Assembly: GCA_001817215.1 (NCBI GenBank)
Contig: MHHX01000019.1
Coordinates: 16,302-80,301 of the forward strand
Reading direction: 5' to 3'
Length of the DNA: 64,000 bases
Source of the DNA: Candidatus Brennerbacteria bacterium RIFOXYC1_FULL_41_11
GTDB lineage: Bacteria; Patescibacteriota; Minisyncoccia; UBA6257; Brennerbacteraceae
This document shows positions 1-64,000 of the stretch, piece by piece. The number at the start of each line of letters is the position of its first letter. Position 1 is the stretch's first letter. A program made the translations under genes and the position numbers. The notes beneath the pieces were generated by a model. The model was given only the letters and a program-made list of their open reading frames with translations. It made no database searches and was not told the DNA's origin.

Positions 1-2
1 CG

Positions 3-143
3 ACACAGTCGATCTGGTTTTTCGTTTTCAACTGGAAAGCGTTTGGGACGACAGTCTTAATTTTAATTGTATTGGTTCTGGCTCCTTTTGTCCTGAAAAA
101 ATACAATCAGTGGATAATTTCTAAAGCCTTAGGCAAGAGGTAA
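3..143 (+). CDS. C-terminal fragment of an upstream membrane protein (the gene starts before the window)
   Basis: Open frame from the window edge to TAA at 141-143; translation ...WFFVFNWKAFGTTVLILIVLVLAPFVLKKYNQWIISKALGKR is hydrophobic and TM-like. Confidence 0.35.
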   Translation, partial: TQSIWFFVFNWKAFGTTVLILIVLVLAPFVLKKYNQWIISKALGKR

Positions 144-171
144 AAAATAAGAAGGGCGCTATAATATCTTT

Positions 172-1143
172 ATGAAAAAGCTTTTGCCAACATTAGCTTT
201 TGTTTTTCTTTCCTTTTTTTCTATATCGTTCCTTAAGATTGACCAGCTTTTAATTAACTATTTTGTCAATCGCGCTGATGCCGTGGAAGTGACAGCAATA
301 GTCGGCAGTCCTTCGCCATCCATGTCTGTTTCACCAACGCCATCACCGACGCCTTCGCAAGGCGGTGGTGGAGGAGGTGGGGGAGGCGGGATGATTTTGC
401 CACCGACTCAAGCAACAGTAGTTTTTTCTGGCAAGGCTTACCCTGGCAGTAATGTGGTGTTGCTTAAAGACGCGCAGGTCGCGACAACAGTAAAAGCCGG
501 TCAAGATGCGAATTTTTCTGTAACGCTTTCCGGTATCTCCGGAGGAAGCTATATTTTTTCTTTGTACGGTGAGAATAGCAGGGGGAATCGATCTTCGCTC
601 TTAACGTTTCCGGTTTCAATAGTTTCCGGCGCAACAACTCTGGTTAGCGGAATTTTTATCTCTCCGACGATTGCAGTTGATAAATCTGAGGTGAAAAGAG
701 GCGATAACATAGTTGTTTTCGGACAGTCTTTTCCGAAATCAGAGATCACAGTTTCTGTTTCTTCCGAAGAAGAGAATTTTTTTAAAATTATTTCCGATCA
801 GGCGGGTGCTTACCTGTTGAATCTCGATTCTTCAATATTGGAAGTTGGGGATCACTTCACGAAATCAAAATCAGCGATCTCCGGTGAGATCAGTGTTTTT
901 GGTAAATCTGTTAGTTTCAAAGTCGGGACCAAGAATGTTCTGGCCGTTCAGGAAACATTGGCATGCCATAGGCGTTCCGATGTTAATGGTGATTGCCGCG
1001 TGAACTTAACTGATTTTTCAATCGTTGCTTATTGGTATAAAAGAGCATTGACCTCGGCTGTAAAAAATGGGGTTGATTTTAATGCCGATGGAAAGGTAAC
1101 CTTAGTTGATTTTTCAATCATGGCTTATTATTGGACGGGATAG
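172..1143 (+). CDS. Secreted dockerin-domain protein: signal peptide, Pro/Thr/Ser linker, 11-residue poly-Gly run, beta-sandwich repeats, C-terminal type-I dockerin
   Basis: N-terminal hydrophobic signal MKKLLPTLAFVFLSFFSISF. Low-complexity PSPSMSVSPTPSPTPSQGGGGGGGGGGG. C-terminus has two canonical dockerin Ca-binding repeats, DVNGDCRVNLTD-FSIVAYWY and DFNADGKVTLVD-FSIMAYYW, with D1/N3/D5/V8/D12 spacing and a following aromatic helix. Confidence 0.8.
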   Translation: MKKLLPTLAFVFLSFFSISFLKIDQLLINYFVNRADAVEVTAIVGSPSPSMSVSPTPSPTPSQGGGGGGGGGGMILPPTQATVVFSGKAYPGSNVVLLKDAQVATTVKAGQDANFSVTLSGISGGSYIFSLYGENSRGNRSSLLTFPVSIVSGATTLVSGIFISPTIAVDKSEVKRGDNIVVFGQSFPKSEITVSVSSEEENFFKIISDQAGAYLLNLDSSILEVGDHFTKSKSAISGEISVFGKSVSFKVGTKNVLAVQETLACHRRSDVNGDCRVNLTDFSIVAYWYKRALTSAVKNGVDFNADGKVTLVDFSIMAYYWTG

Positions 1144-1196
1144 CAAAAATTCCGCAGGCTGGATTGGAAGCTTCAATTTTCAACAACTAATTTTAA

Positions 1197-2135
1197 ATGA
1201 TTAAACTGAGAAAACCAAAAATATTGATTGTTATTGTTACTTGCTGTTTGTTATTTGCCGATAGCGCTTTCGCCGTTTCGATTTACTGGCAGGCGCCTTC
1301 TGAAGTCGGAGTCGGGCAAGGATTTTCTGCGGCTTTGTTGCTTGATCCCTTGGGAAAAGAAATCAACGCGATTGAGGGCAGGGTTGTTATTCCTCGAGAG
1401 CTGGAAGTCATTTCTGTAAATTCAGGGAATTCCCTCGTTAGTTTGTGGATCGAGAAACCAAATCCGAGCGGTAGTGGAGAGATTGTTTTTTCCGGAGTGA
1501 TGCCGGGTGGGTACCTTGGCGAATTGGGTCCTTTTTGGGAGGGTTATCATCGTGGCGAAATTTTTAAAGTGATGTTTAAGCCGGTTGCCACCGGGCAGGT
1601 TGAGATTTTGACTAAAGATTTTTCCGCTCTTTTAAATGATGGTTTGGGGACAAAAACAAATCTTAATCTGAAAAGCCACTTATTAGTAATTAAATCGGAG
1701 ATTCAGGCACCTTTAGAAAATATTTCTGAAGACAGGGAGGCACCGGAAAAGTTTTCAGTAGAAATTATTAAAAATGAAAATCTTTTTGAGAATCAATGGG
1801 CACTAGTTTTTTCGGCTCAAGACAAAGGTTCGGGCATAAACCATTATGAAGTTCGGGAAACATCTCCTTATCTTTGGCAAAGGTTTTTTCAATCCCGTTG
1901 GCAGGTCACTGAGGATGGGCCGTATTTACTGAAAGATCAGAATCTGAATAGTTTGATCAAGGTTAAGGCTATTGATAACTTGGGAAATGAAAAAGAGTCA
2001 ATAATTCAAGCTCAAAACACGATTTTTTGGTATCAGGATCAGAGCCGCTGGGTTATAATGATATCTGTGATTCTTTCAGTCTTTTTTTTGAGAAAAGCTT
2101 TATTTGGCTGGTTTTTAAAATGCAATAAAGTGTAG
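1197..2135 (+). CDS. Membrane-anchored cohesin-like domain protein: signal peptide, N-terminal cohesin-like beta-sandwich, C-terminal TM helix
   Basis: Signal peptide MIKLRKPKILIVIVTCCLLFADSAFA. Segment GQGFSAALLLDPLGKEINAIEGRVVIPRELEVISV fits the cohesin pattern G-x-T/V..V.V....I.A....L.YD...LEV..V. C-terminal hydrophobic WVIMISVILSVFFL. Confidence 0.6.
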   Translation: MIKLRKPKILIVIVTCCLLFADSAFAVSIYWQAPSEVGVGQGFSAALLLDPLGKEINAIEGRVVIPRELEVISVNSGNSLVSLWIEKPNPSGSGEIVFSGVMPGGYLGELGPFWEGYHRGEIFKVMFKPVATGQVEILTKDFSALLNDGLGTKTNLNLKSHLLVIKSEIQAPLENISEDREAPEKFSVEIIKNENLFENQWALVFSAQDKGSGINHYEVRETSPYLWQRFFQSRWQVTEDGPYLLKDQNLNSLIKVKAIDNLGNEKESIIQAQNTIFWYQDQSRWVIMISVILSVFFLRKALFGWFLKCNKV

Positions 2136-2163
2136 AAGAATAGAATCCGGAACAGTAAGAAAT

Positions 2164-3882
2164 ATGAAAACAATCAGGTTATTGAAATTCTTTGTTTTAT
2201 TTTCTTTATTGTATTTTCTCGGTCCCGGCCTTGCCGCCGCGGCCTCTTTATATAGTTCTCCGGCTGTCGGCAATATTTCTTTGGGTCAGACGATCACGAT
2301 TGGCATTTACGTTTCAAGTCCTCATCAGGCAATGAATGCAATCTCGGGATCTTTGAATTTTCCCGCTGATAAGCTGGAGGTTTTAAGTGTTTCAAAGTCG
2401 GGTTCAATTGTTAACCTTTGGGTTCAGGAGCCGAGCTTCTCAAATTCTTCTGGTATGTTGAATTTTGAAGGAATTGTTTTGAATCCGGGGTTTACTGGTT
2501 CTGGCGGTAAGGTGATTTCAATCCAGTTCCGTGCAAAAAATATTGGCACGTCATTGATCTCCTTTTCCAGCGCTTCAATTTTGGCTAATGATGGGAATGG
2601 GACAAATATTTTGTCTGGTTTAACCGGATCGAGTCTTTCCGTGCAGCAACAAGGCAATACAGTGCCCGGTACAGACCCTATTGGCGTTGACCCCTTGACG
2701 CCGCAATCGCCAATAATTATTTCTCAAACTCATCCGGATCAGGAAAAGTGGTACAGTCTTTCTGATGTAAATTTTTCATGGCAGTCGGAACCAGGCGTGA
2801 CTGGCGTCAGGACCCTTTTTGACAAACTGGCCAGATCTCAGCCGACAATCATCAACGATTCTTTAACAAGCGTCAAAAGTGTCAAGGGGATTACGGACGG
2901 GATTTGGTTTTTTCATCTTCAGTTGAAGAATAAATACGGCTGGGGCGGAGCCTCTCATTTTCGCGTTCAAATAGACAAGACTGAGCCGGAGCCATTCTCG
3001 ATTAATTTTCTTGGAGACAAAAATTCGGTCAAGTCTCAACCAAAAATAAAATTTGAGACAGAAGATAAGCTTTCGGGAATTGATTATTATCTTGTTAAGA
3101 TCAATGATCCCGTTGCCGTGAAAGTTTATCCAGAAGAAGTCGGGGGCAGGGAGTATTCTCTGTCTGTTAACGAACCCGGTCGGGGGCTTGTAATTATTGA
3201 AGCCTATGATAAGGCCGGCAACTCGCGGATAGAGACAGAAGATTTTTTCGTTGAATCCCTTGAGCCTCCGGTTTTTGAAGAGTATCCAAAAGAACTGACG
3301 GCGGGAAAGATTTTGGTTGTGAAGGGGAAGTCATATCCTGATTCAGAAGTGATTTTTAAAGTTTTAAAAGACGACAAAGAGATGCCAGTTCGGTCGATTC
3401 ACGCCGGCCCCGACGGCAGTTTCGTTTTTGTTTATGAAGATAAAGTTGCTGCCGGGGTATATAAAGTCAGTGCCAGGACTGTTGCTGATGATAGCGGCCA
3501 GAGTTTTTTCAATGAACCGATTTTGATTCCCGTGAGTCAAGGATTTTTGCAATTATCCGGATTTACATTTCTTAGCGCTATTGGATTTATGGCGCTGGTC
3601 GTCGCCATCTCGTTTTTGGTATTTCATATTTGGCAGCACATCAAGAGGAGATCTTATTTAACCAAGGAGATCAGCGAAGCTAAGACCGTTCTGTTGGAAG
3701 AGTTTAAAAAGCTTAAACGTGAAGCGCAAAAGCAGGTTGATCTGCTTGAAAATTTGAGACAGTGGCGCGAACTGAGTTTTGAAGAAGCGGCGTTGTTGGA
3801 AGATCTCGGCAAAGAGATTGAAACCTTGAGCTCAGCCGAAAATTTGATCAAGAAAGAGATTGAGGATATTAATCAAGTTTGA
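2164..3882 (+). CDS. Membrane-anchored cohesin-like domain protein (paralog of 1197-2135) with extra beta-sandwich domains, a C-terminal TM helix and a cytoplasmic coiled-coil tail
   Basis: Signal peptide. N-terminal LGQTITIGIYVSSPHQAMNAISGSLNFPADKLEVLSV is cohesin-like and aligns with ORF 1197. Internal VVKGKSYPDSEVIF resembles VFSGKAYPGSNVVL of the dockerin protein, so the two share a beta-sandwich. TM FLQLSGFTFLSAIGFMALVVAISFLVF followed by a charged heptad-like tail. Confidence 0.6.
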   Translation: MKTIRLLKFFVLFSLLYFLGPGLAAAASLYSSPAVGNISLGQTITIGIYVSSPHQAMNAISGSLNFPADKLEVLSVSKSGSIVNLWVQEPSFSNSSGMLNFEGIVLNPGFTGSGGKVISIQFRAKNIGTSLISFSSASILANDGNGTNILSGLTGSSLSVQQQGNTVPGTDPIGVDPLTPQSPIIISQTHPDQEKWYSLSDVNFSWQSEPGVTGVRTLFDKLARSQPTIINDSLTSVKSVKGITDGIWFFHLQLKNKYGWGGASHFRVQIDKTEPEPFSINFLGDKNSVKSQPKIKFETEDKLSGIDYYLVKINDPVAVKVYPEEVGGREYSLSVNEPGRGLVIIEAYDKAGNSRIETEDFFVESLEPPVFEEYPKELTAGKILVVKGKSYPDSEVIFKVLKDDKEMPVRSIHAGPDGSFVFVYEDKVAAGVYKVSARTVADDSGQSFFNEPILIPVSQGFLQLSGFTFLSAIGFMALVVAISFLVFHIWQHIKRRSYLTKEISEAKTVLLEEFKKLKREAQKQVDLLENLRQWRELSFEEAALLEDLGKEIETLSSAENLIKKEIEDINQV

Positions 3883-5104
3883 GGCAGTGGTTTTTGAAGA
3901 AAAATATTTTTCTAGATTTTTGAGCATTTCCGGGATTTCCAGAGAGGCTTTGGCTCTTTACTCGATGCATTTTTTGCGTAACTTTGCCGTTGGATTGTTT
4001 GGGATTTTCGTTCCGATCTATATCTTTCAGAACGCCACAAAACCGGTCATTGTTTCGGATATTTTTCTGAGTAATCTTTTATGGGTAGTTTTTTATTTTT
4101 TGGCATATTCGTTTTCAATGTTGATTTCCTCGTTGTTTTTAGGCAACTTGATCTTTAATTCCTTAGGATTTAAGAGATCGATTTTTCTGAGCATTCTGCT
4201 TTTGATCTTTGGGATTTTGTTTTTGGTTTTTTCCGAGAAAGTTTTCTTGTGGTCATTTCTCTCTGCTTTCTTACTTGGAGCTTGTGTTAATTTTTACTGG
4301 ATTCCGTTTCATGTTTTTTTTATTCGTAAGGCTAATCAGGGAGGGAACTATGGCAAGGAAACTTCTTTCCAGATTTTTTTAGGTAATCTTGCTGGCATCG
4401 TTGCACCGTTTATCGCTGGTGTCGTTATTTATTTTTCCGGTTTTGAAAAAGTTTTTACGATTTCGATCGCGTTTCTTCTAGTTTCTTTGTTGCCGCTGTT
4501 TTTTTTCGTTTCTGAAGGATTGCACCGCAATCATGATTTGAAAAAGATCGTTTCTGGTTTTTTGAAAGATCGCAGTAGTCGCCGAGCCTTGATTGGTCTT
4601 GCTGGCGCCGGTGTCGAAGATACGTTGTTCGGGGTATTCTGGCCGATTTTGCTGTTTTTGACTCTTATGGATACGATCAAGATCGGGGCGATTACCACGA
4701 TCTCGACATTTTTGTCTATGGTCGTGGTTCTTTGGGCGGGCATGATTTTTGAAGGTGGAAAGAATAAAAAACTTTTTGAGTGGAGTGCAATTTTTAACAG
4801 CCTACTTTATCTGCCGAGGTTTTTTATCAACTTCGCTTCCGGAATCTATGTTTTGGATATTTTGGATAAACTCAACTCAAAAATTTATGGCGTTGGGCTT
4901 TCTTCAAGCACCTATGATCTGGCGAAGCGTTTTGGAGATTCTGATTTTATCTTGATTCGTGAAGTGGTCTTGCATTTGGGAAGGGTGTTGGCGCTTTTGG
5001 CGTCTTTGGTCTTACTGTTATTTTTCCCCTGGAGAACGATTTTTTTTCTGATTGGAGCGATCTCTTTGCTTAATCTTCTGGTGTTGAAGGAGCATAGCGC
5101 CTGA
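3860..5104 (+). CDS. Multi-pass membrane transporter, MFS-like. The true start may be the internal ATG at 3965
   Basis: Roughly 10-12 hydrophobic helices across 414 aa. The first 35 codons overlap the preceding gene. ATG at 3965 (MHFLRNF) lies just upstream of the first TM. Confidence 0.5.
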   Translation: MRILIKFEAVVFEEKYFSRFLSISGISREALALYSMHFLRNFAVGLFGIFVPIYIFQNATKPVIVSDIFLSNLLWVVFYFLAYSFSMLISSLFLGNLIFNSLGFKRSIFLSILLLIFGILFLVFSEKVFLWSFLSAFLLGACVNFYWIPFHVFFIRKANQGGNYGKETSFQIFLGNLAGIVAPFIAGVVIYFSGFEKVFTISIAFLLVSLLPLFFFVSEGLHRNHDLKKIVSGFLKDRSSRRALIGLAGAGVEDTLFGVFWPILLFLTLMDTIKIGAITTISTFLSMVVVLWAGMIFEGGKNKKLFEWSAIFNSLLYLPRFFINFASGIYVLDILDKLNSKIYGVGLSSSTYDLAKRFGDSDFILIREVVLHLGRVLALLASLVLLLFFPWRTIFFLIGAISLLNLLVLKEHSA

Positions 5105-5168
5105 ACCCTGTTTTGGCAATTCTGGTATAATTAATTAAATAGTGAGCAATTAATTTTTTTGTTTAAAT

Positions 5169-5408
5169 ATGTTTGATCAATTGCCATCTTTGATGGCGAA
5201 TCGATGGGTGATCTTGTTTTTGCTGTCTTGGTCTTTGGTTTGGAAGGGCCTGGCTTTATGGCGTGCCGCCAGAAGCAGCCAGAGAAATTGGTTTATTGTT
5301 CTCTTGGTTGTGAATACCCTTGGGGTTTTGGAGATTTTTTATCTTTTTTTCTGGGATAGCTTCAAACAAATTTCGAAGAAACTTTTTGGTTCGAATAATT
5401 CATCATGA
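5169..5408 (+). CDS. Small two-helix membrane protein, hypothetical
   Basis: 79-aa ORF with two hydrophobic segments (WVILFLLSWSLVW and FIVLLVVNTLGVLEIFYLFFW). Confidence 0.4.
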   Translation: MFDQLPSLMANRWVILFLLSWSLVWKGLALWRAARSSQRNWFIVLLVVNTLGVLEIFYLFFWDSFKQISKKLFGSNNSS

Positions 5409-5418
5409 ATTTTCAATT

Positions 5419-5778
5419 ATGAAAAAAGTTATTATTGTTGAAGATGATAACGCCATGGGCAACGTTTTAGCGGCCAGAATTAGGAACGAAGGATTTGAAA
5501 CCATCCACGTCCTGAACGGTGAGAAGGCCTTGTCCCAATTGAAGCAATCGCCGTTTGACTTGATGATTCTTGATTTGATTATGCCAAAGCTTGATGGCGT
5601 GGCTCTTTTGGAGAAGATGTCGCAGGACGGTTTTAAGATTCCGGTCATTATCGTCTCAAATTTGTCCCAGGATACAGACCGCAGTCGTGTGGCAAAATAC
5701 AACGTGATTCAATTCTTTTCGAAGTCCGATATCACCGTCGCCGAGATAGTCGGTTTTGTAAAAAACTTTTTGGCTTAA
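5419..5778 (+). CDS. Single-domain response regulator (CheY-like receiver only)
   Basis: MKKVIIVEDD...DLMILDLIMPKLDG...; receiver-domain acidic pocket and conserved K; no output domain; ATG at 5419 checked in sequence. Confidence 0.8.
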   Translation: MKKVIIVEDDNAMGNVLAARIRNEGFETIHVLNGEKALSQLKQSPFDLMILDLIMPKLDGVALLEKMSQDGFKIPVIIVSNLSQDTDRSRVAKYNVIQFFSKSDITVAEIVGFVKNFLA

Positions 5779-5781
5779 GAT

Positions 5782-7581
5782 ATGTTCGTCGGCGGAGCCA
5801 GGCAAAAAGTAGCCAGAAGAAGATCTGGTTTTTGGTTATATTTTTCATATATTTTTTCTTTGTTTTTGATTTCAGTTTTGATTCTGGGATCCGGATTTGT
5901 GTTAATCAGATTTGTTTCGGGATTGGAAAATAATTCCAGGTTGGTTAATTTGGCCGGCGGGCAGAGAACGTTGGCCCAGGACATTTTGAATATTAGTCTG
6001 CAGCTGGCTAGCAACAAAGACAGTGACACTCAGGTTTTAAAAAAACATCTTAATCTGAGTTTTAATACTTTCGTTGATAATCAAAAAGCCCTGGAAGAAA
6101 GAAACCCCGATCTTGAGCTTGGCGGTAAGAACAGTGATATTATTGATGCTTTTCTTTCCGAGATTAAGCCTGATTACCAAGGGATAGTTTCCAGCGCCTT
6201 GATTGTCAAATCTCGAGCCCCCGGCGATCCGGTCGTTTTTTCAGCTGTTCGGGAGATGATACGTTTTGAAAATGATTTTTCGATCAAGATGGACAGAGTG
6301 GTTTCTCAGTACGAATTAGAGTCTAAGGAAAAAGTTCTTTATGCTGAAAGCCTTGCCATTGTTATTGCCGGGGTGATATTGGGAGTGATTTTTTCTGAAG
6401 CTTTATTTATTTTTTGGCCTTTGTCCCAGAGGATAAATCGGACAATTTTTGAGACGGAAAGATTTCGTCTTGCGGTGGAAAATACTTCGGATGCGGTTAT
6501 TATATTTAACAAAAACGGTAGCGCCATATATTCGAACGAAACTTTGGAGCATTTTACCGGGTTCTCGGAATACGAGCTTTTGGGAGAAAGGTTTGAAAGC
6601 CAGCGTTTTTGGGGCGATTTGATCGAACCTGATTTTTTTGACCGTATTTGGGATCAGGTTTTCGAAAAAAAAGAAAAATTTTCCGGAGAATTGATTCAAA
6701 AAAATAAGGTTGGTATGGAACGTGATCTGAAAGTATCTTTTTTCCCGGTTTTAAACAAGAGATCGCGGGTCGAGTTTTTGGTTGGCATTTTAAGAGATAT
6801 TACTAGCGAAAAAGAAATTGATCGTGCAAAATCAGAGTTTGTCTCTCTCGCTTCGCATCAAATGAAGTCGCCTCTTTCAAAGACCAAGTGGTTGACGGAG
6901 TCTCTGCTGGCCGGAGATTCCGGAAAGTTTAATGAAGAACAGGATTGTCAACTTAAAGAGATTTATGAAAGTAACCAGAGGATGATAGATTTGGTTAACG
7001 GTTTGCTTGATGTTTCTCGAATCGAGCTTGGAGTTTTCAAATTTGAGCCTCAATTGGTCAATGTTTCAGAGGTTGTTAGAACGGTTCTCTCAGAGGTTGA
7101 AGTTCAGGCAAAGAAGAAAAATTTGAGGATTGTTCAGTTCATTCAAGAAGGATTGCCGCAGATTGAATCAGATCAAAAATTGATAAGGATTATTTTTCAG
7201 AACTTAATTTCAAACGCCGTAAAATATACCGGCAATAACGGTTTTGTGGAAATAACGGTCAAGATAGCAAAAAAAGATCAGGTCTTTGATCAAAAACCGT
7301 TGAAGGAAGATTCTTTGTTCATTTCCGTTAAAGATAACGGTGTCGGCATTCCCGAGAATCAAAAAGACAAGATTTTCTCAAAACTTTTTCGTGCTGACAA
7401 TGTGAGAATGATGGATGTTGAGGGCACTGGACTGGGGCTATATGTTGTAAAATCGATCATAAACAAGATCGGCGGCGAGATCTGGTTTGAATCTTCTGTT
7501 TCTACCGAGACCGTTTCCGGAACAGGAAATATTTCCGGGACGGCTTTCTATGTTTTGATGCCGCTTCATCAGAAGCAGTAG
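5782..7581 (+). CDS. Sensor histidine kinase: two TM helices flanking an extracytoplasmic sensor, then PAS, HisKA and HATPase_c
   Basis: TM1 FWLYFSYIFSLFLISVLILGSGFVLI, TM2 LAIVIAGVILGVIFSEALFIFW. PAS-like NTSDAVIIFNKNGSAIYSN. H-box EFVSLASHQMKSPL, N-box NLISNAVKYT, G-boxes DNGVGIP and GTGLGL. Confidence 0.85.
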   Translation: MFVGGARQKVARRRSGFWLYFSYIFSLFLISVLILGSGFVLIRFVSGLENNSRLVNLAGGQRTLAQDILNISLQLASNKDSDTQVLKKHLNLSFNTFVDNQKALEERNPDLELGGKNSDIIDAFLSEIKPDYQGIVSSALIVKSRAPGDPVVFSAVREMIRFENDFSIKMDRVVSQYELESKEKVLYAESLAIVIAGVILGVIFSEALFIFWPLSQRINRTIFETERFRLAVENTSDAVIIFNKNGSAIYSNETLEHFTGFSEYELLGERFESQRFWGDLIEPDFFDRIWDQVFEKKEKFSGELIQKNKVGMERDLKVSFFPVLNKRSRVEFLVGILRDITSEKEIDRAKSEFVSLASHQMKSPLSKTKWLTESLLAGDSGKFNEEQDCQLKEIYESNQRMIDLVNGLLDVSRIELGVFKFEPQLVNVSEVVRTVLSEVEVQAKKKNLRIVQFIQEGLPQIESDQKLIRIIFQNLISNAVKYTGNNGFVEITVKIAKKDQVFDQKPLKEDSLFISVKDNGVGIPENQKDKIFSKLFRADNVRMMDVEGTGLGLYVVKSIINKIGGEIWFESSVSTETVSGTGNISGTAFYVLMPLHQKQ

Positions 7582-7643
7582 TTGAATCGTTAAGAGAACA
7601 GATGGCTCTGAACGAAAATAAAAGTCGCCCCAAAAGACGGCTT

Positions 7644-8363
7644 TTATTTTTTAATGTTTATGATTGAAAAGTATTGCGACTCAGCATAGCCCCATTCGAG
7701 GTATCCTTCAAGAGAGATTTCTCTGCCGATATTGTTTTCCAAGAAAATCCACTGGTCGTTTATTGTCGGTATGATGTCAATCATTCCGGTTTTATCAGGG
7801 AAGTTTTCCACGTTGGGGCTGAGTTTTTCAAAAGATTCAGACAGTTTTAATAAATAATCATAGCCAATATCCGGAGCCGGTCTGGCGCCACGTACAACAA
7901 TGCCTTGCAAAATTAGTTTTGCGAGGTTATTGCCTTGCTGTGGCCATTGTCTCAAAGAATCCGGATAGGGATTGCAGTTTGAGTAGTCGATTGTCTTTAT
8001 GCTTTTTACGCTTAAGACTGAACGACCATAAGCTTCGCGGATCTTATCTTTGTTTTTCCATTCTTCCGGGACAGAGCCAGTGATGCGAGTGCATTTCCCC
8101 ATAAGATCGTCTTTCATGTTATCAGAGACCAGATAATAACCCATGATTTGTTCTTCTTGATAGGCTCTATCGTAATCTCCAAAACCAGTGACTTGGTAAT
8201 TGGCGAAAGTCAACTCACGCGTTTGCTTTTCTTCGTCAAGCAACCCGCTGGTTCGGATAACACCGGTAATTATTACCTGGTTTTTTCTCATGCTCCAGAT
8301 AAACCAACTGCTAGCTCCCAGGATAGAGCAAGCAGCTATAATTAAAATGATTATTTTTTTCAT
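7644..8363 (-). CDS. Secreted or lipoprotein-like hypothetical protein
   Basis: N-terminal MKKIIILIIAACSILGASS (signal peptide with a Cys, lipobox-like); no recognisable catalytic motifs. Confidence 0.45.
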   Translation of the reverse strand: MKKIIILIIAACSILGASSWFIWSMRKNQVIITGVIRTSGLLDEEKQTRELTFANYQVTGFGDYDRAYQEEQIMGYYLVSDNMKDDLMGKCTRITGSVPEEWKNKDKIREAYGRSVLSVKSIKTIDYSNCNPYPDSLRQWPQQGNNLAKLILQGIVVRGARPAPDIGYDYLLKLSESFEKLSPNVENFPDKTGMIDIIPTINDQWIFLENNIGREISLEGYLEWGYAESQYFSIINIKK

Positions 8364-8388
8364 CGACGACGTCAGCTTTAATTAATTG

Positions 8389-8459
8389 TCGGACCGGGCA
8401 GAATCGAACTGCCGTCACGAGTACCCCATACTCGCATTCTACCACTGAACCACGGCCCG
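8389..8459 (-). tRNA. tRNA-Pro (anticodon GGG)
   Basis: Reverse complement folds as a cloverleaf: acceptor CGGGCCG/CGGTCCG, D arm GTTC..GAAT, anticodon stem CGAGT/ACTCG with loop AUGGGGU (anticodon GGG, U33, G37), T arm GGCAG-TTCGATT-CTGCC. Confidence 0.8.
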
Positions 8460-8535
8460 CATTGTTTATGGCTAATTATATTTAATTATAACAAAAACAC
8501 TTCCGGCTTTAGGGCGGAAGGTGTTTTTTAGAGAA

Positions 8536-8730
8536 TTATTTTCTTGCTGTCTTGGATCTTGTTTTCAGACACTGAACACAGGATTTTACTCTTTTGCCAG
8601 ATGGTAAAGTAAGCCACTGCAAGTTTGGATATTTCCTTGTGCTCTTGACTGGATTGTAGTTGCCGCGTAAAAGATTTCTCTTGCCAACAAGAATTGAGCC
8701 TTTGCCGCAGACTGAGCAGATTCGTGACAT
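8536..8730 (-). CDS. rpmB: Ribosomal protein L28
   Basis: MSRICSVCGKGSILVGKRNLLRGNYNPVKSTRKYPNLQWLTLPSGKRVKSCVQCLKT matches the L28 family (Zn-ribbon). Start trimmed to the MSRIC ATG at 8728-8730; the upstream 24 codons are hydrophobic and non-conserved. Confidence 0.8.
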   Translation of the reverse strand: MSRICSVCGKGSILVGKRNLLRGNYNPVKSTRKYPNLQWLTLPSGKRVKSCVQCLKTRSKTARK

Positions 8731-9347
8731 AGATTTATATTTAGAAGCTAGAAAGTAAAATAAATACAGATTGAGTATACTTGAAAATACTGAAAATATC
8801 AAATCAGAATAAAAATGTCTCTGGTTGCGGGCGCGGCAACCAGAGACTGGGCAAACAGATTTTGTGCTATGGCATTTTCCTGGAGAGTTTTAGGTCGCGA
8901 ACCCGACAAAACCAGTTTTGCCGGAATATCTTGAAAACACGTCTGTTTCAAAAAATCTCCTTTGGATAATCTGTTCGGCTTGGCGGTACAACCAATTTCT
9001 CTGGGTTTACAGAGATGTTTGTTAATTTGCTCACTCCGCCAGTAGTCTCGAGCACGTTTTTCTCCTTGAGCGCCTCGGAAAATTAGTGCAGCCGGAGCTA
9101 GCTATCAATTTATACAACAAATTTACGATGATGTAAATCTTTAAGATACATCTTCGGTTTGATATAGTTAACTGGATGGATCCCGTAGTGAATTTTTGAT
9201 AGCCCTGCCTACCGGTAGGCAGGTTCTCAAGTATTTTTTGCTACCGTTTATTTGTGTGATAAAGATGATTTAATAGAGTTTGCACTATAAGACATGTTTA
9301 ACGTATTAACATTTGAGGCTAAAAATTAGTCAAAAACCTACTACGGG

Positions 9348-9968
9348 ATGGAAACAGTATTTTATTTTTTAGTTTTTATCTTTTCTGCCGTTATTCATGA
9401 AGTGTCTCACGGTTTTGTCGCTAAGGCTCTTGGCGATGATACGGCGGAGAAGGAAGGCAGGTTGACTTTGAATCCAATTAAGCACCTTGATCCAATCGGT
9501 TCGATTCTTCTGCCTTTTGTTTTTTACCTAACGTCAAAACTCGCCAGTGGTCAGGGTATGATTTTCGGTTGGGCAAAACCAGTGCCTTTTAATCCTTATA
9601 ATCTGAAAAATCCCAAACAAGGAAGTCTTTTGATCGCTCTGGCCGGTCCGTTGTCTAATTTTTTTGTAGCGTTTTGTTTGAGTTTGGTTTTGCGACTAGG
9701 CATGGTCAATGGAGTTCTGGCGGAATTATTTGGCATTATTGTTTTAATCAATCTGGCACTTGCTGTTTTTAACTTGATGCCGATTCCACCGCTTGACGGT
9801 TCAAAAGTCTTGTTTGGATTGTTGCCTGATAGCTTGGCGCATGTTGAGGATTTTTTAGAAAGAAATAGTATGATTTTTTTCCTGATGTTTTTTTTGTGGG
9901 GCGGTGATTTAGTTTATTCAATTGTTTTCGGGCTTTTTTCGATTTTCACCGGCGTTGGCGGTTACTGA
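9348..9968 (+). CDS. Membrane Zn-metalloprotease, site-2 protease / peptidase M50-like family
   Basis: HEVSHGF (HExxH) in the first TM helix, LNPIKHLDPIGS motif, multiple TM helices, LMPIPPLDGSKV near the C-terminus. Confidence 0.7.
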   Translation: METVFYFLVFIFSAVIHEVSHGFVAKALGDDTAEKEGRLTLNPIKHLDPIGSILLPFVFYLTSKLASGQGMIFGWAKPVPFNPYNLKNPKQGSLLIALAGPLSNFFVAFCLSLVLRLGMVNGVLAELFGIIVLINLALAVFNLMPIPPLDGSKVLFGLLPDSLAHVEDFLERNSMIFFLMFFLWGGDLVYSIVFGLFSIFTGVGGY

Positions 9969-10188
9969 GTTGATTTTTAACCACATTTTTGATAAAGTCT
10001 TTATGCTTAGATGTTTTGACATTTGAGCTCTAACATTTGAGCTTTTTTATTTTAGCTTATCCCGTACTGAATCTTGGCCTTTTGGTTGTTGTCGAGAAGA
10101 TGGGTCGAGTAGAATAAATCGGCTTTAATAATTATTTTTTTGCTTCGCTTAATTTAAGTTTCGCGATTCTTAAAATTTTAGTAACAGG

Positions 10189-10620
10189 ATGCCGACAATC
10201 AATCAATTGATAAGAAAGGGTCGAAAGGTCTTGAAAAAGAAAACCAAGGCTGTTGCCCTGAGGCGTTATTTTAATCCCATAAAAAATAAAGCCAAAATTT
10301 CACCATCTCCTTTCAAGCGTGGTGTTTGTATTAAGGTTTTTACAACGACGCCGAAAAAGCCTAACTCTGCTTTGCGAAAGGTTGCTAGGGTTAGATTGAC
10401 TAATGGCATGGAAGTTACGGCTTACATTCCCGGTGAGGGACATAATCTTCAGGAGCATTCTGCGGTGGTTATTCGTGGCGGCAGAGTAAAGGATCTTCCG
10501 GGCGTGAGGTATCATATTGTTCGCGGCGTTCTTGATACGCAAGGGGTGAATAAAAGGAAGCAACAGCGGTCAAAATACGGCGCGAAAAAGCAAAAACCGA
10601 ATGATCAAAAGGATCTTTAA
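10189..10620 (+). CDS. rpsL: Ribosomal protein S12
   Basis: [13 protein letters not shown]...[19 protein letters not shown]... Confidence 0.95.
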
Positions 10621-10638
10621 AAAAGAAACAAAAAATCA

Positions 10639-11106
10639 ATGAGACGGAAAGTTAATTACAAAAGAGAATACAAACCTGACCCAAAGTTCGAAAATCAATT
10701 GGTTGGCAGATTTATCAATCAAGTCATGAAAGACGGTAAGAAATCAACTGCCCAAAGGATTGTTTTTCGCGCTTTTGAAGAGATTGAAAAAACAAAAAAG
10801 CAAAATCCAGTGACGGTTTTTGAGTCGGCGATAAGAAATTGTTCGCCTTTAGTGGAAACCCGTTCAAAAAGGGTTGGTGGTGCGAATTATCAAGTGCCGA
10901 TGGAAGTCAGGGGTGAAAGGAAAATTGCCTTGGCCATCCGTTGGATTCTATCTGCTTCAAGAGGGAAAAAGGGGAAGCCGATGCACGAAAAGCTGGCTGA
11001 AGAGTTGATGATGGCTTCACAAAATGAAGGAGGCGCCGTTAAAAAGAAGACCGATGTTCAGAAAATGGCAGAGGCAAACAGGGCCTTTGCGCACTTTGCC
11101 AGATAA
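10639..11106 (+). CDS. rpsG: Ribosomal protein S7
   Basis: S7 family sequence (...[14 protein letters not shown]...[11 protein letters not shown]...) immediately downstream of rpsL. Confidence 0.95.
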
Positions 11107-11111
11107 AATTT

Positions 11112-13232
11112 ATGGCTCGAGAATATTCCCTTGAAAAGACTAGAGACTTTGGCATTATTGCTCACATTGACGCCGGGAAAACTACTGTTTCCGAAAGAGT
11201 GCTTTTTTATACCGGTATTACTCACAAGATCGGTGAAGTTCACGAGGGCGCAGCCGTAATGGACTGGATGGTCCAAGAGCGCGAACGCGGCATTACGATC
11301 ACTTCTGCGGCAACAACTTGTTTTTGGACCCAAACTTATAAACCAAATTTTGGTCAGGGCAAAGGAGATTATCGGTTTAATCTGATCGACACTCCTGGCC
11401 ACATAGATTTCACCGTTGAGGTGAAGCGTTCTTTGCGTGTTCTTGACGGCGCGGTTGTTGTTTTTGACGGTGTTTCCGGAGTTGAGCCTCAATCGGAAAC
11501 CAACTGGCGTTATGCAGACGAATATAAAGTACCGCGTCTTTGTTTTATTAATAAACTTGATCGTCTCGGTGCGAGTTTTGAAAATTCTTTGGCTTCAATT
11601 CACGAAAGGCTGACTGTTAATGCTGTTCCAATTCAGCTGAATATCGGTTTGGAAAGTCAGTTCGTTGGTGTTATTGATTTGATAAGAATGAAAGCTGCTT
11701 ATTTCGACGGGGATCGGGGCGAGACTGTCAGGCTTGAGGAAATACCACAAGATCTTTTGAACCGAGCCAAGGAGGCGAGAGCGGCAATGATTGAGAAGGC
11801 TGCAGAGCAAGACGATGTCTTAATGGAAAAATATCTTGCTGGTCAAGAGCTGACCGAAGACGAGATTCGTTCTGGAATCCGCAAGGGTACTTTGGCTTAT
11901 AACTTTGTACCGGTTCTCTGCGGATCAGCTTTGCATAATAAAGGCGTTCAACTTATGCTTGATGCGGTGGTGGATTTTTTGCCATCACCAGAAGACATTT
12001 CTGAGACGAAACCAATCAAGGGCATTAATCCGAAAAATGGCGAAGAGTTGATCAGACAGCCAAGCGATTCCGAATCTTTCGCGGCCTTGGCGTTTAAAGT
12101 GGCGGCTGATCCCTTTGTCGGCAGTTTAGTTTATTTTCGTGTTTATGCTGGTTCGTTAAAGCGTGGCAGCTATGTGTTTAATGTAACCAAGGAAGAACAG
12201 GAGCGGGTTGGCAGAATCTTGAGGATGCACGCTAATCAAAGAGAAGAGGTTGAGGAGGTCTATACCGGGGACATTGCCGCGTTGGTTGGTATGAAAAATA
12301 CCTCTACCGGAGATACGCTTTGTGAACAAGCAAATCAGATCTTGCTTGAAAGAATTATCGTGCCAGAACCAGTGATTTCAATGAAGATTGAACCGAAGAC
12401 GAAGATTGATCAAGAGAAAATGGGACTGGTTTTGAAAAAACTTCAAGAAGAAGATCCGACTTTCAGAGTTAAGACTGATCAGGAAACTCTGGAGACAATT
12501 ATCTCCGGTATGGGAGAGTTGCATCTGGATGTTTTAGTAGATCGGATGAAAAGAGAGTTCGGTGTTGAGGTTAATGTCGGTCGACCGCAAGTAGCTTATC
12601 GTGAAACTATTAGGCGCGAAGCCAAAGAAGAAGGAAAATACATCAGGCAGTCTGGAGGTCGCGGTCAGTATGGTCATGTTTGGCTTGAGATCAAGCCGAG
12701 AGAACGTGGTCTGGGCTTTAAGTTCAATAATTTGATTAAAGGAGGCGTGATTCCTTCAGAGTATATCCCGGCAGTCGAGAAGGGTGTTAAGGAAGCTATG
12801 GACCGTGGTATTATCGCCGGTTTTCCGTTATCTGATATTGAGGTTAGTCTTTATGACGGTTCTTATCATGATGTCGATTCTTCAGAATCTGCTTTCAAGA
12901 TTGCGGGGTCCATGGCTTTTCAAGGGGCGGTCAAAAAAGCTGACCCGGTTCTTTTGGAACCGATCATGAAGGTTGAGGTAATTGTTCCGGAAAAATTCCT
13001 TGGAGATATCACCGGAGATCTTTCCTCCAAGAGAGCAAGAATTGAAAGAATGGGCGATCGGGCCGGGGCGAAGATCATTGATTCCATGGTGCCGCTGGCC
13101 GAGATGTTCGGTTACGCGACAAAATTAAGGTCAATGACTGAGGGTCGCGGGACATTTACGATGGAGTTTGACCATTACGAAGAAGTTCCAAGGAATATTG
13201 CCGAGCAGGTAGCTTCAGGCGCAAAGAAGTAG
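11112..13232 (+). CDS. fusA: Elongation factor G
   Basis: [26 protein letters not shown]-motifs; 706 aa; str-operon position. Confidence 0.95.
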
Positions 13233-13343
13233 GTTTTTTTATGGGCTACGGTGAGTTCGTCGAATCCGTTGACTTTTAGCCTGACCTGAGCTAAAATCTT
13301 AAACACGTTATCAGTAAATTAAAGTTTTAAAAAATAATATCAT

Positions 13344-14537
13344 ATGGCTACAGGAACATTTGAAAGAACAAAGCCGCATGTTAATGTCGGTACAATTGGT
13401 CACGTTGACCACGGTAAAACGACTTTAACCTCTGCTATCACCAAGGTTTTGTCGATGAAAGGTCTTGCCAAGGGTCTTGATTACGCAGAGATCGACAAGG
13501 CTCCTGAAGAAAAAGCTCGTGGCGTGACGATTAATCTTCATCACACTGAATACGAATCAGAGAAAAGGCACTACGCTCATATTGACGCTCCTGGTCATGC
13601 TGATTACATCAAGAACATGATCACTGGCGCCGCCCAGATGGACGGTGCGATCTTGGTTGTTTCGGCTCCAGATGGTCCGATGCCTCAAACCAGAGAACAC
13701 ATTCTTTTGGCGAGACAGGTGGCAGTACCGAAAATTGTTGTTTTTATGAATAAAGTGGACATGGTTGATGACCCTGAACTTTTGGATCTTGTTGAGGCCG
13801 ACATTCGCGAACTTTTGAAAAAATATGAGTTTCCTGGTGACGAGACTCCGATTATTCGTGGCTCAGCTTTGAAAGCCATGGAGGCCAAGACGCTTGATGA
13901 TCCGGCTGTTAAACCAATTCTCGATCTTGTAGCTAAGATTGACGAGTACATTCCAGAACCGACACGTGATATTGATAAACCATTCTTAATGCCTATTGAG
14001 GATATTTTCTCAATTGAAGGTCGCGGTACGGTGGTAACGGGCAGAATCACTCGTGGCATTGTTAAGATTAACGAGGAAGTTGAAATTGTCGGTATCAAAC
14101 CGACAGTAAAAACCGTGGTGACTGGTATCGAGATGTTTAATAAGTCTTTGAACGAAGGAAGGGCTGGTGATAATGCCGGAATTTTGCTTCGTGGCACAAA
14201 AAAGGAAGATGTTCAAAGGGGCCAGGTCTTGGCCAAGTCAGGTTCGATTACTCCACACACTGATTTTGAGTGCGAAGTCGTTGTTTTGAAAAAAGAAGAG
14301 GGTGGCCGACACACTGCGTTCATGAATGGTTACAAACCGCAGTTTTACATTGGCACAACTGATGTGACGGGTGATATCACCTTGCCAGAGGGACGGGAAC
14401 TGGTAATGCCCGGAGACGCCGCTTCTTTCTCGGTTAAACTGATTCACCCCGTGGCACTTGAAGAAAGACAGAGATTCGCTTTCAGGGAGGGCGGCAAGAC
14501 CGTTGGTGCTGGCGTAGTGACAAAGATTGTCAAGTAA
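13344..14537 (+). CDS. tuf: Elongation factor Tu
   Basis: [26 protein letters not shown]; 397 aa. Confidence 0.97.
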
Positions 14538-14582
14538 GGGTTATTAATTGCCACAAATCAGTAATAGCGAAAAGAGAAATAA

Positions 14583-14912
14583 ATGGCTGTTGCCTCAGAA
14601 CCTAAACAAAAGATGAGAATCAAGATTAAGTCTTATGATCATAAGGTTATCGACTCATCTTGCAAATTGATTATTGAAACGGCGCAAAGATACGGAGCCG
14701 AGATCGTTGGTCCGATTCCTCTGCCGACGGAGATCAAGAAATACACCGTGAATCGTTCGACTTTTATCCATAAAAGTTCTCGGGAACAGTTCGAAATGAG
14801 AATCCATAAGCGCTTGATCGATATTTTAAATCCGCAGGTGAAAACCATTGAAGCTTTGACGAATCTTGTTCTGCCTGCGGGTACAGAGATTGAGGTAAAG
14901 ATGAACGCTTAG
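14583..14912 (+). CDS. rpsJ: Ribosomal protein S10
   Basis: [20 protein letters not shown]...; alternative start at 14613. Confidence 0.9.
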
Positions 14913-15115
14913 AATTGAGATTGTTGGTTTAGGGGTACGCCCCCACACCCGTCCTTGTAAAGCTGCCGTGAGAGAAAAAGTTTTCTGAAGAATTAAATCT
15001 CTTTTAGAGTTATTTATCAGAATAGGTGTGGGGGTGGTTTTAGAAAAGCGTCCCAACCAGACGCTTTTCTCAATGCTTATTGAGTAAAAAATTATAGAAA
15101 ATTAATTTTAACGCG
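14913..15115. promoter_or_regulatory. Unusually long structured spacer (about 200 nt) between rpsJ and rplC, with a long-range stem and a terminator-like hairpin
   Basis: CCCCACACC at 14948-14956 is complementary to GGTGTGGGG at 15027-15035. Hairpin GAAAAGCGTC-ccaaccag-ACGCTTTTC at 15040-15066. Confidence 0.4.
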
Positions 15116-15721
15116 ATGCGTTTATTAATCGGAAAAAAATTAGGCATGATGCAGGTTTTTGATGAGGCATCTGGTAAGGCTACGCCAGTGAGTCTGGTTT
15201 TGGCTGAACCAGTGACAGTTACGGGAATCAAAGACTCTGAGAAACATGGCTACTCAGCCGTTCAAGTTGGATATGGCAGAAAAAAGTTTGTCAAGAGGCC
15301 ACAGGTGAAGATCGGATCTTTCGCATTATTGAAAGAGTTTCGCGTTGATAATGGTAAGGAAAATAATTTTCATCTTGGCGATCAGATTGGACTTGATATT
15401 TTTTCAAAAGGAGAGAAGCTTGATGTTTTTGGTATTTCTAAGGGACGTGGTTTTGCCGGTGTAGTAAAGAGGCATGGTTTTGCCGGTGGACCGAAATCTC
15501 ACGGGCAGAAGCACAGAGTGAGAGCTCCGGGATCAATCGGTTCGACAACTCCACAGCGAGTTGTTAAGGGTAAAAAAATGGCTGGTCACATGGGATCAAA
15601 AAGAGTGAGTGTGAAGAACCTAGAGGTGGTTAACATTGATTCGGAAAAGAAAATAATCTTTTTGAAGGGTGCAATTCCTGGTTACGCCGGATCGTTACTA
15701 GAGTTGCGATCAAGGTTATAG
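15116..15721 (+). CDS. rplC: Ribosomal protein L3
   Basis: MRLLIGKKLGMMQVFDE... typical L3 N-terminus. Confidence 0.95.
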   Translation: MRLLIGKKLGMMQVFDEASGKATPVSLVLAEPVTVTGIKDSEKHGYSAVQVGYGRKKFVKRPQVKIGSFALLKEFRVDNGKENNFHLGDQIGLDIFSKGEKLDVFGISKGRGFAGVVKRHGFAGGPKSHGQKHRVRAPGSIGSTTPQRVVKGKKMAGHMGSKRVSVKNLEVVNIDSEKKIIFLKGAIPGYAGSLLELRSRL

Positions 15722-15724
15722 AAT

Positions 15725-16399
15725 ATGAAACGCGAAACAGAAAAAATTATTGTCCCGGTTGTTGATTTTAAGGGAGAAAAGGTGAAAGAACTGGAATTAC
15801 CCGACAATATTTTTGGTTTAAAAATGAATCACGATTTGGTTTTTCAGGTAGTTAGAATTCTTCAGCTGAAAAACAAAAAACCGATTGCTCATGCTAAGGG
15901 TCGCGGAGAAGTTTCTGGAGGCGGCATAAAGCCTAGACCACAAAAAGGTACTGGCAGGTCTCGCCAAGGGTCAATTCGTTCTCCTTTGTGGAAGGGCGGT
16001 GGCGTCACTCATGGTCCGTTAAATGAAAGGAACTATGATCTGAAATTGAATAAAAGAATGAAAGACCTAGCTTTTTTGCAAATTCTGTCTGATAAAGCCA
16101 AACAGTCTTTGATTGTTGTTGAAGGTAAAATCGCGCTTAAAGAATCGAAAACAAAATTCGCGGATGAGTTGATGAAGAAAATTTTCGCGAATAAAAAGAT
16201 TAAAAGAACCTTGATGGCGCAGGATTTTGATGATAAGTCCATGGCAAGATCTTTTTATAACTTACCTTATCTCAAATTAATTTCGGTGAAAAATCTGAAC
16301 ATTCTTGATTTGATGAATTTTCCTCAGCTTTTGCTTTCTGAGCAGTCTTTGAATGATTTGATTGATTTTTTGTCGCAGAAGACGGTAGCGAAAAAATAA
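15725..16399 (+). CDS. rplD: Ribosomal protein L4
   Basis: L4 family; position after rplC. Confidence 0.9.
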   Translation: MKRETEKIIVPVVDFKGEKVKELELPDNIFGLKMNHDLVFQVVRILQLKNKKPIAHAKGRGEVSGGGIKPRPQKGTGRSRQGSIRSPLWKGGGVTHGPLNERNYDLKLNKRMKDLAFLQILSDKAKQSLIVVEGKIALKESKTKFADELMKKIFANKKIKRTLMAQDFDDKSMARSFYNLPYLKLISVKNLNILDLMNFPQLLLSEQSLNDLIDFLSQKTVAKK

Positions 16400-16405
16400 A
16401 CCACA

Positions 16406-16681
16406 ATGACAACGTTAATATTGAAAAAACCTCATTTGAGCGAAAAGGCAACCTTCTTGAAAGAGAAGAATAATGCCTATGTTTTCGTCGTTGATAAGAC
16501 AGCCAATAAAAAAACTGTTGCTCAAGAGATCAAGCGGCTTTATAAGGTAGAGGTTTCCGATGTTAGAATTGTAAATCTTCCCAAAAAACCAAAAAATCTT
16601 GGAAAAACACGGGGATTTTCAGCTGGTTTTAAAAAAGCGATCGTTTATATTAAAACTGGTCAGGCGATTAATATAGTTTAA
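16406..16681 (+). CDS. rplW: Ribosomal protein L23
   Basis: 91 aa, L23-like; operon position. Confidence 0.85.
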   Translation: MTTLILKKPHLSEKATFLKEKNNAYVFVVDKTANKKTVAQEIKRLYKVEVSDVRIVNLPKKPKNLGKTRGFSAGFKKAIVYIKTGQAINIV

Positions 16682-16682
16682 A

Positions 16683-17540
16683 ATGGCAATCAAGATATCA
16701 AAACCAACTTCAGCCGGCAGGCGCCATTCTCAGGTGGTAGATTATTCTTCTTTGTCGAAGACAAAACCCTACAAACCATTGTTGGCCGAAATAAGAAAAA
16801 CCGGCGGACGGAATAATACCGGGCGCATCACCATGCGACATCAAGGCGGCGGCGTGAAAAGGATGTATCGGGTGATGGAGTTTGGTCAGGGTTTTTTGGG
16901 TAAAATGGATTCAAGAAAAGCTAAGGTGGAGACAGTCGAGTATGATCCGAATCGAACTGCTTTTATTTCATTGGTTCTTCTTGATAACGGCAGGCGATTA
17001 TATATTTTGACGTCCGCAGGAGTAAAACCCGGAGATGTTATTGAGATTGCGGGGAAAGCGGAACTGAAATTGGGCAATCGGATGAGACTCAAAAATATTC
17101 CGGTTGGAACTCAGGTTCATAATATTGAGTTGAGACCAGATCAAAAAGGAAAACTTGTACGTTCGGCTGGTTCTTTTGCGACGGTAATGGCGCATGAAGG
17201 TAGATATGCGATTTTGAAGATGCCTTCGAGCGAGGTTAGACGCGTTGATGTTGAGTCGTTCGCTTCAATAGGTCAAGTTTCTAATTTTGAGAGACGTTTG
17301 GTTTCATGGGGCAAGGCTGGTAGGTCGCGCCTCAGGGGTATTCGCCCGACCGTTAGAGCCAAGGCAATGAATCCCAGAGATCACCCTTATGGTGGTGGTG
17401 AGGGTAAGACTACGCGTGGCACCAAAAGACCAAAAGATAAATGGGGGAATATTACTGGTGGTCGAAAAACCAGAAATAAGAAGAAATACTCAAAAAAACT
17501 CGTTTTACAAAGAAGAGTTAAGCCCAGAAAACAAAAATAA
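16683..17540 (+). CDS. rplB: Ribosomal protein L2 with a basic C-terminal extension
   Basis: ...MRHQGGG...[12 protein letters not shown]...; 285 aa with a K/R-rich tail. Confidence 0.95.
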
Positions 17541-17542
17541 AC

Positions 17543-17839
17543 ATGTCAAGAAGTCTTAAAAAAGGTCCTTACGTTGATCAAAGATTGCTCTCTAAAGTTC
17601 TGAAACTTGAAAAGAGCAACAAGACAGCGATAAAAACATGGGCCAGAGATTGCACAATTATTCCCGAGATGGTCGGTTTCGGTTTCAGTGTTCACAATGG
17701 CAAGCATTTTATCGACGTTTTTGCGACTGAAGACATGGTCGGACATCGTTTAGGGGAGTTTTCGCCGACGAGAAAATTTATTAAACATGGCGGGAAGAAG
17801 CAGAAAGAAATGGAAACTAAGAAAAAGACTCAAGCTTGA
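17543..17839 (+). CDS. rpsS: Ribosomal protein S19
   Basis: [16 protein letters not shown]...HNGKHF... Confidence 0.95.
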
Positions 17840-17853
17840 TAATATAGAAAGAT

Positions 17854-18372
17854 ATGGACTCTGTTTTTGCAAAATTGAGAAATTTAAGAGTATCGCCTAA
17901 AAAGGTGAGACAAGTGACCAGGCTTTTAAAGGGCATGAGTTATTTTGAGGCTGAGTCGCAACTTCTGCACTTACCTCAGAAAAGCGTTCCCGGCGTTTTG
18001 AAGCTTTTGCGATCAGCCGGAGCTAACGCGGAGAACAATTTTAATCTTTCCAAACAAGACATTTTTGTTTCAAAAATTCTGGTTGATGCCGGACCGACGT
18101 TAAAGAGAATGATGGAGCGAGCTCGCGGCCGTGGAATGTTGATCAATAAGAGAACATCTCAGATAACTTTATTTTTATCTTCAAAATCAGGCAAGAAAAT
18201 TGACTTAGCGTCGTCTGCCAAGCATCACAGTTCGGTTAATCAAGGGAAAACGAAGATTTCAACTCAGGGCAGATCTGCCAAGGCTCACATTAGAAATAAG
18301 TCAGTAGCGGGAGAAAAAGGCCGAAAATCCTCAGGTGTCAAGCGGAAAATTTTTAGTCGTAAAGCAATTTAA
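17854..18372 (+). CDS. rplV: Ribosomal protein L22 with a C-terminal extension of about 60 aa, S/K-rich
   Basis: L22 core (...VSPKKVRQVTRLLKGMSYFEAESQL...) followed by SSKSGKKIDLASSAKHHSSVNQGKTKIST... tail; 172 aa versus a typical ~110. Confidence 0.9.
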   Translation: MDSVFAKLRNLRVSPKKVRQVTRLLKGMSYFEAESQLLHLPQKSVPGVLKLLRSAGANAENNFNLSKQDIFVSKILVDAGPTLKRMMERARGRGMLINKRTSQITLFLSSKSGKKIDLASSAKHHSSVNQGKTKISTQGRSAKAHIRNKSVAGEKGRKSSGVKRKIFSRKAI

Positions 18373-18404
18373 TCGATCGTCAATTATCAATATCATTTAA
18401 ACAC

Positions 18405-19058
18405 ATGACACATAAGACAAATCCGATCAGTCATCGTCTCGGCATTTTTGAAAATTGGCGCTCGCGTTATTTCAAACCGAAAGAGTTTGGTTTTCTTTTG
18501 GAGGAAGATCTGAAGATGAGAGAGGTTATCGATCATAAATTCAAGCGCTCTGGGATTGAGAAGATTGAAATTGAAAGATCTGGAAATCAGGTAAAAATCT
18601 TTATTTTTTCCGGAAGACCGGGATTGATTATCGGTCGTGGCGGCACCGGTATTAGTGATCTTCGGCAACTATTAGAAAAAGAGGTAAAAAAGTTAAGGGC
18701 GAAGAAGAAAAAATCCCAAGATTTTCTGATTCAGCTGAACGTTGAAGAAGTCAAAAAACCAGATATTTCGGCTCAACTTGTGGCTGAAAATGTTGCTTTG
18801 AATCTTGAAAAAAGAATGCCTTTCAGAAGAACAATCAAAATGGCAGTGCTAAAGGTAATGAGTTATAAAGAGGTTAGCGGCGTGAAGATTCAGGTTTCCG
18901 GAAGGCTTGATGGTGCTGATATCGCTAGAAGAGAATGGGTTTCTGATGGCAAGATTCCTTTAATTACGTTGAGATCAAAAATTGATTACGGCACGATCAG
19001 GGCCTCAATCCCCCAAGGAGATATAGGAATTAAGGTTTGGGTTTATAAAGGAGAATAA
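18405..19058 (+). CDS. rpsC: Ribosomal protein S3
   Basis: MTHKTNPISHRLGIFENWRSRYF... KH domain. Confidence 0.95.
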   Translation: MTHKTNPISHRLGIFENWRSRYFKPKEFGFLLEEDLKMREVIDHKFKRSGIEKIEIERSGNQVKIFIFSGRPGLIIGRGGTGISDLRQLLEKEVKKLRAKKKKSQDFLIQLNVEEVKKPDISAQLVAENVALNLEKRMPFRRTIKMAVLKVMSYKEVSGVKIQVSGRLDGADIARREWVSDGKIPLITLRSKIDYGTIRASIPQGDIGIKVWVYKGE

Positions 19059-19061
19059 AAC

Positions 19062-19472
19062 ATGTTGGCGCCTAAGAAAATGAAACATAAAAAGTGGAAT
19101 CGTGGCCGTTCACGATCAAGGCTTGTGGAAACACGAGGCAAGGACCTTGCTTTTGGCGAATTTGGACTGCAAGCTCTCGAAGCGGTCTGGATGACCGCTA
19201 ATCAGATCGAATCTGCTCGAAAAGTTATCTCGAAATATGTGAAAAAAGGTGGTAAGATGTGGATTCGTATTTTTCCAGATAAACCCGTGACACAGAAGCC
19301 GCCGGAGGTAACCATGGGGTCCGGCAAGGGTGCTGTCGATCACTATGTTTTCCCGGTTAAGCCCGGAAGGGTTATTTTTGAGGTTTCCGGAGTATCAAAG
19401 GATCTGGCCGAGAAGGCTTTAAATCAAGCAGGTTATAAGCTACCATTTAAAACCAAGATTATTTCTGAGTAG
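19062..19472 (+). CDS. rplP: Ribosomal protein L16
   Basis: MLAPKKMKHKKWNRGR... L16 family. Confidence 0.95.
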   Translation: MLAPKKMKHKKWNRGRSRSRLVETRGKDLAFGEFGLQALEAVWMTANQIESARKVISKYVKKGGKMWIRIFPDKPVTQKPPEVTMGSGKGAVDHYVFPVKPGRVIFEVSGVSKDLAEKALNQAGYKLPFKTKIISE

Positions 19473-19478
19473 AATTTC

Positions 19479-19685
19479 ATGAAAACCAAAACTTTAAAAG
19501 ATTTTAAGAGCAAGACAGAGTCAGAGTTGGTTTCTTTGTTGCCGGAACTAAAGAAGAAACTCCAGGAGTTCAGTTTTGGTCTGAAACTGGGCAAACTTCA
19601 GAATGTTAGCCAGATTTCTAAGACAAGAAGGGATATTGCCAGAATTAAAATGATTTTGAGTTCTGAATATGGAAAAAAGTCATAA
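19479..19685 (+). CDS. rpmC: Ribosomal protein L29
   Basis: 68 aa helical protein between rplP and rpsQ. Confidence 0.85.
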   Translation: MKTKTLKDFKSKTESELVSLLPELKKKLQEFSFGLKLGKLQNVSQISKTRRDIARIKMILSSEYGKKS

Positions 19686-19926
19686 AAAAAGAAGGTTATC
19701 TGGAGAAGTGCTTTCGACCAAGATGCAGAAAACAGCTGTGGTTGAGGTGAAGAGGATAAAGATCAACTCTCGTTATCAAAAGAGAATTACTTTGAGCTCC
19801 CGGTTTAAAGCCGAAAACCCGGATAATCTTTTTAAAGAAGGGGACTTTGTCACTATTGAAGAAACTAGACCTTTATCGAAAGATAAGAGGTGGTTGATTA
19901 TTGGCAAGACGAAAAAAATTACTTAG
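19669..19926 (+). CDS. rpsQ: Ribosomal protein S17
   Basis: ...[25 protein letters not shown]...; overlaps rpmC by 17 nt. Confidence 0.9.
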
Positions 19927-19943
19927 TTTTTTATTTTTTTGTT

Positions 19944-20312
19944 ATGATTCAGTTGAGATCAATGTTGAAAGTGGCTGATAATTCTGGCGCCAAGATCGTA
20001 CAGTGTTTTCGTGTTTATGGAGGATCGAATAAAAAGTACGGTCAGATTGGCGACGTTATTATGGTGGCCGTGAAAAAAGCAGAGCCAAGAAAAGCGGTAA
20101 AGAAACACGATAAAGTTAAAGCTGTCATTGTCAGGCAGAGAAAGCCGCTTCGCAGGAAAGATGGTTCATATATCAGATTTGACGATAATGCGGTGGTTAT
20201 CCTTGAAAAAGGCAAGGAGATGAAAGGGGGTCGCGTTTTCGGCCCGATTGCCAGGGAGTTGAAAGAGAAAGGTTATGACAAGATTGCTTCATTAGCGGAA
20301 GAAGTTATTTAG
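19944..20312 (+). CDS. rplN: Ribosomal protein L14
   Basis: [17 protein letters not shown]... canonical L14 start; ATG at 19944 checked in sequence. Confidence 0.95.
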
Positions 20313-20332
20313 CTTAGGTAATAATAAGATCA

Positions 20333-20653
20333 ATGGCACGGATGAAGTTAAAACTGAAGAAAGGTGATTTCGTGAAGGTTGTTTCCGGAAAGGATAAAGG
20401 GAAGCAGGCAAAGATTTTGAGAACGATTCCAGATTCCGGCAAGGTTGTTTTGGAGGGTCTTTTTTTGGTTAAAAAAATCAAGCGGCCCAAAAAGGCCGGA
20501 GAAAAAGCAGAAATCATGAATGTGTCAATGCCTGTTTTTGCTTCAAAGTTAATGCTGATTTGTAGTTCTTGCGGCAAGGCATCTAGATCGGGTTATTCTT
20601 TGACAGATAAAGAAAAAACTAGAGTTTGCCGCCGTTGTGGCAATAAAATTTAA
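20333..20653 (+). CDS. rplX: Ribosomal protein L24
   Basis: KLKKGDFVKVVSGKDKGKQAKIL... KOW motif. Confidence 0.9.
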   Translation: MARMKLKLKKGDFVKVVSGKDKGKQAKILRTIPDSGKVVLEGLFLVKKIKRPKKAGEKAEIMNVSMPVFASKLMLICSSCGKASRSGYSLTDKEKTRVCRRCGNKI

Positions 20654-20667
20654 TCTTTGAATATTTC

Positions 20668-21228
20668 ATGTCAACTTTGAAACAAAAATTCGAATCCAAG
20701 ATTATCTCGCAGGTGAAGAAGGAGCTTGGTCTGTCTAATGATTTTGAAGTTCCGGCCCTGAAAAAGGTGGTTATTAATTGTGGTATTGGGCGATTTGTGG
20801 CCGGAGACGATAAGAAAGATCAGAAACAGTCCGTTGTTGACGAAGTTTCAAAGATTCTTGCTTCAATTTCCGGTCAGAAACCGAGAGAGAATCGAGCGCA
20901 GAAATCAATTGCCGGGTTTAAACTAAGAGAAGGTGATTTAATTGGTTTATCAGTCACATTAAGGGGTGAAAGAATGTATTCTTTTTTGGAGAGATTCATT
21001 AATACGGTTTTGCCGAGGGTGAGAGATTTTCGTGGTATTCCTGACAAATCTGTTTCGCCCGACGGGATCTTGAATATTGGTTTGAAAGAACATATAGTTT
21101 TTCCAGAACTAACTGGCGAAGATTTCAGAAGAATTTACGGGATGCAAATAACCGTGGTTACTAAAGTGGTCGACCGCAATCAGGCGATGAGTTTATTCAA
21201 AGTCTTGAAAGTTCCGTTTCAAAAATAG
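20668..21228 (+). CDS. rplE: Ribosomal protein L5
   Basis: L5 family; operon position. Confidence 0.9.
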   Translation: MSTLKQKFESKIISQVKKELGLSNDFEVPALKKVVINCGIGRFVAGDDKKDQKQSVVDEVSKILASISGQKPRENRAQKSIAGFKLREGDLIGLSVTLRGERMYSFLERFINTVLPRVRDFRGIPDKSVSPDGILNIGLKEHIVFPELTGEDFRRIYGMQITVVTKVVDRNQAMSLFKVLKVPFQK

Positions 21229-21261
21229 TTTTGATTTGTTAACCTGAAAAAAGTTTAAAAT

Positions 21262-21447
21262 ATGGCAAAAAAATCAGTCATCGCAAGAGCTTTAAAAAAA
21301 CCGAAATTCGAATCGCGGATTGTCAGGCGTTGTTTTAAATGCGGCAGAAAGAGGGGGTACATTAGGGACTTTAATCTTTGTCGTATTTGTTTTCGTGAGA
21401 TGGCCTCGATCGGTTTAATTCCGGGCGTAAAAAAATCAAGCTGGTAG
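21262..21447 (+). CDS. rpsZ: Ribosomal protein S14, type Z (zinc-binding)
   Basis: 61 aa with [20 protein letters not shown] (C4 zinc ribbon). Confidence 0.9.
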
Positions 21448-21467
21448 AATTTATTTCAGAAAATATC

Positions 21468-21848
21468 ATGGATCCAATCGCAAATATGCTAACAATAATT
21501 AGAAACGGCCAAATGGTTGGCAAGGAATCTGTCAAAATTCCGTACTCCAATTTTAAATTTGAGTTGGCCAAGCTCCTGTTAGAACTCGGGTTTTTAGGCA
21601 AGGTTGAAAAATCCGGTAAAAAAGAAAAGCGTTATCTTGACATTGATCTTACTTATGAAGGCAAGAGTCCGACAATCTCTGAAATCAAGAGGCTATCTAA
21701 GCCGAGCCGAAAAGTCTATAATCAGTGCCCTGAACTGAAATGGCCAAAAGGATCCGTATTAATTGTTTCAACATCCAAGGGGCTGATGACGGGTCAGAAA
21801 GCAAAGAGAAACAGAATCGGCGGTGAATTAATTTGTTTAGTGTCTTAA
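21468..21848 (+). CDS. rpsH: Ribosomal protein S8
   Basis: MDPIANMLTIIRNGQ... canonical S8 N-terminus. Confidence 0.95.
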   Translation: MDPIANMLTIIRNGQMVGKESVKIPYSNFKFELAKLLLELGFLGKVEKSGKKEKRYLDIDLTYEGKSPTISEIKRLSKPSRKVYNQCPELKWPKGSVLIVSTSKGLMTGQKAKRNRIGGELICLVS

Positions 21849-21863
21849 GCGTAACTGTAAGCT

Positions 21864-22406
21864 ATGTCAAAAGTCGGAAAAAAAATAATTGTTGTTCCAA
21901 GCGGCACTACTGTTCATTGGGATAATCAATCAGTATCTGTCAAGGGTCCGAACGGAGAGATGATTCAAAAACTTAATCTTTACGGTTTTACTATTATTGA
22001 AAAAGATGGTTCGTTGACAATTTCTCCTCCCGAAGTTTTGAATAAACGATCAAGGTCTCTATGGGGTACGTTTAATGCTGTTATCGCTAATATGATTTCC
22101 GGTGTCAACAAACATTTTGATAAAATCCTTGAGTTTGAAGGCGTCGGTTATCGTGCTGAGGTTTCAGGGAATGACTTGGTTTTAAATCTCGGTTTTTCCC
22201 ATCCGGTTAAGCTGTTAATTCCAGAGGGCCTTAAAATTTCAACCACGAAGAACTCAATTTCTGTTTCCGGATGCAGTAAAGAACTTGTTGGTCTTTTTGC
22301 GGCGAAAATAAGAAAGATCAGAAAGATTGAGCCGTTTAAACTTTCTGGTATTAAATATAAAGGCGAGATAGTCAAAAAGAAAGCAGGTAAGAAACTCGCC
22401 GGTTGA
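21864..22406 (+). CDS. rplF: Ribosomal protein L6
   Basis: L6 family; operon position. Confidence 0.9.
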   Translation: MSKVGKKIIVVPSGTTVHWDNQSVSVKGPNGEMIQKLNLYGFTIIEKDGSLTISPPEVLNKRSRSLWGTFNAVIANMISGVNKHFDKILEFEGVGYRAEVSGNDLVLNLGFSHPVKLLIPEGLKISTTKNSISVSGCSKELVGLFAAKIRKIRKIEPFKLSGIKYKGEIVKKKAGKKLAG

Positions 22407-22431
22407 GCTTGAGTCAGATATAATAATCAAT

Positions 22432-22788
22432 ATGCAGGATAAAAAAGAAAAAAGATTGAGAAGACATCATCGGGTCAGAGTCAAAATTGTCGGCACGAAA
22501 GATAGACTAAGACTTTCCGTGTTTCGTTCAGATAAGCACATTTTTGCCCAGCTCATTAATGATGAAGATGGAACGACGATACTGGCCGTTTCCGATAAAA
22601 ATTTGGTGTCAAAAGAGACAAAAGGTCAGACGAAGAGTGATAAATCGTTTGCTGTTGGGAAGTTACTTGCGGAAAAAGCTAGAGAGAAGGACGTTAAAAA
22701 AATCGTTTTTGATCGTGGCAGCTATGTCTATGCCGGTCGAGTGAAAAAAATAGCTGAAGGCGCTCGTGACGGCGGTTTGGAGTTTTAA
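22432..22788 (+). CDS. rplR: Ribosomal protein L18
   Basis: ...RLRRHHRVRVKIVGT...RLSVFRSDKHIFAQLI... Confidence 0.9.
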   Translation: MQDKKEKRLRRHHRVRVKIVGTKDRLRLSVFRSDKHIFAQLINDEDGTTILAVSDKNLVSKETKGQTKSDKSFAVGKLLAEKAREKDVKKIVFDRGSYVYAGRVKKIAEGARDGGLEF

Positions 22789-22790
22789 GG

Positions 22791-23300
22791 TTGTTATTAG
22801 CATCGGTAAATAAAATGGCGAGAGTTACAGTATCAAAATCAAGAGATAATGAGTGGCAACAGAAATTGCTTGAGCTTCGAAGGGTTACAAGGGTTGTCGC
22901 CGGCGGTAAGCGTATGAGCTTTCGTGTGGTGATGGTTATTGGAGACCAAAAAGGCCGTGTCGGCGTCGGTGTTGCTAAGGGCAAAGATGTTGCTCGGGCG
23001 ACTGAAAAGTCGGTTTTTCAAGCGAAGAAAAATATTTTTCAGGTTCCGGTTGTTGACGGCACCATTCCTCATCAGGTTGAAGCTAAACACTCAAGCGCGC
23101 GAATTATTATCAAACCGGCTGCTAAAGGAAGGGGTCTGATTGCTGGTGGGGCCGCCAGAGTTGTTTTGTCTTTCGCCGGCATTAAAGACGCGACTACTAA
23201 AAATCTTGGACGAACAACTAATCGTTTAACCAACGCTGAGGCGACCATCAGGGCCCTGAAGAAACTTAAGATTTCATCAAAAATCATCAAGCAACAATAA
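22791..23300 (+). CDS. rpsE: Ribosomal protein S5
   Basis: ...VTRVVAGGKRMSFRVVMVIGDQKGRVGVGVAKGKDV... Confidence 0.95.
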   Translation: MLLASVNKMARVTVSKSRDNEWQQKLLELRRVTRVVAGGKRMSFRVVMVIGDQKGRVGVGVAKGKDVARATEKSVFQAKKNIFQVPVVDGTIPHQVEAKHSSARIIIKPAAKGRGLIAGGAARVVLSFAGIKDATTKNLGRTTNRLTNAEATIRALKKLKISSKIIKQQ

Positions 23301-23307
23301 AAATTTT

Positions 23308-23757
23308 ATGCAGATTCATCAAATGAAACCCGTTCATTCTTTGAAAGATAAGAGGAGAATTGGTCGCGGTGGAAAACGCGGAACTTATTCTGGAAAAGGT
23401 CAGAAGGGTCAGAAATCAAGAGCTGGGGCGAAGATTCGTTCAGAACTACGCGAGGCGATTCTGAAGATTCCGAAGAAACGGGGTATAAAATTTAAAAATA
23501 GTCCTAAAAAAATTAAACCGGCCATTGTGGTTGTCAGTCTTCAAGTTCTTGAAAGAACTTTTAAGAATGGCGATGCCGTTAACCTGAAAATTTTGTTATC
23601 TCGTGGGCTGATAAAAGCCGCTTCTGGTCGGGTTCCGGCTGTGAAAATTCTGGCTGGTAGCGGAAGTTTCTCCAAAAAAATTTATCTTTCAACTCTTGAG
23701 GTTTCTCAGAGAGCGAAAGAGCTAATTGAAAAAGCCGGCGGTAAAGTTAGAGTATGA
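23308..23757 (+). CDS. rplO: Ribosomal protein L15. No L30 gene lies between rpsE and rplO
   Basis: ...RIGRGGKRGTYSGKGQKGQKSRAG... Confidence 0.9.
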   Translation: MQIHQMKPVHSLKDKRRIGRGGKRGTYSGKGQKGQKSRAGAKIRSELREAILKIPKKRGIKFKNSPKKIKPAIVVVSLQVLERTFKNGDAVNLKILLSRGLIKAASGRVPAVKILAGSGSFSKKIYLSTLEVSQRAKELIEKAGGKVRV

Positions 23758-25031
23758 GTTTTATCCAGACAATTTCACAAATTTCCAGAGATAAAGATCT
23801 GCGAAAAAAGATTTTGATTATCTTGGGGATTCTGGTTATCTCAAGATTTTTTGCTGCTTTGCCTATTCCCGGGACTGATCCGGAGACTTTGAAATCATTT
23901 TTTGCCCAGAATCAGTATCTCGGTTTGGTCAACATTTTTTCCGGAGGAGCCATGGCTAATTTTTCTATTGCCATGCTCGGTATTGGTCCCTACATTACTG
24001 CTTCGATTATCCTTCAGCTTCTGACTATGATTTTTCCGGCCATGAAAGAAATGTACTACGAGCAAGGAGAGCTTGGCCGAGCAAAGTTCGTCAGGTATAC
24101 CAGAATCATGACCGTGTTCTTGGCTTTCTTTCAGGGTTTTGCCTTTTTGAATCTTTTGAAAAAACAAGGTGTGGTCGGGACCCTTGATCCATTTGAACTT
24201 TTTCGAAATATTATTCTTGTTACTGCCGGGTCAATTATTTTTATGTGGCTCGGTGAATTGATCTCCGAACAAAAAATCGGTTCTGGGAGTTCTTTGATAA
24301 TTTTTGCCGGTATTATTACCGGTTTGCCCACATCTTTACGAAACAATATCTTGACCTTTGACTATTCAAGAGTTCCTTCTTACTTAATCTTCATCGCTTT
24401 AGGTTTGATCACGATTCTTGGCGTGATTTATATTAACGAGTCAGAACGTCGTGTGCCAATTAATTACGCAAAAAGGGTAAGGGGGATGAAGGTTTTCGGA
24501 GGACAAAACACTTACTTGCCGCTAAAGGTCAATCAGGCTGGTGTGATACCGATTATCTTTGCGATCTCTCTTTTGCTTTTTCCTGGGTTAATCGGGCAGA
24601 TATTATCTTTGAGCAAAAACGCTTTTTTGGCGAATGTCGGTGCTGGCCTTAGCGGTTTTCTCAATAATCAGTTGGCGTATGGTATCAGTTATTTTATTTT
24701 TGTGTTTGCTTTTACTTATTTTTATACATTGATCACTTTTGATCCCAAGGAGATTTCGAAAAACCTCCAACGTCAGGGTGGATTTGTTCCTGGCATCAGA
24801 CCGGGGCAGAATACAGCTGATCATTTGTCAAAGATTCTTTTTCGGATCACGTTTCTTGGAGCTATGTTTTTGGGTGTTATCGCGGTTCTGCCTTTGGGGG
24901 TTCAGGCGATTACCGGTATTTCTTCTCTGACTTTAGGCGGCACTTCTTTACTGATTGTTGTTTCTGTGGCTTTAGAAACAATGCGGCAGTTCAGGGCCCA
25001 GATGGTGATGAGGGACTACGAGACGTTTTAG
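23754..25031 (+). CDS. secY: Preprotein translocase subunit SecY
   Basis: 425 aa, 10 TM helices; 4-nt overlap with rplO. Confidence 0.95.
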   Translation: MSFIQTISQISRDKDLRKKILIILGILVISRFFAALPIPGTDPETLKSFFAQNQYLGLVNIFSGGAMANFSIAMLGIGPYITASIILQLLTMIFPAMKEMYYEQGELGRAKFVRYTRIMTVFLAFFQGFAFLNLLKKQGVVGTLDPFELFRNIILVTAGSIIFMWLGELISEQKIGSGSSLIIFAGIITGLPTSLRNNILTFDYSRVPSYLIFIALGLITILGVIYINESERRVPINYAKRVRGMKVFGGQNTYLPLKVNQAGVIPIIFAISLLLFPGLIGQILSLSKNAFLANVGAGLSGFLNNQLAYGISYFIFVFAFTYFYTLITFDPKEISKNLQRQGGFVPGIRPGQNTADHLSKILFRITFLGAMFLGVIAVLPLGVQAITGISSLTLGGTSLLIVVSVALETMRQFRAQMVMRDYETF

Positions 25032-25069
25032 TGAATACAAACGTCTTATTTCTTCGCAAAAAATACACC

Positions 25070-25100
25070 AAAACACGTCCCGCTAAGCGGGACGTGTTTT
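25070..25100. terminator. Bidirectional intrinsic terminator after secY
   Basis: AAAACACGTCCCGC-taag-GCGGGACGTGTTTT, perfect 13-bp stem flanked by A/T runs on both sides. Confidence 0.8.
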
Positions 25101-25126
25101 GACACAGCAAGGATATTTTTCGTAAT

Positions 25127-25528
25127 TTATTTTTCGTCGATAAGATCATCAATTTTCTCTGTCATGAAATCAAGAGCTTTTTTCATTTTCTCTAAATCCG
25201 TCCCCTTTGTTTTTATTTCTTCCTCTAATTGTCTGGTTTCCTGAATAAGTTCAACTGCTGTTCTGAAACTTAATCTCCCCGGGTCTGGCGAGACAGTGCT
25301 TATCAATTCCGGAATTAATTTATCATCTAGATCATCCAATGCCTCAGAACCAATATTTTCCCTTTCTTTTTCTAACCCGAGCCTCCACTCAGTCAGTTCC
25401 TCAATAAGGTTCTGATTACTTTCTTTTAATATTGCACCAAGACCTATCTGGGCCCATTCGATAGATGCAACCCTCGATCTTATTTCTTCAGCTATTGCGT
25501 GAAACTGTCTTAGTTTTGGTTCGGTCAT
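25127..25528 (-). CDS. Hypothetical acidic coiled-coil protein
   Basis: 133 aa, E/K/L-rich heptad character; no recognised motifs. Confidence 0.4.
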   Translation of the reverse strand: MTEPKLRQFHAIAEEIRSRVASIEWAQIGLGAILKESNQNLIEELTEWRLGLEKERENIGSEALDDLDDKLIPELISTVSPDPGRLSFRTAVELIQETRQLEEEIKTKGTDLEKMKKALDFMTEKIDDLIDEK

Positions 25529-25625
25529 ATTTGTGTTTAATTTTCTGTATTCTCCCTCTCTTTTAAGTGATTGTCAAATTTGATTCCGCGATTTAAACGT
25601 GCTTTAATTATAAACGGAGGCTAGA

Positions 25626-25805
25626 ATGGAATTACAAAAGTTCTTAAGAGGCACAGTGATGATCTTCGCAAGTTTGTTTCTTGCCGGGTTCGTAATTTTT
25701 TTTCTGATGTTTGCACGCGAATCGGAATTAGTGTGGCTCGCCCCGGCGTTCATGACTTTCGTGTTGGGTGGTATATTAACCTATGTTTATCTGCCCTCTT
25801 CGTGA
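25626..25805 (+). CDS. Possible small membrane protein (59 aa)
   Basis: ATG at 25626 preceded by AACGGAGG. Two hydrophobic helices (MIFASLFLAGFVIFFLMF, FMTFVLGGILTYVYL). Below the ORF-track cutoff. Confidence 0.3.
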   Translation: MELQKFLRGTVMIFASLFLAGFVIFFLMFARESELVWLAPAFMTFVLGGILTYVYLPSS

Positions 25806-25931
25806 AGTTCGTGAACTAAGCGAATTTCCATCACGCGTACAAGTCGGCACAATGTGTCGACTTTCGTTTTTATCAAACAAAGATTTTTGATATAATTTGA
25901 TAGCTATTCTTAATTTGAAAATTTGATTATT

Positions 25932-26606
25932 ATGTCTAAATTTCACGTTTTTTGTATTATTGGCAAGTCGGGGTCGGGCAAGGGGACCCAAGTTGAGCTT
26001 TTAAAGAAAAAACTTGGAAAAACCAAGCATATTATTAACGGAGATCTTTTTCGTGCTTTTATTAAATTGGACAATCTTTTATCGAAAAAGACAAAAAAAG
26101 TGGTTAATAGCGGTGGGTTGCCACCGGCATGGCTTTCAGCATATCTTTGGCAAACCGAGTTCTTGAAACCAATTTCTGCTGGCACAAAGGCAGCTATTTT
26201 TGAGGGCACGCCAAGAAGAATTTGGGAGGCCGATATTCTAGATGATGTTTCTGACTATCTTTTTGATCAGAGATCTGTGGCAATTTATATTGATATTTCC
26301 GATAAAGAAGCCAAGCAAAGGTTGCTGATAAGGCTGGTTTGCAAGAAGTGCAAACAACCCGTTCCGTATAAATTAATAAAACTGAATCCGAAAAAATGCA
26401 GTTTTTGCGGAGGGGGAATAGAGAAGAGAAAAGATGACGATGAACAAGCAATTTTAAAGCGATTAACCTGGTTCAAAACTGATGTTCTGCCGACGGTTGA
26501 GTATTATAAGAAAAAAGGTCGTTTAGTTCATGTCAACGGCGAGCAAGATGTGCCCTTGGTGTTTAAAGAACTGTGGTCTAAATTATCGAAAAGATTAAAA
26601 TCCTAA
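25932..26606 (+). CDS. adk: Adenylate kinase with a Zn-binding lid
   Basis: P-loop IIGKSGSGKGTQ; lid cysteines CKKCKQ...CSFCGG. Confidence 0.85.
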   Translation: MSKFHVFCIIGKSGSGKGTQVELLKKKLGKTKHIINGDLFRAFIKLDNLLSKKTKKVVNSGGLPPAWLSAYLWQTEFLKPISAGTKAAIFEGTPRRIWEADILDDVSDYLFDQRSVAIYIDISDKEAKQRLLIRLVCKKCKQPVPYKLIKLNPKKCSFCGGGIEKRKDDDEQAILKRLTWFKTDVLPTVEYYKKKGRLVHVNGEQDVPLVFKELWSKLSKRLKS

Positions 26607-26647
26607 ACTAGCACATTCGTATTGATTTGTGATTTGCAGGATGAGTC

Positions 26648-27418
26648 ATGGCTATCACGATTAAAACTGAAAAAGAGATCGAGCTGCTTAAGGCCGGGGG
26701 GAAACGCCTGGCTTTAATTCTTGATGAGCTGGCCAAGATGTGTATCACCGGGGTTTCTGGTGACGAGCTTGATAAGCGCGCGGGATATCTAATGGAAAAA
26801 TACAGTTCGCGTTCTGCGTTTTTCAGATATCGGCCGGCTCCGGATTCAAAACCATTTCCGGCGAACATTTGTTTATCCGTTAATCATGTGGCTGTGCACG
26901 GTATTCCTTCAAAGAAAATTATTTTACGCGAAGGTGATGTGGTTAAGGTTGATGCTGGTTTAATTTATGGCGGCATGATTGTTGATTCTGCCGTGACGGT
27001 TGTTGTCGGTAATACCACCGCGAAAGTCAGAAGATTAATTAAAACAACTAAAAAAGCATTGGATCAGGCGATTAAACAGTGTTTGCCCGGGAAAACAATC
27101 GGCGATATTGGTTTTGTGGTTGAAGCGACCGCCAAAAAAAACGGGGTTTTTGTTGTCAAGGATTTGGCTGGACATGGTGTCGGTTACGATGTTCATGAAG
27201 ATCCTTTTGTCATGAATTTTGGCAGAAAAAATTCAGGCGAAAAATTGCGCTCGGGTATGGTTTTGGCATTGGAACCGATTTTGTCTTTGGGGTCAAGCGA
27301 GTCGGTTGAACTTGAAGACGGGAGCATTGCCACTATTGACGGTTCAATCTCGGCGCAGTTTGAGCATACCGTGGTGATTACAGAAAATAAACCGCTCGTG
27401 GTGACGAGATTGGATTAG
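26648..27418 (+). CDS. map: Methionine aminopeptidase, type I
   Basis: ...VNHVAVHGIPS...DVVKVDAG...GHGVGYDVHEDP...LEPIL... metal-ligand motifs. Confidence 0.9.
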   Translation: MAITIKTEKEIELLKAGGKRLALILDELAKMCITGVSGDELDKRAGYLMEKYSSRSAFFRYRPAPDSKPFPANICLSVNHVAVHGIPSKKIILREGDVVKVDAGLIYGGMIVDSAVTVVVGNTTAKVRRLIKTTKKALDQAIKQCLPGKTIGDIGFVVEATAKKNGVFVVKDLAGHGVGYDVHEDPFVMNFGRKNSGEKLRSGMVLALEPILSLGSSESVELEDGSIATIDGSISAQFEHTVVITENKPLVVTRLD

Positions 27419-27776
27419 AATAATTTATTTTTCTATATAGCTTCAAGATTGGAGAATAATAGTCGCTTTGCTTCATTAAAATACACGCGGTGCCTGTCAC
27501 AAAATCTCCTACCGCTATTTTAGTTCGCAAAGCTTTTTTATTTTCACAATCTTTCCGCGAATATTTCAAAACAGATTGTTCTAATCTCGAGTAATTGCTT
27601 GGTGCTGGACCAGGACAGATTCTTGATTTTTATGATAAAGTGTGTTATAATATAGGTATCAGAAGCTAGGCTTCTAGCTTCGAAACCAGCTTTACGGGTT
27701 CAAGCAAACCCGTTGCAGCGCGAGACTTACATCTCAATCTCGCGTCAAGTCCTCAAAAAAAAGAAAGGAGGATGAG

Positions 27777-27977
27777 ATGAAAACATTACCAGACGCCATG
27801 TTCATCATCGGCCAGCTCTGGCTGGTAGATGATGACAAAATTGCTTTTGTCATCCGGCTCATTTCTGCCGGGAATGATTTAAAAGCAATTGAGGGGATTA
27901 TCCGTGAAGCCAGGAAGCTTTCGCGGATCCAGGCTAGTAACCTGGATGCTGTTGAGAATTTTAAGGTGGGTAGATAG
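27777..27977 (+). CDS. Possible small protein (66 aa) with a strong Shine-Dalgarno site inside a long non-coding stretch
   Basis: AAAGGAGGATGAGATG context; upstream extended -10 TGTTATAAT at about 27643-27651. Confidence 0.35.
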   Translation: MKTLPDAMFIIGQLWLVDDDKIAFVIRLISAGNDLKAIEGIIREARKLSRIQASNLDAVENFKVGR

Positions 27978-28221
27978 ATTCTGTAGTCGTGTAGCTCAGC
28001 GACTTTAAAAAATTACGAGTGGAGGGTAATAAGGGTGTGCCTTTATCCAGAGTCTCGGGCTGTTATTTCGCCCCGAGCTTAGCACACTTACCCAAGTTAT
28101 ATGGATATCATATTTTCATTTGTTCGTAGCCGGATGGTTGCGAACAAACAGCGGTCTCGTGTCAAATGGTGCGAGATTTTGCGTTTTAATGCGATTTTCA
28201 TCTGATTTTTATTGATCTTAT

Positions 28222-28257
28222 CGTCAACTATCTTTGCGATCGCGAAGATAGTTGACG
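28222..28257. repeat. Near-perfect 36-nt palindrome centred on GCGATCGC
   Basis: CGTCAACTATCTTTGCGATCGCGAAGATAGTTGACG; 16-nt arms with one T/G wobble position. Confidence 0.7.
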
Positions 28258-28319
28258 CTTAGGTTTTTGTTATAATTAATCTGTATCCTGATCTGTATTT
28301 AGTTTTTGACTTTTAATTT

Positions 28320-28724
28320 TTGGTTATGAATTTATTGGCTGTTGATTTTGGCGAAAAAAACATCGGTTTGGCTTTTTGTGATACAGAAATAAAATTGCCA
28401 TTAAGTCTTGAATCATTGCGAGTTGAGACAGAAGAGCAGGCTTTGCAAGAAATCAGTGAGACGATAAAATCAAGAAATATTGAATTGGCGGTTTTTGGTT
28501 TGCCGTTGAACTTTGAGTTTAAAGAAACAAAGCAGTCTCAAAAAACCAGGGATTTTGCGGCAAAACTTGAAGAAAAACTCGGTGTGAAAATATATTTTAT
28601 TAATGAAGTCTTGAGTTCACTTTTGGCTTCGCGCTTGAAAGAATCAAGTAAAAATACACATTCATCGAGCGCGCTGCTTCTTTTGGAAGATTACTTGGAT
28701 AAGTTAGAAGAACAGGCTAAATAA
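28320..28724 (+). CDS. ruvX: YqgF/RuvX-like putative pre-16S rRNA nuclease (Holliday-junction-resolvase-like)
   Basis: LLAVDFGEKNIGLAF...LAVFGLPLN... pattern typical of YqgF. Confidence 0.6.
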   Translation: MVMNLLAVDFGEKNIGLAFCDTEIKLPLSLESLRVETEEQALQEISETIKSRNIELAVFGLPLNFEFKETKQSQKTRDFAAKLEEKLGVKIYFINEVLSSLLASRLKESSKNTHSSSALLLLEDYLDKLEEQAK

Positions 28725-28800
28725 TTGTTTTTAAGTTTCTCATCTCGGTTTTTTTACTTTTAACTCTTTTCTTTAAATTATAATCTTTGAGCCTTAGCTT

Positions 28801-29562
28801 ATGAACCATCCTTTCCTCTCTGTCATTATTCCCGCTTATAATGAAGAAAAATCTTTGCCTGGCACATTGAGATCGGTTTTTAGTTATTTAGGTAAACAAT
28901 CGTATTCTTGGGAGGTGCTTGTTGTTAATGATGGCTCAGAAGATCGCACCAAAGACTTGGCTTTGGAATTTCAAAAATCGTTTCCAGAACTTAGGTTGAT
29001 AGAGAACTTCAAAAATCGCGGCAAGGGCTTTGCCGTAAAAAATGGCGTTTTGCATTCTAAAGGAGATTTGGTTTTGTTCATGGATGCTGATAATTCAACG
29101 AAGATCAATGAGATTGAAAAAGCCTTACCCCTGCTTCGGGGTGATATTACTTCGGTTTTGCCGGGTCAAAACCCGTTGCTGCATTCAGAACAGTTTGATG
29201 TAATCATGGGTTCGCGCAGACTTAAAGATTCTTTGATTGTTGAAAGTCAACCTCGGCACCGTCGGTTTTTAGGTGAGTTCTTTAGGGTTTTTACAAAAAT
29301 TCTTCTTGATTTACCCTATGACGACACCCAGGCTGGATTCAAGATTTTCAATCAAAGAGCGAGAAGGATTTTTGATTTGCAAACTCTCTCGGGATTTAGC
29401 TTTGATGCCGAGCTCTTATTTTTGGCAAAAAAAATCGGCCTTAGAGTTAAAGAGATTCCCATTCAATGGGAAAATAATGCGAGTTCTCATGTTAGTTTCA
29501 AGAAGATGGCCCATGCCCTAGCTGAGTTGTTGAAGATTAGGTTTAAAAGGTATCCGATGTAG
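28801..29562 (+). CDS. Family 2 glycosyltransferase (dolichyl-phosphate / polyprenol-phosphate sugar transferase-like)
   Basis: LSVIIPAYNEE, VVNDGSEDRT, DADNS (DxD) motifs. Confidence 0.75.
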   Translation: MNHPFLSVIIPAYNEEKSLPGTLRSVFSYLGKQSYSWEVLVVNDGSEDRTKDLALEFQKSFPELRLIENFKNRGKGFAVKNGVLHSKGDLVLFMDADNSTKINEIEKALPLLRGDITSVLPGQNPLLHSEQFDVIMGSRRLKDSLIVESQPRHRRFLGEFFRVFTKILLDLPYDDTQAGFKIFNQRARRIFDLQTLSGFSFDAELLFLAKKIGLRVKEIPIQWENNASSHVSFKKMAHALAELLKIRFKRYPM

Positions 29563-29588
29563 TCTGGCTGAACTTGGTATAATATACT

Positions 29589-30377
29589 ATGGCAAAAATC
29601 TTAGCTTTTAACTGGAAGCTTAACCCGCAAGATAAAAAATTAGCAGATCAGCTTTTTTCTGTTTACGAAAAACAAGCTAAAAATCGGAAAAATTCACGAG
29701 TTATTGTTTGCCCTCCCCTTGAGTTTTTGTTTGGGTTAAGTCAATACCAGTCGCTTGCGAAAAGCCACCACCTTGATTTTGGGGCTCAAGATTGTTTTTG
29801 GGAGAATCTCGGTCCTTTCACCGGTGAGATTTCGGCCTTGAATTTAAAGCAAACCGGTGTCGATTATGTCATCCTTGGGCATTCAGAGCGTCGTATTCAC
29901 CTTGGCGAGACAGATGAGATGATCAATAAAAAAATCATCAACGCGATTGGTTCAGGATTAAAACCAATTTTGTGTATTGGTGAAGGTTTCAAAATTCACG
30001 AAAAAGGCGAAGAAACAGCTAAAAAGTTCTTGAAAAAGCAGCTTGAAGTAAGCCTGAAAAACGTCTCCTCACTTTCAGTTTCCCAGAAAAATCAGTTGAC
30101 TATTACTTATGAACCAATCTGGACTATTAGTAATAACTCCGGAAATGTTGCGGACAATCCTTCCGATGCCGCAGCCATGATTAAGTATTTGAAAGAAATT
30201 CTCGCCATTCGATACTCATTATTGAATATTAAAGTTTTATACGGTGGATCTGTAAACAGTAAGAATGTTGCCGGATTTTTGTCATATAATATTATTGACG
30301 GTTTTTTGATTGGTCGAGCGTCTCTGGATAAAGAAGAAATTAAGAAGATTATTGATGAGACGGAAAAGAGAGGATAG
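29589..30377 (+). CDS. tpiA: Triosephosphate isomerase
   Basis: FNWKLN, ILGHSERR, CIGE, YGGSV motifs. Confidence 0.85.
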   Translation: MAKILAFNWKLNPQDKKLADQLFSVYEKQAKNRKNSRVIVCPPLEFLFGLSQYQSLAKSHHLDFGAQDCFWENLGPFTGEISALNLKQTGVDYVILGHSERRIHLGETDEMINKKIINAIGSGLKPILCIGEGFKIHEKGEETAKKFLKKQLEVSLKNVSSLSVSQKNQLTITYEPIWTISNNSGNVADNPSDAAAMIKYLKEILAIRYSLLNIKVLYGGSVNSKNVAGFLSYNIIDGFLIGRASLDKEEIKKIIDETEKRG

Positions 30378-30458
30378 AATATTAAATATAAATTAATTAA
30401 CCTCAAACCAGCTTTTGTAAGTTTTGATTTTATTGAGCCAGGTGAGGATAAAAATAAA

Positions 30459-31238
30459 ATGAATACAGAAAAAATCAAAGGTATTTTACTTGCGGCCTTG
30501 GCCACGTCTCTAGTCGTGGCGACAGTTCTCGGTTCGGCAGTTGTGTTAAAACAGCTTGGTGTTTTGAAGCAGCCGACAGTGATTACAATTTCCGGATCGG
30601 GCAAGGAGTCTTATACGCCCGATAAGGCAGAGATTACTTTGTCAGTGATCACCAAGGATAAGGATTCTGGCGTGGCTCAGTCGAAGAATGACGAGAAGAT
30701 GGCAAAGATTGTTAACTATCTTAAAGATTCTGGAGTAAAAGAAGAGGATATACAAACAACTTCTTATAATCTTTACCCGGAATATGAGCAAGGCAAGGGT
30801 TTGGAGCCGTCTTCTCCCGAATACTATTATCCGAATACTTTTAAGATTATTGGCTACACTCTTGATCAGGGTCTGAGCTTTAAAATTAAGGATCTTTCAA
30901 AAGTCGGGACGATCATAGGCGGTTTGTCTGACAAGGGTATTAGCCAGATCGGCGGAGTCTACTTTTCTCTTTCCGATGAAAAGATGGAAGAGTTGAAAAC
31001 AAAGGCTAAAGAAAAAGCCGTAGCCAAGGCTCAGATCGAGCTGGAGAAAACCAAAAATCTTTATGGTTTTAAAAAATCAAAGTTAATAAGTATCAATGAT
31101 TATCCGGTTTATCCCATGCCGATCTATCGTGGCGTTGATGACTTGAAAGTTAGTAGCACGCCTGCCAATGAAGCTTCGATTCAGGTTGGCGAAGGAGAGC
31201 TCGAGGTTCAAGTGAGCTTGGTATATGAGCTTCGATAA
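30459..31238 (+). CDS. Secreted SIMPL/DUF541 (BP26/OMP28-like) protein
   Basis: Signal peptide plus ITISGSGKESYTPDKAEITLSV...EEDIQTTSYNLYPEY..., characteristic of this family. Confidence 0.6.
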   Translation: MNTEKIKGILLAALATSLVVATVLGSAVVLKQLGVLKQPTVITISGSGKESYTPDKAEITLSVITKDKDSGVAQSKNDEKMAKIVNYLKDSGVKEEDIQTTSYNLYPEYEQGKGLEPSSPEYYYPNTFKIIGYTLDQGLSFKIKDLSKVGTIIGGLSDKGISQIGGVYFSLSDEKMEELKTKAKEKAVAKAQIELEKTKNLYGFKKSKLISINDYPVYPMPIYRGVDDLKVSSTPANEASIQVGEGELEVQVSLVYELR

Positions 31239-31391
31239 AATTATCGAAGCGGAATCCTGAGCCTGTTGAAGGGCAAGTTAAAGTAATTTATTTAAATTAC
31301 TTTAATGAAGCCATGTTTAGTCCGGTGAATGTCTATTAAAATGCATAGCAAAACATCTCTTCCAAGAGATGTTTTGCTATAATAAAGTCAA

Positions 31392-32579
31392 ATGCGTAAT
31401 CTACCCAAGCAATCGTTTTTCAAAAATAAACGCGTTTTGGTCCGCGTTGATTTTAATATTGAATTAAAGAACAGAAAGGTTATTGATGATTTTGACATTT
31501 TGCGGGCGTTGAAAACAATCAAATATGTTTCGGGTCGCGCAAAATACACTTTATTGATTAGCCATCTGGGCAATCCTGGCGAAGGAGAAGGATTGAGGTC
31601 TTTGAGGCCAGTCGGTGTTCATCTGTCAGGGCTTTTGAGGAAAAAGGTTTATTTTGTCTTTGACAAGATAAAAGATTTAAAAAACAGCTTGGCGGTTTTG
31701 CCTGAAAATTCCATTGTTCTGCTTGAGAACATCAGGTTTTATTCTGGGGAATACGCTAACGGCCGTTACGTCGATTCTATGTTTTTTGCAAAAGAGCTGG
31801 CAAGTTTGGGCGATTGTTATATTAACGAGGCTTTCGGCGAGTCGCATCGTAGAGTTTCAACAGTTTCTGCGATCACAAATTTTTTGCCGAGCTTTGCCGG
31901 TTTTAACTTTCAAGATGAAATTAAACATCTGGACAAACTGAAAAGCAAACCGCTAAAGCCGCTTGCCCTGATTCTTGGCGGTGCGAAAATGAAAACAAAA
32001 TTGCCCTTGATAAAGAGTTTTATAAAAAAAGCTGATTACATTCTGCTTGGTGGCGCCATTGCCAATACATTTTTGAAAGCTAGGGGTTTTGAGATCGGTA
32101 AGTCTTTGTATGAAAAAAAGTTTGTTAATGAAGCCAAAAAGCTTTTAAAACACAAAAACATTATTTTGCCGACTGATTATATTGTTGCGATGTCATTAAA
32201 AAGTAAGGTTAGCCATGTTTTTAAAACCACTGATCGTCAGTCATCGACCGCTGGTCGTATTCTGGACATTGGCCCTGAGTCATTAAAGCAGTTCAGGGAA
32301 ATTATCAAGTCTGCGCGAACAATTATCTGGAATGGTCCAATGGGATATTATGAAAATCAGGTTTTTGCCAAAAGCACCAAGGCCGTGGCCAAAGAGATTT
32401 TTGTCAATAAAAGAGCTTTCAAAGTCATTGGTGGAGGAGATTCTACCGCGTTTTTGAAAAACTCAAAACTCAAAAATCAAAAATCAAAAATCCCCAATTT
32501 ATTCATTTCCACTGGCGGAGGATCGATGCTGGAGTATTTGGCGGGGAAGAATTTACCCGGGGTTAAAGTGTTGAGCTAA
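31392..32579 (+). CDS. pgk: Phosphoglycerate kinase
   Basis: VLVRVDFNIEL... N-terminus, GGGDS-like and GGGSMLEYL motifs; 395 aa. Confidence 0.85.
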   Translation: MRNLPKQSFFKNKRVLVRVDFNIELKNRKVIDDFDILRALKTIKYVSGRAKYTLLISHLGNPGEGEGLRSLRPVGVHLSGLLRKKVYFVFDKIKDLKNSLAVLPENSIVLLENIRFYSGEYANGRYVDSMFFAKELASLGDCYINEAFGESHRRVSTVSAITNFLPSFAGFNFQDEIKHLDKLKSKPLKPLALILGGAKMKTKLPLIKSFIKKADYILLGGAIANTFLKARGFEIGKSLYEKKFVNEAKKLLKHKNIILPTDYIVAMSLKSKVSHVFKTTDRQSSTAGRILDIGPESLKQFREIIKSARTIIWNGPMGYYENQVFAKSTKAVAKEIFVNKRAFKVIGGGDSTAFLKNSKLKNQKSKIPNLFISTGGGSMLEYLAGKNLPGVKVLS

Positions 32580-32590
32580 TTATTTTTCTC

Positions 32591-33016
32591 ATGGATAAAG
32601 TTATTATTTTTACTGATGGTGCGTCGAAGGGCAATCCCGGCGAGGCTTCAATCGGTGTCGTGATTGAGCTAGATAAAAATAATCTGAAAGAATATTCGCA
32701 GTATCTTAGCAAGGCCACGAACAATGAAGCAGAGTATCAAGCCATGATTTTCGCTTTTAAAAAGCTCAAAGCCTTACTCGGTAAAGAAAAAGCCAAAAAA
32801 ACGCAGGTTTTGCTTAAAAGCGACAGTCAGTTAATTACCAGTCAGTTGAGAGGCGAGTTTGAGGTTAAAGAACCTGAGTTTTTCCCGTTGTTTATTAAGA
32901 TCTGGAATTTAAGACAGAGTTTTGCCAAAGTTGAGTTTGAAACAATTCCGAGAGAAAAAAACAAACTGGCAGACGAGCTGGCAAACTCGGTTTTCCGTCA
33001 AAATAAACTGTTTTAA
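32591..33016 (+). CDS. rnhA: RNase H (type I-like)
   Basis: IIFTDGASKGNPG...NNEAEYQAMIFAF...LKSDSQLI... catalytic D/E/D pattern. Confidence 0.7.
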   Translation: MDKVIIFTDGASKGNPGEASIGVVIELDKNNLKEYSQYLSKATNNEAEYQAMIFAFKKLKALLGKEKAKKTQVLLKSDSQLITSQLRGEFEVKEPEFFPLFIKIWNLRQSFAKVEFETIPREKNKLADELANSVFRQNKLF

Positions 33017-33110
33017 CCTTGCTTTTTGAGCGTATTTGTTCTATACTTGGGTGCTGCGTAGGCAGTATTTTTTAAGCGAGAATAGAAAAAAATTCATAAT
33101 CTTTAGAAGA

Positions 33111-33836
33111 ATGGATCAAGATAACCAATTAATCGCGCAGTTTTTAGACAAGGGTCTCCACTGGGGTGTGCGTCGATCTTTTATTCATCCAAAAATGAAG
33201 CCTTTTGTTTTTACTTACAAGGGCGATCTGGCAGTCATAAATCTTCAGAAAAGCGCCGATCTCTGGGATAAGACTTTTAAGTCTTTATCGGATTTAATTT
33301 CTCAGGGCAAAAGCATTTTGTTTGTTGCTACCCAGCCGGCAGCCGAAGCGATTGTAAAAAAATACGGTCAGGAATTTGGTTTTCCGTATATTACAACCCG
33401 ATGGCTTGGGGGCACGATCACCAATTTCGAAACTTTCAAAAAGAGGTTAGAGCACCTCAAAGGACTTGATGCCAAGGTTGCTTCTTCCGATATTGAAAAA
33501 TATACCAAGAAAGAAAAAGGGTTGATGCAGAAGGAAGCAGATGAAATCAGAAAAAAGTTCGACGGGTTGGTGAAGATGACAACCTTTCCGGATGCAATCT
33601 TTGTTTTTTGCGGAAAGAAGCATAGTACAGCTTTGAAAGAGGCTCAGAGAAAAAATATGAAAGTTTTTGGTATCTTTGGACTTGAGGATAATCCAGAAGA
33701 GGCGACCGAGTTTGTGCCTTTGAATGATAACGTGAGAATTGGTATTGAGTTTGTGATGGAAACCGTCGCGGAGCTTTATCGGAAACTTCAATCCAAAGAA
33801 GTCGATAGTGGCAAGGCTTTAGTTGCCGAATCTTAG
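33111..33836 (+). CDS. rpsB: Ribosomal protein S2
   Basis: ...LDKGLHWGVRRSFIHPKMKPFVF... S2 family. Start trimmed to the ATG at 33111; the upstream 25 codons are non-conserved. Confidence 0.85.
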   Translation: MDQDNQLIAQFLDKGLHWGVRRSFIHPKMKPFVFTYKGDLAVINLQKSADLWDKTFKSLSDLISQGKSILFVATQPAAEAIVKKYGQEFGFPYITTRWLGGTITNFETFKKRLEHLKGLDAKVASSDIEKYTKKEKGLMQKEADEIRKKFDGLVKMTTFPDAIFVFCGKKHSTALKEAQRKNMKVFGIFGLEDNPEEATEFVPLNDNVRIGIEFVMETVAELYRKLQSKEVDSGKALVAES

Positions 33837-33945
33837 CCAAATTTTTTCGTTCCTTTTTTCGGTTTATTTTTTGACACTTGAAATTGGAAATTTCTTTTCT
33901 GATCCAGTCTTTGGCTTTTGAATTTTAAATTTTTAACTTAATATT

Positions 33946-34542
33946 ATGTATAAACCCACGACTGACGAAATCAAGAAACTTCGCGAAACAACATTCGCGC
34001 CGATGATTCAGTGCAAAGAGGCTTTGGTTACAACCGAAGGGGATTTTAAGAAAGCGATTACTTGGCTTAATGAAAAAGGGTTGATTAAAGCAGCTTCAAA
34101 GTCAGAGAGAATAACTGGTGCCGGCGTTATAGACGCCTATATTCACAATGGCGCTCAGGTTGGTGTACTTTTGGATCTGCGTTGTGAAACAGATTTTGTC
34201 GCCAAGAATGAAGAGTTCAAAAAATTGAGTCACGATCTTTGTTTACAGATCGCATCAATGAATCCTTTGTGGGTGTCGCAAGAAGATGTGCCAAGCGAGG
34301 TCGTGTCTGAAAAAAAAGTGATATGGGAAAAAGAGCTTCGTGAGCAAGAAAAATCTGAGAATATGTTTGAAAAGATTATTCAGGGCAAGCTTGATGGATT
34401 TTACAAAGAAAATTGTCTGTTGAGCCAGATTTATTTCCGAGATGAAGAAGGTAAGCTGACAATCAAGAATCTTATTGGTCAGACGATCGCCAAAACCGGA
34501 GAAAACGTTAAAGTGGCTAATTTCACAAGGTTTTCTATATGA
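33946..34542 (+). CDS. tsf: Elongation factor Ts
   Basis: ...IKKLRETTFAPMIQCKEAL... UBA-like N-terminus plus dimerisation domain; follows rpsB. Confidence 0.85.
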   Translation: MYKPTTDEIKKLRETTFAPMIQCKEALVTTEGDFKKAITWLNEKGLIKAASKSERITGAGVIDAYIHNGAQVGVLLDLRCETDFVAKNEEFKKLSHDLCLQIASMNPLWVSQEDVPSEVVSEKKVIWEKELREQEKSENMFEKIIQGKLDGFYKENCLLSQIYFRDEEGKLTIKNLIGQTIAKTGENVKVANFTRFSI

Positions 34543-35171
34543 TTTGGGAAGTGCTTCCCCTGATTTTAATATTTTTAGGGTTTGGCAGCGCCCTGATTTT
34601 TTTGGTGAAAAAATCAGAGTCAATTTCTGATGAAGAAGTAAACAAGACCCTCGATAATATCAAGTTGGTTAAGCTGATAAAGATTTTTTATCATCAAAAA
34701 ATCAAGCCGAAACTTCAATCACGCGTGATTGAAGAAAAAACCCTTCTCTTTGTTGAGAAAGAGTTGCGTTGGTTAAGGATTTTAGCCTTGAAGCTGGAAA
34801 ATTGGCTGACTAAACAAATCGACGGCGTTAAAAACTTGCGGGTTAAACCGGAAGCAGATCCGTTATACTGGCTTTCGGTCAGGCGAGATGCTTTAGAGAA
34901 GAAAATCAACGAGGTATTTCAGTTCAGTTTTAATGCCAAATACGATCCTTTTAAAGAAGAAGAGAAGTTGGTAAAGAAGGGTATCGAAGATATTAATGAA
35001 TGGTTGAAAATCGTCAAGTTTCATCTTGAAAGAGACGATATTTCAGAGGCCCGCAGGCTGATTATCCGTTGCTGGAAGATTAATCCTGACGATGAAAAAC
35101 TCAAGCTTTTGCTTGAAAGGTTTCACCTGAGTCTTGAAGAAGACCAGTTGAAAGAGGAAAAACAGAGCTAG
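34539..35171 (+). CDS. Hypothetical N-terminally anchored protein, helical/TPR-like, translationally coupled to tsf
   Basis: N-terminal TM LPLILIFLGFGSALIFLV; 4-nt overlap with the tsf stop. Confidence 0.4.
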   Translation: MIWEVLPLILIFLGFGSALIFLVKKSESISDEEVNKTLDNIKLVKLIKIFYHQKIKPKLQSRVIEEKTLLFVEKELRWLRILALKLENWLTKQIDGVKNLRVKPEADPLYWLSVRRDALEKKINEVFQFSFNAKYDPFKEEEKLVKKGIEDINEWLKIVKFHLERDDISEARRLIIRCWKINPDDEKLKLLLERFHLSLEEDQLKEEKQS

Positions 35172-35211
35172 TTTGTTATAATTCAACTCGGCTTGATATA
35201 ATAAAATGCAT

Positions 35212-35295
35212 GCTGGGATGGTAGAGCGGTCAATTACAAGAGACTGTAAATCTCTCGCCCTTAGGGCTACGCAGGTTCGAATCCTGCTCCCAGCA
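35212..35295 (+). tRNA. tRNA-Tyr (anticodon GTA) with a long variable arm
   Basis: Acceptor GCTGGGA/TCCCAGC, anticodon stem AGAGA/TCTCT with loop CUGUAAA, variable-arm hairpin GCCC-TTA-GGGC, T arm GCAGG-TTCGAAT-CCTGC. Confidence 0.8.
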
Positions 35296-35338
35296 CTCTG
35301 ACTCGCAGGGGCCTTACTCGCTCGGTGCGAGTACTAGA

Positions 35339-35406
35339 GGCCCTATCGTCTAGCCCGGTCTAGTCATGCCAGCGGCAGATCCGCCTTTGGCGGAGACATC
35401 GCCCCT
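35339..35406 (+). other. Degenerate tRNA-Glu-like 5-prime fragment (pseudo-tRNA) fused to a GC-rich hairpin
   Basis: GGCCCTATCGTCTAGCCCGGTCTAG matches the first 25 nt of the downstream tRNA-Glu (GGCGCTATCGTCTAGCCCGGTCCAG) at 22/25, but no anticodon or T arm follows; instead CCGCC-TTT-GGCGG. Confidence 0.4.
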
Positions 35407-35446
35407 TTCACCTGTCAAAATTTTAATTAAAATTGAGTTATCTCAT

Positions 35447-35521
35447 GGCGCTATCGTCTAGCCCGGTCCAGGACGCTGCCCTCTCACGGCAGAAACACGA
35501 GTTCAAATCTCGTTAGCGCTA
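35447..35521 (+). tRNA. tRNA-Glu (anticodon CTC)
   Basis: Acceptor GGCGCTA/TAGCGCT, D arm GTC-TAGCCCGGTCCAG-GAC (E. coli tRNA-Glu-like), anticodon stem CTGCC/GGCAG with loop CUCUCAC, T arm ACGAG-TTCAAAT-CTCGT. Confidence 0.8.
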
Positions 35522-35605
35522 CATGGTTAAAAATTAGGTGGGCGAGCGGCGAATCCGCCAGCTGGCGCACAAGTCCCGTTAGGGCTACTTGACAAAGAAT
35601 CAGTA

Positions 35606-35940
35606 TTTGCTATAATATAAATACAATTTATATAAAACATCCCACGGAACCTTAGGCGAAGTGGGGAAGTGGAGTCACGATCCATGATGTTGCCTCGCAA
35701 AATCGGGGACGGAAGCTGAACCGTAATTAATCCAGCAAGCGGTGTCACTGTAGATTACAACTGGCGTTTACGCTGAGCGTAGTCGAAGCGCGGAGCCGAC
35801 CAAAGAGCCATGACTTTTAATGGAGTTATGGAATGAGGATGGGACCGCGGGAGGTCTCTTTTTTTATAGTCTCTCGTTCCTTGCTTACTACTTTTGTAGT
35901 AATTGAGGAACGAGAGGTTTTTTGATTCTTCGCGGAGTGA
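35606..35940 (+). ncRNA. Candidate structured non-coding RNA of unknown family: a promoter-like TATAAT followed about 320 nt later by two tandem intrinsic terminators
   Basis: TTGCTATAAT at about 35604-35614. No ORF of 60 aa or more on this strand. Terminator hairpin CCTCTCGTTCC...GGAACGAGAGG + TTTTTT at about 35868-35935. Internal repeats of GAGCGTAG and GTAGTCGAAG. Confidence 0.3.
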
Positions 35941-36105
35941 AGAATCAACCCTGAGCGTAGGTAGCCACGCTTGGCGTGGCGTAGTCGAAGGGTGTTTACC
36001 TTTCGTAGAAGGAGGCGTTGATGAGTAAAATACATCGCGCATTTGGAGGGTCTGGCCCTCACGGTTTTCGTCGGGAAAGATTTGATCAGTCTTTCCCGAT
36101 GTGAT

Positions 36106-36180
36106 GGTCTCTGTAGCTCAATAGTAGAGCGTTGCTCTGTGAAAGCAATGGCTGGGGGTGCAAATCCCCTCAGAGACCCA
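36106..36180 (+). tRNA. tRNA-His (anticodon GTG) with an encoded G-1
   Basis: G-1 before acceptor GTCTCTG/CAGAGAC, discriminator C, D arm GCTC/GAGC, anticodon stem TTGCT/AGCAA with loop CUGUGAA, T arm GGGGG-TGCAAAT-CCCCT. Confidence 0.8.
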
Positions 36181-36305
36181 AAATGCAAACTGCTTTGCAT
36201 TTTATGGGATTTGCAAGCCGGAGTGATATTTAACTTGCGTATGGCAAGTTAAATCACGAGGCGGGATCGCGGCAAAATTTTCGGAAGAAAATTTTAGCTG
36301 TGACC

Positions 36306-36324
36306 AAATCCCCTCAGAGACCCT
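36306..36324 (+). repeat. 19-nt perfect direct repeat of the tRNA-His 3-prime end (CAAATCCCCTCAGAGACCC)
   Basis: Identical to 36160-36178; the two copies sit 146 bp apart, like attL/attR cores. Confidence 0.7.
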
Positions 36325-36519
36325 GGGCTGTGGATGTTTTATTTTTCTGCCGGCTTCGCCCCGTTTTACGGGGCTCGTCAACTTACTCCAGCGGTAAGTT
36401 GTGGCCTGTTCTCTCGCCTCGACGGCCCTTCGACTGCGCTCAGGGACCAAGCCCGTCGGGGTTCCGAGAACCAGAAAAACAAAACATCCACAAATCCTAT
36501 TAAACAAAAAATAAAAGAA

Positions 36520-37440
36520 ATGAGCTACAAAAACAAAAAATTGAAGAAGGTCAGATTTAATCAACTCAAAAGGTCGATCGGGTTGATTAAAATTGCTCTT
36601 TGGAAAAAAATCAAAGTTCTTTTGCCGAAAAGAAAGGAGACAGCCGTGTTGAAACAAACAGTTTTTCTGATGCAGGATTTGAGACTGTTGGCTGAACGAG
36701 TCAGGGAGAATAACAAGAAAATTCAAACCTGGGTTGATAAGTATATTGAGGAATGTATTTTGGTTGGTAAACCGGTACAGATCTTGACTCAGTGGTGTTT
36801 TTCGCTTGACTTTGAGGTAAGGTTGCAAAAACAAGGTGGGAAGTTTGCGCCGACAAAAACAGAGCGAGAACTGGTTTTCAAATGGTTCCCGACTGTTCTG
36901 GAGGTTTTCGAAAAGAGGAATGTGCCAATCAATTGGATTGTTACTTTCAATCGATCCTATCTCGACAGCGGCAGGCTGGAACCAGAGACAGAAAGGGCTT
37001 ATCAGGAGATGGTTCAGGGATTGTTTGATGAGGCTGGTTTATCCAGCAAGATTCTTCTTTGTAATTGGGAAGACGATGTTCTTCTGAAAAAACCGGAGCC
37101 AGATAAAAATGTTCTTGAGAATCTGGGAGAATTTTTGGTTCCAGCCGCACTCCAAATTGTTTTTAATCAACACAAGAGCTGGGCCCTGGGAGAAGCCGGG
37201 CTCAAGCAAGCAGATGAAGAACTGTGGCAGGACGTGAAGTTCCAGATTGCTTGTGAAGCTGAAGAAGGCAGGTTCCTTTGCGATTCGGAAGAATCGCCGT
37301 TGAGTGAAGGCAAGTTCATCCTGGTTCCCTTGGAAGTCGCCGAGAGGTATAATCCAACGTTCTTAATTCTTAATCCTGAATTTGAGGAAAGGATTGCTTC
37401 GTTGTTGCCGCCATATCCTTGGCGTATGACTGAAGAATAA
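36520..37440 (+). CDS. Hypothetical protein, 306 aa, no recognisable motifs
   Basis: Start trimmed to the ATG at 36520 (MSYKNKK). The ORF-track N-terminal extension runs through a GC-rich hairpin region and is unlikely to be coding. A strong terminator follows the stop. Confidence 0.5.
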   Translation: MSYKNKKLKKVRFNQLKRSIGLIKIALWKKIKVLLPKRKETAVLKQTVFLMQDLRLLAERVRENNKKIQTWVDKYIEECILVGKPVQILTQWCFSLDFEVRLQKQGGKFAPTKTERELVFKWFPTVLEVFEKRNVPINWIVTFNRSYLDSGRLEPETERAYQEMVQGLFDEAGLSSKILLCNWEDDVLLKKPEPDKNVLENLGEFLVPAALQIVFNQHKSWALGEAGLKQADEELWQDVKFQIACEAEEGRFLCDSEESPLSEGKFILVPLEVAERYNPTFLILNPEFEERIASLLPPYPWRMTEE

Positions 37441-37443
37441 TAT

Positions 37444-37537
37444 AAAAAACCGCCCAAAAGGGCGGTTTTTTACTGCCTTGAAAAAACAACGCCGGTTATT
37501 TTCTCAAGGCACGGGGGTAAGGAGGAAATCCCCCGTG
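37444..37537. terminator. Intrinsic terminator followed by two further stable hairpins
   Basis: AAAAAACCGCCC-aaaa-GGGCGGTTTTTT; then CCTTGAGAAAATAACCGGCG-type hairpin (37475-37508) and CACGGGGG-taaggaggaaat-CCCCCGTG (37510-37537). Confidence 0.7.
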
Positions 37538-37607
37538 CGCATGTAAAGAGCTGTTTTCAATTATAGCATACTTTTAGCCCTTTTCTTGGTGATATAATAC
37601 ATGAAAT

Positions 37608-37925
37608 ATGAAATACTTAATTGTCCTGGCATTTTTAATGAATTTTGTTTCCTGGGGAATGATTTTTTACTTTGTGCCCGAAGTGAACTTTCCTTTTATT
37701 GTGAAGTACAATATTTCTGCCGGTAAAGATATTTTCGGAACAAAGCTTTCGCTGTTCAGCTTGCCGGCAATGGGATTGCTAATTTTGGTGATCAATGCTA
37801 TATTGGCCCTATCATTGATTAAGATTAACAAAGAGTTGTCGACGCTCATTCTTGGAATGACGTGTTTTTTTGAAATTTTGATCGGTCTTTACGCGTGGAT
37901 AACGATATTTATCAACACTTATTAA
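37608..37925 (+). CDS. Small membrane protein (3 TM), hypothetical
   Basis: 105 aa, three hydrophobic helices. Confidence 0.4.
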   Translation: MKYLIVLAFLMNFVSWGMIFYFVPEVNFPFIVKYNISAGKDIFGTKLSLFSLPAMGLLILVINAILALSLIKINKELSTLILGMTCFFEILIGLYAWITIFINTY

Positions 37926-38019
37926 GCGGGGTCAAGGGTTGGAAAATAAAATTCTCCGCCAGGGGCGGATCCACCTCTTGAGGAAAAGTTCAAAACCAGA
38001 AAAAAGAAAAACAAAACAT

Positions 38020-38361
38020 ATGCAAAAAGCAGTTGTGAAAATTAAAGGTCATCAGTACCTAGTCTTTGAAGGACAGAAGATTAAAGTTCAGAAAATGAAA
38101 GCCGAGCCAGGCGACAAGCTGGAGTTAAAAGATATTTTCTTAGTATTTTCAGATTCCGCCGAAGGCGGATCCGTCTCTGGCGCAAAAGAGTTCAAACTGG
38201 GCAAACCAGTTGCTGAGAAATCTTCTGTCGAAGCTAAAGTTTTGCGTCAAGCGAGGAGCCGGAAGCTGACGGTTTTCAAATACGGTCCGAAAACCAGGAG
38301 AAGGGTCAAGCGGGGATTTAGAGCAGAATATACGGAAATTGAAATCACGAGCATAAAATAA
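38020..38361 (+). CDS. rplU: Ribosomal protein L21 with a short internal insertion
   Basis: MQKAVVKIKGHQYLVFEGQKIKVQK... L21 N-terminus; ATG at 38020 checked. SDSAEGGSVSGA segment overlies the GC hairpin CCGCC-GAA-GGCGG. Confidence 0.8.
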   Translation: MQKAVVKIKGHQYLVFEGQKIKVQKMKAEPGDKLELKDIFLVFSDSAEGGSVSGAKEFKLGKPVAEKSSVEAKVLRQARSRKLTVFKYGPKTRRRVKRGFRAEYTEIEITSIK

Positions 38362-38433
38362 GCTCGTGACTTCAATTTATGATTTAGTTGTTTGAGTCCT
38401 GTTCGAAATTTGTTATTTGGAGTCGGCAAAGCT

Positions 38434-39042
38434 CTATCTTCTCGAAGATAAAGCATTGCCAAGCGTGTCTTCATCAGCAAACTCGACTTCGGCGCCTCTT
38501 GGCAGACCTAAGCCGAGGCGGGTGAGTTTTAGGCTTTTAAATTGGTTAAAGATTTTTTCCAGCTCCATAACAGTCAGGTCGCCTTCAGCGGTGTGGCTCA
38601 AGGCGAGGATAATTTCTTTGAGATTTTTGTCATTTTTAATTCTTTCCAAGAGTTCTTTTAATCTGATTTCGTGGCCGTTTCTGATGGTGGGTGAAAAAAG
38701 ACCGCCCAAAACAAAATAAAGACCGTTGAATCTCTTTGTTTTTTCCAGGGTGATTAAATCGGTTTCTTTTTCCACGATAGCCAAGATTAATCGGTCTCTT
38801 TTTTCGTCGCGGCAAATTGGGCAGGTCGAGAAAATATCCTTGCCCGAGTTTGTCGAGGGATCAAAGACAAAAAAACATTTCTGACAGACCCTTACTTTTT
38901 CAGCCAAATCTTTTAATGCTTGTGAATAAGCTAAACTGTTTTTTTTTAAAAACCAAAAAGCTATTCGGTGCGCTTGACGCAAACCGATGCCCGGTACTTT
39001 TGAAAATAACTCAATAAAATTTTCTAGTGACTTTGGCAACAT
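38434..39042 (-). CDS. recR: Recombination protein RecR
   Basis: HhH N-terminus (LIELFSKVPGIGLRQAHRIAF), C4 zinc finger (CQKC...CPIC), Toprim domain. Confidence 0.9.
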   Translation of the reverse strand: MLPKSLENFIELFSKVPGIGLRQAHRIAFWFLKKNSLAYSQALKDLAEKVRVCQKCFFVFDPSTNSGKDIFSTCPICRDEKRDRLILAIVEKETDLITLEKTKRFNGLYFVLGGLFSPTIRNGHEIRLKELLERIKNDKNLKEIILALSHTAEGDLTVMELEKIFNQFKSLKLTRLGLGLPRGAEVEFADEDTLGNALSSRR

Positions 39043-39073
39043 TCGGCCCTTTTATTTATTTTAATTTCTTTTT

Positions 39074-40483
39074 TTAAAATTCTTCACTGTCGCTAGTGCC
39101 CATTTCCAGTCCTTCTTCTTTGGTTAGCTCACGGAAACTAGCGAACTGTTCGGAAAAATGGAAAGTGACCTTACCGACCGGACCATTTCTGTGTTTGGCG
39201 ATAATTAAATCGGCAATATTATGCTTGTTTGTTTCTTCTTTGACTTTATCTTCTCGGTAAATAAACATCACAACATCTGCATCCTGTTCAATTGAACCAG
39301 AGTCTCTGAGGTCTGACAAGCGAGGGATTTGATGCGGTCGTTGTTCAACGGCTCGCGAAAGCTGGGAGATGGCTAAAATCGGAATGTTTAACTCTCTGGC
39401 CAAAGCTTTTAAGCCTCTTGAGATCTCTGTCATTTGTTGAACAAGGTTGTCTGATTTACCGGTTGAGTTGATTAACTGGAGGTAGTCAACAATCAACAGT
39501 CCCAGATTAACCTCAGCCTGCAGTCTTCTGGCCATGGCGCGGATTTGAATAACTGTCGGTGTGGCGACATCAACAATATAAATTGGCGCTTCGTCAAGTT
39601 TTGCCATGGCTTCTTGCAAAAGTTCAAAATCATTGGGTTCGCCTTTTTCCGAGAGATTGCCGGTTCTGATTTTCCAAAGGTCAACATTGGCTTCTGCGGC
39701 AACCAATCTGTCGATAATCTGATCACGTGACATCTCGATCGAGAAGATGCCGACTGGCACTTTCTCGGATAGAGCAGCATTTCTGGCAATATCCAGGGCG
39801 AAAGAGCTTTTTCCGATTGAAGGCCTGGCCGCCAGGATTACGAGATCTGATCTCTGCAGGCCCGAAAGAACATTGTCTAAAGATTTGAAGCCGGTAGTGA
39901 TGCCGCGAAGTTTGCCGCGGTGATGGTGGAGCTCTTCGATTCTTTCAAAAGCCTTCTTAAGGTCTTCGGTGATATGCTGGAAGCCTTTGCCAGAAGTTCT
40001 CTGTGAGATTTTGAATATTTCTTGTTCGGCGCTGTCGAGAATATCTTCAACATCTCTTTTTTCCTCTTGCGCCAATTCAGAAATATTATAAGAAGCGCCA
40101 ATCAAGTCTCGCAGAACTCTTTTTTTGTTGACAATCTTTGAGTAGTGGTCAATATGGCTTGATGTCGGAACGAGATTGACAAGTTCGGAAAGGTAGCTCA
40201 CGCCGCCGATTTCTTCAAGTTCCTTTTTTTCTTTGAGCCGGCTTGAAACAGTCAGGATATCAATCGGTTCGCTTCTTGAAAAAAGTTCGATCATCACGGA
40301 ATAGATTTTTTGATGGTTGGGTCGGTAAAAATCTTCCGGCAGCAGAACATCAGCCACTTTTGCCAATGAGTTTCTGTCAATCATGATCGCGCCAAGCACT
40401 GATTGTTCGGCTTCGATATCTTGTGGCGGTAGTTTGCCCGCCAGATCGTTAAGGTTTTTTATTTCGTTTTTTCTTTTTGGCAT
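39074..40483 (-). CDS. dnaB: Replicative DNA helicase DnaB
   Basis: N-terminal DnaB domain (PPQDIEAEQSVLGAIM), Walker A ARPSIGKSS, 469 aa. Confidence 0.9.
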   Translation of the reverse strand: MPKRKNEIKNLNDLAGKLPPQDIEAEQSVLGAIMIDRNSLAKVADVLLPEDFYRPNHQKIYSVMIELFSRSEPIDILTVSSRLKEKKELEEIGGVSYLSELVNLVPTSSHIDHYSKIVNKKRVLRDLIGASYNISELAQEEKRDVEDILDSAEQEIFKISQRTSGKGFQHITEDLKKAFERIEELHHHRGKLRGITTGFKSLDNVLSGLQRSDLVILAARPSIGKSSFALDIARNAALSEKVPVGIFSIEMSRDQIIDRLVAAEANVDLWKIRTGNLSEKGEPNDFELLQEAMAKLDEAPIYIVDVATPTVIQIRAMARRLQAEVNLGLLIVDYLQLINSTGKSDNLVQQMTEISRGLKALARELNIPILAISQLSRAVEQRPHQIPRLSDLRDSGSIEQDADVVMFIYREDKVKEETNKHNIADLIIAKHRNGPVGKVTFHFSEQFASFRELTKEEGLEMGTSDSEEF

Positions 40484-40607
40484 TGTTTTAACTCGGGCGT
40501 TTGTGATCTTGACCCCGACTATTAATGTCGGGCATGATTACTTTATTTTCAATCAAAAGCAGGGGTTTCGCAATCGAAACTGGGGGTTAGTTGTGAATAA
40601 TTCAGAA

Positions 40608-42056
40608 CTATTTCTTGTATATCCTGATACCGTCGGGTGTATCTTGAAGCTCAAATCCAAGGTTTTCAACCTGTTTTCTGAGATCATCTGATTTTTTGAA
40701 GTCTTTGTTCTTTCTGGCTTGTTCTCTTTTTGCAATCAAAGATTTTATATTCTCAGGGGTGTCAGACAATGTTTGCCTGGCATTTGTTTCATTAAGTTTT
40801 AGTCCGAGAACCTTATCGAATTCAAACAAAAGCTGAAGTTTTTCTTGAGGCATGGCTTCTGATTTTAAAGTTTCCCAAGCTGTAGCCAGCGCTTGCGGAA
40901 TACTGAAGTCATCAGCCAAAGCGTTTTCAAATTTTTGTTTTAATGCCAAAGCCGCTTCGGATCTTTCTGCTTGCTGCTCTTTAGTAAAAAGCATTAAAGT
41001 GGCTATTTTGTTTTTCATTTCTTCAAGGCTCGCTTGAGCATTTTTCAAGGCCTCCCAAGTGAAGTTTTGTTTTGAACGATAATGTGCGGTCAAGAAGAAG
41101 TAACGTAAGGTTAGCGGATCAAAACCGTGCTCCATGATTTCTTGCAAAGAATAACCAGTGCCTTCTGATTTCGCCATTTTTTTGTCATTGACCAAAAGAT
41201 GCTCGTTGTGCAGCCAGTAGTTGACGAACTTTTTATTATTTGCAGATTCTGATTGAGCAATTTCATTGGTGTGGTGAATTGGAATATGTTCAACTCCGCC
41301 CATGTGGGCGTCGAGTGCGTCGCCAAGTAATGTTTTTGACATGACTGAACATTCAATGTGCCAACCCGGGAAGCCCCGACCTTTTTTAACTAGTTTTGAT
41401 TTGAAAGGCGAAGGCCAAGATTGCAGGGAGTTTTTGTGAACGCCAGCCTTGAAAAACCATAAAGCAAAATCAAGAGGTGATTTTTTTTGGGCATCTGAAA
41501 CATCGCCTTTGCCTGCGTCTTTTTGCATTTTTTCGAGGTTCTGGCCAGAGAGTTTTGTGTAATCTGGGAATTTTTTAACGTCAAAATAAACAGCCAGGTC
41601 AGTTTCATAGGCGAATCCTTTTTCAATCAAGGTCTGTGTCATCTCAACCATCTGTGGAATATATTCAGTCGCCCTTGGTTTGTGAGTGGGTTCAAGAAGA
41701 TTAATCGCTTTTGTATCCTCTTCAAATTGATCAATGTATTTTTGAGCAATGATATCCGGAGATAATTTTTGCGCTCTGGCACTTTTTTCCATTCTGTCTT
41801 CTCCGGAATCAGCATCGCCGATATTATCACCGGTGAGGTGTCCGACATCTGTGTAGTTCCTTACGTGTAGAGTCTCGTAATTAAGATATTTGAAAGTTCG
41901 TACAACTAAGTCTCCCATAGTCATGCCACGCAGATTGCCAATGTGCTGAGCCCAGTAAACTGTCGGTCCGCAGTGGTAAAAACGCAGCTTATTCGCCTCA
42001 ATTGGTATAAACTCTTCAAGTTTTCTTGAAAGAGTGTTGTAGATCTTTAATTTCAT
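40608..42056 (-). CDS. cysS: Cysteinyl-tRNA synthetase
   Basis: HIGN (HIGH-class), KMAKSEG (KMSKS), C..H zinc ligands. Confidence 0.9.
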   Translation of the reverse strand: MKLKIYNTLSRKLEEFIPIEANKLRFYHCGPTVYWAQHIGNLRGMTMGDLVVRTFKYLNYETLHVRNYTDVGHLTGDNIGDADSGEDRMEKSARAQKLSPDIIAQKYIDQFEEDTKAINLLEPTHKPRATEYIPQMVEMTQTLIEKGFAYETDLAVYFDVKKFPDYTKLSGQNLEKMQKDAGKGDVSDAQKKSPLDFALWFFKAGVHKNSLQSWPSPFKSKLVKKGRGFPGWHIECSVMSKTLLGDALDAHMGGVEHIPIHHTNEIAQSESANNKKFVNYWLHNEHLLVNDKKMAKSEGTGYSLQEIMEHGFDPLTLRYFFLTAHYRSKQNFTWEALKNAQASLEEMKNKIATLMLFTKEQQAERSEAALALKQKFENALADDFSIPQALATAWETLKSEAMPQEKLQLLFEFDKVLGLKLNETNARQTLSDTPENIKSLIAKREQARKNKDFKKSDDLRKQVENLGFELQDTPDGIRIYKK

Positions 42057-42154
42057 TGCGTCATTTTATTTATGTTGGATGTTTTCCAACCTATGAGTTA
42101 TTGGAAAACACGATTCGCATACGGCAAAGCAAGAAAATATTTTGATGCGATTGC

Positions 42155-43066
42155 TTAAAGCAGTTTTTTTCGTTTCAAAAACCAGTAGAGTAAAACGCAA
42201 CAGACGAGCGTGATGGATAAAATGATCCACCAATCGCCGGGTTTGCCAATGATCGGCGTGAACTGGGTGTTAATCTGGAAAAGGGTGCCGACAACCGTGA
42301 AAGGAGCCAAGAAAAAGGCTAGCCAAGAGATGATTTTTGTTACCTCATCAAACTTGGACGAGAGGATAGAACTATTGGTCGATTCTAAACTATCAAGGGT
42401 GTCTTTTTGGTTTTGAGAGAGATCAACCGTGTCATCGTGGGCTTCGAGAATATGTTTGAAATGATTGGTTTTGTCGTTTTTAAAAATCTTTTTTTGTTCT
42501 TCGAGCATTTCTCTTAAAACTCCATGGAGAGGCTGAATGATTCTTCGGAAATCAAGAACATCTCTTTTGGTTTGGGAGATTTGTTTGATCATCTCTTTTT
42601 CTCTGCCCTTAAAAATATTTTCAGTAATCTGAGTTATTTTTTTATCAATATGGGTTAGCTCTCTTTGGGCGTAGGTGAAGATGTTTTCAAAAAGAAGATC
42701 CAGAAACTCGGCCGCGGTCTTGCCAAAGAATTTCGATCGATACCCTTCGAGAGTATCTGCCTGTTTGAATATTTCCTCGATCGGTTCGTTGGCAGCATAT
42801 CTGATGGTCGCGACAACATCTTCTTTGATCAATAAATCTATTTCTTGTGGAGTTGATGTTTTTTTATGCTGGCTGTAAGCTGGGAAGCGAGTGACCGCAA
42901 AGAGAAAGTCATCGTATTGATCAAGTTTTTGTCTGGGTATTTGTTTTTTGAGCTCGTCTTGCAGATCTTGCGGTAAATTGAAGTATTCGTTAAGGGTCTG
43001 AATATCTTCATCTTTTGGCTGGAAAATATCTAGCCACGTGATTTTGTCTTTGATTGTGCGTATCAT
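42155..43066 (-). CDS. CorA-like divalent cation transporter with a divergent pore motif
   Basis: Cytoplasmic N-domain plus two C-terminal TM helices. No YGMN signature is visible (region reads VVGTLFQINTQF). Terminal KRKKLL. Confidence 0.5.
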   Translation of the reverse strand: MIRTIKDKITWLDIFQPKDEDIQTLNEYFNLPQDLQDELKKQIPRQKLDQYDDFLFAVTRFPAYSQHKKTSTPQEIDLLIKEDVVATIRYAANEPIEEIFKQADTLEGYRSKFFGKTAAEFLDLLFENIFTYAQRELTHIDKKITQITENIFKGREKEMIKQISQTKRDVLDFRRIIQPLHGVLREMLEEQKKIFKNDKTNHFKHILEAHDDTVDLSQNQKDTLDSLESTNSSILSSKFDEVTKIISWLAFFLAPFTVVGTLFQINTQFTPIIGKPGDWWIILSITLVCCVLLYWFLKRKKLL

Positions 43067-43271
43067 CTGTTTTTAAGGTTAATATATTATTTTAGCACAA
43101 CCTCGTTGCGCTGGGTCCGGACCAAGTCGTTAGCAGTCTTGACATCAGATTGCTAATTTGTATAATAGATGTTATGAACTCTTCGATTGCGTTCAGAGCG
43201 GGATGGTTAATTTACCATATTTAATGGTAAGAATGAAATTAAACTAATGCTTATATTGAGCTTGCCGAAAT

Positions 43272-43928
43272 ATGAATGACCGCCAGAGACAGATTCTTTC
43301 AATTTTGATTGATGATTATGTTGAGGAAAATAAGCCGATCTCTTCTGGATTTTTGGTTTCACGGCATCATCTTGAGTTTAGTCCGGCCACGGTCAGAAAT
43401 GAACTGGCGGAGTTGCTGGAAAACGGTTATCTGAAAAAGATCTATTTTTCTTCCGGTAATGTCCCGACTAATAAGGCTTACCGTTTGAAAGTTGAGGAAG
43501 TATTAGTTTCGGAACCTCAGGATTCTCGTCAATCTCAATCGGAGAATTTTTCTTCTCTTGAGGGTGCCGTTAGCTTTTTGGCGAAAAGATTTGGTGCTTT
43601 GACTTGTGGAGTGGATGAGGATCTTAATCTTTTCATTGATGGTATTGACGAGCTTTTCGGTCAGCCTGATTTCAATACCCGGGATCAGTATCTAATTCTG
43701 GGCAGACTGGTTGAATGTTTGCAGGAAATGAAAAAACAGATTTCGCATCAAAGTGAAAACAGTATCTTTGTCGGTCGGGAAAATCCTTTTTGGGACGAGT
43801 CAGATGACTTGTCTTGGTTAGTTGGTTCTTCGAAGAATAACTACGTGAATATTGTTTCGATCGGTCCGACAAGGATGCCGTATAAGAAAAATTGGCAGAT
43901 TTTTAAAGAAGTATTAGAAAATTTTTAA
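43272..43928 (+). CDS. hrcA: Heat-inducible repressor HrcA (short form, 218 aa)
   Basis: MNDRQRQILSILIDDYVEENKPISSGFL...SPATVRNELAELLENGYL winged-helix N-terminus typical of HrcA; followed by grpE-dnaK. Confidence 0.7.
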   Translation: MNDRQRQILSILIDDYVEENKPISSGFLVSRHHLEFSPATVRNELAELLENGYLKKIYFSSGNVPTNKAYRLKVEEVLVSEPQDSRQSQSENFSSLEGAVSFLAKRFGALTCGVDEDLNLFIDGIDELFGQPDFNTRDQYLILGRLVECLQEMKKQISHQSENSIFVGRENPFWDESDDLSWLVGSSKNNYVNIVSIGPTRMPYKKNWQIFKEVLENF

Positions 43929-43937
43929 TTAGATTTT

Positions 43938-44432
43938 ATGAGCGATAAAGACGAAAATAAAAAAGAAGAAACAAAGGAAATAGAATTAGAGAAGCTTGTC
44001 GAAGAGCGAAATGATTATCTTGCCGGCTGGCAAAGATCACGAGCCGATTTTCTCAACTATAAAAAAGAAGAAACCGAAAGGCTGGCGCGAACAATTCAGT
44101 TTGCTAACGAAGACATGATTAAAGACTTGATCTTTGTTATGGATAGTTTTAGTTTGGTTGAGAATGGCTTGAATCTGTCGACCGAGGGGAAAGATCAACT
44201 AAAGCCGTTTTTGATGGTTAAAGCCCAGTTGGAAAATACTTTGAAGACCAGGGGTTTGGAAAAAGTTAAAATCTCTGTCGGAGACGAGTTTAGTCCCGAA
44301 GTTCATGAGGCGATCGAGATGATTGATGATTCTCGTGCGAGCGACAGCCATAAAGTTATTGAAGTCATCGCTGACGGCTATTATTTGAACGGGAAATTGA
44401 TCAGGCCGGCAAAGGTAAGGGTTAGCAAATGA
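43938..44432 (+). CDS. grpE: Nucleotide exchange factor GrpE
   Basis: 164 aa GrpE-like; position between hrcA and dnaK. Confidence 0.85.
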   Translation: MSDKDENKKEETKEIELEKLVEERNDYLAGWQRSRADFLNYKKEETERLARTIQFANEDMIKDLIFVMDSFSLVENGLNLSTEGKDQLKPFLMVKAQLENTLKTRGLEKVKISVGDEFSPEVHEAIEMIDDSRASDSHKVIEVIADGYYLNGKLIRPAKVRVSK

Positions 44433-44485
44433 CCTCGACGAATAAATTAAAATGCGAAATTAACAAATATTTATTATAAAAAATC

Positions 44486-46333
44486 ATGAAAATACTTGGA
44501 ATAGATCTTGGAACAACAAATTCAGCTATGGCGATCATTGACGGTGGTCAGCCAAGGGTTTTGGAAAATAAGGAGGGAGCAAGGACAACTCCTTCAGTCG
44601 TGGCGGTTTCTAAGACCGGAGAGAGATTAACCGGCATTACGGCCAAGCGCCAGGCCGTGGTTAATCCGCACAATACTATTTTTTCCGTCAAAAGATTGAT
44701 TGGCAGACGTTTTTCAGATCCGGTGATTGAACATGATAGAAAATTGTTATCTTATGAGATGGTTCAGTCTGGTAATGGCGGTGTCGAAGTAAAAATGGGA
44801 GATAAAACTCATAAGCCCGAAGAGATTTCGGCTATGATTTTGATGAAATTAAAGCAAGATGCTGAAGACTCTATCGGCGAGAAGATCGAGGAAGCCATTA
44901 TCACCTGTCCGGCTTATTTTGATGATTCTCAAAGAGCGGCGACGAAAGCTGCCGGTGAGATTGCCGGATTCAAAGTCAAGCGTGTTTTGCCTGAGCCGAC
45001 TGCGGCCGCTTTAGCTTATGGGTTTAATAAGAGAAAGGGCGGCAAGATTTTGGTTTATGATTTTGGCGGTGGTACTTTTGACATTTCTGTTCTCGAGATG
45101 GGCGATGACGTAATTGAGGTTAAGGGTATTGGCGGCGACACGCATCTTGGCGGCGACGATCTTGATCAGAAAATTATTCACTTCATTATCGACGAATACA
45201 AGAAGAACGAGGGCATTGATCTTTCAAAAGACAATCTGGCGTTGCAGAGATTAAAAGAGGTGGCCGAACGAGCCAAACACGAACTTTCAACTATGTTTGA
45301 GACCGAGATCAACCTTCCTTTCGTGACTTCTGACGCTAACGGTCCAAAACATTTGTTGATGAAGTTCTCACGGGTGCAGCTCGAGAAATTAGTTGGAGAT
45401 TACATTGAGCGTTCGATTGAACTTGTCGACGAAACTTTGAAAAATGCCAAGATTAAAAAAGAAGAGATTGATGAGATCGTTATGGTTGGCGGTCAGACAA
45501 GAATGCCGGCAATTCAGGAGGCAGTAAAAAAGTATTTCGGCAAGGAGCCGCATCGTGATATTAATCCCGATGAGGTTGTGGCGATCGGCGCCGCAGTCGA
45601 AGCCGGAATCTTACAGGGTGAGGTGAGGGATGTTTTGTTGCTTGACGCCACGCCATTGAGTTTTGGTATTGAAACCCTTGGTGGCGTGATGACTGTTATG
45701 ATTGCTAAAAATACGACTATTCCGACTGCTAGAACCGAGGTTTTTTCGACCGCCTCTGATAATCAGACCTCTGTCGAAGTTCATGTTATGCAGGGCGAGC
45801 GTTCGATGGCTCAAGACAACAAGAGTCTTGGCAGATTTATTTTGGATGGCATTCCGCCGGCTCCGAGGGGTATTCCTCAGGTTGAAGTTAGCTTTGATAT
45901 TGATGCCAACGGTATTTTGTCAGTCACGGCCATGGATAAAGCGACCAACAAAAAGCAATCCATCAGAATTGAGGGATCAACTAATCTTTCCAAAGAAGAC
46001 ATTGAAAGGATGAAAAAAGAAGCCGAGTTGCACCAAGCAGAAGATCAGAAGCAAAAAGCTTTATCAGAAACAAAAAATTTGGCCGAGAATTTGATTTATC
46101 AGGTTGAAAAATCAATCAAGGATTGGGGGGAAAAGATCGCGCCGGACCTGAAAACAAAGCTTGATCAAAAAGTTTCTTCCCTGAAGTCCGCAAAAGACTC
46201 TCAAGACGTTGAGAAGATAAAAACTGAAACCCAAGAGCTTTCGGCTTTATTGCAGGAAATCGGGAAAAATATGTATAGCCAGAGCGCTCAGTCGGGCGAA
46301 GAACCAAAGCCCGAAGAACCCAAACAGAGCTGA
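44486..46333 (+). CDS. dnaK: Chaperone DnaK (Hsp70)
   Basis: IGIDLGTTNS, DLGGGTFD, EKAK-type lid; 615 aa. Confidence 0.97.
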   Translation: MKILGIDLGTTNSAMAIIDGGQPRVLENKEGARTTPSVVAVSKTGERLTGITAKRQAVVNPHNTIFSVKRLIGRRFSDPVIEHDRKLLSYEMVQSGNGGVEVKMGDKTHKPEEISAMILMKLKQDAEDSIGEKIEEAIITCPAYFDDSQRAATKAAGEIAGFKVKRVLPEPTAAALAYGFNKRKGGKILVYDFGGGTFDISVLEMGDDVIEVKGIGGDTHLGGDDLDQKIIHFIIDEYKKNEGIDLSKDNLALQRLKEVAERAKHELSTMFETEINLPFVTSDANGPKHLLMKFSRVQLEKLVGDYIERSIELVDETLKNAKIKKEEIDEIVMVGGQTRMPAIQEAVKKYFGKEPHRDINPDEVVAIGAAVEAGILQGEVRDVLLLDATPLSFGIETLGGVMTVMIAKNTTIPTARTEVFSTASDNQTSVEVHVMQGERSMAQDNKSLGRFILDGIPPAPRGIPQVEVSFDIDANGILSVTAMDKATNKKQSIRIEGSTNLSKEDIERMKKEAELHQAEDQKQKALSETKNLAENLIYQVEKSIKDWGEKIAPDLKTKLDQKVSSLKSAKDSQDVEKIKTETQELSALLQEIGKNMYSQSAQSGEEPKPEEPKQS

Positions 46334-46354
46334 GTTAATTGGTCGGATATGTTT

Positions 46355-46391
46355 TTAGCACAAAACTCCTTTGTCAGGAGTTTTGTGCTAA
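46355..46391. promoter_or_regulatory. CIRCE-like inverted repeat (TTAGCAC...GTGCTAA arms); candidate HrcA operator and/or dnaK terminator
   Basis: TTAGCACAAAACTCC-tttgtca-GGAGTTTTGTGCTAA; 15-bp perfect arms; outer 7 nt match the CIRCE consensus TTAGCAC/GTGCTAA. Confidence 0.5.
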
Positions 46392-46424
46392 AATGTTTCA
46401 GGCTTAATCTTAATTTTTTGAATT

Positions 46425-47432
46425 ATGTTTAATTTTTCCTCAAAATCGAAAACCTCAGTAGTGAAAACCGTTGATCCCGTCGAAGATACTGGGACGTTTA
46501 GGAAAATTATTATACTTACCCTTAACTTGGTTTTGTTTCTGGGGCTTTCTTTCTTTCTTTATAAATTGGTTTATACTGACGGTGTCGATTCAAAAAGCGA
46601 TCAGATCTTGGCTCTTTTATTCGCTGTGTCTTGGATTTGCGTGCTTTTGATCTCTAGCTTAGTTTTGAAGTTCCCAGCATTTTTAATTCTGGTTGTTTTC
46701 GGTCTCCCAGCTGTTTTTTTCCCTTTTTTGAAAGATCTTGATTTCGGTTTAGTCAGCATTTTTATTTCTGTTGTTTTGTTTTCGATTATTTTGATGCGGC
46801 AGGTAAGCAGGACAGCGGCAGATAATTCCTTGAAGTTTAAACCGTCTTTGATTTTGAGCCCAAGCTTGCCGAAGATGCTTTTTATCCTTTCTTTGTTGGC
46901 GGCTTTAGTTTTTTGGTCTGGTAAGTTTAGCTCGGGACTCAATCTCGGAGTTTCTGATTTTAACTCTATTTTGTCGCCGGGGATGAACATCATTTATCCT
47001 GAATATAGTGAGAAAACAACTTTTGGCGAGTTGGCTGACAAAATTCTTGAAAAACAAACGTCGGGAATTTTGGGCGGGTTGATTCCGGGTGGAGTGCCAA
47101 GTAATTTGACTAAAACAATTAAACTGCAAGCTCGGGAAAGTTTTCTTTCCCAAATTTCTCAGGCGCTCGGTAAAAAAATCTTTGCCAAAGACACCATCTC
47201 CGGCGTTTTTCACTCAATTATCACTAATTATTACAAGGCTTTACCGGAAACCCTGAAGAAGGCCATTGATTTCTCAATTCTTTTTGTTCTGTTTATTTTT
47301 TGGTTTGGCGTTTTTCAGCTTTTCAGTTTTGTTTTTCATGTTATTTTTTGGCTGGTCTTGCAGGTGTTTTTGGCTTTAAAGATAGTAAGGGTTGATTTCG
47401 TGACGGTTGAGAAAGAAATCTTAACCACTTGA
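46425..47432 (+). CDS. Hypothetical polytopic membrane protein inserted between dnaK and the J-protein gene
   Basis: 335 aa with about 7-8 hydrophobic helices; no recognised motifs. Confidence 0.45.
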   Translation: MFNFSSKSKTSVVKTVDPVEDTGTFRKIIILTLNLVLFLGLSFFLYKLVYTDGVDSKSDQILALLFAVSWICVLLISSLVLKFPAFLILVVFGLPAVFFPFLKDLDFGLVSIFISVVLFSIILMRQVSRTAADNSLKFKPSLILSPSLPKMLFILSLLAALVFWSGKFSSGLNLGVSDFNSILSPGMNIIYPEYSEKTTFGELADKILEKQTSGILGGLIPGGVPSNLTKTIKLQARESFLSQISQALGKKIFAKDTISGVFHSIITNYYKALPETLKKAIDFSILFVLFIFWFGVFQLFSFVFHVIFWLVLQVFLALKIVRVDFVTVEKEILTT

Positions 47433-47553
47433 GTTATGAATTCCGTTAGAAATTCAGTCATAGATAAGTGCATAATTTTTGTTATGAAGGGGAATCCGAC
47501 GGTCGTCTTTGTGATTGCGAGTAAAGAATTAACTTTATCAAATTTCTAACGAG

Positions 47554-48063
47554 ATGAAAGATTTTTACAAAATTCTTGGAGTTTCGGAAAATTCATCTTC
47601 GGAGGAGATAAAGAAAGCTTATCGCAATTTGGCCCATAAGCATCATCCCGACAAATCTTCCGGAGACGAAGCAAAGTTTAAAGAAATAAATGAAGCCTAT
47701 CAAACGCTTTCTGATGCCGGCAAGAAACAACAGTATGATGCTATGCGAAAGTATGGTGGGGGATTCAGCAGTAGTGATTCCCGTGGCTTTGGCTACGACC
47801 CGTTCGGTTTTTCTTCGGGTGGGTTTTCTTGGCAGGGCGGATTAGATGATCTTTTGTCAGAGTTCTTCGGTGGCATGTCTGGTTTTTCCCGTTCGACCGG
47901 ACAAAGGACCAGGACTCAGCCGAAACAAGTGGTTACGATGTCGGTTCAGGGTCCAAAAGGTATGAACATGACAATCCAGCTTTCAGGGGTTAAGGGCGTT
48001 AATGATAAAGCCAAAAAGATTATTGAAGAGTTTGCCGGAAAGTTGTTTAGAGAACTGGAGTAA
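47554..48063 (+). CDS. J-domain co-chaperone (short DnaJ-like; J domain plus G/F region, no zinc-finger domain)
   Basis: DFYKILGV...[15 protein letters not shown] (HPD motif), G/F/S-rich segment, 169 aa total. Confidence 0.8.
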
Positions 48064-48121
48064 AACATTCATTAAAAATAAAACAGCCTAGGTTCGTTGA
48101 CCTTGGCTGTTTTATTTTGTC

Positions 48122-48382
48122 TCAGGAATCATCATAGATCCTTTTTTTGTAACCTATGTTGGGGTGGTCGAATGTGAAGTAGATATTTTCGTTATCGTCT
48201 TTCTTGACTCTTCCTTCATATTCTTTACCACTGTTTTTATAGGTCACAATCACTCCGTAGTCATTGTAAAGATGGCTCCAGAATCTTCCGGTAATCACCA
48301 AGCCTTCTCGCGAAAGCGTGGTATTGTGTTCCGGGTAGCGGTTGTGCAGATATTTAACTTTCTGCACACAGAATTTTTCCAC
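48122..48382 (-). CDS. Hypothetical small protein
   Basis: 86-aa ORF, Y/K/D-rich; a terminator hairpin precedes it on the + strand. Confidence 0.35.
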   Translation of the reverse strand: MEKFCVQKVKYLHNRYPEHNTTLSREGLVITGRFWSHLYNDYGVIVTYKNSGKEYEGRVKKDDNENIYFTFDHPNIGYKKRIYDDS

Positions 48383-48618
48383 GGGTTCCTGCTCCCGATT
48401 ACTGGGGGTTGAGTTTGTGCTTGTGAAAGCAATCTCCTTTCTTGATATGTTTGTATTGTATCCATTTTTTTTATTAGATTCAAGTGTTCGGGATTGTGGT
48501 ATATGTAATTAACAAAGAGCGAGAAAATCTCGCTCTTTGTTGAGTCGCTTGTGCGTTTGTCAACTTTCAAGTTCATATTTGAATCAGTTTTTATTTATTG
48601 TTAAAATAAATCTATTGT

Positions 48619-49731
48619 TTGCTGTGTTATGAGCTTCAAGCTATTAGTTATAAGTTGATTTTTGTGGATATTCTCATTGTTATTACAGTTGTTGGTTTTA
48701 TTCTCTTGACCATGATTTTTGGGGCAGTGGTTTATTTTTTGTTGAAAAAACAACAGGATGAAACGCTTCAAAATCAATCCATCAAGGGTTTGCAAGAAAC
48801 TATTTCCAAGATGCAGGTTCAGATGATGGAGCATATGGCCAGCCAGATTAATGCCATGCGTTCGAGTCTGGATAATTCTTCGCAAGCCGTGACTAAAGAG
48901 GCGAGAATTTTTAACGAAGGCATTGTCCAGATGCGCGAAGCTTTGAAACAGGTCCACGAAAAAGTCGGCACCATTTCCAGTTTCCAAGAGATTTTCAAGT
49001 CGCCAAAACTCCGCGGCACCTGGGGAGAGGCCAGTTTGGAACATTTATTGTCGCAGTATTATCCGAAAGAGCTTTATGAACTGCAAAAAATGTTTTCGTC
49101 AGGTGAGCGCGCAGACGCTTGCGTAAAATTGCCCGACGGCAAGCTGATTGCGATTGACTCAAAATTTCCGTTTGAAAACTTTTCCAAGCTTGAGGTTGTG
49201 GAAACCGATCTGGAAAAAGAAGCGATCCAAAAACTTTTCGCCACTGACGTGAAAAAGCACATTGATACGATCGCGCAAAAATACATTTTACCTTCTGAAA
49301 ACACCTTGGATTACGCCATCATGTATATTCCGGCTGAGGCTGTTTATTATGCGATTGCCAACCCAGCTTCAAAATCAGTCAAAGAAGACTTGATTTCTTA
49401 CGCTTGGACAAAAAAAATCATTGTCACTTCGCCGAATTTGTTTTATTTAAGTTTGAAAACTATTGAACATTGGTTCAGGGATGTTCAGGTTTCAAAACAA
49501 ACTCAGGAGATCTTGAAAAGTTTTGAAAAAATCAGAAAAGACGGCGAGAAGCTGGCTGATGATTTTCGTGTTTTGGGCAAGCATATTGCCAATTCCCAAT
49601 CGGCTTATTCAGGTACGGAAAAACGTTTGGGTTTGATGGTGGATAAGGTTTCGCGGCTAACAAAAGGGAATTTGGAAGAAGACAATCCTTTGATTCCGGA
49701 AGAAATTCAAGAAAATAAAACTTCCCAGTAG
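48619..49731 (+). CDS. rmuC: DNA recombination protein RmuC
   Basis: N-terminal TM, coiled coil, conserved LRGTWGE motif and C-terminal nuclease-like domain. Confidence 0.75.
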   Translation: MLCYELQAISYKLIFVDILIVITVVGFILLTMIFGAVVYFLLKKQQDETLQNQSIKGLQETISKMQVQMMEHMASQINAMRSSLDNSSQAVTKEARIFNEGIVQMREALKQVHEKVGTISSFQEIFKSPKLRGTWGEASLEHLLSQYYPKELYELQKMFSSGERADACVKLPDGKLIAIDSKFPFENFSKLEVVETDLEKEAIQKLFATDVKKHIDTIAQKYILPSENTLDYAIMYIPAEAVYYAIANPASKSVKEDLISYAWTKKIIVTSPNLFYLSLKTIEHWFRDVQVSKQTQEILKSFEKIRKDGEKLADDFRVLGKHIANSQSAYSGTEKRLGLMVDKVSRLTKGNLEEDNPLIPEEIQENKTSQ

Positions 49732-49760
49732 TAATACTGGGAAGTTTTTGGCTCAAAGTT

Positions 49761-50144
49761 TCAGAGCCATAGATCTTTGGTGGATCCCAGGCATTCGAAT
49801 CTGACGAAGAGATGCGAGGTGCGGACTGAGATTTTCAACTCACCAGTGAAGATTGTTTGTCGCTGGCCGATTCTGAGATCAACCACCCATTGGCCGTCTT
49901 TGCGAAGATACGCGCCAAGGACCTGGATGTTGAGCTCTTTGACGTCCGGATCGTTCATGCCCGAGATGGTGTCAGACGGGTATTCGACTGGGATTCGAAA
50001 ATCGCGGTTTTGATCAATCCATAAAATGGATTTGTATTTCTTGTGGCCGATGATCCAGGTTGTGATTGCGATCAACATCAGGATTCCCGTGATCAGCGGG
50101 AAAATTAACTTGGGATCAATTTCCATATCTGCCTCCTTTGGCAA
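49761..50144 (-). CDS. Hypothetical N-terminally anchored small protein
   Basis: 127 aa; TM LIFPLITGILMLIAITTWII. Confidence 0.4.
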   Translation of the reverse strand: MPKEADMEIDPKLIFPLITGILMLIAITTWIIGHKKYKSILWIDQNRDFRIPVEYPSDTISGMNDPDVKELNIQVLGAYLRKDGQWVVDLRIGQRQTIFTGELKISVRTSHLFVRFECLGSTKDLWL

Positions 50145-50237
50145 AGTCTTTGGTCTGCGTTATCTTGACACTGTTTTTTAGTTTTTTCAAATTTGTAAAA
50201 TAAATCAGCCCCGATGTTTTTTCGGGGCTGACAGCTA

Positions 50238-50639
50238 TTAGAGAACAGTGATAATTGTATCCCACCAAACCATGACTGGGTGGTCGTTCTCGCCTTCTTC
50301 AACCAGGAATCCGACACCTCCATCGTTCGCTGTCATGCCTGGTCTTTCAACCGCGAAGACCCTCATGATGTAATCAAATCCACCTGTTCTAGCGGAGTAT
50401 AGTTCCTGATGGATTTTGACCCTTTTCCCGACCAGGCTGAGCAAATCATTATAGCTCGGACCATTGATGATTTGCTTTGGGTGGCAGTGTTCGTATAACC
50501 AGAGAGCAAGGACTGCAATGAATCCCGTTACGAACGGAAGCCACAACATTAACATGGACCAATCGAAAATGTTCATATCAACTCTCCTTTCAGGAACGTA
50601 GGTTTTCATAATTAAAGCACCTTGATCATTACAAGTCAA
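50238..50639 (-). CDS. Hypothetical N-terminally anchored small protein
   Basis: 133 aa; TM MLMLWLPFVTGFIAVLALWL. Confidence 0.4.
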   Translation of the reverse strand: MTCNDQGALIMKTYVPERRVDMNIFDWSMLMLWLPFVTGFIAVLALWLYEHCHPKQIINGPSYNDLLSLVGKRVKIHQELYSARTGGFDYIMRVFAVERPGMTANDGGVGFLVEEGENDHPVMVWWDTIITVL

Positions 50640-50782
50640 ACTCGTCTTTGTGTGATGTTTTATCTGAAGATAATTTTACGTTATTGAGCCAAGAGAGATT
50701 TATTGATAAACTGAAAGATTCTCACCTTCGTCTACTGATTGGCGGACTACGGAAGGGAAGGATAATTTTAAGAGTTTATTAT

Positions 50783-53623
50783 ATGCAAGATTTTATAAAA
50801 TTACGCGGCGTGCGGGTGCACAATCTGAAGAATGTTGATCTGGATATTCCCAAGAATAAGCTGGTGGTAATTACTGGTGTTTCCGGGTCCGGCAAGTCGT
50901 CTTTGGCTTTTGATACGATTTATGCAGAGTCAGAGCGGCGATACCTTGAATCATTGTCTGGCTACGCCAGACAGTTTTTGGGGGTAAAAGACAAGCCCGA
51001 TTACGACAAAATTGAGGGTTTATCTCCGGCGATCGCGATTAACCAGAGGAACATTGCCAAAAATCCGCGTTCAACCGTAGCGACAATTACAGAGATATAT
51101 GATTACTTAAGAATTCTTTTTGCCAGAACCGGCGATCCGTTCTGTCCGAATTGCCAGATTCGAGTTTCCAAACAAACTCATCAAAGCATTATTGAATCAA
51201 TTCTTAAAATTAAAAAAACATCTGACCTGGCAAAAGAAACGCTAGTCTTAATTTTGGCGCCGATAATAGAAAACAAAAAAGGCGAACACAAGGGCGTTTT
51301 AACGGAACTTTCTCAGGCCGGATTTTCTTTTGTCAGGTTTGATAAAATTTTGTGGCGTCTTGAAGAGCTATTGCAAAAAGAAATTTCAAAAGTTAAAAAG
51401 CACACGATTGAATTGGTTTTGGACAGATTGGTACTTGGAGAGGAGTGGGAAAAGACGCGTTTATCAGAAGCTGTCGAAAGGGCTTTAAAAACCGGCAAAG
51501 GATTTTTGAAAATTGGGTTTTTATCAAAAATAGGCAGACAAATATCTGATGATGTTCTGTTTTCAGAAAAGTTTGCTTGTCCAAAATGCGGTATGTCTTT
51601 TCCTGAGATCGAGCCACGAATCTTTTCTTTTAATAATCCCTATGGCGCTTGTTCACAATGCACTGGTTTGGGCTATCTGATTAAAGTCGATCCGGAGCTT
51701 CTTTTGCCGAATAAAAACCTGACCTTAGCAGAAGGTGCGATTGCGCCATCCTTAGCTGTTGGCCAAAGGAATTGGCAATGGTATGAACTAGTTCAGCTGT
51801 CAGAGAAACTTGGTTTTTCTTTGAAAGTGCCGGTCAAAGATCTCTCAAAGAGGGTTTTTGAAATTATCATGAATGGAACCGGCCGAACAGGTCCGGGCGA
51901 TGAGGGCATTGATTTTGAGGGCGTGATCCCGAATCTTGAAAGAAAGTGGAAAGATTCAAGCTCTGATTACGTGAAAGCTGAGATTGAAAAATACATGTCT
52001 CGCGTTTCTTGTTCTCTGTGTCATGGTCAGAGATTGAACTCCATTGCCTTGGCCGTAAGGGTCAAGGGTAAAAATATTAACGATATCGTTTCCCTGTCGA
52101 TTTCTGAGGCTTTTGAATTTTTCAATAAATTGAAATTTTCTGAAAAAGAAAAGATCGTTACTCTCCCTCTGATAAAAGAGATCCAGAAGCGTTTGGAGTT
52201 TATGATTGAGATTGGTTTGGATTATTTGACTTTGGACAGGGAGTCGACAACTCTGGCCGGTGGTGAATCGCAGAGAATAAGGCTGGCAACCCAGATTGGC
52301 TCTGGCCTTTCGGGTGTAATCTATGTTTTAGATGAACCGTCAATTGGTATGCATCCGCGCGACATTGGTCGCTTGATTAAAAATCTCAGATCCTTGCGCG
52401 ATCTGGGCAATACAGTTATCGTTGTTGAGCATGATGAACAGACTATCCGAGCCGCCGATTGGGTGGTTGATGTTGGACCTGGTGCGGGCGAGCGGGGCGG
52501 GAAGATTGTTTTTGAAGGTGAAGTCAAAAAGCTTGAATCTTCTAACTCACGAAGTAAAACTTTAACAGGAGAGTACTTGTCGGGAAAAAGAAAAGTTCAG
52601 AGAAAAATAAATCAGCATAAATCCGCGTTGAATCAGCACAAATCAGCGTTTTTGGAAATTATTGGTGCGTCACAACATAACCTGAAGGATGTTTCAGTAA
52701 AAATTCCTACAGGGAGATTAGTTAGTGTAACGGGAGTTTCTGGTTCGGGAAAGTCATCCTTGATTATTGATACTTTGGCGCCGGCATTGTTGAGGCATTT
52801 TTATCATTCTCGTGAGCCGATCGGAAAACACAAGGAAATAAAAGGAATAGAGAATCTGGATAAAGTTTCCGTGGTTGATCAGTCGCCGATTGGCCGGACG
52901 CCAAGATCAAATCCGGCCACTTATACCGGCATGTTTGATTTTATTCGCGACATTTTTTCGCAGACTAAAATTTCCAGAATGCGCGGTTATGACAAGGGCA
53001 GGTTCTCTTTTAATCTTAAGGGCGGTCGATGCGACGCTTGCGAAGGCCAGGGGTATCAAAAGATCGAGATGTATTTTTTGCCGGATGTTTACGTTGAGTG
53101 TGACGAGTGTCGTGGCACGCGTTACCGAAACGAGATTCTGGAAATTGAACACAACGGTAAGAACATTGCCGAGGTTTTAAAAATGAGCGTGCTTGAGGCC
53201 AGGATGTTTTTCAAACATTTTCCTCAACTTGAGATAAAACTCAGACTCCTTGAAGACGTTGGTCTGGGATATTTAAAATTGGGTCAGTCGGCAACAACTT
53301 TGTCTGGGGGTGAAGCACAGAGAATTAAGCTTTCTAGCGAGCTGTCAAAACGGCAAACAGGTAAAAGCCTTTATATTTTGGACGAGCCAACCACAGGGCT
53401 TCATTTTGATGATTGTGCCAAGCTTTTAGGTGTTTTGGACAAACTGGTAGAAAAAGGTAACACAGTTTTGGTTGTTGAACATGAGCTTGATATTATTAGG
53501 AATTCTGATTGGATTATTGACCTTGGACCAGAAGGCGGAGATGGTGGCGGGCAGGTAATTGCCGCTGGCACTCCTAATGAGATAAAGAAAAACAAGAAAA
53601 GCTATACAGGAAAATACTTGTGA
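50783..53623 (+). CDS. uvrA: Excinuclease ABC subunit A
   Basis: Two ABC modules (GVSGSGKSS twice), zinc fingers CPKCG...C..C and C..C..C..C. ATG at 50783 (MQDFIKLRG) checked; the upstream ORF-track extension is non-conserved. Confidence 0.95.
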
Positions 53624-53705
53624 AGTTAAAAGTCAAAATTGAAATTAGAAATTAAAAAGTTCTTAAAACTTTTGAATTTTGACCTTTGAATTTTGAATTA
53701 TCTTT

Positions 53706-54233
53706 ATGCTTGAAACCACCCATGTTTTAACCGCTTTGGCGATAGCCAAGAATATATCGAATCCTTTTTTGGCTTTTGGCGCCGGGCTGGTTTCCCATTT
53801 TGTTTTGGATGCGATTCCGCATTATGATTTTCAGGGTAAGATTCTAAAACAGGAATATTACAATGAAGAGAAGGGCGGAGATTTTGGTAAAAAAGAATTT
53901 TCAAGAACTGGCAAAATCGTTATTTTTTCGGACTTGACTGTGAGTCTTGTAATATTTCTGTACCTATCTCTTTCCGGGAGAATCTGGCCTAACTTTCCCG
54001 ATTTGATTTCTTTTGCTTTTTTTTTATTTGATAACTTGCACTTGGCGGCTGGTGTCCTCGGCGGCGTGTTGCCAGATCTAGCAAACTTGGTTTGCATCAA
54101 AACCGGATTTTGTCAGCCGAAATGGTTTTTTAAGTTTCACAAAAAGATCCAGATAGTAAAGATCGGGATTGTTCCCGGACTGATTTTCCAGATTGCTTTA
54201 GCTATTTTTTCGTTGTACTATTTTATGAGATAA
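53706..54233 (+). CDS. Hypothetical membrane protein
   Basis: 175 aa, 4-5 hydrophobic helices. Confidence 0.4.
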   Translation: MLETTHVLTALAIAKNISNPFLAFGAGLVSHFVLDAIPHYDFQGKILKQEYYNEEKGGDFGKKEFSRTGKIVIFSDLTVSLVIFLYLSLSGRIWPNFPDLISFAFFLFDNLHLAAGVLGGVLPDLANLVCIKTGFCQPKWFFKFHKKIQIVKIGIVPGLIFQIALAIFSLYYFMR

Positions 54234-54310
54234 ATATATAAAGCCCGTTAGAAATGACTCAATTTTTAACAGGACGAATAAGAAATTAATTGTTTTTAAA
54301 TTAAAACAAG

Positions 54311-55078
54311 ATGAAAAAGCTTTTTTTAAAATTTGCGTTTCTTGAACTATTGTTGTTGACCGTGGCTTATAGCGTCAGGACATATTTTGGTAAAGAGATA
54401 TTCTTGGCTGATTCAGCGAATTTCGGCTGGGTTTTTGGAATTATCGGCACGGCATACACATTGATTGCTGCGTTTGTCTTGTTCGGAGTCTGGAATCAAT
54501 ATAGTGCTTTGTCTTCTTTGATCGCGCGTGAATCTTGGCTTTTGGGTTCGATCTGGAATTTCACCGATTATTTCAATGACAAGAAATTAACTCAGAATAT
54601 GAAAAGTGTATTATTGTCTTATATCAATCAAACCGTTGATAAGGAAGTGGATTTATTAGCACGAGAGCAAGAAGTGGAAACCTATTCAAAAGAATACATT
54701 GCGATAGGGAAAGTTATAGACGGCATCGAGTTTAATGATGGCAGAGATGCCGTGATTTATCCGGTAATGATTCAGGGATATCGGGATTTGTTGGATGTCC
54801 GTCAGCAACGTAACGAGGCGGGAACCACTCGTTTGTCTTTTTCAATGAGAATTTTGTTTATGATCTTTTCCTTGTTATTAGCAACCTCGTCTTTGATTGC
54901 TGGGTTTGTGTATACGATCATGTACATGTTCGGCGCTGGATTTATCGGCGCGGTTGTCATCCTGACATATATTGTTGTTGCGGACATGGACAATCCTTTT
55001 GGCGGTCTGTTTGAGTTGAAGCCGGTTTCTTTTTTCCAGACAAAAAAATACATTGAGGGCAGTTCACATCAAGAGTAG
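54311..55078 (+). CDS. Hypothetical membrane protein
   Basis: 255 aa, about 4 TM helices. Confidence 0.4.
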   Translation: MKKLFLKFAFLELLLLTVAYSVRTYFGKEIFLADSANFGWVFGIIGTAYTLIAAFVLFGVWNQYSALSSLIARESWLLGSIWNFTDYFNDKKLTQNMKSVLLSYINQTVDKEVDLLAREQEVETYSKEYIAIGKVIDGIEFNDGRDAVIYPVMIQGYRDLLDVRQQRNEAGTTRLSFSMRILFMIFSLLLATSSLIAGFVYTIMYMFGAGFIGAVVILTYIVVADMDNPFGGLFELKPVSFFQTKKYIEGSSHQE

Positions 55079-55427
55079 CTAAATTGTTGTGATAAAAAAA
55101 TCTGTCCTCGGCATTGCGTTCGGACAGATTTTTGTCGGTTCCCCTGAATCTTAATCCCAAGTGTATCCTTGTTCTGTTTTTGTCTTTGTTTTGCGTGGTT
55201 TTCTTTTCGGAGAGTTGGCCAATGTTCGTAAACTAACCATGAAAAGAAATCCTGCCCCAAAGAAAAATATCCAGACCCAGTCAGCGTAGGAAATTCCGAA
55301 GATCATTCGTGCCTCCTTTCGCTTTTTTAGCGAATCACTATTGACAAGAGCTCTCTGGTGATTATAATGAATACTTAGCAGACTAGGCTTTAGTTTGCTA
55401 ATGAATGAATTAACGATTCAAAAAGTT

Positions 55428-55733
55428 ATGAAAATACAACCGCTTTCGGATTTTATTTTAATTGAACCATCGAAAGAAGAAAAAACCACATCATCAGGGA
55501 TTATTATCCCCGACACGGCTCATGAGAATCGGCCGCAAAAAGGTAAGGTGATCTCAGTCGGTCCGGGGAAGAAGAATGATAAAGGTGAGCACGTGGCCTT
55601 GGGAGTTGGGATCAACAACATTGTTTTGTTCAAAAAATACGGTCCGGACGAGATTAAGGTCAAGGATGATTCGGGGAAAGAAGTTGAGTATTTGATTGCA
55701 AGAGAAGAAGACATTCTCGCGATTATCGAATGA
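55428..55733 (+). CDS. groES: Co-chaperonin GroES
   Basis: MKIQPLSDFILIEP... canonical GroES start; earlier in-frame ATG at 55401 and TTG at 55395 are possible. Confidence 0.85.
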   Translation: MKIQPLSDFILIEPSKEEKTTSSGIIIPDTAHENRPQKGKVISVGPGKKNDKGEHVALGVGINNIVLFKKYGPDEIKVKDDSGKEVEYLIAREEDILAIIE

Positions 55734-55854
55734 ATAATGATCGTGAAGGTTCAAATGTCAAAGCTGAAATTTCAAAACTTTTGTTTTTAAGCATTTGATA
55801 TTGATTTGTCATCTGGATTTTGTGATTTGAAGTTTAGTTTTTAAATTAATTTAA

Positions 55855-57516
<1,662 letters not shown>

Positions 57517-57545
57517 AACAGAATCTAGAAAGTAGAAAGAAGCAA

Positions 57546-57575
57546 CAGAAATATCCCGCGAGCGGGATATTTCTG
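57546..57575. terminator. Intrinsic terminator after groEL with the core TCCCGCGAGCGGGA
   Basis: CAGAAATATCCCGC-gag-GCGGGATATTTCTG + TTT. Confidence 0.8.
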
Positions 57576-57626
57576 TTTGACATTATTATAACAATGTGGT
57601 AATTAACTATTAGAAAGGAGATTCTC

Positions 57627-57875
57627 ATGAAAAAAGCAGCTTTAATTGCGCTTGCTGTATTCATCGCAATTTCATTGATTACAGCGCCGTTCCAAGTGGT
57701 ATCGGAGCAGATCGCGGCGGATCACGAGAGTGATTCGTCTGTCTGGATGCTGGGGGTTTTATTCTGTGATTTGCCGATTCTTTTTTTGCTTTTTCTGGTT
57801 TTGGTTATTCTCGGGGTTGTTGTCTATTCGAGAGGCAAACAGATTCAGGGAGGAGATGAGATTGGTGAGAATTAG
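57627..57875 (+). CDS. Small membrane protein, hypothetical
   Basis: 82 aa, two TM helices, RBS AAAGGAG upstream. Confidence 0.4.
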   Translation: MKKAALIALAVFIAISLITAPFQVVSEQIAADHESDSSVWMLGVLFCDLPILFLLFLVLVILGVVVYSRGKQIQGGDEIGEN

Positions 57876-57958
57876 GATTCGGAAGATCGCGTCAAGAAAT
57901 GGCGCGATTTTCTATTTTAGCTTGTCAAGCTGGTAAAAAAATAATAGAATGTGGTGTT

Positions 57959-58030
57959 GCCGAAGTAGTTCAGTGGCAGAACGCTTTCTTGGTAAGAAAG
58001 AGGTCGTGAGTCCGATTCTCACCTTCGGCT
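57959..58030 (+). tRNA. tRNA-Thr (anticodon GGT)
   Basis: Acceptor GCCGAAG/CTTCGGC, anticodon stem CTTTC/GAAAG with loop UUGGUAA, T arm GTGAG-TCCGATT-CTCAC. Confidence 0.8.
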
Positions 58031-58208
58031 CTAGACTGAGATAACATGACCAACCGGCCATGTTATCTCAATAAGTATGCGAATTAAGAATCGGACGGCT
58101 TTCAGCATCCCAGCATTAATACCCGTGAGGGTATTAATGCTTCTTTCGGCTCGGATTGAAAAAAAACTGTTTTTGAGTTAAAATAGCAACACTATTTCTG
58201 GATAAAAA

Positions 58209-58388
58209 TGGCAAAGTCAAAATCAAAATTTTCAGAGAATTTAATCAGGTTTCAATGCACTGTTTGCAAGCAGTTTAATTATTTTTCTCGAAAAAACAAA
58301 AAACTTGTTGAAAGGAAGCTGGAATACAGCAAGTATTGCCGTCATTGTCGGAAACACACTAAGCATAAAGAAGCAAAGAAGAAGTAAA
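58209..58388 (+). CDS. rpmG: Ribosomal protein L33 (59 aa; below the ORF-track cutoff)
   Basis: MAKSKSKFSENLIRFQCTVCKQFNYFSRKNKKLVERKLEYSKYCRHCRKHTKHKEAKKK: two CxxC pairs and the length match L33; tRNA-Thr and tRNA-Trp flank it, as in many bacteria. Confidence 0.75.
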
Positions 58389-58446
58389 AAACAAAATCGT
58401 CCTTCGACAAACTCAGGGCGATTTTGTGATAAAATGTGCGCATAGT

Positions 58447-58517
58447 GGGGATTTGGTGTAGTGGTAACACAGCGGTCTCCAAAACCGCTAACGGGGGTCC
58501 GATTCCTCCAATCCCCG
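58447..58517 (+). tRNA. tRNA-Trp (anticodon CCA)
   Basis: Acceptor GGGGATT/AATCCCC, anticodon stem GCGGT/ACCGC with loop CUCCAAA, T arm GGGGG-TCCGATT-CCTCC. Confidence 0.8.
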
Positions 58518-58561
58518 CCGCGTTAAGCGCGGTGGATAAACTTTATTAACCGCAAACCCCT

Positions 58562-59665
58562 ATGGATTTTTCTGAACTTAAAATTAAACTTCAATCTTTG
58601 CGGGAACGGCTTCTGAAATGGCAGGTTTGGCTTGATTTGGATAATAAAAAATCTAGGATCATTGAGATGGAAACAGAGATTCTTGAACCGAATTTCTGGA
58701 AAGATCGTCAAAAAGCCGAAACAGTTTCTAAAGAGCTTGGAAGGTTGAAAAGCGAGCTTGAAGATTTCGAGAAGAAACAGCAAGAGCTTGATGAGCTGGA
58801 AACAATGTTTTTTATCGCCGATAAGGAAAATCAAGAAGAAGCCGGGATGAAAGAGATTCTGCCGCGGTTTGAAAAGCTTGAAAAGCAGGTTGATAAAGAA
58901 GAGACAAAAACTTTTTTATCCGGGAAGTATGATAAAGGCTCTGCGACCTTGGCGGTTTATGCCGGTGCTGGTGGCGACGATGCCGAGGATTGGGCAAGAA
59001 TGCTTTGGGAGATGTATCAGGCTTTTTTTCTTTCAAAGACTTGGAAGTTTTCTATTCTTGATGAGAGCAGAAGTGAGGCCGGTGGTTTAAAGAGCGCCGT
59101 GGCCGAGATTTCTGGAGATTATGTTTTTGGATATTTAAAGGGGGAAAACGGGGTTCATCGCCTGGTCAGGGTTTCTCCTTTTGACGCGGATAAACAAAGA
59201 CACACTTCTTTCGCTATGGTTGAGATTTTGCCAGAGATTGAGGAAAAAGAATTCGAGATTCGTTCTGAAGATTTGGAGCTTGATTTGTTCCGTTCTTCCG
59301 GTCCGGGCGGACAAAATGTCAACAAAGTGGAAACTGCAGTCAGGATAAAACATAAGCCGACAGGAATGACGGTTGCTTGTCAAAGCGAAAGGTCGCAGGA
59401 TAGAAATCGTCAAAAGGCAATGAGTTTATTAAGGGCAAAGCTTTTTGAGATAGCCAGGGGCAAGGCACAATCAGAAAAAGCTGAGATTAAGGGAGAAAAA
59501 AAACAAATTGCTTGGTCAAATCAGATAAGATCTTACGTTTTACATCCTTATCAGATGGTTAAAGATCACAGGACTGACGTTGAAACAAGTCAGGTGGATA
59601 AAGTTTTAGCCGGAGATCTGGATAGATTCATAGAAGCAGAATTGAAAATAGGTTATAATAAGTAG
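58562..59665 (+). CDS. prfB: Peptide chain release factor 2, single uninterrupted frame (no programmed +1 frameshift)
   Basis: SPF tripeptide (RVSPFDAD) marks RF2 rather than RF1; GGQ motif [10 protein letters not shown]. Confidence 0.9.
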
Positions 59666-60358
59666 ATGCCTAAGATTATTTCTTTTGAGAACGTTTCCAA
59701 GATTTATCCAAATCGTTCGATTGCTCTTGATAGCGTCAGTTTTGATATTGAAAAAGGCGAGTTTATCTCTTTGGCGGGGAAGTCTGGCGCGGGCAAGTCA
59801 ACAATCTTAAAACTTCTTATTGCAGAAGAAAAACCGACAAAAGGCAGGGTAGTTTTTAGTGGTATTGAGCTGAATAAAATTTCGACCCGGGAAATGCCAA
59901 TCTTACGTAGGCGAATCGGCATGGTTTTTCAAGATTATAAGCTTTTAACCGGTAAAACCGCTCATGAAAATGTCGCCTATGCCATGGAGGTTGCCGGCAT
60001 GCCTGATAGTGATATTAAGAGAGATGTGGCCCAGGTACTGGAGCTGGTGGGGTTGTCCGATAGGAGAAATAACTTCCCAACGGCCTTGTCTGGTGGAGAA
60101 AAACAAAGAGTGGCAATCGCCAGGGCTTTGGTACAAAGACCGGAAGTGATGGTGGCAGACGAGCCGACCGGCAACCTTGATCCGATTAATACCTGGGAGA
60201 TTATTAAGCTCTTAATGAAGATAAATGAGCTTGGGACGACAGTGATTCTGGCAACACATGATAAAGAAATTGTTGATACTCTTGAGCGTCGGGTGATTAT
60301 CTTGGACAAAGGAAGAGTCATTAAGGATGAAGAAAAGGGGAAGTACATCATCACTTAA
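59666..60358 (+). CDS. ftsE: Cell-division ABC ATPase FtsE
   Basis: Walker A GKSGAGKST, signature LSGGEKQR, Walker B MVADEPTGNLD; followed by ftsX. Confidence 0.9.
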   Translation: MPKIISFENVSKIYPNRSIALDSVSFDIEKGEFISLAGKSGAGKSTILKLLIAEEKPTKGRVVFSGIELNKISTREMPILRRRIGMVFQDYKLLTGKTAHENVAYAMEVAGMPDSDIKRDVAQVLELVGLSDRRNNFPTALSGGEKQRVAIARALVQRPEVMVADEPTGNLDPINTWEIIKLLMKINELGTTVILATHDKEIVDTLERRVIILDKGRVIKDEEKGKYIIT

Positions 60359-60503
60359 GTCAAAACTCAAAATGCAAAAGCTTGATCAATTTCATAAACT
60401 CGACACTTTTTAATCAAAATTTTGTCCGTTCGACTTTGCTCAGGGCATCTTGAGTAGAACCGAAAGATGAAATTTTACATTTGAATTTAAAATTAAAATA
60501 GAT

Positions 60504-61421
60504 ATGATTTTAGTCGCTTTCAGAAGAATTTTTAAAGCCGGGTGGCAGAACTTTTCGAGAAATTTATGGCTTTCGGTCGCCACGGTTGGTATTATGATGG
60601 TGGCGTTGTTTGTTTTTTCCAGTTTGGTTTTGTTTAATTTCTTCACTAGTGAGATAATCGAGATTATCAGAAACAAGATTGATCTTTCGGTTTATTTTGA
60701 TGCCAACATTGATGAATCCGAAATTTTTAGGGTAAAAGATATTCTTGCGCAGTTGCCTGACGTGGAACGCGTTGAGTATCTTTCACGTGAAGAAGCTTTG
60801 AAAACTTTCAATGAAAGACATTCCAATAATGATGTTGTGAGGCGGGCGTTAGAGGAGCTTGGCATCAATCCATTACAGGCATCTTTGAATATTAAGGTTG
60901 ATCAGGGTGGATCATATGAAACCGTGGTTGCTTTTATTGAAGGCGCGCCTTTCAAGGCTTTGATTAGCAAGGTTAATTTCACGGAAAATAAACTGATCAT
61001 TGAACGTTTGAATAATATTGTCTCGGCGATACAGAGATTTGGTTGGGGCGTGATTTTCGTATTTGCCGGACTGGCTGTTTTGGTGGCTTTCAATTCCGTG
61101 AGGATGGCAATTTATTCTTTTAAGGAAGAGATTAATGTCATGCGTTTGGTCGGAGCTTCGCGCTGGTTTATCCGTGGTCCGTTCATGGTCATGGGGTTGG
61201 TGGTGAGTTTGATTGCTTCAGCAATCGTGTTTTTGATCATTTGGTTGGCCGTGCTCGGGTTTGGACCGAGAATTAACGCTTTTGTACCCGAGATAAGCTT
61301 TAACGAGTTTTTCTCGGAGAATTTTTTCAGAATTTTGTTTTTACAAACTTTAGCCGGTATCGGTATTATGTTTTTTTCTGTTTATCTGGCGTTTAATAAA
61401 TACCTGAAAGAGGAGAATTGA
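60504..61421 (+). CDS. ftsX: Cell-division permease FtsX
   Basis: Four TM helices with a large first periplasmic loop; 305 aa; downstream of ftsE. Confidence 0.85.
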   Translation: MILVAFRRIFKAGWQNFSRNLWLSVATVGIMMVALFVFSSLVLFNFFTSEIIEIIRNKIDLSVYFDANIDESEIFRVKDILAQLPDVERVEYLSREEALKTFNERHSNNDVVRRALEELGINPLQASLNIKVDQGGSYETVVAFIEGAPFKALISKVNFTENKLIIERLNNIVSAIQRFGWGVIFVFAGLAVLVAFNSVRMAIYSFKEEINVMRLVGASRWFIRGPFMVMGLVVSLIASAIVFLIIWLAVLGFGPRINAFVPEISFNEFFSENFFRILFLQTLAGIGIMFFSVYLAFNKYLKEEN

Positions 61422-61427
61422 TGGCCA

Positions 61428-61457
61428 ATCAAAAGCATCCCGCGAGCGGGATGCTTT
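61428..61457. terminator. Bidirectional intrinsic terminator with the core TCCCGCGAGCGGGA (the same core as the groEL terminator)
   Basis: CAAAAGCATCCCGC-gag-GCGGGATGCTTTTG; sits between the convergent ftsX and cupin genes. Confidence 0.8.
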
Positions 61458-61483
61458 TGATACACTAAGGGCATTATAGAGAT

Positions 61484-61855
61484 CTATTGCTCCGCGTCAA
61501 TTGCCTGAGATTTTGTTTGATGAACCGTGCCTCGTGCGTGTTCCGGAGGAGAGTAAACCGAAACAAGCTTCATTTTTTCCGATGAGGTGTTGACAACATT
61601 GTGTTTCGAACCCCTTCTGATAAATAAAACATCATTTTCTTGTATCTGAATCTCCGAACCGTCAATAATCGCTTTGCCTGACCCTTCGACAAAAAATAAA
61701 ATTTGATCGATGCCAGAATGAATTTCTTCACCGATATCTTCGTGTGGATTTAGTGACATTAAAACCAGTTGCGACTCGGATCCTGTGAAAAGTTCCCTTC
61801 TGAAATAAGAGTTTTCCTTGGCGCGGGAGATGATATTTTCTTTAAAATACGACAT
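61484..61855 (-). CDS. Cupin-domain protein
   Basis: 123 aa; G(x)5H..E...G and LVSVYSPPEH cupin-type motifs. Confidence 0.55.
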   Translation of the reverse strand: MSYFKENIISRAKENSYFRRELFTGSESQLVLMSLNPHEDIGEEIHSGIDQILFFVEGSGKAIIDGSEIQIQENDVLFIRRGSKHNVVNTSSEKMKLVSVYSPPEHARGTVHQTKSQAIDAEQ

Positions 61856-61990
61856 TGTTTTAATTTAATTAAGCTGGCCGTTTCGAGCTAGAACCGTAGA
61901 TGGTCAAGCCCAGACAAGCTTTTTTAATTACTTTTATTCTACCATTTTGACGCTCCTCGGAATTAGATTACAAACGATAAAAGTCTGTAC

Positions 61991-62833
61991 TTATTTTAGA
62001 GACTCTTCTGAATAAATTTTCCTAATCTGATTTGTGATCACAGCATATTTCGGATCACTCCTAAGCCTAGCAAGTTGTTCTTCGATTTTAGAGATATACT
62101 CTTGCTCTAAAATATGACCCTCAACTTCTCCTTTTAACTTTTCCAGACTGTTTAAGATACTCCACCTATTCTCATCGATATCTTCTTTCAGTAATTCAAT
62201 TGAGTAGATAATTGCACCCATTTTGTTTTCCTTACTGAATTTATATACTTTTAACTCTTTTATATCTCGTTGAGCATCTTTTACGTTAGATTTCATACCA
62301 GAGATTACTTGCTCTTGTTGAAGAATTTTTTTATCAGATTCTATTTTTGAATTACCAATGATTAAGTTTAGGTTTTTTTCAAGAACTGAAAGGCGATTTG
62401 TGACTTCAGATAGTATAATTTCTTTAAGTTTAGTGTCCTTATCTTCTGACACTAAGTCAATTTTCTCCAATAAAGAATTTTCTACCCCTTGAATCTTATT
62501 TGTCACCCCTAAGTCGACGATCTCTTTCTGTTGCCTTAGAGTTAAAGTCAAAGAAGAAGATTGATTAGTTTTAAATTCCTCTAGTGTTTTTTGAGTTTGT
62601 GCATCTGACTCAGACAACAAATCATGAGCTTCTTTTTTTAGGTCACTGATTGTATTTTCTTGTTTATCAAGAGCATCCTTTAGAGGCTTAATATTAAAGT
62701 AAACGAAAACACCTCCAAGGACTCCGAGAATTGCAACTGAAATACCCAGATAACCCATGTTTAACTGGGCAATGTCTTTAGAGAAATTTATTAAATCAAT
62801 AGCGTTGATTGTGCTAGTAGATACTATTTCCAT
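61991..62833 (-). CDS. N-terminally anchored coiled-coil protein, hypothetical
   Basis: TM helix LGISVAILGVLGGVFVYF, then 250 aa of K/E/L-rich heptad repeats. Confidence 0.45.
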   Translation of the reverse strand: MEIVSTSTINAIDLINFSKDIAQLNMGYLGISVAILGVLGGVFVYFNIKPLKDALDKQENTISDLKKEAHDLLSESDAQTQKTLEEFKTNQSSSLTLTLRQQKEIVDLGVTNKIQGVENSLLEKIDLVSEDKDTKLKEIILSEVTNRLSVLEKNLNLIIGNSKIESDKKILQQEQVISGMKSNVKDAQRDIKELKVYKFSKENKMGAIIYSIELLKEDIDENRWSILNSLEKLKGEVEGHILEQEYISKIEEQLARLRSDPKYAVITNQIRKIYSEESLK

Positions 62834-62887
62834 ATCGTTCTTCGTTTAAAATTTCGAAATCTCTCGGACTCCGAACCCATCTCAAAC

Positions 62888-62961
62888 TGGCTGGGAGGCA
62901 GGGAGTCGAACCCCAATTTTCAGGGCCAGAACCTGACGTCCTACCATTAGACGACCTCCCA
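62888..62961 (-). tRNA. tRNA-Gln (anticodon CTG) with an encoded 3-prime CCA
   Basis: Reverse complement: acceptor TGGGAGG/CCTCCCA, anticodon stem TCAGG/CCTGA with loop UUCUGGC, T arm TGGGG-TTCGACT-CCCTG, then G + CCA. Confidence 0.8.
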
Positions 62962-63059
62962 ATGAACAAAGTCATTCTAACTGATTTTAAATGAAAATTG
63001 AAGCTTTGCAGTTAATTTAATGAAGGAATATAATAAATGCAGAAATTAATTTTTTTTGA

Positions 63060-63578
63060 ATGGGAATTATGAAAGATATCTTTTTAAAGTTTTCAAACTC
63101 AGAAAATATTTCTACGATGTTTTTTCGTTATGTTTTAGTTTTAATCGGGTTTTACATCCCTCTCTTTCCGTTTACTTCCTTATTGGCAATGATTTTTAAG
63201 CCAGATGCCGGAGATTTTTTATCTCTTATTATATACGGTGCGATATATTCGATTTTATTGATTGTTCCATTTTATCTTGTTTGCAAGAACTTTATTTTTT
63301 TGAACAGACAGAAACCAGACTTCTCTCTCTTCTCAAGATTCTTAGTGGTTTCGGCAATATCGTCGCCATTATCTAGCCTCTTCTTCTTCCTCTCTAATTG
63401 GACTTGCTATGTATTTGGCGGCAATGATTTGAATAAAGTTGTTGATTGTCAGAACGTGGTGTCGCCACTAATCAATATTTTTATTTATAGCGTTATTGTT
63501 TTTTTGATTTTATGGCGATTTGTGTTTCGTGGGAAAAGTAAACATGAAATTTCAACGGGATCTTCTACTTTAAATTAG
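63060..63578 (+). CDS. Hypothetical membrane protein
   Basis: 172 aa, about 4 TM helices. Confidence 0.4.
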   Translation: MGIMKDIFLKFSNSENISTMFFRYVLVLIGFYIPLFPFTSLLAMIFKPDAGDFLSLIIYGAIYSILLIVPFYLVCKNFIFLNRQKPDFSLFSRFLVVSAISSPLSSLFFFLSNWTCYVFGGNDLNKVVDCQNVVSPLINIFIYSVIVFLILWRFVFRGKSKHEISTGSSTLN

Positions 63579-63590
63579 AAGGTGATAATC

Positions 63591-64000
63591 ATGAGACAGT
63601 ACGTTGGTGTTGTTTTGGTAAAATCTGACGCTTCTGTGTTGGTTCAACATCGGGATGATAACCCCGAGATTTTAGGTAGTAATACTTGGTGCGTTGTCGG
63701 CGGGAAACGAGAAGAAGGCGAAAGTCTGGAAAAAGCTGCGGCGCGAGAATTAAAAGAAGAAACCGGGTATATTGTTGATGACGAGAACCTTAATTTTTTA
63801 ATTCAGGATGAATATGTAACAGAAAAGGGCGTCTCGGTCCAAAGGATTATTTTTTGGAATAAATATGACGAGAAACAGGAAATTAAATGTTATGAGGGCC
63901 AAGAAATCAAATTTGTGTTTCCTGAGGAACTGGAAATACTGAATCTTTATACTGGACACAAAGATTTTCTGAAAAAAGCTTCTGAAAAAATGCGTAGATG
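63591..64000 (+). CDS. NUDIX hydrolase; C-terminus lies beyond the window
   Basis: NUDIX box GGKREEGESLEKAAARELKEETG; ATG at 63591; open to the window end. Confidence 0.75.
   Translation, partial: MRQYVGVVLVKSDASVLVQHRDDNPEILGSNTWCVVGGKREEGESLEKAAARELKEETGYIVDDENLNFLIQDEYVTEKGVSVQRIIFWNKYDEKQEIKCYEGQEIKFVFPEELEILNLYTGHKDFLKKASEKMRR

Follow-up and report, generated by a model that had tools for sequence, protein, structure and literature searches.

Three ORFs, here A, B and C, lie on the + strand at one end of the 64-kb window (the whole stretch of DNA analysed, part of a 201-kb scaffold), at the positions given by the earlier note, with the start of A 171 nt from the window's left edge. The source, Candidatus Brennerbacteria, is a CPR bacterium with a reduced genome, as had been supposed. 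The genes and their parts are as follows.

172–1143, +: gene A (ORF), Ig-Ig-dockerin protein, secreted or N-anchored, 323 aa
172–282, +: A aa 1–37, N-terminal hydrophobic signal peptide or signal anchor (hydropathy segments 3–28)
283–408, +: A aa 38–79, beta-strand-like VEVTAIVG, Pro/Thr/Ser-rich linker and Gly10 tract at aa 64–73 (sequence)
409–957, +: A aa 80–262, two bacterial Ig-like domains (weak Pfam Big_6, E 7e-5)
967–1140, +: A aa 266–323, type I dockerin (Pfam PF00404, PDB dockerin matches)
979–1014 and 1075–1110, +: Ca loops of the A dockerin, aa 270–281 and aa 302–313
1197–2135, +: gene B (ORF), signal peptide, cohesin, Ig-like domain and C-terminal TM, 312 aa
1275–1700, +: B aa 27–168, cohesin-fold domain (Foldseek, profile)
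1734–2021, +: B aa 180–275, Ig-like, D..PE.F ... SGI.HYEV ... A.D..GN (paralogy to C domain 3)
2046–2117, +: B aa 284–307, C-terminal TM helix, then a short basic tail (hydropathy 2.06; AlphaFold helix 282–311)
2164–3882, +: gene C (ORF), signal peptide, cohesin, three Ig-like domains, TM and cytoplasmic helical tail, 572 aa
2242–2649, +: C aa 27–162, cohesin-fold domain, the best conserved portion of C
2704–3543, +: C aa 181–460, three Ig-like domains, numbered 2, 3 and 4 (AlphaFold strands)
3553–3636, +: C aa 464–491 (approx.), TM helix (hydropathy 2.61; AlphaFold helix from 469)
3637–3879, +: C aa 492–572, cytoplasmic, highly charged coiled-coil-like tail beginning HIKRR (AlphaFold helices 469–534 and 539–571)

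UniRef has a Candidatus Brennerbacteria protein of 100% identity to A under the name 'Dockerin domain-containing protein'; homologues of A number more than 1650, with 54–66% identity over the mature part. Its C-terminal sequence, ...RRSDVNGDCRVNLTDFSIVAYWYKRALTSAVKNGVDFNADGKVTLVDFSIMAYYWTG, contains both of the dockerin repeats quoted in the earlier note, DVNGDCRVNLTD-FSIVAYWYKR followed by DFNADGKVTLVD-FSIMAYYWTG, and the dockerin call holds: A scores 32.8 bits against Pfam Dockerin_1 (PF00404; E 8.1e-8; gathering cut-off 22.9 bits) over aa 269–318 and profile positions 2–53 of 57. The stretch has the make-up of a type I dockerin (two tandem segments of ~22 residues, each a 12-residue EF-hand-like loop plus a helix), with D or N at loop positions 1, 3, 5, 9 and 12, and matches solved cellulosomal dockerins in the PDB (E 0.01–0.04). 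Across 80 A homologues the loop-1 ligands (D/N/D/N/D) are 100% invariant, while only 50% have D at position 1 of loop 2; the C-terminus, ...WTG, is invariant. At the other end of the protein, cleavage may occur at ADA|VE, and six successive residues of the Gly tract (aa 67–72) are invariant or nearly so family-wide. Big_6 is precomputed on many A orthologues, and an extra Cys-rich GExCDG module is present in most A orthologues.

B ('Cohesin domain-containing protein' in UniRef) and C each begin with a hydrophobic signal-like segment (sites AFA|VS and AAAA|SLY, respectively) and have a C-terminal TM segment by hydropathy and in the AlphaFold models (pLDDT 92.3 for B and 80.7 for C), in agreement with their earlier description as membrane-anchored. 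C has more than 1252 homologues, ~40% identical over the full length. Their description as cohesin-like fared unevenly in profile searches: the Pfam Cohesin profile (PF00963) found nothing at E<=1 in the window's own B and C searched singly, but all ten full-length B/C orthologues tested passed its gathering cut-off of 24.1 bits (25.3–32.6 bits, residues ~30–150), and 12/51 members of the B family and 27/47 of the C family match at E<=0.01. Structure prediction bears the fold out, the AlphaFold models having a nine-stranded beta-sandwich (jelly-roll) that superposes on solved cohesins; the best Foldseek matches of B are 6kgd/6kgc/6kgf/6kge (C. acetobutylicum CohA2), 5aoz, 2jh2 and 4fl4_K, and the B-family profile matches R. 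flavefaciens cohesins (E 0.005). Motifs of the C cohesin include NAISG, LWVQEPSFSN, NFEGIVLNPGF and LANDGNGTNIL.

By sequence comparison B and C are paralogues, the Ig domain of B aligning with domain 3 of C (hhalign E 3.9e-40, BLASTP E 7e-7). Domain 2 of C carries an invariant S.THPD...WY motif and domain 4 is Big_13-like, with Big_13 found in 46/47 C orthologues. The coiled-coil tail ascribed to C is also borne out: 41% of its 81 residues are charged and the hydrophobic fraction at heptad a/d positions is 0.57 vs 0.30 overall; the tail is conserved at 41% identity, and at the profile level it weakly resembles the ATP synthase b stalk. The GK[AS]YP[GD]S[NE]V module said to be shared by A and C amounts to no more than a weak similarity, generic for bacterial Ig-like domains (BLASTP E 0.006; hhalign E 5e-4, probability 30%).

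The A-B-C order and strand are kept in 58 of 59 related loci, with median intergenic gaps of 10 nt (A-B) and -24 nt (B-C), so the triad recurs in related genomes and is not a chance arrangement; locus L019 has a solitary C without it. Nine independent database clusters consist of B-C fusion proteins of compatible topology. The family is widespread, occurring in at least 370 species genomes and comprising 1369 clusters (50% identity level, E<=1e-30). Exactly one dockerin and two cohesins were counted in the window, and in all 73 dockerin-bearing loci fetched (window-scaffold copies included) there is a single dockerin ORF, always A. A response regulator and a PAS histidine kinase adjoin the window trio (window 5320–7581), and an MFS gene lies nearby.

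The earlier note took the trio for a self-contained system. On the 201-kb scaffold, as in most relatives, genes on the same strand instead continue upstream of A, and the trio closes a larger cluster at its 3′ end; the tight packing of that cluster in most loci points to a single operon. Directly 5′ of A in 37/54 loci, and preceded by pilin genes, is a chaperone-like gene whose membrane-anchored product has a signal peptide, a single or double beta-sandwich and a C-terminal TM. Homology is weak for this family: WxLIP_PGBD is found in 6/43 members (best E 2.1e-8; 0.03 for the member at locus L001), PapD_N in 1/43, and the family matches EfmWxLIP1 (PDB 9i1y) at E 0.027. Further upstream are small and large secreted proteins with a common C-terminal module. 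In related loci, 7/10 of the pilin-like proteins tested score 73.6–154 bits on NCBIfam CPR_Pam_pilin_C (cut-off 55 bits) and are, by that model, bona fide Pam-pilus pilins. On the window scaffold, the small protein (196 aa) reaches 15.8 bits (E 0.012, full-length alignment) and is joined to the strong Pam pilin matches via iterative search only, and the 840-aa protein does not match the pilin model. None of A, B and C matches the NCBIfam Pam models, and A has no profile similarity to the pilin module; its mature N-terminal strand does resemble that of the pilins, with modest statistics (median 2.7 bits, vs -2.1 for shuffled sequences and 1.7 for C).

The best conserved parts of the trio are the A dockerin (65%), the first A Ig domain (61% mean pairwise identity over 58 genomes; 53% for the second) and the C cohesin (61%), with the B cohesin at 37%. 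Between Brennerbacteria and Microsyncoccus the mature part of A is 56% identical, compared with 58% for ribosomal protein S7. Distance matrices of A correlate with those of the C cohesin at 0.69, and with the rest of C and the B cohesin at 0.39 and 0.40, respectively; neither difference has a bootstrap 95% interval that includes 0, although slow domains yield less noisy distances in such mirror-tree comparisons, which may partly explain the signal. Conserved columns mapped onto the AlphaFold models place the residues common to the B and C cohesins on strands 3, 5 and 6 and the 8-9 loop. In type I complexes these cohesin elements form the dockerin-binding face.

Our preferred reading, at a probability of about 0.5, is that a Ca-dependent complex of A with C, and perhaps B, serves a Pam-type pilus/adhesin operon as its conserved base or tether in the membrane. 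In a monoderm CPR cell, A, B and C would assemble at the outer surface of the cytoplasmic membrane through cohesin-dockerin contacts requiring Ca2+. The paralogues B and C would be type I membrane proteins acting as a pair, each with a single cohesin tipping an Ig-domain stalk, and the charged helical tail of C would extend into the cytoplasm. A would be exported and its dockerin, at the extreme C-terminus, would plug into the C cohesin, possibly also that of B. Within the longer operon the trio would be the part that does not vary and lies next to the membrane; the upstream genes would specify a Pam-type (donor-strand-exchange) pilus, with pilin/adhesin proteins, large and small, that vary and a PapD/WxLIP-like chaperone anchored in the membrane. 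A could serve as the adaptor, its pilin-like N-terminal strand and flexible linker directed toward the fibre and its dockerin toward the membrane cohesins, so that A-B-C tethers the pilus or adhesin to the cell.

The Pam pilus of CPR bacteria, reported mainly in Saccharimonadia and Microgenomatia, has pilins with a nine-strand beta-sandwich NTD and TM-anchored chaperones (PamC and PamD), and its model requires a membrane tether, named as PamR, an RbmA-like 2xFnIII, two-domain TM protein; neither cohesins nor dockerins figure in the preprint (Troman et al. 2026, bioRxiv 10.64898/2026.03.03.709456). Shared with the loci described here are the pilins (upstream of A-B-C in related loci, by NCBIfam) and a nearby MFS gene. 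The product of the gene directly 5′ of A is comparable to PamC/D in layout, with a signal peptide followed by two Ig-like domains and a C-terminal TM. B is close to PamR in size (32.8 kDa) and layout (two beta-sandwiches plus TM), compared by description only. PamR, however, is not described as a cohesin, whereas the tether proposed here would be a dockerin subunit with cohesin membrane proteins. Firmicutes WxL clusters comprise a small WxL, a large WxL and a WxLIP protein (Hassan et al. 2023, PMC10599100), the last defined by DUF916, DUF3324 and a TM helix. Like the genes upstream of A, they combine a small protein consisting of a module alone, a large protein ending in that module and a TM-anchored two-Ig protein, but descriptions of these clusters include neither cohesin nor dockerin genes, and the WxL domain (PF13731) was not detected in 21 small upstream proteins or in the 196-aa and 840-aa proteins of L001.

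Single-cohesin proteins that anchor partners at the cell surface are known from C. thermocellum (OlpA/OlpC; 3ul4/4dh2) and R. flavefaciens (ScaE; 2zf9). These use SLH repeats or a sortase anchor and dock enzymes or scaffoldins, unlike the trio, a fixed triad with C-terminal TM anchors (plus a cytoplasmic tail in C) and a non-catalytic Ig-Ig protein as sole dockerin partner. Non-cellulosomal modules of C. perfringens (GH33/GH84 toxin-complex cohesins 2vo8, 2w1n, 2jh2 and 2o4e) and Archaeoglobus fulgidus (2xdh) are carried by secreted enzymes or soluble proteins as appendages and, in contrast to the trio, show no membrane-anchored paralogue pair, link to pilus genes or conservation over a phylum-level radiation. 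A cellulosome was also considered as a model and does not agree with the window: its scaffoldin has several cohesins and a CBM, compared with one cohesin each and no CBM in B and C, and its dockerins are borne by enzymes, compared with a non-catalytic Ig-Ig protein for the only dockerin in the 64 kb. Within the CPR, SEML1_0315 of the Saccharibacterium Southlakia epibionticum is an essential dockerin-domain envelope protein (Wang et al. 2023, PMC10633639). By description it resembles A in combining Ig-like and dockerin domains with no enzyme domain, and, as in the window, a response regulator and PAS histidine kinase adjoin it; it differs in length (927 aa), in having three Ig-like domains and in the absence of adjoining cohesin genes.

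It is possible, but doubtful, that the trio is a stand-alone surface display or adhesion unit, with A shown on B/C and contacting a host, and the pilus genes merely co-located. The cohesin-dockerin anatomy would suit such a unit, the trio is intact in the 17/54 loci with no chaperone-like gene directly upstream of A, and the GExCDG module could bind a ligand; the packing with upstream genes nevertheless argues for one operon, and an adhesin that recognises hosts would not usually be conserved at the ribosomal level, as A is, over lineages whose hosts presumably differ. The earlier suggestion that the trio is itself the adhesin is not favoured, as such conservation is better suited to a structural adaptor or base. 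An unlikely alternative is a housekeeping envelope scaffold (an S-layer or wall anchor, or a trans-membrane link from cytoplasm to surface) unrelated to pili or host attachment. The very high conservation and wide spread of the family, the conserved cytoplasmic tail of C and, by analogy, the essential Southlakia protein would be compatible with this, but no wall-synthesis or division genes are linked to the trio, and the only recurrent neighbours are pilin-like and chaperone-like genes.

Less probable still is an absence of binding between the cohesin-like and the dockerin-like modules. In that case the B/C folds could, for example, act in the way pilus proteins use their nine-stranded N-terminal domains or their tether domains, and the dockerin could be a mere Ca-stabilised cap or glycan binder. 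Cohesin-like modules that do not bind dockerins exist, the Pam pilin NTD and PamR offer precedents in strand number and approximate size, and a weak alignment links the B family to the chaperone-like proteins (hhalign E 1e-5, probability 82%). Binding is favoured by the fixed 1:2 gene ratio and adjacency, by the specific co-variation of A with the C cohesin and by the location of the common B/C residues. A miniature cellulosome for carbohydrate degradation, as expressed CPR cohesin/dockerin proteins were read in a metaproteome (bioRxiv 10.1101/2021.08.21.457207), is highly implausible: despite the domains present, A has neither a catalytic domain nor a CBM, Pfam searches of A, B and C in the window found no CBM, and, as the earlier note had seen in arguing for a non-cellulosomal system, there is no glycoside hydrolase among the A-B-C neighbours or the large ORFs tested within the 64 kb, the remainder of which are housekeeping genes.

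Returning to the membrane base or tether, the order kept in dozens of genomes and the position of the trio at the end of a pilus operon make it most likely that A, B and C fasten a surface structure to the cell, and most likely that they have no role in cellulose digestion. The variable large upstream protein is a better candidate for the adhesin than the trio.

All three ORFs called in the earlier note were found in place on the + strand of the window:

172–1143, + strand, gene A, ORF of 323 aa (two Ig-like domains and a dockerin)
1197–2135, + strand, gene B, ORF of 312 aa (cohesin, one Ig-like domain, TM helix)
2164–3882, + strand, gene C, ORF of 572 aa (cohesin, three Ig-like domains, TM helix, tail)

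The intergenic gaps here are 53 nt (A–B) and 28 nt (B–C). A one-genome-per-species scan, with just two peptide patterns as query, identified relatives of C in at least 370 genomes, and 80 loci, spanning Colwell-, Wolfe-, Jorgensen-, Portnoy-, Wildermuth-, Sung-, Uhr-, Falkow-, Magasanik-, Komeili- and Doudnabacteria and others, were fetched. Profile HMMs run on six-frame ORFs of the 59 related loci with enough upstream sequence revealed the same triad, in A–B–C order on one strand, in 58, and median gaps across loci are 10 nt (A–B) and −24 nt (B–C). Every A carries a dockerin, found on no other ORF of any locus. The sole exception to the conserved order, L019 (7156–11713), has C alone, A, B and pilus-like genes all being absent; C there comes directly after genes resembling mnmA, metallo-beta-lactamase and ndk, the ones found before the entire cluster in L006, a Microsyncoccus locus, and the block has probably been lost or moved in the L019 lineage.

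The dockerin proposed at the C-terminus of A (DVNGDCRVNLTD-FSIVAYWYKR ... DFNADGKVTLVD-FSIMAYYWTG) was confirmed by Pfam search (Dockerin_1, 32.8 bits; cut-off 22.9), and comparison with solved cellulosomal dockerins gave E 0.01–0.04. Among 80 homologues, all five Ca-ligand positions of loop 1, the FS(I)..Y W motifs and the C-terminal WTG are invariant, and Asp occupies position 1 of loop 2 in only half. The two repeats are nearly identical in the family consensus (DLN.D.[RK]V[ND]LVDFSI.AY..), so that the module is internally symmetric. N-terminal to the dockerin lie a hydrophobic segment, a variable linker, an invariant poly-Gly tract and two Ig-like domains with a weak match to Big_6. The tract is Gly10 in the window (361–390; aa 64–73), with six consecutive residues (aa 67–72) invariant or nearly so across the family. 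Most orthologues have a Cys-rich ‘GExCDG...C’ module (DUF4215-like) before the tract, replaced in the window's A by a Pro/Thr/Ser-rich linker. Cys265 (964–966), just before the dockerin, co-varies with Cys275 (994–996; position 6 of Ca loop 1), both being present in 42 of the 80 sequences, neither in 34 and one in 4 (10, 47 and 1, respectively, in 58 genomes), a pattern best read as the probable sign of a disulfide staple in one sub-clade, to which the window belongs.

The Pfam check of the two proposed cohesins was divided: B and C of the window alone match nothing, but many orthologues pass the Cohesin cut-off over almost the whole profile. The C family has >1252 full-length matches at ~40% identity and the B family 99 (30–45% identity). 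The two are paralogous by hhalign (E 3.9e-40), with a cohesin and one Ig-like domain in common, and C has two extra Ig-like domains and a helical tail (81 residues, 41% charged). In keeping with the membrane anchoring suggested earlier, the topology signals of both are consistent with type I membrane proteins in which the cohesin lies at the membrane-distal end; the beta-sandwich module that A and C had appeared to share is mere generic Ig-like similarity. C domain 2 (aa 181–272; window 2704–2979) matched no Pfam family and contains an invariant S.THPD...WY motif, together with P227, K238, G259-W260, H265 and I270-D271.

In nine database clusters (P0002, P0003, P0005, P0008, P0016, P0017, P0018, P0028 and P0040), B and C are fused into proteins of ~870 aa, each consisting of full B, including its TM helix, followed by full C, including its signal-like segment. 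Since the B helix and the C segment after it are both kept, both ectodomains would face outward, and signal peptidase could split B from C; the fusions give Rosetta-stone support for B and C acting together. In C variants of 700–726 aa (P0030, P0037, P0049, P0067 and P0075), a ‘23S rRNA intervening sequence protein’/four-helix-bundle domain (PF05635, PF22296) precedes C; this may be an inserted upstream ORF that gene calling fused to C.

Residues common to the B and C cohesins (NAI.G, S....LW...P, F.G...PG and L.NDG.GT) fall, by sequence mapping, on strands 3, 5 and 6 and the 8–9 loop of the models. The sheet with these strands, together with this loop, is the dockerin-binding face of type I complexes. 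Domains of the trio differ in conservation as follows.

Mean pairwise identity of domains across 58 genomes.
A dockerin, 65%
A Ig1, 61%
C cohesin, 61%
Other C domains, 38–49%
B cohesin, 37%

Between Brennerbacteria and Microsyncoccus, the mature part of A is 56% identical, compared with 58% for ribosomal protein S7 and 47% for M50 protease. Distance matrices of A and the C cohesin correlate at r 0.69, versus 0.39 for A and the rest of C, 0.40 for A and the B cohesin and 0.39 for the C cohesin and the rest of its own polypeptide, and bootstrap intervals of all three differences exclude zero, with the caveat that slow-evolving domains yield cleaner distances, which could inflate the A/C-cohesin correlation. 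The identity pattern, this co-variation and the location of shared residues on the known binding sheet favour docking of A on C, with B as a putative partner of C or second site.

The trio had been read as self-contained, a view that did not hold, as the window starts 171 nt before A and further genes precede A on the same strand of L001, the window's own scaffold (201 kb):

L001 5795–9972, same strand as A, upstream genes for proteins of 840 aa (5795–8317), 196 aa (8417–9007) and 305 aa (9055–9972)

None of these proteins matched a Pfam family, and all three families recur in relatives, again upstream of A. The 196-aa protein is secreted and consists of nothing but one module (...TITY.CVGN), which recurs at the end of the 840-aa protein; this module was found in 28 loci, always C-terminal, behind N-terminal parts that vary widely (~300 to >1400 aa). 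In the 305-aa protein, a signal peptide and two beta-sandwich domains are followed by a TM helix at the C-terminus. Members of its chaperone-like (WxLIP/PapD-like) family are the immediate upstream neighbours of A in 37 of 54 loci; 6 of 43 members match WxLIP_PGBD (best E 2e-8) and one PapD_N, and comparison with the solved EfmWxLIP1 structure gave E 0.027. ‘Pizza’ designer propellers, as PDB relatives of this family, were rejected as repeat artefacts. Profile comparison of the B and chaperone-like families (E 1e-5, probability 82%, 168 columns) suggests that the cohesin-TM and chaperone-like TM proteins of one operon may be distantly related two-domain beta-sandwich proteins.

The decisive result on the upstream genes came from relatives of the small and large proteins, which are Pam-pilus pilins by their match to NCBIfam model NF058581 (CPR_Pam_pilin_C, ‘Pam pilus system pilin subunit’; cut-off 55 bits), at 74–154 bits in 7 of the 10 pilin-like proteins tested, from L018, L020, L022, L047, L052, L066 and L077, all encoded just upstream of the chaperone–A–B–C block. 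The 196-aa protein of the window's own genome aligns with this model over its full length at only 15.8 bits. NCBIfam Pam models did not match A, B or C, and Pam pilins are not recognisable by sequence among PDB entries. A showed no similarity to the pilin module in a profile comparison and has no pilin domain. The mature form predicted for A starts with a short alternating beta-strand motif, VEVTAIVGS (aa 38–46; window 283–309). Most orthologues have a strand of this kind (e.g. DVTATVSS, SVTATVSP, NITASVNS and EITATIKI; window, VEVTAIVG), which in many of them resembles the N-terminal ‘VTATVTA’ strand of pilins and is followed by a flexible linker. A strict PSSM of the pilin strand gave modest enrichment in A over shuffled sequence, and the segment may be a donor strand.

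Downstream of C, nothing is conserved across loci. In the window, an MFS transporter gene overlaps the end of C and is followed by genes for a small DUF5652 protein, a response regulator and a PAS histidine kinase (3860–7581), a set not conserved at this position in the 80 fetched loci. Terminator-like matches in a promoter/terminator scan were commoner than in shuffles, yet none lies at a gene boundary. Other large ORFs tested in the window are housekeeping genes (EF-G, SecY, DnaK, GroEL, UvrA, DnaB and CysS among them), and the source, as supposed, is a reduced-genome organism (Candidatus Brennerbacteria, Parcubacteria group, Patescibacteria): A matches, at 100% identity, a protein of Candidatus Brennerbacteria bacterium RIFOXYC1_FULL_41_11.

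A cellulosome, as which expressed cohesin/dockerin proteins of a Shapirobacterales MAG have been read (bioRxiv 10.1101/2021.08.21.457207), was rejected for the trio: the 64-kb window encodes one dockerin and two cohesins, and no glycoside hydrolase was found among the large ORFs tested, bearing out the earlier note on both this absence and a non-cellulosomal cohesin–dockerin system. The layout of the upstream genes mirrors that of WxL clusters of Firmicutes (PMC10599100); WxL membership of the small upstream proteins was ruled out, as they contain no WxL domain. Southlakia has an essential envelope protein, SEML1_0315, that combines Ig-like domains and a dockerin and has no neighbouring cohesin gene (PMC10633639); like the window trio, it adjoins a response regulator and PAS kinase. 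In Ca. Mycosynbacter amalyticus, whose filaments were solved by Troman et al. 2026 (bioRxiv 10.64898/2026.03.03.709456), pilins PamA/B/E/T assemble by donor-strand exchange, PamC/D are PapD-like chaperones with an unusual C-terminal TM helix and PamR is a 32.8-kDa TM ‘tether’, predicted to be RbmA-like. A conserved MFS gene lies near pam operons, as one does near the window trio. Pam systems occur mainly in Saccharimonadia and Microgenomatia, and neither ‘cohesin’ nor ‘dockerin’ appears in the preprint text or supplement examined. A search of the literature on Patescibacteria, CPR or Parcubacteria turned up only passing mentions of cohesin/dockerin, and the cluster is absent from the Microsyncoccus transcriptome paper and its supplements. 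The domain calls are not new, since the UniRef entries of exactly these proteins already carry the names ‘Dockerin domain-containing’ and ‘Cohesin domain-containing’ (NCBI: hypothetical); the conserved triad and its pilus-operon link appear to be undescribed in the searchable literature.

We propose that B and C are paired in the membrane, each presenting a cohesin, and that exported A would plug its Ca-dockerin into C (or B). The A–B–C complex would be the invariant base in an operon with variable genes upstream that would build a Pam-type fibre or adhesin with a membrane-bound chaperone. A would act as adaptor, as hinted, with modest statistics, by its pilin-like N-terminal strand and flexible linker. 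We put the full mechanism, with its inferred binding, cohesin choice and pilus link, at a probability of about 0.5, and are much more confident that the dockerin protein and two membrane cohesins form a conserved surface complex. The trio is probably a base or tether and not the adhesin itself.

A more far-reaching version, which is doubtful, holds that across much of the Patescibacteria (Parcubacteria/Paceibacteria, ABY1, Doudnabacteria) it is a cohesin–dockerin joint, and neither an usher, a sortase nor a lone tether protein, that fastens a donor-strand-exchange pilus to the cytoplasmic membrane. A, a universally conserved adaptor, would then link the two sides: its N-terminal strand would go to the last pilin, and its C-terminal dockerin would bind a membrane cohesin receptor formed as a B–C heterodimer, with the cytoplasmic coiled-coil tail of C coupling the fibre to the cell interior. 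If true, this would be the first cohesin–dockerin pair to serve as a pilus anchor, and a core CPR host-attachment organelle.

Much of bacterial diversity belongs to the CPR/Patescibacteria, which are host-attached and have few surface-machinery parts of assigned function. The trio is a three-protein module with a predicted, testable dockerin-into-cohesin interaction, physically linked to the recently discovered Pam pilus operon; the use of cohesin–dockerin in, or adjoining, a CPR pilus operon appears to be new. The trio also corrects a recurring misreading of CPR cohesin/dockerin proteins as cellulosome evidence. Should it prove to be the base or tether of the pilus, it would account for the retention of a donor-strand-exchange pilus by a monoderm that has neither usher nor sortase, extend Pam-type systems to Parcubacteria and give cohesin–dockerin a new biological role.

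Follow-up and report, generated by a model that had tools for sequence, protein, structure and literature searches.

The stretch of DNA analysed here (64,000 nt, hereafter the window) encodes an L3 protein with 100% identity to its counterpart in Candidatus Brennerbacteria bacterium RIFOXYC1_FULL_41_11, an uncultivated groundwater organism of the Parcubacteria in the Candidate Phyla Radiation (CPR). According to the list of open reading frames, fusA, tuf and rpsJ are followed by rplC and then by rplD, rplW, rplB, rpsS, rplV and rpsC. Between the end of rpsJ (14912) and the start of rplC (15116) lies a spacer of 203 nt, correctly placed at 14913–15115 by the first-pass annotation and without any base difference among four independent assemblies of this organism (L081–L084). 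The other listed gaps downstream of rplC in this ribosomal protein (r-protein) cluster are 1–32 nt long, and the tuf–rpsJ gap of 45 nt is without comparable structure. The fold of the whole spacer gave z-scores of −4.2 on the plus strand and −4.5 on the minus strand, and beat all 200 shuffled sequences on either strand. The genes and features of the locus are as follows:

11112–13232: fusA, upstream of tuf
13269–13297, plus strand: sigma-70-type tuf promoter, TTGACT-N17-TAAAAT, from the promoter scan (10/12 matches)
13344–14537: tuf, upstream of rpsJ
14583–14912, plus strand: rpsJ (ribosomal protein S10), from the list of open reading frames; Pfam Ribosomal_S10 found on the identical gene in L081–L084
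14925–14935, plus strand: G-rich box, UGGUU-UA-GGGG, complementary to the hairpin loop CCCAACCA
14937–15037, plus strand: rod-like hairpin insertion of 101 nt, with a 12-bp closing helix and an AU-rich interior
15042–15070, plus strand: terminator-type hairpin, A-GAAAAGCGUC / CCAACCA / GACGCUUUUC-U, the core of the element, present in eight lineages
15071–15115, plus strand: AT-rich stretch of 45 nt up to the rplC start, recognized from the sequence and not alignable with relatives
15116–15721, plus strand: rplC (L3), from the list of open reading frames; the L3 identity given above refers to this gene

The sigma-70-type promoter sits in the fusA–tuf spacer, so that tuf has its own promoter inside the fusA–tuf–rpsJ string, and its −35 box, TTGACTTTTA, is kept at the same place in the relative L091. 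On sequence grounds, this promoter is likely to be the start of a tuf–rpsJ transcript that would run into the hairpin element.

The first-pass annotation had taken rpsJ and rplC to be usually nearly adjacent, a premise that proved weak across 74 diverse genomes, in which the estimated gap had a median of about 83 nt and reached at least 100 nt in 35. Long rpsJ–rplC spacers are common among bacteria. A scan of genome contigs with the L3 protein was swamped by a universal peptide pattern and yielded only distant relatives (≤50% identity), which were used only for the spacer-length statistics. Gaps of 350–690 nt (tblastn-based estimate) were seen in L008, L009, L013, L015 and L017 (Woeseiaceae and other Gammaproteobacteria), leaving room for an unannotated gene or RNA; the search with Rfam returned nothing in the gaps of L008 and L013.

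Conserved hairpin downstream of rpsJ

The spacers of relatives were retrieved through L3 and S10 homologues, giving seven lineages and, together with the window, eight. L3 identity to the window is 82% for L085, 70% for L086 and L087, 69% for L089 (Parcubacteria GW2011_GWC1_45_9), 63% for L090, 57% for L091 and 52% for L213, and the L3 tree groups the eight lineages. Their spacers, 84–348 nt long, are unalignable except for one hairpin, which in all eight lineages lies between rpsJ and rplC and has the consensus GAAAAGCGUC-N7-GRCGCUUUUC. In the window, this hairpin is single copy and consists of an 11-bp stem (G15043–C15052 with G15060–C15069, plus the pair A15042–U15070) and a loop, CCAACCA, at 15053–15059. 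It corresponds to the second, terminator-like hairpin of the first-pass annotation, which had drawn it correctly except that one stem G was placed in the loop.

In the alignment of the eight lineages, 93.8% of the cells were paired, nine of the 14 pairs were invariant and the ten core pairs were unbroken. One hairpin pair occurs as U-A (five lineages), U.G (L085 and L090) or C-G (L213), and the pair just outside the core alternates between U-A and A-U; the covariation score of the hairpin was reached by none of 500 shuffles. A covariance model of the box and the hairpin scored 55–88 bits on the plus strand against at most 32 bits on the minus strand. On the minus strand the U.G pairs would become A-C mismatches, and the plus strand scored higher; the structure therefore belongs to the plus-strand RNA.

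Five lineages with flanks that have diverged beyond alignment (the window, L085, L086, L087 and L089) share the same 7-nt loop. Variant loops were found in L090 (CUGACCC), L091 (CUGAUCA) and L213, where it is reduced to UUAA (4 nt). Judged from the alignment, such loop identity across five diverged lineages would be unexpected for a plain terminator. The hairpin thus presents itself as a conserved structured RNA in an untranslated region directly 5' of r-protein genes, as expected of an r-protein leader, and its stem of 11–14 bp with covariation is as expected of an intrinsic-terminator stem-loop.

The motif is absent from the more distant Parcubacteria L092, L215 and L217, and the covariance model of box and hairpin (R1) found no further member among 94 sources. 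A scan of metagenomes for GAAAAGCGTC-N7-GNCGCTTTTC gave 119 loci, all of them unrelated generic terminators and none adjoining S10 or L3. Stems of the form GAAAAGCGTC...GNCGCTTTTC serve as ordinary terminators across many metagenomic contigs that are unrelated (L094–L212), including dozens of near-identical ones from the gut, so that the CPR motif cannot be recognized by its stem sequence alone. Scans of viral contigs gave no matches, and one further contig look-up led only to the L089 organism again.

A scan with Rfam had been suggested together with the first-pass annotation. With Rfam 15, only tRNAs reached the gathering threshold in the window, so that no family matched the spacer. At E ≤ 10 the best match in 14500–15300 was SraG, with 21.7 bits against a threshold of 50, and it reflected the terminator shape only. 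Likewise, in 20 long-spacer loci the rpsJ–rplC interval matched no family.

Upstream G-rich box and the 101-nt insertion

The G-box is kept in six lineages, as (U/C)GGUU(A)GGG in L086, L087, L089 and L090 and in an altered version in L091, and L213 is without it. In relatives, the box lies 5–20 nt 5' of the hairpin, while in the window the 101-nt insert lies between the two. Duplexes of the loop with the upstream sequence had energies of −8.4 to −10.3 kcal/mol, with a weaker value of −6.2 in L085, in which the box–loop pairing contains two mismatches. Control duplexes with downstream sequence gave about 0 to −4 in six of the seven lineages, L085 being the exception.

When the register of the box–loop duplex was set by hand, pair p3 ran from G-C through G.U to A-U and pair p4 from U-A through U.G to C-G across the window group, L090 and L091. 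These changes follow the pattern expected of a maintained pairing and are suggestive of one. The formal count of box–loop covariation, which used four distinct sequence types and a register chosen by eye, was not significant, the observed score being reached by 127 of 500 shuffles. The matrix of cross-energies between boxes and loops showed no cognate specificity, the one exception being the L091 box against the CCCAACCA loop.

When the nascent RNA was folded only as far as the loop's end, the box–loop pairing formed in the window, L086, L089 and L090, and once the 3' strand was included the fold switched to the hairpin. A compact H-type pseudoknot was considered and rejected, given a linker of 1 nt from the loop partner to the 3' stem strand and of 5–9 nt between box and hairpin (L090 and L085). 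The linkers are too short for the two helices to coexist, and we therefore read the box–loop pairing as a putative competitor of terminator closure, a reading that follows from pseudoknot geometry. An outer helix was also rejected, as the box had no consistent downstream partner across lineages. The apex of a hairpin in the Daviesbacteria locus L007 carries CAUUGGUUG, which matches the G-box 9-mer of L090 exactly; the match may be due to chance, as a 7-mer test gave about two occurrences observed against 1.2 expected by our own estimate.

Between the G-box and the conserved hairpin, the window carries the rod-like hairpin. The first-pass annotation had described a 9-bp long-range helix enclosing an AU-rich domain, and this was confirmed and extended to 12 bp, CGCCCCCACACC at 14938–14949 pairing with GGUGUGGGGGUG at 15025–15036 with one G.U. 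The minimum free energy of the rod is −38.6 kcal/mol (z = −5.75), and none of 200 shuffles folded as well. No relative has the long helix or the AU-rich domain, not even the closest, L085 (82% L3 identity), and the 101-nt insert resembles nothing in the relatives or elsewhere in the window. The conservation in relatives by which the first-pass annotation was to be judged therefore fails for the large domain and holds for the hairpin, with its covariation across eight lineages.

The arm sequence of the rod helix has no second occurrence in the 64-kb window, and a repeat search of the window found no repeats related to the spacer. No target-site duplication is visible, and the insert is single copy in the 64 kb and in all loci examined; classification as a miniature mobile or repeated element was rejected on these two points. 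By comparison with the relatives, the rod domain is a lineage-specific insertion of the window genome. The insertion is self-contained and would leave its two ends together, so that the box–loop pairing would be undisturbed.

Two insertions of about 85–100 nt with long-range-helix hairpins were also observed in L087, one in the rplC–rplD spacer (L087:3107–3246) and one in the 5' part of the rpsJ–rplC spacer (L087:2153–2240), with fold z-scores of only −1.6 and −0.8. Together with the insert in the window, they suggest that such insertions recur in these genomes. Elsewhere in the window, two direct repeats of 55 nt, 96 nt apart, were noted inside a coding region at 979–1129 (GATGTTAATGGTGAT...); from their sequence they look like tandem calcium-binding or dockerin-type protein repeats.

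Strength of the putative terminator and the route to rplC

Four terminators are located at convergent gene ends in the window, each a perfect palindrome of A-tract, GC-stem and U-tract (UUUU), some with only four U:

7616–7650: convergent-end terminator
25064–25106: convergent-end terminator, called on the minus strand only by the terminator scan, which was applied to this one site of the four
48075–48118: convergent-end terminator
61428–61462: convergent-end terminator

In three of the four, GC-rich stems of 9–12 bp carry loops of 3–5 nt. The conserved hairpin has the same A-tract/GC-stem/U4 form, but with only a 5-bp GC core and a loop of 7 nt, and on this comparison it would be a weak version of the local terminator type. 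Its U tract, UUUUC(U/A), has only four U, which pair with the 5' A-tract. In the scan of 14850–15160, generic terminator rules did not call the hairpin on the plus strand; its U4 is taken up in pairs with the A-tract, and by itself the GC core is weak. The scan tool called the hairpin as a terminator on the minus strand in L087 and L091. A further inverted repeat was observed at 28217–28262, a near-perfect palindrome of 46 nt made of two adjacent 23-nt arms (87% complementary). It lies directly 5' of a gene at 28320–28724, at the end of about 900 nt without a long open reading frame.

Between the hairpin and the rplC AUG there are 21 nt in L213, 26 nt in L090, 45 nt in L086, 46 nt in the window, 50 nt in L089, 74 nt in L085, 125 nt in L091 and 176 nt in L087. 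The 21–26 nt in L213 and L090 leave no room for a promoter after the hairpin. A consensus scan of 14850–15160 detected no sigma-70-like promoter, and promoter scans of L087 and L091 gave chance-level sites only. With no room for a promoter and none in the scan, the rplC mRNA must contain the hairpin, and the element is therefore read through rather than being a full stop. The first-pass annotation had described a fresh AT-rich, promoter-like stretch before rplC: the AT-rich stretch is present, and the promoter was found neither by the consensus scan of the window nor as a possibility in the two relatives with 21–26 nt.

The AT-rich stretch (15071–15115) gave no promoter in the scans and has no clear Shine–Dalgarno sequence. 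It contains a small local hairpin, UCAAU-GCUU-AUUGA, at 15070–15083 and a four-codon AUG mini-ORF at 15073–15087. An AUG or UUG lies 3–6 nt 3' of the hairpin in seven of the eight lineages and opens unrelated mini-ORFs of 2–12 codons; in L090 this start codon is in frame with rplC. The AUG or UUG may be nothing more than a piece of the A-rich extension of the stem. A conserved small open reading frame across the hairpin was rejected, since the lineages do not share reading frames or stops.

Terminator-like hairpins of other kinds are found 13–29 nt 5' of rplC in other CPR lineages. In the Daviesbacteria locus L007, the rpsJ–rplC spacer of 255 nt is structured (z = −3.8), and a 14-bp stem followed by U6 (L007:2451–2488) ends about 18 nt before the rplC AUG; L217 has a hairpin followed by U6 5' of rplC. 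In L092, a Parcubacteria relative without the motif (L092:2363–2503), a strong terminator after rpsJ is followed by an inserted HAD-hydrolase gene. Downstream of that gene, rplC is equipped with a promoter of its own, TTGACT-N16-TATAAT, and with a structured leader (about 110 nt, z = −3.9) whose last part, UCACCC-GUUA-GGGUGA-UUUU, stops 13 nt short of the AUG. The UCACCC of this terminator can also pair with a GGGUGA that lies further upstream, a classical attenuator layout. In the Saccharibacteria locus L047, rplC likewise has its own promoter, and there is a long-range helix followed by GUUUU. Most non-CPR genomes with long rpsJ–rplC spacers have no canonical terminator there.

Interpretation and comparison with known systems

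The functional unit at this locus is probably a cis-acting plus-strand RNA of about 60 nt, made up of the G-box (14925–14935) and the hairpin (15042–15070). The reading that we prefer, with a rough probability of 0.45, is that this unit acts as an intercistronic attenuator, that is, a leaky terminator separating tuf–rpsJ from the L3 operon. Transcription would start at the tuf promoter, pass through tuf and rpsJ, and meet the weak intrinsic terminator. Part of the transcripts would stop there, favouring the mRNA of EF-Tu and S10, and the rest would reach the rplC string. Once the loop is transcribed, the G-box could pair with it and compete with the terminator stem, which would favour read-through. 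The suggestion of the first-pass annotation that the spacer holds an attenuator or r-protein-binding element thus remains the preferred reading for the conserved hairpin and the box, and not for the long helix and its AU-rich domain, which the relatives lack.

Capture of the box or the hairpin by some factor could raise termination when r-proteins are in excess, our best guess for this factor being an r-protein of the operon, namely L4 by analogy with Escherichia coli. More tentatively, and doubtful as a whole, the hairpin and the G-box might be the sensor of an r-protein feedback, the first to be described for the CPR, in which the nascent G-box would hold the terminator loop and permit read-through, and in which free L4 or another protein of the operon would free the loop and cause termination before rplC. 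We infer termination, its leakiness, the competing pairing and the protein ligand alike from the features described above. A literature search found no r-protein leader described for the CPR. Resemblance of the element to the L4 site on 23S rRNA, which we take to lie at about nt 295–343, was also considered. Nucleotides 301–316 of E. coli 23S rRNA (GCGUC-UGGAAA-GGCGC) have a stem, GCGUC/GGCGC, identical to that of L085 and L090. In the bacterial large-subunit consensus, this stem of helix H19 is variable and the conserved UGGAAA loop is not shared with the element, and mimicry of the L4 site was dropped as evidence on this basis.

The finding also points to joint expression of rpsJ and tuf in these genomes, with the r-protein string effectively starting at rplC. 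In archaea, S10 travels with the elongation factors and the r-protein string begins at rplC. If the feedback sensor is real, attenuation after rpsJ could be a general CPR trait, in view of L007, L092, L217 and L047, and such a trait would mirror the archaeal split. Ribosomal protein balance in uncultivated CPR bacteria appears to be largely unexplored, and a conserved RNA of about 60 nt before the L3 operon offers an experimentally tractable handle on it. The loop-sequestering pairing, if real, would be an unusual way of tuning a terminator; if it is not real, an ordinary leaky terminator and a neutral insertion of 100 nt would be left.

Other explanations of the spacer have to be weighed against a leaky intercistronic terminator. 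The hairpin is shaped like the terminators of its own genome, L092 and L047 show that a separate rplC promoter exists in other Parcubacteria and Saccharibacteria, and in L092 a strong terminator directly follows rpsJ. These points would fit a plain operon boundary, at which an efficient constitutive terminator ends fusA–tuf–rpsJ and rplC starts from its own promoter in the AT-rich stretch. This is nevertheless unlikely, given the 21 and 26 nt from hairpin to AUG in L213 and L090, the absence of a promoter from the window scan with only chance-level sites in L087 and L091, the weak GC core, and the conservation of loop and box, which would be superfluous for a plain terminator. Less likely again is a role as the 3' end of the rpsJ transcript, either as a small RNA derived from the 3' untranslated region with the G-box as its seed, or as a protected end stabilizing the tuf–rpsJ mRNA. 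A terminator-type hairpin after a conserved short single-stranded motif is indeed the usual layout of such small RNAs, the operon is highly expressed, and in the window genome the RNA would be a stable, well-folded piece of about 150 nt. However, the presumed seed is complementary to a loop within the same RNA, the element is single copy, and in five lineages the hairpin lies 21–50 nt from the start of rplC, which places it in the rplC mRNA as well.

That the hairpin and box form a protein operator, to which L4, L3 or S10 binds so as to repress rplC translation or trigger decay without termination, seems to us more doubtful still. The conservation of stem, loop and box at the sequence level suggests specific recognition, and the intercistronic position would suit an operator, as E. 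coli S7 (rpsL–rpsG) and S8 (rplX–rplE) act at internal intercistronic sites. The S8 site of E. coli has been described (PMC10931766). Against this, the distance from hairpin to AUG varies from 21 to 176 nt, the surroundings of the start codon are not conserved, the element does not overlap the ribosome-binding region, and no rRNA mimicry was demonstrated. We consider it improbable that the 101-nt rod is the functional item, as an independent RNA domain or a miniature mobile insertion, with the rest being incidental. Of all parts of the spacer, the rod folds most strongly (z = −5.75), and it has comparable, though less strongly folded, counterparts of about 85–100 nt in the r-protein spacers of L087, but it is absent from all relatives, including the one with 82% identity, and has no second copy in 64 kb, no target-site duplication and no match in Rfam. 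Very improbable, finally, is a role at the DNA level, as an operator for a dimeric DNA-binding protein or as a minus-strand terminator. The near-perfect inverted repeat with its 7-bp spacer invites this reading, as do the minus-strand terminator calls in L087 and L091, which arise because of the T-run on that side. Yet there are no minus-strand genes nearby, two independent A-to-G changes (in L085 and L090) keep a U.G pair while breaking both the DNA symmetry and the minus-strand pairing, and the asymmetric loop and the box are conserved only in the plus sense.

With regard to known systems, the proposed attenuator resembles the E. coli rplL–rpoB intercistronic attenuator in being an internal partial terminator within one transcription unit, although the genes are different. 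The rplL–rpoB attenuator lowers the expression of the downstream genes relative to the abundant upstream products and is regarded as largely constitutive, and it is not known to have a conserved pair of loop and box. Like the Rfam S10-Clostridia leader (RF03136), the element would be an r-protein leader in the same gene cluster; RF03136, however, lies 5' of rpsJ (L014, L022, L026 and L071) and had no match in the window. The Archaeoglobi L4 r-leader candidate is found directly 5' of rplC–rplD–rplW–rplB (Eckert and Weinberg 2020, PMC7247131), the same gene position as that of the element, but it is an archaeal motif of different structure, rated '?' by its authors (PMC7247131), and its model gave no match in the window at E ≤ 10.

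In the E. coli S10 leader, L4 acts together with NusA at a weak terminator, and an upstream hairpin is required (PMC3616713, PMC10931766). As with hairpins HD and HE of that leader, a weak terminator hairpin stands before the L3-L4-L23-L2... genes and has to be read through (PMC3616713, PMC10931766), and the element, too, has an upstream part, corresponding to the upstream element that E. coli needs for control. In contrast to the E. coli leader, which is 5' of rpsJ and behind its own promoter, the element is 3' of rpsJ in the tuf–rpsJ–rplC string; assignment to the E. coli type of L4/S10 leader, with its HD–HE pair between promoter and rpsJ, was rejected because of this position after rpsJ. 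There is also no similarity between the two in sequence or in Rfam, and the E. coli mechanism works without a loop-sequestering pairing. The infC–rpmI–rplT leader of Bacillus subtilis is an L20-controlled attenuation system of about 200 nt behind a promoter (PMC1865079). The two are alike in that an r-protein is proposed to choose between alternative pairings that decide whether the terminator forms (PMC1865079). In the infC–rpmI–rplT leader the antiterminator and terminator strands overlap, whereas the competing pairing proposed here would use the loop of the terminator and not its stem.

Follow-up and report, generated by a model that had tools for sequence, protein, structure and literature searches.

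A lineage-specific insertion between map and ruvX in a Candidatus Brennerbacteria genome: a spacer copy and a putative small-gene cassette

The 64,000-nt stretch of DNA analysed here (the window), from a groundwater CPR bacterium of the Candidatus Brennerbacteria, carries about 900 bp between map and ruvX in which an earlier note had seen a promoter, three leader hairpins, a Shine-Dalgarno (SD) sequence, a 66-aa open reading frame (ORF) and a palindrome. What is this DNA: a regulatory RNA, an operator, or a gene brought in from elsewhere? All of these features were found again in the same places (Table 1), and our analysis supports the promoter as genuine, the leader as structured and the ORF as the gene of a real small protein. 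The description of the block as non-coding holds only in part, since public assemblies list the 66-aa ORF as a gene and it has homologues. We read the block as a composite, lineage-specific insertion in the conserved secY-adk-map-ruvX string, consisting of a spacer copy and an acquired cassette, and put the probability of this reading at roughly 0.6.

Table 1. Features in and around the map-ruvX interval (positions in the window)
Feature	Position	Strand	Details
map	26648..27418	+	type I methionine aminopeptidase; left flank of the insertion; Pfam Peptidase_M24, E 8e-42; protein 100% identical to that of Candidatus Brennerbacteria bacterium RIFOXYC1_FULL_41_11
secY-spacer homologue	27423..27585	+	relocated or duplicated after map; blastn vs L085
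Hairpin X	27446..27552	+	34 bp in three helices, 107 nt
Self-contained right part	about 27620-28276	+	promoter, leader, ORF, 3' UTR, putative terminators, ruvX promoter
Promoter P1	27623..27651	+	-35 TTGATT 27623-27628, 17-nt spacer, TG-extended -10 TGTTATAAT 27643-27651
5' UTR	27657..27776	+	~119 nt, three hairpins; MFE -40 kcal/mol, z -3.96
Leader hairpin H1	27662-27681	+	8 bp, GCUU loop
Leader hairpin H2	27694-27713	+	7 bp
Leader hairpin H3	27718-27745	+	8 bp
Weak anti-SD:SD hairpin	27749-27773	+	6 bp, 13-nt loop
Shine-Dalgarno AAAGGAGG	27764-27771	+	consensus SD
66-aa protein gene	27777..27977	+	predicted stand-alone three-helix bundle, GA-module-related
3' UTR	27978..28262	+	285 nt, ~6 hairpins incl. 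27985-28004, 28024-28093, 28119-28148
First terminator-like hairpin	28153..28190	+	11 pairs then UUUUGCGUUUUA; stem 28153-28178; terminator scan
36-nt palindrome centred on GCGATCGC	28222..28257	+	16-bp stem, 4-nt loop, then CUUAGGUUUUUG
ruvX promoter TGTTATAAT	28268..28276	+	on inserted DNA, directly after the putative terminator
ruvX	28326..28724	+	right flank of the insertion; Pfam RuvX, E 9e-28

The map-ruvX interval and its relatives

In the window, map and ruvX are separated by 907 bp, compared with 8-143 nt in all eight relatives examined (L004/L084, L085, L086, L087/88, L089, L098, L099 and L100), whose methionine aminopeptidase (MAP) is 66-80% identical or clusters with such a protein. 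Because all eight keep the two genes this close together, the 907 bp represent a lineage-specific insertion; the block is absent from every one of them and confined to a single species. The ruvX ATG occupies the start position used in the relatives. Three independent assemblies carry the block with 100% identity and 58 blocks of the collection contain its ORF in their index, which shows that no assembly artefact is involved. The species turns up in many public assemblies, among them groundwater samples. From sample to sample it is clonal: no more than 1-2 residues separate the MAP variants, the three loci compared have one and the same block, and the members of the MAP cluster, when sought as variants for covariation, turned out to be essentially one strain. 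A metagenome scan with ruvX returned only the already known relative.

The insertion lies in a ribosomal-protein gene neighbourhood, with secY, adk, map, ruvX, a GT2 gene, tpiA and pgk as flanking genes. No phage genes were found among the flanking genes examined, and the borders of the insertion showed no prophage, integrase, attC site or target-site duplication. The GC content of the block (0.43-0.47) does not differ clearly from that of the neighbouring genes. Among the stretches of the window in which every ORF is shorter than 100 aa, it ranks third in size; tRNA genes are present in both larger ORF-poor gaps and in the next smaller one, and ARAGORN detected no tRNA or tmRNA within the block. 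Apart from the promoter motif, no segment of the block recurs elsewhere in the window, and tblastx revealed no remnants of adk or map in it. Searches of phage and plasmid databases gave no DNA or protein match to the block. Scanned in 200-nt windows over 27400-28400, RNA structure reaches z -3 to -6.5, whereas the flanking genes mostly stay within about +/-1.5 of zero in the same scan. Another insertion, of ~890 bp and with orphan ORFs, lies between secY and adk.

A copy of the secY spacer and its hairpin

Using blastn, we found that the segment directly after map matches the spacer after secY of a sister species (L085, positions 138-298; 70% identity over 163 nt, E 3e-21). The homologous segment sits between secY and adk in L085, L098 and L099, and the left ~165 nt of the block would be a copy of this secY-trailing spacer. 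The segment folds into a long hairpin, X, with an apical loop at 27492-27510, a U-run at 27534-27544 and a fold stability of z -5.67. Pair counts on an RNAalifold alignment of the window with L085 show all 34 pairs formed in both sequences and none broken, with 10 compensatory pairs changed on both sides, compared with 0-2 in slid controls. X is a documented case of clear compensatory evolution in a hairpin at an operon end. A MITE- or ERIC-like dispersed palindromic repeat would be expected in many copies across a genome; a covariance model of X (R1) detected one copy only in the 64-kb window and, apart from the orthologous position, none in 49 loci, and an Rfam scan of the sister-species element returned nothing relevant.

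In L099, a long hairpin is present at the equivalent position but its apex differs, which suggests that structure and not loop sequence is what is conserved in X. We had considered the 19-nt loop as a conserved binding site and dropped the idea, since its identity (16/19) is close to the overall 70-84% and the L099 apex differs. Hairpin X is best read as a relocated operon-end terminator or as the 3'-end hairpin of the upstream operon, and with its U-run it would now close the adk-map transcript as an intrinsic terminator or 3'-end stabiliser.

The right part: promoter, small gene and 3' end

The right ~650 nt of the block are probably a self-contained, moron-like expression cassette that was acquired horizontally. 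In a promoter scan, P1 matches the consensus at 10 of 12 positions and has the TG extension. With 13 copies in the window and 1.6 expected, the motif TGNTATAAT is enriched; none of 100 shuffles reached 13. The copies that we checked lie just upstream of adk, the 66-aa ORF, ruvX, tpiA, pgk, tRNA-Pro and tRNA-Tyr; as all of them directly precede genes, the TG-extended motif appears to be the usual promoter type of this genome. A relation of P1 and the ruvX promoter to the adk promoter as tandem duplicates was also considered and rejected, as the similarity lacks statistical support.

Transcription from P1, a strong TG-extended promoter, would start near 27658 and yield an mRNA of ~610 nt. Its leader would be protected by a first hairpin, only 4-5 nt away from the 5' end, and by the two behind it. 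The earlier note had called the ORF strongly RBS-led. This is true of the SD motif but not necessarily of its accessibility, since the SD core is predicted to pair with the upstream GUCCUC and has an unpaired probability of ~0 in the ensemble. The consensus SD, weakly masked by the upstream CCUC, would drive translation of the 66-aa protein.

A full HMMER search and a profile search place the ORF in a family of four, together with P0123, P0124 and P0125, which are 44-50% identical to it over the full length and share 27 invariant columns; a word-indexed protein search had returned self-matches only. The window ORF is intact and retains all 27 invariant residues. The dN/dS values among the three other members (0.10-0.22) point to purifying selection on the family. 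One of these members comes from a phage contig, another from an array of integron cassettes and the third from a 1-kb contig that is uninformative. The contig of P0123 carries TerS, TerL and a GH25 lysin and has an entry in IMG/VR as well. P0124 belongs, as a single cassette, to an array (L095) with six attC-like sites (GGCTAAC...GTTAGCC), which fold into imperfect palindromes of ~120 nt and fit the attC description; being bounded by such sites, it indicates that the family travels as a small mobile gene. The upstream regions of the homologues are short and unrelated to the window leader.

The AF2 model of the ORF protein has three helices and a pLDDT of 88. In hhalign, the family aligns with seven GA repeats of P0122 (94.9% probability, E 4e-8), phmmer matches six GA repeats of P0122 (E 1.4e-7), and family and repeats have the motif DK-AF--R----A-------I--EAR in common. 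The Pfam GA model (PF01468) matched neither the ORF nor its homologues, and PHROG, PADLOC and Pfam gave no match for the family. The best Foldseek matches were the protein A Z-domain, the B domain and GA-type three-helix bundles, all at E>0.08, and the PDB sequence search and Foldseek together returned generic three-helix bundles only (E>0.08). The protein looks soluble and has no transmembrane stretch, and its homologues are acidic by charged-residue count. From the model and the profile match, we take it to be a three-helix bundle related to GA modules, and we infer that it acts by binding another protein. The family, previously unnamed and tiny, would be a stand-alone GA-module-like bundle found on a CPR chromosome as well as in a phage and in an integron cassette, and its protein a candidate protein-binding accessory factor. 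We also considered a type I toxin-antitoxin mRNA, which would encode a short hydrophobic membrane peptide opposed by an antisense RNA, and rejected it: the protein lacks a transmembrane stretch, and the sole promoter-like site on the minus strand of the scanned region (27569-27540, 9/12) is weak and far upstream of the ORF.

Downstream of the ORF, the 3' UTR has an MFE of -102 kcal/mol (z -6.47), and none of 200 shuffles was as stable. This hairpin-rich region would end in two tandem terminators, of which the palindrome would be the second. The terminator scan also marks the palindrome as terminator-like; its stem contains seven GC pairs, and the U-run begins 6 nt past the stem, with CUUAGG in between. 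The lone imperfection is a U-G wobble in plus-strand RNA and C-A on the opposite strand. No copy of the palindrome was found elsewhere in the window or in viral contigs, and exact-pattern scans of IMG/VR with the X loop, the palindrome and one 3' UTR hairpin gave no match. We propose that the palindrome insulates ruvX, acting as a second intrinsic terminator of very high stability.

As the insertion severed ruvX from map, the new TGTTATAAT promoter abutting this putative terminator would now serve ruvX. In relatives whose map-ruvX spacer measures 8-71 nt, such a promoter would not fit. The arrangement of a hairpin with a promoter right behind it is also found at 31340-31383. Transcription broken by the insertion would have been repaired via terminators and a new ruvX promoter. 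The ORF and ruvX are separated by ~285 nt, the two putative terminators and one promoter. The earlier note had considered a leader peptide. A leader-peptide attenuator has a very short ORF, rich in regulatory codons, immediately before the operon that it controls, and a terminator that overlaps an antiterminator. Against such a peptide speak the length of 66 aa, the predicted three-helix domain, the apparent purifying selection on the family, and the putative terminators and separate promoter that follow, with no regulated operon.

Rival readings and known systems

Could the leader instead be a translational switch, a thermosensor or an element responsive to a ligand or protein, that controls the small gene through H3 and a mutually exclusive pairing of part of it with the SD-AUG region? 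The loop of H3 together with its 3' arm (27727-27741) is complementary to the SD-AUG region (27768-27782) at 13 of 15 positions, counting one G-U, and CCUC at 27751-27754 masks the SD. However, the MFE structure is favoured over the alternative fold by 6.4 kcal/mol, SD hairpins of 6 bp around a 13-nt loop are weak and often arise by chance, and no homologous leader was found, the regions upstream of the ORF homologues being unrelated to it. Nor was a known aptamer detected. An Rfam scan of both strands gave no relevant match, even at E<=10 on 27000-28800 and 27400-27700, and none at the gathering threshold on the whole window. Together with the absence of the block from all relatives examined and of any U-tract after H1, H2 or H3, this argues against the riboswitch-style RNA of the earlier note and against other known cis-regulatory RNAs. 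By the note's own refuting conditions (no Rfam match, no conservation, an ORF missing from close relatives), its regulatory-RNA reading fails; the block may still give rise to an sRNA or a dual-function RNA. We consider a switch unlikely. Still less probable, and the least likely of the readings, is an operator. The note had named one for a dimeric DNA-binding protein; the palindrome would here bind a dimeric regulator that controls the ruvX promoter, and this regulator might be the 66-aa protein. The palindrome ends 10 nt before the TG of the extended -10 of ruvX, its right arm contains TTGACG, and tri-helical bundles can bind DNA. Operators for dimeric proteins have short inverted half-sites that overlap core promoter elements, a cognate regulator and usually further copies at other promoters. 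Yet such half-sites are expected to be much shorter than the perfect 16-bp arms, TTGACG lies only 13 nt from the -10 hexamer, and the lone imperfection is tolerated as a wobble only in plus-strand RNA. A T-run follows the terminator-like stem, the layout of hairpin and abutting promoter recurs at 31340-31383, and the palindrome has no second copy in the window. The ORF protein matches Z-domain and GA-type bundles rather than HTH proteins, its homologues are acidic, and no HTH regulator is adjacent.

Two further readings start from the whole block. It could be decaying debris: what a tandem duplication or a rearrangement left behind, joined to a horizontally acquired fragment that is now dead, with hairpins that have no current role. 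This would fit a lineage-specific block whose left part is clearly a rearranged ancestral spacer, as well as the second insertion of ~890 bp with orphan ORFs between secY and adk, and in a clonal species no population variation is on hand to demonstrate constraint. The intact ORF with all its family-invariant residues, the consensus promoter and SD, the reliance of ruvX on a promoter at the right end of the block, and a structure excess far beyond background make it improbable, slightly more so than the leader switch. About as likely as that switch is a dual-function RNA, in which the ~610-nt, 14-hairpin transcript would regulate RNA or protein targets via its loops in addition to encoding the small protein. 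An excess of structure is seen along the entire transcript, the ORF included (z -4.98, with dinucleotide shuffles as the reference). The ORF mRNA is more stable than all 300 synonymous permutations (z -4.1), whereas in the same comparison chunks of host genes average -0.45 +/- 1.06 and the ORF homologues only -1.4 to -2.0. The UTRs are long, whereas at least two of the genes checked, tpiA and pgk, begin 6-10 nt past their -10 elements, and the residues that form the strongest ORF hairpin (II...DDD) are unique to the window copy. However, no Rfam match, no recurrent loop motif and no obvious target complementarity were found, and the ORF hairpins are mostly perfect Watson-Crick inverted repeats that score equally on the minus strand, so that they give no strand-specific RNA signal. 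A plain mRNA, as in the cassette reading, needs no such structure in its coding region, which counts against that reading, and a factor beyond mRNA stability may be at work. That an acquired small-protein mRNA was reshaped here into a dual-function RNA of ~14 hairpins, with structure selected within the codons, is a speculative view to which we give about the same low weight as to debris; if true, the transcript would have an RNA-level role (regulation, decoy or phage protection) besides the three-helix protein.

We therefore favour the composite insertion of spacer copy and cassette. In this reading, the block is real but fairly ordinary and does not overturn current understanding; the extreme RNA or DNA structure inside the coding region is its only surprising element. 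It would show that a streamlined CPR genome can take up a small foreign expression cassette within one of its most conserved gene strings.

Among known systems, S. aureus RNAIII/hld and SgrS/SgrT are dual-function RNAs that also encode a small protein. Like RNAIII, the window transcript would be several hundred nt long, with many hairpins and a small protein flanked by long UTRs; unlike RNAIII, it shows no sign of base-pairing targets, conserved C-rich loops or RNA homologues. An integron gene cassette combines an ORF with an attC site. These sites are imperfect palindromes, 57-141 nt in length, that have extrahelical bases and R''/L''-L'/R' boxes (RYYYAAC...GTTRRRY). The homologue P0124 resembles integron cassettes in being bounded by attC-like sites, whereas the window copy has its own promoter, no attC and no integrase nearby, and the window palindrome (CGTCAAC...GTTGACG) is a perfect 36-nt hairpin without R/L boxes or extrahelical bases.

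Hairpin X, the 28153-28178 hairpin and the palindrome resemble intrinsic (rho-independent) terminators, among which are bidirectional A-tract/U-tract types: each is a stable stem with a T-run behind it and lies at the end of a transcription unit, and the packing of a terminator followed by a promoter is also seen after secY and before pgk. X is, however, far longer than a typical intrinsic terminator and its U-run can pair with the upstream A-rich arm, and the palindrome is separated from its U-tract by 6 nt, which is suboptimal compared with the canonical form, a stable GC-containing stem-loop with the U-tract right behind it.

Morons sit between conserved genes, are transcribed independently by means of a promoter and a terminator that they bring along, and spread horizontally (PMC3594210). 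Like phage morons (PMC3594210), the block is extra DNA compared with related genomes, has its own promoter and putative terminators, and carries a single small gene whose closest relatives sit in mobile DNA. Unlike them, it lies in a bacterial ribosomal-protein neighbourhood and not in a phage or prophage, and its UTRs are unusually long and structured.

The predicted fold of the ORF protein is like that of the GA module, protein A B/Z domain and FIVAR bundles of Gram-positive surface proteins. Nothing points to albumin or immunoglobulin binding by the ORF protein, and the family has no signal peptide, LPXTG anchor or repeats. Unlike the GA surface proteins, its members stand alone at 66-73 aa, and unlike GA modules, they have an N-terminal helix of their own, TLP-AM--G--WL.

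The spacer between map and ruvX in comparison with relatives

The window derives from a groundwater CPR bacterium, and its MAP is 100% identical to the protein of Candidatus Brennerbacteria bacterium RIFOXYC1_FULL_41_11. The block between map and ruvX follows the last gene of the ribosomal-protein/secY/adk/map string, and no other gap in the window that is free of tRNA genes and of ORFs of 100 aa or more is as large. In a sliding scan of folding stability relative to shuffled sequences, all of 27400-28400 was exceptional (z -3 to -6.5) and the flanking genes lay mostly within about ±1.5 of zero. We confirmed that all features described in an earlier note exist: an extended -10 promoter (P1), three consecutive leader hairpins (H1-H3), a 66-aa ORF (ORF66) led by a Shine-Dalgarno sequence (SD) of consensus type, and a near-perfect 36-nt palindrome. 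The Rfam scan proposed in that note gave no match to either strand, even at E<=10, and no tRNA or tmRNA was found in the block.

Features of the map-ruvX block and of the regions compared with it
Feature	Position	Remark
map	26648-27418	left flank of block
Block	27419-28325	907 nt between map and ruvX
Hairpin X	27446-27552	107 nt; core of left part
P1 extended -10	27643-27651	TGTTATAAT; TTGATT 17 nt upstream
H1	27662-27681	leader hairpin
H2	27694-27713	leader hairpin
H3	27718-27745	leader hairpin
SD	27764-27771	AAAGGAGG
66-aa ORF	27777-27977	
First terminator-like hairpin	28153-28178	then UUUUGCGUUUUA
Palindrome	28222-28257	16-bp stem, 4-nt loop; then CUUAGGUUUUUG
ruvX promoter	28268-28276	TGTTATAAT; directly after palindrome and its T-run
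ruvX	28326-28724	right flank of block
secY-adk insertion, bidirectional terminator	25069-25101	
secY-adk insertion, 133-aa ORF	25127-25528	minus strand
secY-adk insertion, 59-aa ORF	25626-25805	hydrophobic
tpiA and pgk start regions	29575-29591 and 31375-31395	
Second conserved hairpin of sister species	L085 317-355; L098 4266-4304; L099 4113-4147	
attC-like 3' ends on L095	781, 1580, 2845, 3387, 3766, 4128	

Map neighbourhoods were taken from the closest available relatives (L004/L084, L085, L086, L087/88, L089, L098, L099, and L100), whose MAP proteins are 66-80% identical to that of the window or fall in the 90% cluster of the 80% relative. All keep the gene order secY-adk-map-ruvX-GT2-tpiA, but their map-ruvX spacing is 8-143 nt, as against 907 nt in the window. 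The 907 bp are therefore specific to the window's lineage, and the conservation of the palindrome upstream of ruvX that the earlier note had suggested looking for is absent from the relatives compared. An assembly artefact is ruled out because the block is 100% identical across three independent assemblies and 58 blocks of the sequence collection list ORF66. The MAP variants within the window's own 90% cluster represent essentially one strain. In L003, an ENA groundwater assembly, the 908 bp upstream of ruvX are 100% identical to the window; ruvX itself is called there at only 63 aa (5550-5741), possibly a frameshift or stop variant.

A hairpin related to one behind secY

The left part of the block (27423-27585) has a counterpart with 70% identity (E 3e-21) in L085, the relative with 80% MAP identity, and in the identical L098. 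In both, the counterpart is found in the secY-adk spacer and not behind map. In the two-species alignment of hairpin X all 34 predicted pairs form in both sequences with none broken, and 10 of them are altered on both sides, whereas slid-register controls give 0-2 such pairs. The G-U pairs of X lie on the + strand, and UUUUUUAUUUU (27534-27544) comes after the 3' arm of its inner stem. At the corresponding place behind secY, L099 carries a long hairpin with homologous flanks and a different apex, which shows that the stem is conserved and not the loop; other relatives carry ordinary terminator hairpins there. A covariance model of X found no second copy in the window or 49 other loci, and X has no match in Rfam. 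We read X as a hairpin that terminates the upstream operon or forms its 3' end; along with some 60 nt of adjoining spacer, it would have been moved or duplicated from behind secY to behind map. Behind its own secY, the window has another terminator, of bidirectional type, and a second insertion with two orphan ORFs; the adk promoter regions of the window and L099 are orthologous (85% over 48 nt).

A 16-nt direct repeat (13/16 identical; 27407-27422 AGATTGGATTAGAATA and 27446-27461 AGATTGGAGAATAATA) joins the last map codons to the first bases of X, and may be microhomology used in the rearrangement or chance. Between X and the adk promoter, the sister species share a second hairpin, conserved among them, with the core ACGGCGC-NAGC-GCCGT and an extended stem; the window lacks it. 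The second insertion, likewise lineage-specific, spans about 890 bp (25032-25922) where relatives have only 58-260 nt, and gave no match in Pfam, PHROG, PADLOC or phage databases.

Promoters, leader and terminators of the right part

In the window there are 13 copies of the element TGNTATAAT, where 1.6 are expected and no shuffle gave as many, and the copies checked sit directly upstream of adk, ORF66, ruvX, tpiA, pgk, tRNA-Pro, and tRNA-Tyr. It thus appears to be the normal promoter type of this genome. Since tpiA (ATG 29589) and pgk (ATG 31393) start just 6-10 nt past such an element, their mRNAs are suggested to be leaderless or nearly so, unlike the 66-aa gene with its leader of 119 nt.

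Judging from this anatomy, the mRNA would start at P1 near 27658, placing H1 4-5 nt from its 5' end. A hairpin near the 5' end is known to shield bacterial mRNAs from 5'-end-dependent decay. No U-tract follows H1, H2 or H3, which makes them unlikely attenuators. The folding energy of the leader is -40 kcal/mol (z -3.96); GUCCUC at 27749-27754 is the predicted pairing partner of the SD, whose unpaired probability is about 0. H3 offers an alternative partner, its loop and 3' arm being complementary to the SD-AUG region at 13/15 positions, one G-U included; this fold costs 6.4 kcal/mol. The leader might control translation.

About six hairpins, two of them terminator-like, lie behind the ORF stop codon, and the 3' part alone scores z -6.47. 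The palindrome is imperfect at one place only, a U-G pair in the + strand RNA. The TTGACG in its right arm lies 13 nt from the ruvX -10 hexamer, too near to be the -35 element. The layout of terminator hairpin followed by TGnTATAAT recurs before pgk (31340-31383). There, two strong hairpins follow a SIMPL-domain gene (31240-31383; z -8.7 for 31200-31399), and the second stem (AGCAAAACATCTC...GAGATGTTTTGCT) abuts the pgk promoter TGCTATAAT. In relatives whose map-ruvX spacers measure 8-71 nt, a promoter reserved for ruvX would not fit; the insertion would have both broken and re-supplied transcription of ruvX.

The 66-aa protein and the reading of the block

The ORF had been described as having no recognisable family. 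A word-indexed protein search returned identical copies only, but an exhaustive HMMER search matched P0123 (71 aa, 47% identical over the full length) and six repeats of P0122, an 876-aa surface protein, and a profile search added P0124 and P0125. ORF66, P0123, P0124, and P0125 align without frameshifts with 27 invariant positions, and dN/dS among the three non-CPR members is 0.10-0.22. Judged by these homologues, ORF66 is a real gene. AlphaFold2 with the four-sequence alignment predicted a confident three-helix bundle (pLDDT 88), with the Z and B domains of protein A as best structural neighbours at non-significant E-values. The matched P0122 repeats are Pfam GA modules, and a profile-profile comparison between them and the ORF66 family gave a probability of 94.9% (E 4e-8). 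Fold and profile match together characterize the predicted product as a stand-alone GA-module-like bundle and, by analogy, we infer that it may bind another protein. The family has no match in Pfam, PHROG or PADLOC.

P0123 adjoins a MerR/excisionase-like gene on a contig that also encodes both terminase subunits, small and large, and a GH25 lysin; IMG/VR lists this contig. A variant of this phage contig, L092, carries an inserted reverse transcriptase of group II intron type (RVT_1 + GIIM; 6036-7439) two genes downstream of P0123, missing from the otherwise collinear L090 and L093. P0124 is one cassette in an integron-type array on L095, bracketed by two of its six attC-like sites (RYYYAAC...GTTRRRY, e.g. 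GCCTAAC / GTTAGGC), both folded and about 120 nt each. On L095 (1-4172; Logan SRR32929652 contig), the attC-like 3' ends CCGTTAGGC, GTTGGGC, and GTTAGCC have matching RYYYAAC 5' boxes, and the cassettes also include two N6/N4 DNA methyltransferases; the attC 5' motif recurs in two IMG/VR contigs. The 1-kb contig of P0125 gives an uninformative context.

We favour, with a probability of roughly 0.6, a lineage-specific composite insertion made of a relocated operon-end hairpin, an acquired cassette of promoter, small gene and terminator, and a new promoter for ruvX. None of the earlier note's readings as riboswitch, leader peptide or operator found support. The composite insertion leaves one feature unexplained: the ORF itself is structured in excess (z -4.98 relative to dinucleotide shuffles). 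In stability it surpasses 300/300 permutations of the synonymous codons it uses (z -4.1) and 300/300 recodings with host codon usage (z -5.3), whereas chunks of host genes have a mean of -0.45 ± 1.06 and the three homologues lie between -1.4 and -2.0. This keeps alive the reading of the transcript as a dual-function RNA, to which we assign a low probability. The strongest ORF hairpin (27802-27835) is made from residues found in this copy alone (II...DDD); the inverted repeats are mostly perfect and the minus strand scores equally, so the constraint may act at the RNA or DNA level.

A phage moron is additional DNA that brings along one accessory gene and a promoter and terminator of its own (PMC3594210). 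The right part of the block (about 27620-28276) shares this organization but does not lie within a prophage, and is therefore moron-like and not a moron. Nor does it qualify as an integron cassette, for it lacks an attC site; its homologue P0124, by contrast, is one. Hairpin X and the palindrome resemble intrinsic terminators, X being atypical in length and the palindrome in U-tract offset, and the ORF66 protein is related to GA modules, yet fails the Pfam model.

What the first reader, a model, noticed from the sequence alone, without database searches (positions are those of the whole stretch)
35296..35447. Degenerate copy of the tRNA-Glu 5-prime half, preceded by a nested hairpin, inside the Tyr-Glu tRNA cluster
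Between tRNA-Tyr and tRNA-Glu lies a 22/25-nt copy of the tRNA-Glu acceptor and D arm (35339-35363). It is not followed by an anticodon or T arm but by GC-rich hairpins. Just upstream is a nested stem-loop (CAGGGGCC[TACTCGC-tcggt-GCGAGTA]CTAGAGGCCCT). Partial tRNA duplications mark past recombination or integration events, or an unusual tRNA-derived regulatory RNA.
Basis: seen in the sequence. Interest (0 to 1): 0.5.

Follow-up and report, generated by a model that had tools for sequence, protein, structure and literature searches.

The report
Relic halves of a displaced tRNA-Glu gene
The "half tRNA" is the front half of this bacterium's original tRNA-Glu gene, which was broken when a second, intact tRNA-Glu gene landed inside its anticodon loop; the back half lies just downstream, so this looks like a gene-replacement scar and not a working gene.

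Summary
Positions 35339-35363 match the first 25 nt of the intact tRNA-Glu(CUC) gene (35447-35522) at 23/25, and the upstream nested hairpin exists. The piece is not a duplicate of that gene.

- **What it is.** It is the 5' part (X) of the older resident tRNA-Glu gene of this Parcubacteria (CPR) lineage. X starts exactly where the gene starts in relatives.
- **Match to the closest genome.** Outside a 31-nt GC-rich hairpin insertion in the D arm, X matches that genome's tRNA-Glu at 35/35.
- **What follows the insertion.** X continues into the anticodon-stem 5' strand and a Glu-like loop (CTTTCAC).
- **The missing 3' part.** Y lies after the intact gene, at 35540-35588: anticodon-stem 3' strand, a related hairpin insertion, T-stem 3' strand and acceptor 3' strand. 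The present gene is therefore nested in the old one.
- **Not a tRNA.** No scanner and no in-silico spliced construct gives a tRNA. The T arm is destroyed. A 99.65%-identical strain carries 2 of its 10 substitutions in X, one changing the would-be anticodon from TTC to GTC.
- **Recurrence.** The same nested layout arose separately in a 'Ca. Veblenbacteria' lineage whose relatives have a single uninterrupted gene.

Verdict: a gene-replacement relic, of moderate evolutionary interest. It remains unexplained why all the insertions are hairpins.

The parts
35212..35296 (+). tRNA-Tyr(GTA), class II. It is the first gene of the transcription unit; a promoter-like site lies at 35173-35202.
   Evidence: ARAGORN; Rfam; promoter scan
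35297..35338 (+). Ancestral Tyr-to-Glu spacer. The inner hairpin TACTCGC-tcggt-GCGAGTA (35315-35333) is conserved, with a compensatory A:T to G:C change in L084. The outer-stem strand AGGGGCC (35307-35313) pairs with the relic's acceptor strand GGCCCT (35339-35344).
   Evidence: Alignment A2; fold; duplex -13.0 kcal/mol against -5.0 +/- 2.0 in shuffles, 0/2000
35339..35363 (+). X, piece 1: acceptor 5' strand GGCCCTA, positions 8-9, D-stem 5' strand and D loop of the old resident ('type A') tRNA-Glu gene.
   Evidence: 25/25 identical to L001 tRNA-Glu and 23/25 to the adjacent gene; begins at the native gene start
35364..35394 (+). 31-nt GC-rich hairpin insertion in the D arm (GCCAGCGG-CAGAT-CCGC..TGGC). 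Its core AGCGGCAGATCCGCC is repeated in Y.
   Evidence: Absent from L001 gene; fold; the repeat is found only twice in the window
35395..35411 (+). X, piece 2: D-stem 3' strand GAC, A26, anticodon-stem 5' strand TCGCC(+C), and loop CTTTCAC. This would be a UUC anticodon, and it reads GTC in strain L081.
   Evidence: GACATCGCCC is 10/10 to L001; T35407G in L081
35412..35446 (+). AT-rich 5' flank (leader) of the nested gene.
   Evidence: Sequence; no homologue in relatives' spacers; leader-trailer pairing is no better than in shuffles
35447..35522 (+). Intact nested tRNA-Glu(CUC), 'type B' (acceptor G4:C69, T stem ACGAG/CTCGT). It resembles the tRNA-Glu of L084.
   Evidence: ARAGORN; Rfam 60.1 bits; comparison
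35523..35539 (+). 3' flank (trailer) of the nested gene. AGGT (35536-35539) can pair with ACCT (35410-35413).
35540..35545 (+). Y, piece 1: anticodon-stem 3' strand (G)GGCGA, complementary to TCGCC(C) in X.
   Evidence: GGCGA is 5/5 to L001; paired in the MFE structure
35546..35574 (+). 29-nt GC-rich segment replacing the variable region, the T-stem 5' strand and part of the T loop. It contains AGCGGCGAATCCGCC, which overlaps from 35545 and is a direct repeat of the X insertion (about 20/27 identical).
   Evidence: by-eye alignment of sequence
35575..35588 (+). Y, piece 2: T-stem 3' strand CCCGT, acceptor 3' strand TAGGGCT, A73, C. TAGGGCT pairs with GGCCCTA of X (C4:G69, against G4:C69 in the nested gene).
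   Evidence: 13/14 to L001; match found; it abuts the -35 box of the next promoter at 35589

Best explanation
X (35339-35411) and Y (35540-35588) are the two halves of the lineage's original tRNA-Glu(CUC) gene. That gene was inactivated when a roughly 128-bp segment (35412-35539), carrying a different but complete tRNA-Glu(CUC) gene with its own AT-rich flanks, became inserted at the 3' edge of the old anticodon loop. The old gene also carries a 31-nt hairpin insertion in its D arm and a related 29-nt segment that overwrote its T arm.

The relic no longer encodes a tRNA. It is carried along in the tRNA-Tyr/tRNA-Glu precursor transcript as leader and trailer of the new gene. It is presumably discarded when RNase P and the 3'-end processing enzymes release tRNA-Glu.

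Shown:
- homology of X and Y to the orthologous gene, and their native position;
- the nesting of the intact gene within the old one;
- loss of tRNA features;
- fast change of X between strains;
- independent recurrence in a second CPR lineage.

Inferred:
- co-transcription and processing;
- the order of the insertion events;
- a foreign or paralogous origin for the new gene;
- the idea that the local hairpins, including the upstream strand that pairs with the relic's acceptor strand, keep the relic from misfolding with the new tRNA.
For: 1. **Position.** The Tyr-to-X spacer aligns with the Tyr-to-Glu spacers of L001, L084, L095 and L096, and X starts at the column where their tRNA-Glu genes start.
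2. **Sequence.** X pieces are 25/25 and 10/10 identical to L001's tRNA-Glu, against 23/25 and 7/10 to the adjacent gene. Y pieces are 5/5 and 13/14. The X and Y acceptor strands GGCCCTA/TAGGGCT pair with each other and carry C4:G69, where the nested gene has G4:C69.
3. **Derived state.** L001, the closest genome (EF-Ts 75% identical), has a 46-nt Tyr-Glu spacer, one uninterrupted gene, and no X or Y.
4. **Not a tRNA.** ARAGORN and Rfam find nothing at X or Y. Constructs with the insertions removed in silico are not called as tRNA on the + strand, even in intron mode or at a relaxed threshold. The T-stem 5' strand and T54/T55 are missing.
5. **Relaxed constraint.** Strain contig L081 differs at 10 of 2873 positions. 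Two of these fall in the 73-nt X: T35361A in the D loop and T35407G at the would-be anticodon position 34. By my calculation 0.25 are expected, Poisson P about 0.03. None fall in the three intact tRNAs.
6. **Recurrence.** L101/L104/L106 ('Ca. Veblenbacteria') show promoter, X', intact tRNA-Glu(CTC), Y', terminator. Relatives L110, L113 and L111 have one uninterrupted gene at the same place, and in L110 and L113 it starts with the same GGTCCCA as X'.
7. **Context.** tRNA fragments next to intact tRNA genes are common in the CPR loci fetched for other reasons.
Against: - The old gene's pieces are unusually intact for a pseudogene in a reduced genome. The damage consists almost entirely of insertions of GC-rich hairpins, not deletions.
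- In L101, removing four insertions in silico restores a sequence that ARAGORN calls tRNA-Glu(CTC).
- X and Y are mutually complementary well beyond shuffled controls (-54 against -36.8 +/- 4.8 kcal/mol, 2/2000). The MFE fold of 35297-35590 pairs X with Y around a cloverleaf of the nested gene (z = -3.85).
- The evidence for relaxed constraint rests on only two substitutions.
- No mechanism, enzyme or donor for the insertion was identified.
Confidence: 0.72

Rival explanations
1. Exapted leader and trailer. X and Y began as relics, but they are now kept because their RNA serves the nested tRNA-Glu. The X:Y duplex and the local hairpins would form a scaffold around it. That scaffold could stabilise the precursor, guide its processing, or stop the relic's near-identical 5' strand from mispairing with the new tRNA.
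For: - X:Y complementarity and X-insertion:Y-insertion complementarity exceed shuffled controls (2/2000 and 11/2000).
- The MFE structure encloses a correct cloverleaf.
- The spacer strand 35307-35313 pairs with the relic's acceptor strand (0/2000). I saw no equivalent strand in relatives that have a working gene there (by inspection).
- A second lineage keeps promoter, X', gene, Y' and terminator as one unit.
Against: - Much of the complementarity is inherited from the old tRNA stems, and from two similar palindromic insertions.
- Leader-trailer pairing in the window is no better than chance (1281/2000) and is only marginal in L101 (152/2000).
- L001 and other relatives express tRNA-Glu without any such flanks.
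- X changes quickly between strains.
Confidence: 0.13
2. Footprint of a site-specific mobile element. An integrative element carrying its own tRNA-Glu integrated into the resident tRNA-Glu, and most of it was later deleted. The roughly 27-nt direct repeats (35369-35394 and 35543-35570) would be remnants of its attachment sites.
For: - The direct repeat AGCGGC[AG][GA]ATCCGCC occurs only at these two places in 64 kb.
- The same locus has an att-like repeat of the tRNA-His 3' end (36300-36323), and L015 and L033 show att-like 3' repeats.
- tRNA fragments left by integrated elements are well documented (PMC9897764), and a 5' fragment plus a new tRNA copy flanking a recombinase element is known in Caldiarchaeum (PMC3293823).
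Against: - Integrase-mediated integration produces a hybrid tRNA plus a 3' remnant. It does not produce a complete foreign gene between a 5' and a 3' half.
- Pieces of the old anticodon arm lie inside the repeat-bounded segment.
- No integrase or transposase lies within about 9 kb on either side.
- No viral contig carries either nested tRNA.
- The insertions in L101 are unrelated to each other and to those here.
Confidence: 0.09
3. A working interrupted tRNA gene. X and Y would be exons of a bacterial multi-intron or split tRNA-Glu. The intervening hairpins, and the nested tRNA, would be removed by an unknown splicing or processing pathway.
For: - The 'exon' pieces are sharply bounded and nearly unchanged.
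- The insertions sit at a loop or at helix junctions.
- An extra C in X is matched by an extra G in Y, extending the anticodon stem to 6 bp.
- In L101 the four-insertion-free construct is called tRNA-Glu(CTC).
- Patescibacteria are already known for unusual tRNA introns in the anticodon loop (PMC13011429).
Against: - In the window the T-stem 5' strand and T54/T55 are missing, so no cloverleaf can form.
- The would-be anticodon differs between two 99.65%-identical strains: TTC (Glu) against GTC (Asp).
- By inspection there are no bulge-helix-bulge motifs at the junctions.
- There is no group I intron signal, and the segments are far too short for one.
- The reassembled L101 gene carries C6xA67 and U27xU43 mismatches and would duplicate the nested gene's anticodon.
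Confidence: 0.05

Closest known systems
tRNA gene fragments (partial, non-canonical tRNA genes) left by integration of genetic elements in prokaryotes (van der Gulik et al. 2023, PMC9897764). The sublocation rules of integrases in tRNA genes are cited from my own knowledge of Williams 2002.
   Same: A partial tRNA sequence lies next to an intact gene of the same isotype, is not functional, and marks a past insertion.
   Different: In the known cases the repeat is normally the 3' part of the tRNA, bounds a kilobase-scale element and comes with an integrase. Here both a 5' and a 3' half survive. They enclose only about 128 bp that is essentially one complete tRNA gene, and no integrase is nearby.
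Caldiarchaeum subterraneum tRNA-Thr(GGU) locus: a 5' fragment of the old gene upstream of a new gene copy, separated by a 1.8-kb putative transposable element (Sugahara et al. 2012, PMC3293823)
   Same: A 5' fragment of one allele is left upstream of a different, intact allele of the same tRNA, which is interpreted as gene disruption and replacement by inserted DNA.
   Different: That case is archaeal. The insert is 1.8 kb and encodes a recombinase, and the new gene has BHB introns. In the present case the organism is bacterial, the insert is essentially only the tRNA, and the 3' half of the old gene is retained immediately downstream.
Archaeal and red-algal disrupted tRNA genes (multi-intron, split, permuted) processed through bulge-helix-bulge motifs (PMC4090602, PMC4390854, PMC3728597)
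   Same: [quoted passage not shown] The L101 version can be reassembled in silico into a tRNA.
   Different: This is a bacterium. I saw no BHB motif and no splicing endonuclease is known. In the window the T arm cannot be reassembled, and the anticodon is polymorphic.
Group I introns in the anticodon loop of Patescibacteria tRNA genes (Nakagawa et al. 2026, PMC13011429)
   Same: Same phylum, and the tRNA gene is interrupted in the anticodon loop.
   Different: The interruptions here are 29-128 nt, with no group I core and no Rfam Intron_gpI match. One of them is itself a tRNA gene.

Membership tests
Functional tRNA gene (including intron-containing) | Cloverleaf recognised by tRNA scanners or a covariance model | tested here: not met
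   ARAGORN and Rfam find nothing at 35297-35446 or 35523-35588. Constructs c1-c3 with the insertions removed are not called as tRNA on the + strand, including with -i and -ps80.
Functional tRNA gene (including intron-containing) | Complete T arm with T54-Psi55-C56 | tested here: not met
   Y has only CACAAGT-CCCGT. There is no ACGGG partner strand and no TT.
Functional tRNA gene (including intron-containing) | Anticodon held constant within the species | tested here: not met
   TTC in the window against GTC in L081, at 99.65% overall identity.
tRNA pseudogene / gene relic | Homology to a functional orthologue at the syntenic position | tested here: met
   Alignment A2; 25/25, 10/10, 5/5 and 13/14 identity to L001 tRNA-Glu.
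tRNA pseudogene / gene relic | An intact gene of the same anticodon is present, so that loss is tolerable | tested here: met
   tRNA-Glu(CTC) at 35447-35522, 60.1 bits. The ancestral gene was also CTC in all relatives.
tRNA pseudogene / gene relic | Relaxed sequence constraint | tested here: inconclusive
   2 of 10 strain substitutions fall in the 73-nt X, which is suggestive (P about 0.03) but rests on few events. There was no variation among the 12 L101-type contigs.
Integrase att-site duplication | Direct repeat of the tRNA 3' part bounding an element that has an integrase | tested here: not met
   The repeat here is of the 5' part. The enclosed DNA is about 128 bp, and all ORFs from 25.9 to 44.4 kb that have a Pfam match are housekeeping genes (three ORFs next to the cluster have no match).
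Archaeal-type BHB intron / split tRNA | Bulge-helix-bulge (3-4-3) motif at each exon-intron junction | tested here: not met
   By inspection of the junctions, both unpaired stretches at the anticodon junction lie on the 5' strand. No staggered 3-nt bulges were seen. No dedicated BHB search tool was available.
Archaeal-type BHB intron / split tRNA | tRNA splicing endonuclease in the genome | not testable with these tools
   Only 64 kb of the genome is available.
Group I intron in tRNA | Conserved catalytic core (P3-P8), typically more than 200 nt | tested here: not met
   No Intron_gpI match at E <= 10 in 35100-36300. The interruptions are 29-128 nt long.

The most novel reading that the evidence does not exclude
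Some CPR bacteria may carry genuinely interrupted tRNA-Glu genes. The exon pieces would be separated by several short hairpin 'introns' and by a whole nested tRNA gene, and would be rejoined, or used as a two-piece RNA, by an undescribed bacterial pathway. The Veblenbacteria version (L101) still reassembles in silico into a tRNA-Glu(CUC). The window's copy would then be a decaying member of the same class.
Probability: 0.05. Interest if true: 0.85.

Novelty: new variant of a known kind. Interest (0 to 1): 0.4.

Why it matters
tRNA gene fragments are usually read as scars of integrating elements. This locus shows a different route: a complete tRNA gene nested inside the anticodon loop of the gene it replaces, with both old halves left as its leader and trailer. 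The route has been taken at least twice, independently, in reduced CPR genomes. Three consequences follow.

- **Annotation.** Half-tRNAs next to tRNA genes in Patescibacteria should not be called genes or regulatory RNAs without synteny checks.
- **tRNA evolution.** The locus documents allele replacement rather than point-mutation drift in an essential tRNA.
- **An open puzzle.** All the disruptions are GC-rich hairpin insertions, and the exon pieces stay so intact. If that reflects a process rather than chance, it concerns how insertions arise in CPR RNA genes.

Tried and rejected
- **Intron-containing or split functional tRNA.** ARAGORN, including intron mode and a relaxed threshold, was run on the native region and on three in-silico spliced constructs. 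None gave a + strand tRNA call in the window.
- **Known RNA family.** Rfam at E <= 10 reports no tRNA and no credible family match at X or Y; the only overlap is a sub-threshold chance match (RF00233, 14.2 bits, E = 4.6) running from the intact gene into 35523-35536. The same holds for the L101 and L099-type units.
- **Group I intron.** No match, and the segments are too short.
- **BHB introns.** Junction geometry does not fit, by inspection.
- **Dispersed hairpin repeat or MITE.** The insertion sequences have no other copies in the 64-kb window or in the L101, L104 and L106 contigs beyond chance 11-mers.
- **Phage or viral donor of the nested genes.** No exact match in IMG/VR to the first 28 nt (5' end) of either nested gene.
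- **Simple tandem duplication of the present gene.** Rejected for two reasons. X and Y are closer to the orthologue in L001 than to the adjacent gene, and the X-to-gene spacer does not repeat the sequence upstream of X.
- **Leader-trailer inverted repeat around the nested gene as a transposon end or processing stem.** Not significant in the window and marginal in L101.
- **Strain variation in the second lineage.** Twelve contigs were identical across X'-B'-Y', so this was uninformative.
- **The 86%-identity relative of the window.** Its contigs end inside or just after tRNA-Tyr (L082, L083), so I could not see whether it carries X and Y.

Full report
**Observation.** The window is bacterial. 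It encodes ribosomal proteins S2 and L21, EF-Ts, DnaB and a class II tRNA-Tyr, and its GC content is 40.7%. ARAGORN and Rfam call tRNA-Tyr at 35212-35296, tRNA-Glu(CTC) at 35447-35522 and tRNA-His at 36107-36179. They call nothing in the 150-nt Tyr-Glu spacer. The reported copy is real: 35339-35365 matches the first 27 nt of tRNA-Glu at 23/27, and it is the only such match on either strand of the 64 kb. The upstream nested hairpin folds at -23.6 kcal/mol, z = -3.8.

**What the copy really contains.** Reading on from the copy, a 31-nt GC-rich hairpin (35364-35394) is followed by GAC-A-TCGCCC-CTTTCAC (35395-35411). That is a D-stem 3' strand, an anticodon-stem 5' strand and a 7-nt Glu-type loop. 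I call 35339-35411 'X'. Downstream of the intact tRNA-Glu lies 'Y' (35540-35588):
- GGGCGA, complementary to TCGCCC;
- a 29-nt GC-rich segment whose core AGCGGCGAATCCGCC repeats the AGCGGCAGATCCGCC of the X insertion (the only two occurrences in the window);
- CCCGT-TAGGGCT-A-C, a T-stem 3' strand and an acceptor 3' strand.

TAGGGCT pairs with X's GGCCCTA, with C4:G69 where the intact gene has G4:C69. X and Y are therefore two halves of one tRNA-like gene that enclose the intact gene.

**Comparative evidence.** The organism is a Parcubacteria-group (CPR) bacterium. The nearest genome found is GW2011_GWB1_45_10 (L001), with EF-Ts 75% identical. L001 has tRNA-Tyr, a 46-nt spacer, one uninterrupted tRNA-Glu(CTC), then the same downstream RNA element and tRNA-His. 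It has no X or Y.

- **Identity to L001.** X's pieces are 25/25 and 10/10 identical to L001's tRNA-Glu, against 23/25 and 7/10 to the adjacent gene. Y's pieces are 5/5 and 13/14.
- **Position.** An alignment of the Tyr-to-Glu spacers of L001, L084, L095 and L096 with the window's Tyr-to-X spacer shows they are homologous. X begins at exactly the column where the tRNA-Glu genes begin.
- **The inner hairpin.** L084 has TGCTCGC-tcagt-GCGAGCA where the window has TACTCGC-tcggt-GCGAGTA, which is a compensatory change.
- **The intact gene.** The window's intact gene ('type B': G4:C69, T stem ACGAG/CTCGT) resembles the tRNA-Glu of L084 and not that of L001.

The simplest reading is that the resident 'type A' gene was split and a type B gene now sits inside it.

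**Is X/Y functional?** As a tRNA, no.
- No scanner recognises it. Constructs with the insertions and the nested gene removed in silico are not called as tRNA on the + strand, even in intron mode or at a relaxed threshold.
- The T-stem 5' strand and T54/T55 are missing.
- An independent assembly of a 99.65%-identical strain (L081) has the same architecture, so this is not an assembly artefact. It differs at 10 positions in 2873 nt. Two are in X: T35361A, and T35407G at the would-be anticodon's first position, changing TTC (Glu) to GTC (Asp). By my calculation 0.25 substitutions are expected in X, Poisson P about 0.03. None fall in the three intact tRNAs.

**Recurrence.** A metagenome scan for two copies of TCGTCTAGCCCGGTC 80-110 nt apart gave 11 loci. 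Only two are true tandem tRNA-Glu genes.

- **A second nested case.** L101, L104 and L106 come from three samples and are identical. Their protein matches are named Parcubacteria or 'Ca. Veblenbacteria'. They show a promoter-like site (by eye) followed by these parts:
  - X' (GGTCCCA..GGAC, a 34-nt hairpin insertion, GTCTCCCTC);
  - an AT-rich spacer;
  - an intact tRNA-Glu(CTC);
  - Y' (TCACGGAGT, a hairpin, AAACTGGGGTT, a 31-nt insertion, CAAATCCCCATAGGATTACCA);
  - a terminator-like hairpin with a T run (by eye).
- **Its relatives are uninterrupted.** L110, L113 and L111 have MurF 74-62% identical to that of L101. Each has one uninterrupted tRNA-Glu(CTC) in the same place. In L110 and L113 it follows a matching promoter-like sequence and starts with GGTCCCA, as X' does. 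The nested state is therefore derived there too, and it arose independently of the window's case.
- **In-silico reassembly.** Removing the four L101 insertions gives a sequence ARAGORN calls tRNA-Glu(CTC). It carries C6xA67 and U27xU43 mismatches relative to its relatives.
- **No strain variation.** Twelve strain contigs showed no differences in this region.
- **Wider pattern.** Partial tRNA copies beside intact tRNA genes are frequent in the CPR loci I had fetched for unrelated reasons: L010, L015, L027, L033, L098, and the window's own tRNA-His.

**Mechanism.** The best-supported account is insertional gene replacement. A roughly 128-bp segment (35412-35539) holding a complete tRNA-Glu(CUC) gene entered the old anticodon loop, and the old halves remain as its leader and trailer. 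They are transcribed from the promoter-like site upstream of tRNA-Tyr (35173-35202) and are removed during normal tRNA end-processing. That last step is inferred.

The enzyme and the donor are unknown.
- There is no integrase or transposase within about 9 kb on either side.
- No viral contig carries either nested gene.
- The insertions are not dispersed repeats.
- There is no group I intron signal.
- I saw no BHB geometry at the junctions.

**What remains unexplained.** The damage to the old gene in both lineages is almost wholly by insertion of GC-rich hairpins, and the coding pieces are sharply preserved.
- X and Y are more complementary than shuffled controls (-54 against -36.8 +/- 4.8 kcal/mol, 2/2000). 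So are the two insertions (11/2000).
- The spacer strand 35307-35313 pairs with the relic's acceptor strand (0/2000).
- The MFE fold pairs X with Y around a cloverleaf of the nested gene.

Part of this complementarity is inherited from the old stems and from two similar palindromes. Leader-trailer pairing in the window is not above chance. I therefore give some weight (0.13) to an exapted role in precursor folding or processing, and little (0.05) to a true interrupted tRNA.

**Comparison with known systems.**
- **tRNA gene fragments left by integrating elements** (PMC9897764). This is the closest class.
- **The Caldiarchaeum tRNA-Thr locus** (PMC3293823). There a 5' fragment of one allele lies upstream of a new allele. 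That is the closest single analogue.
- **How this case differs from both.** Both halves are retained immediately around a bare tRNA gene, and there is no recombinase.
- **Archaeal multi-intron tRNAs** (PMC4090602). The resemblance is superficial, and the defining features are not met here.
- **Group I tRNA introns of Patescibacteria** (PMC13011429). Again the resemblance is superficial and the defining features are not met.

**Verdict.** I rate it a new variant of a known kind (a tRNA gene relic), of moderate interest.

Noticed in passing
window 36300-36323: A second tRNA relic in the same cluster. The last 19 nt of tRNA-His (CAAATCCCCTCAGAGACCC) are repeated exactly about 120 nt downstream of the gene (21/24 over 24 nt). 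The intervening 120 nt is made up of small hairpins, giving an att-like direct repeat.
   Followed up: partly
window 35589-35925: A perfect sigma-70-type promoter (TTGACA-16-TATAAT, 35589-35616) drives a conserved structured RNA. That RNA has a weak T-box-leader match (35617-35884, 21.8 bits against a gathering score of 93), a T-box-like AGGAUGGGACCGCGGGA, and a terminator at 35841-35858. It lies upstream of tRNA-His. It is conserved in L001, and in L095 tRNA-His is followed by a HisRS gene.
   Followed up: partly
window 35770-35791 and 35950-35995: A repeated motif GAGCGTAG...CGTAGTCGAAG occurs on both sides of the T-box-like element. L001 has related copies (CCCGAGCGTAGTCGAAGGG). Its meaning is unknown.
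   Followed up: no
L101 4192-4494 (also L104 and L106): A second, independent nested tRNA-Glu locus in 'Ca. Veblenbacteria'. The old gene is cut by four insertions, one of which is a complete tRNA-Glu(CTC). Removing the four in silico restores a sequence that ARAGORN calls tRNA-Glu(CTC).
   Followed up: yes
L098 2472-2560: A truncated tRNA-Tyr (acceptor through variable arm, T arm lost) lies about 60 nt upstream of a different, intact tRNA-Tyr. This is the same kind of replacement relic, for another isotype.
   Followed up: partly
L010 2202-2225; L027 5747-5770 and about 5820: One or two tandem units lie upstream of tRNA-Thr(TGT) in two Patescibacteria genomes. Each unit is the first 24 nt or so of tRNA-Thr plus about 50 nt of AT-rich spacer. 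The partial copies share the same D-loop change (CAG to GTY), which suggests a conserved unit and not random decay.
   Followed up: no
L015 4365-4420; L033 5420-5458: att-like direct repeats of the tRNA-Thr 3' end. In L015 the repeat includes at least 55 nt of downstream sequence. In L033 it starts at the anticodon loop. The repeats lie 120-215 nt downstream of the intact genes.
   Followed up: no
L099 1690-1800 (minus strand); L103 2784-2895; L107 873-984; L105 24-263: In a different bacterial group, a conserved tRNA-Glu-like unit sits about 112 nt upstream of tRNA-Glu(UUC). Its 5' half is intact, its anticodon arm is replaced by an invariant TCCCGC-TTNNCAA-GCGGGA, and its T arm is degenerate. 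L105 has two tandem units. The first 65 nt or so are conserved across diverged members, so this one could be a functional tRNA-derived leader. It matches no Rfam family.
   Followed up: partly
L097 2891-3532: Two short GIY-YIG nuclease ORFs (92 and 95 aa) flank tRNA-Tyr in a relative of the window locus. tRNA-Glu there lies 323 nt further on. In L084, tRNA-Glu and its spacer, including the last 5 nt of tRNA-Tyr, have been moved 2 kb away. This tRNA cluster is a rearrangement hot spot.
   Followed up: no
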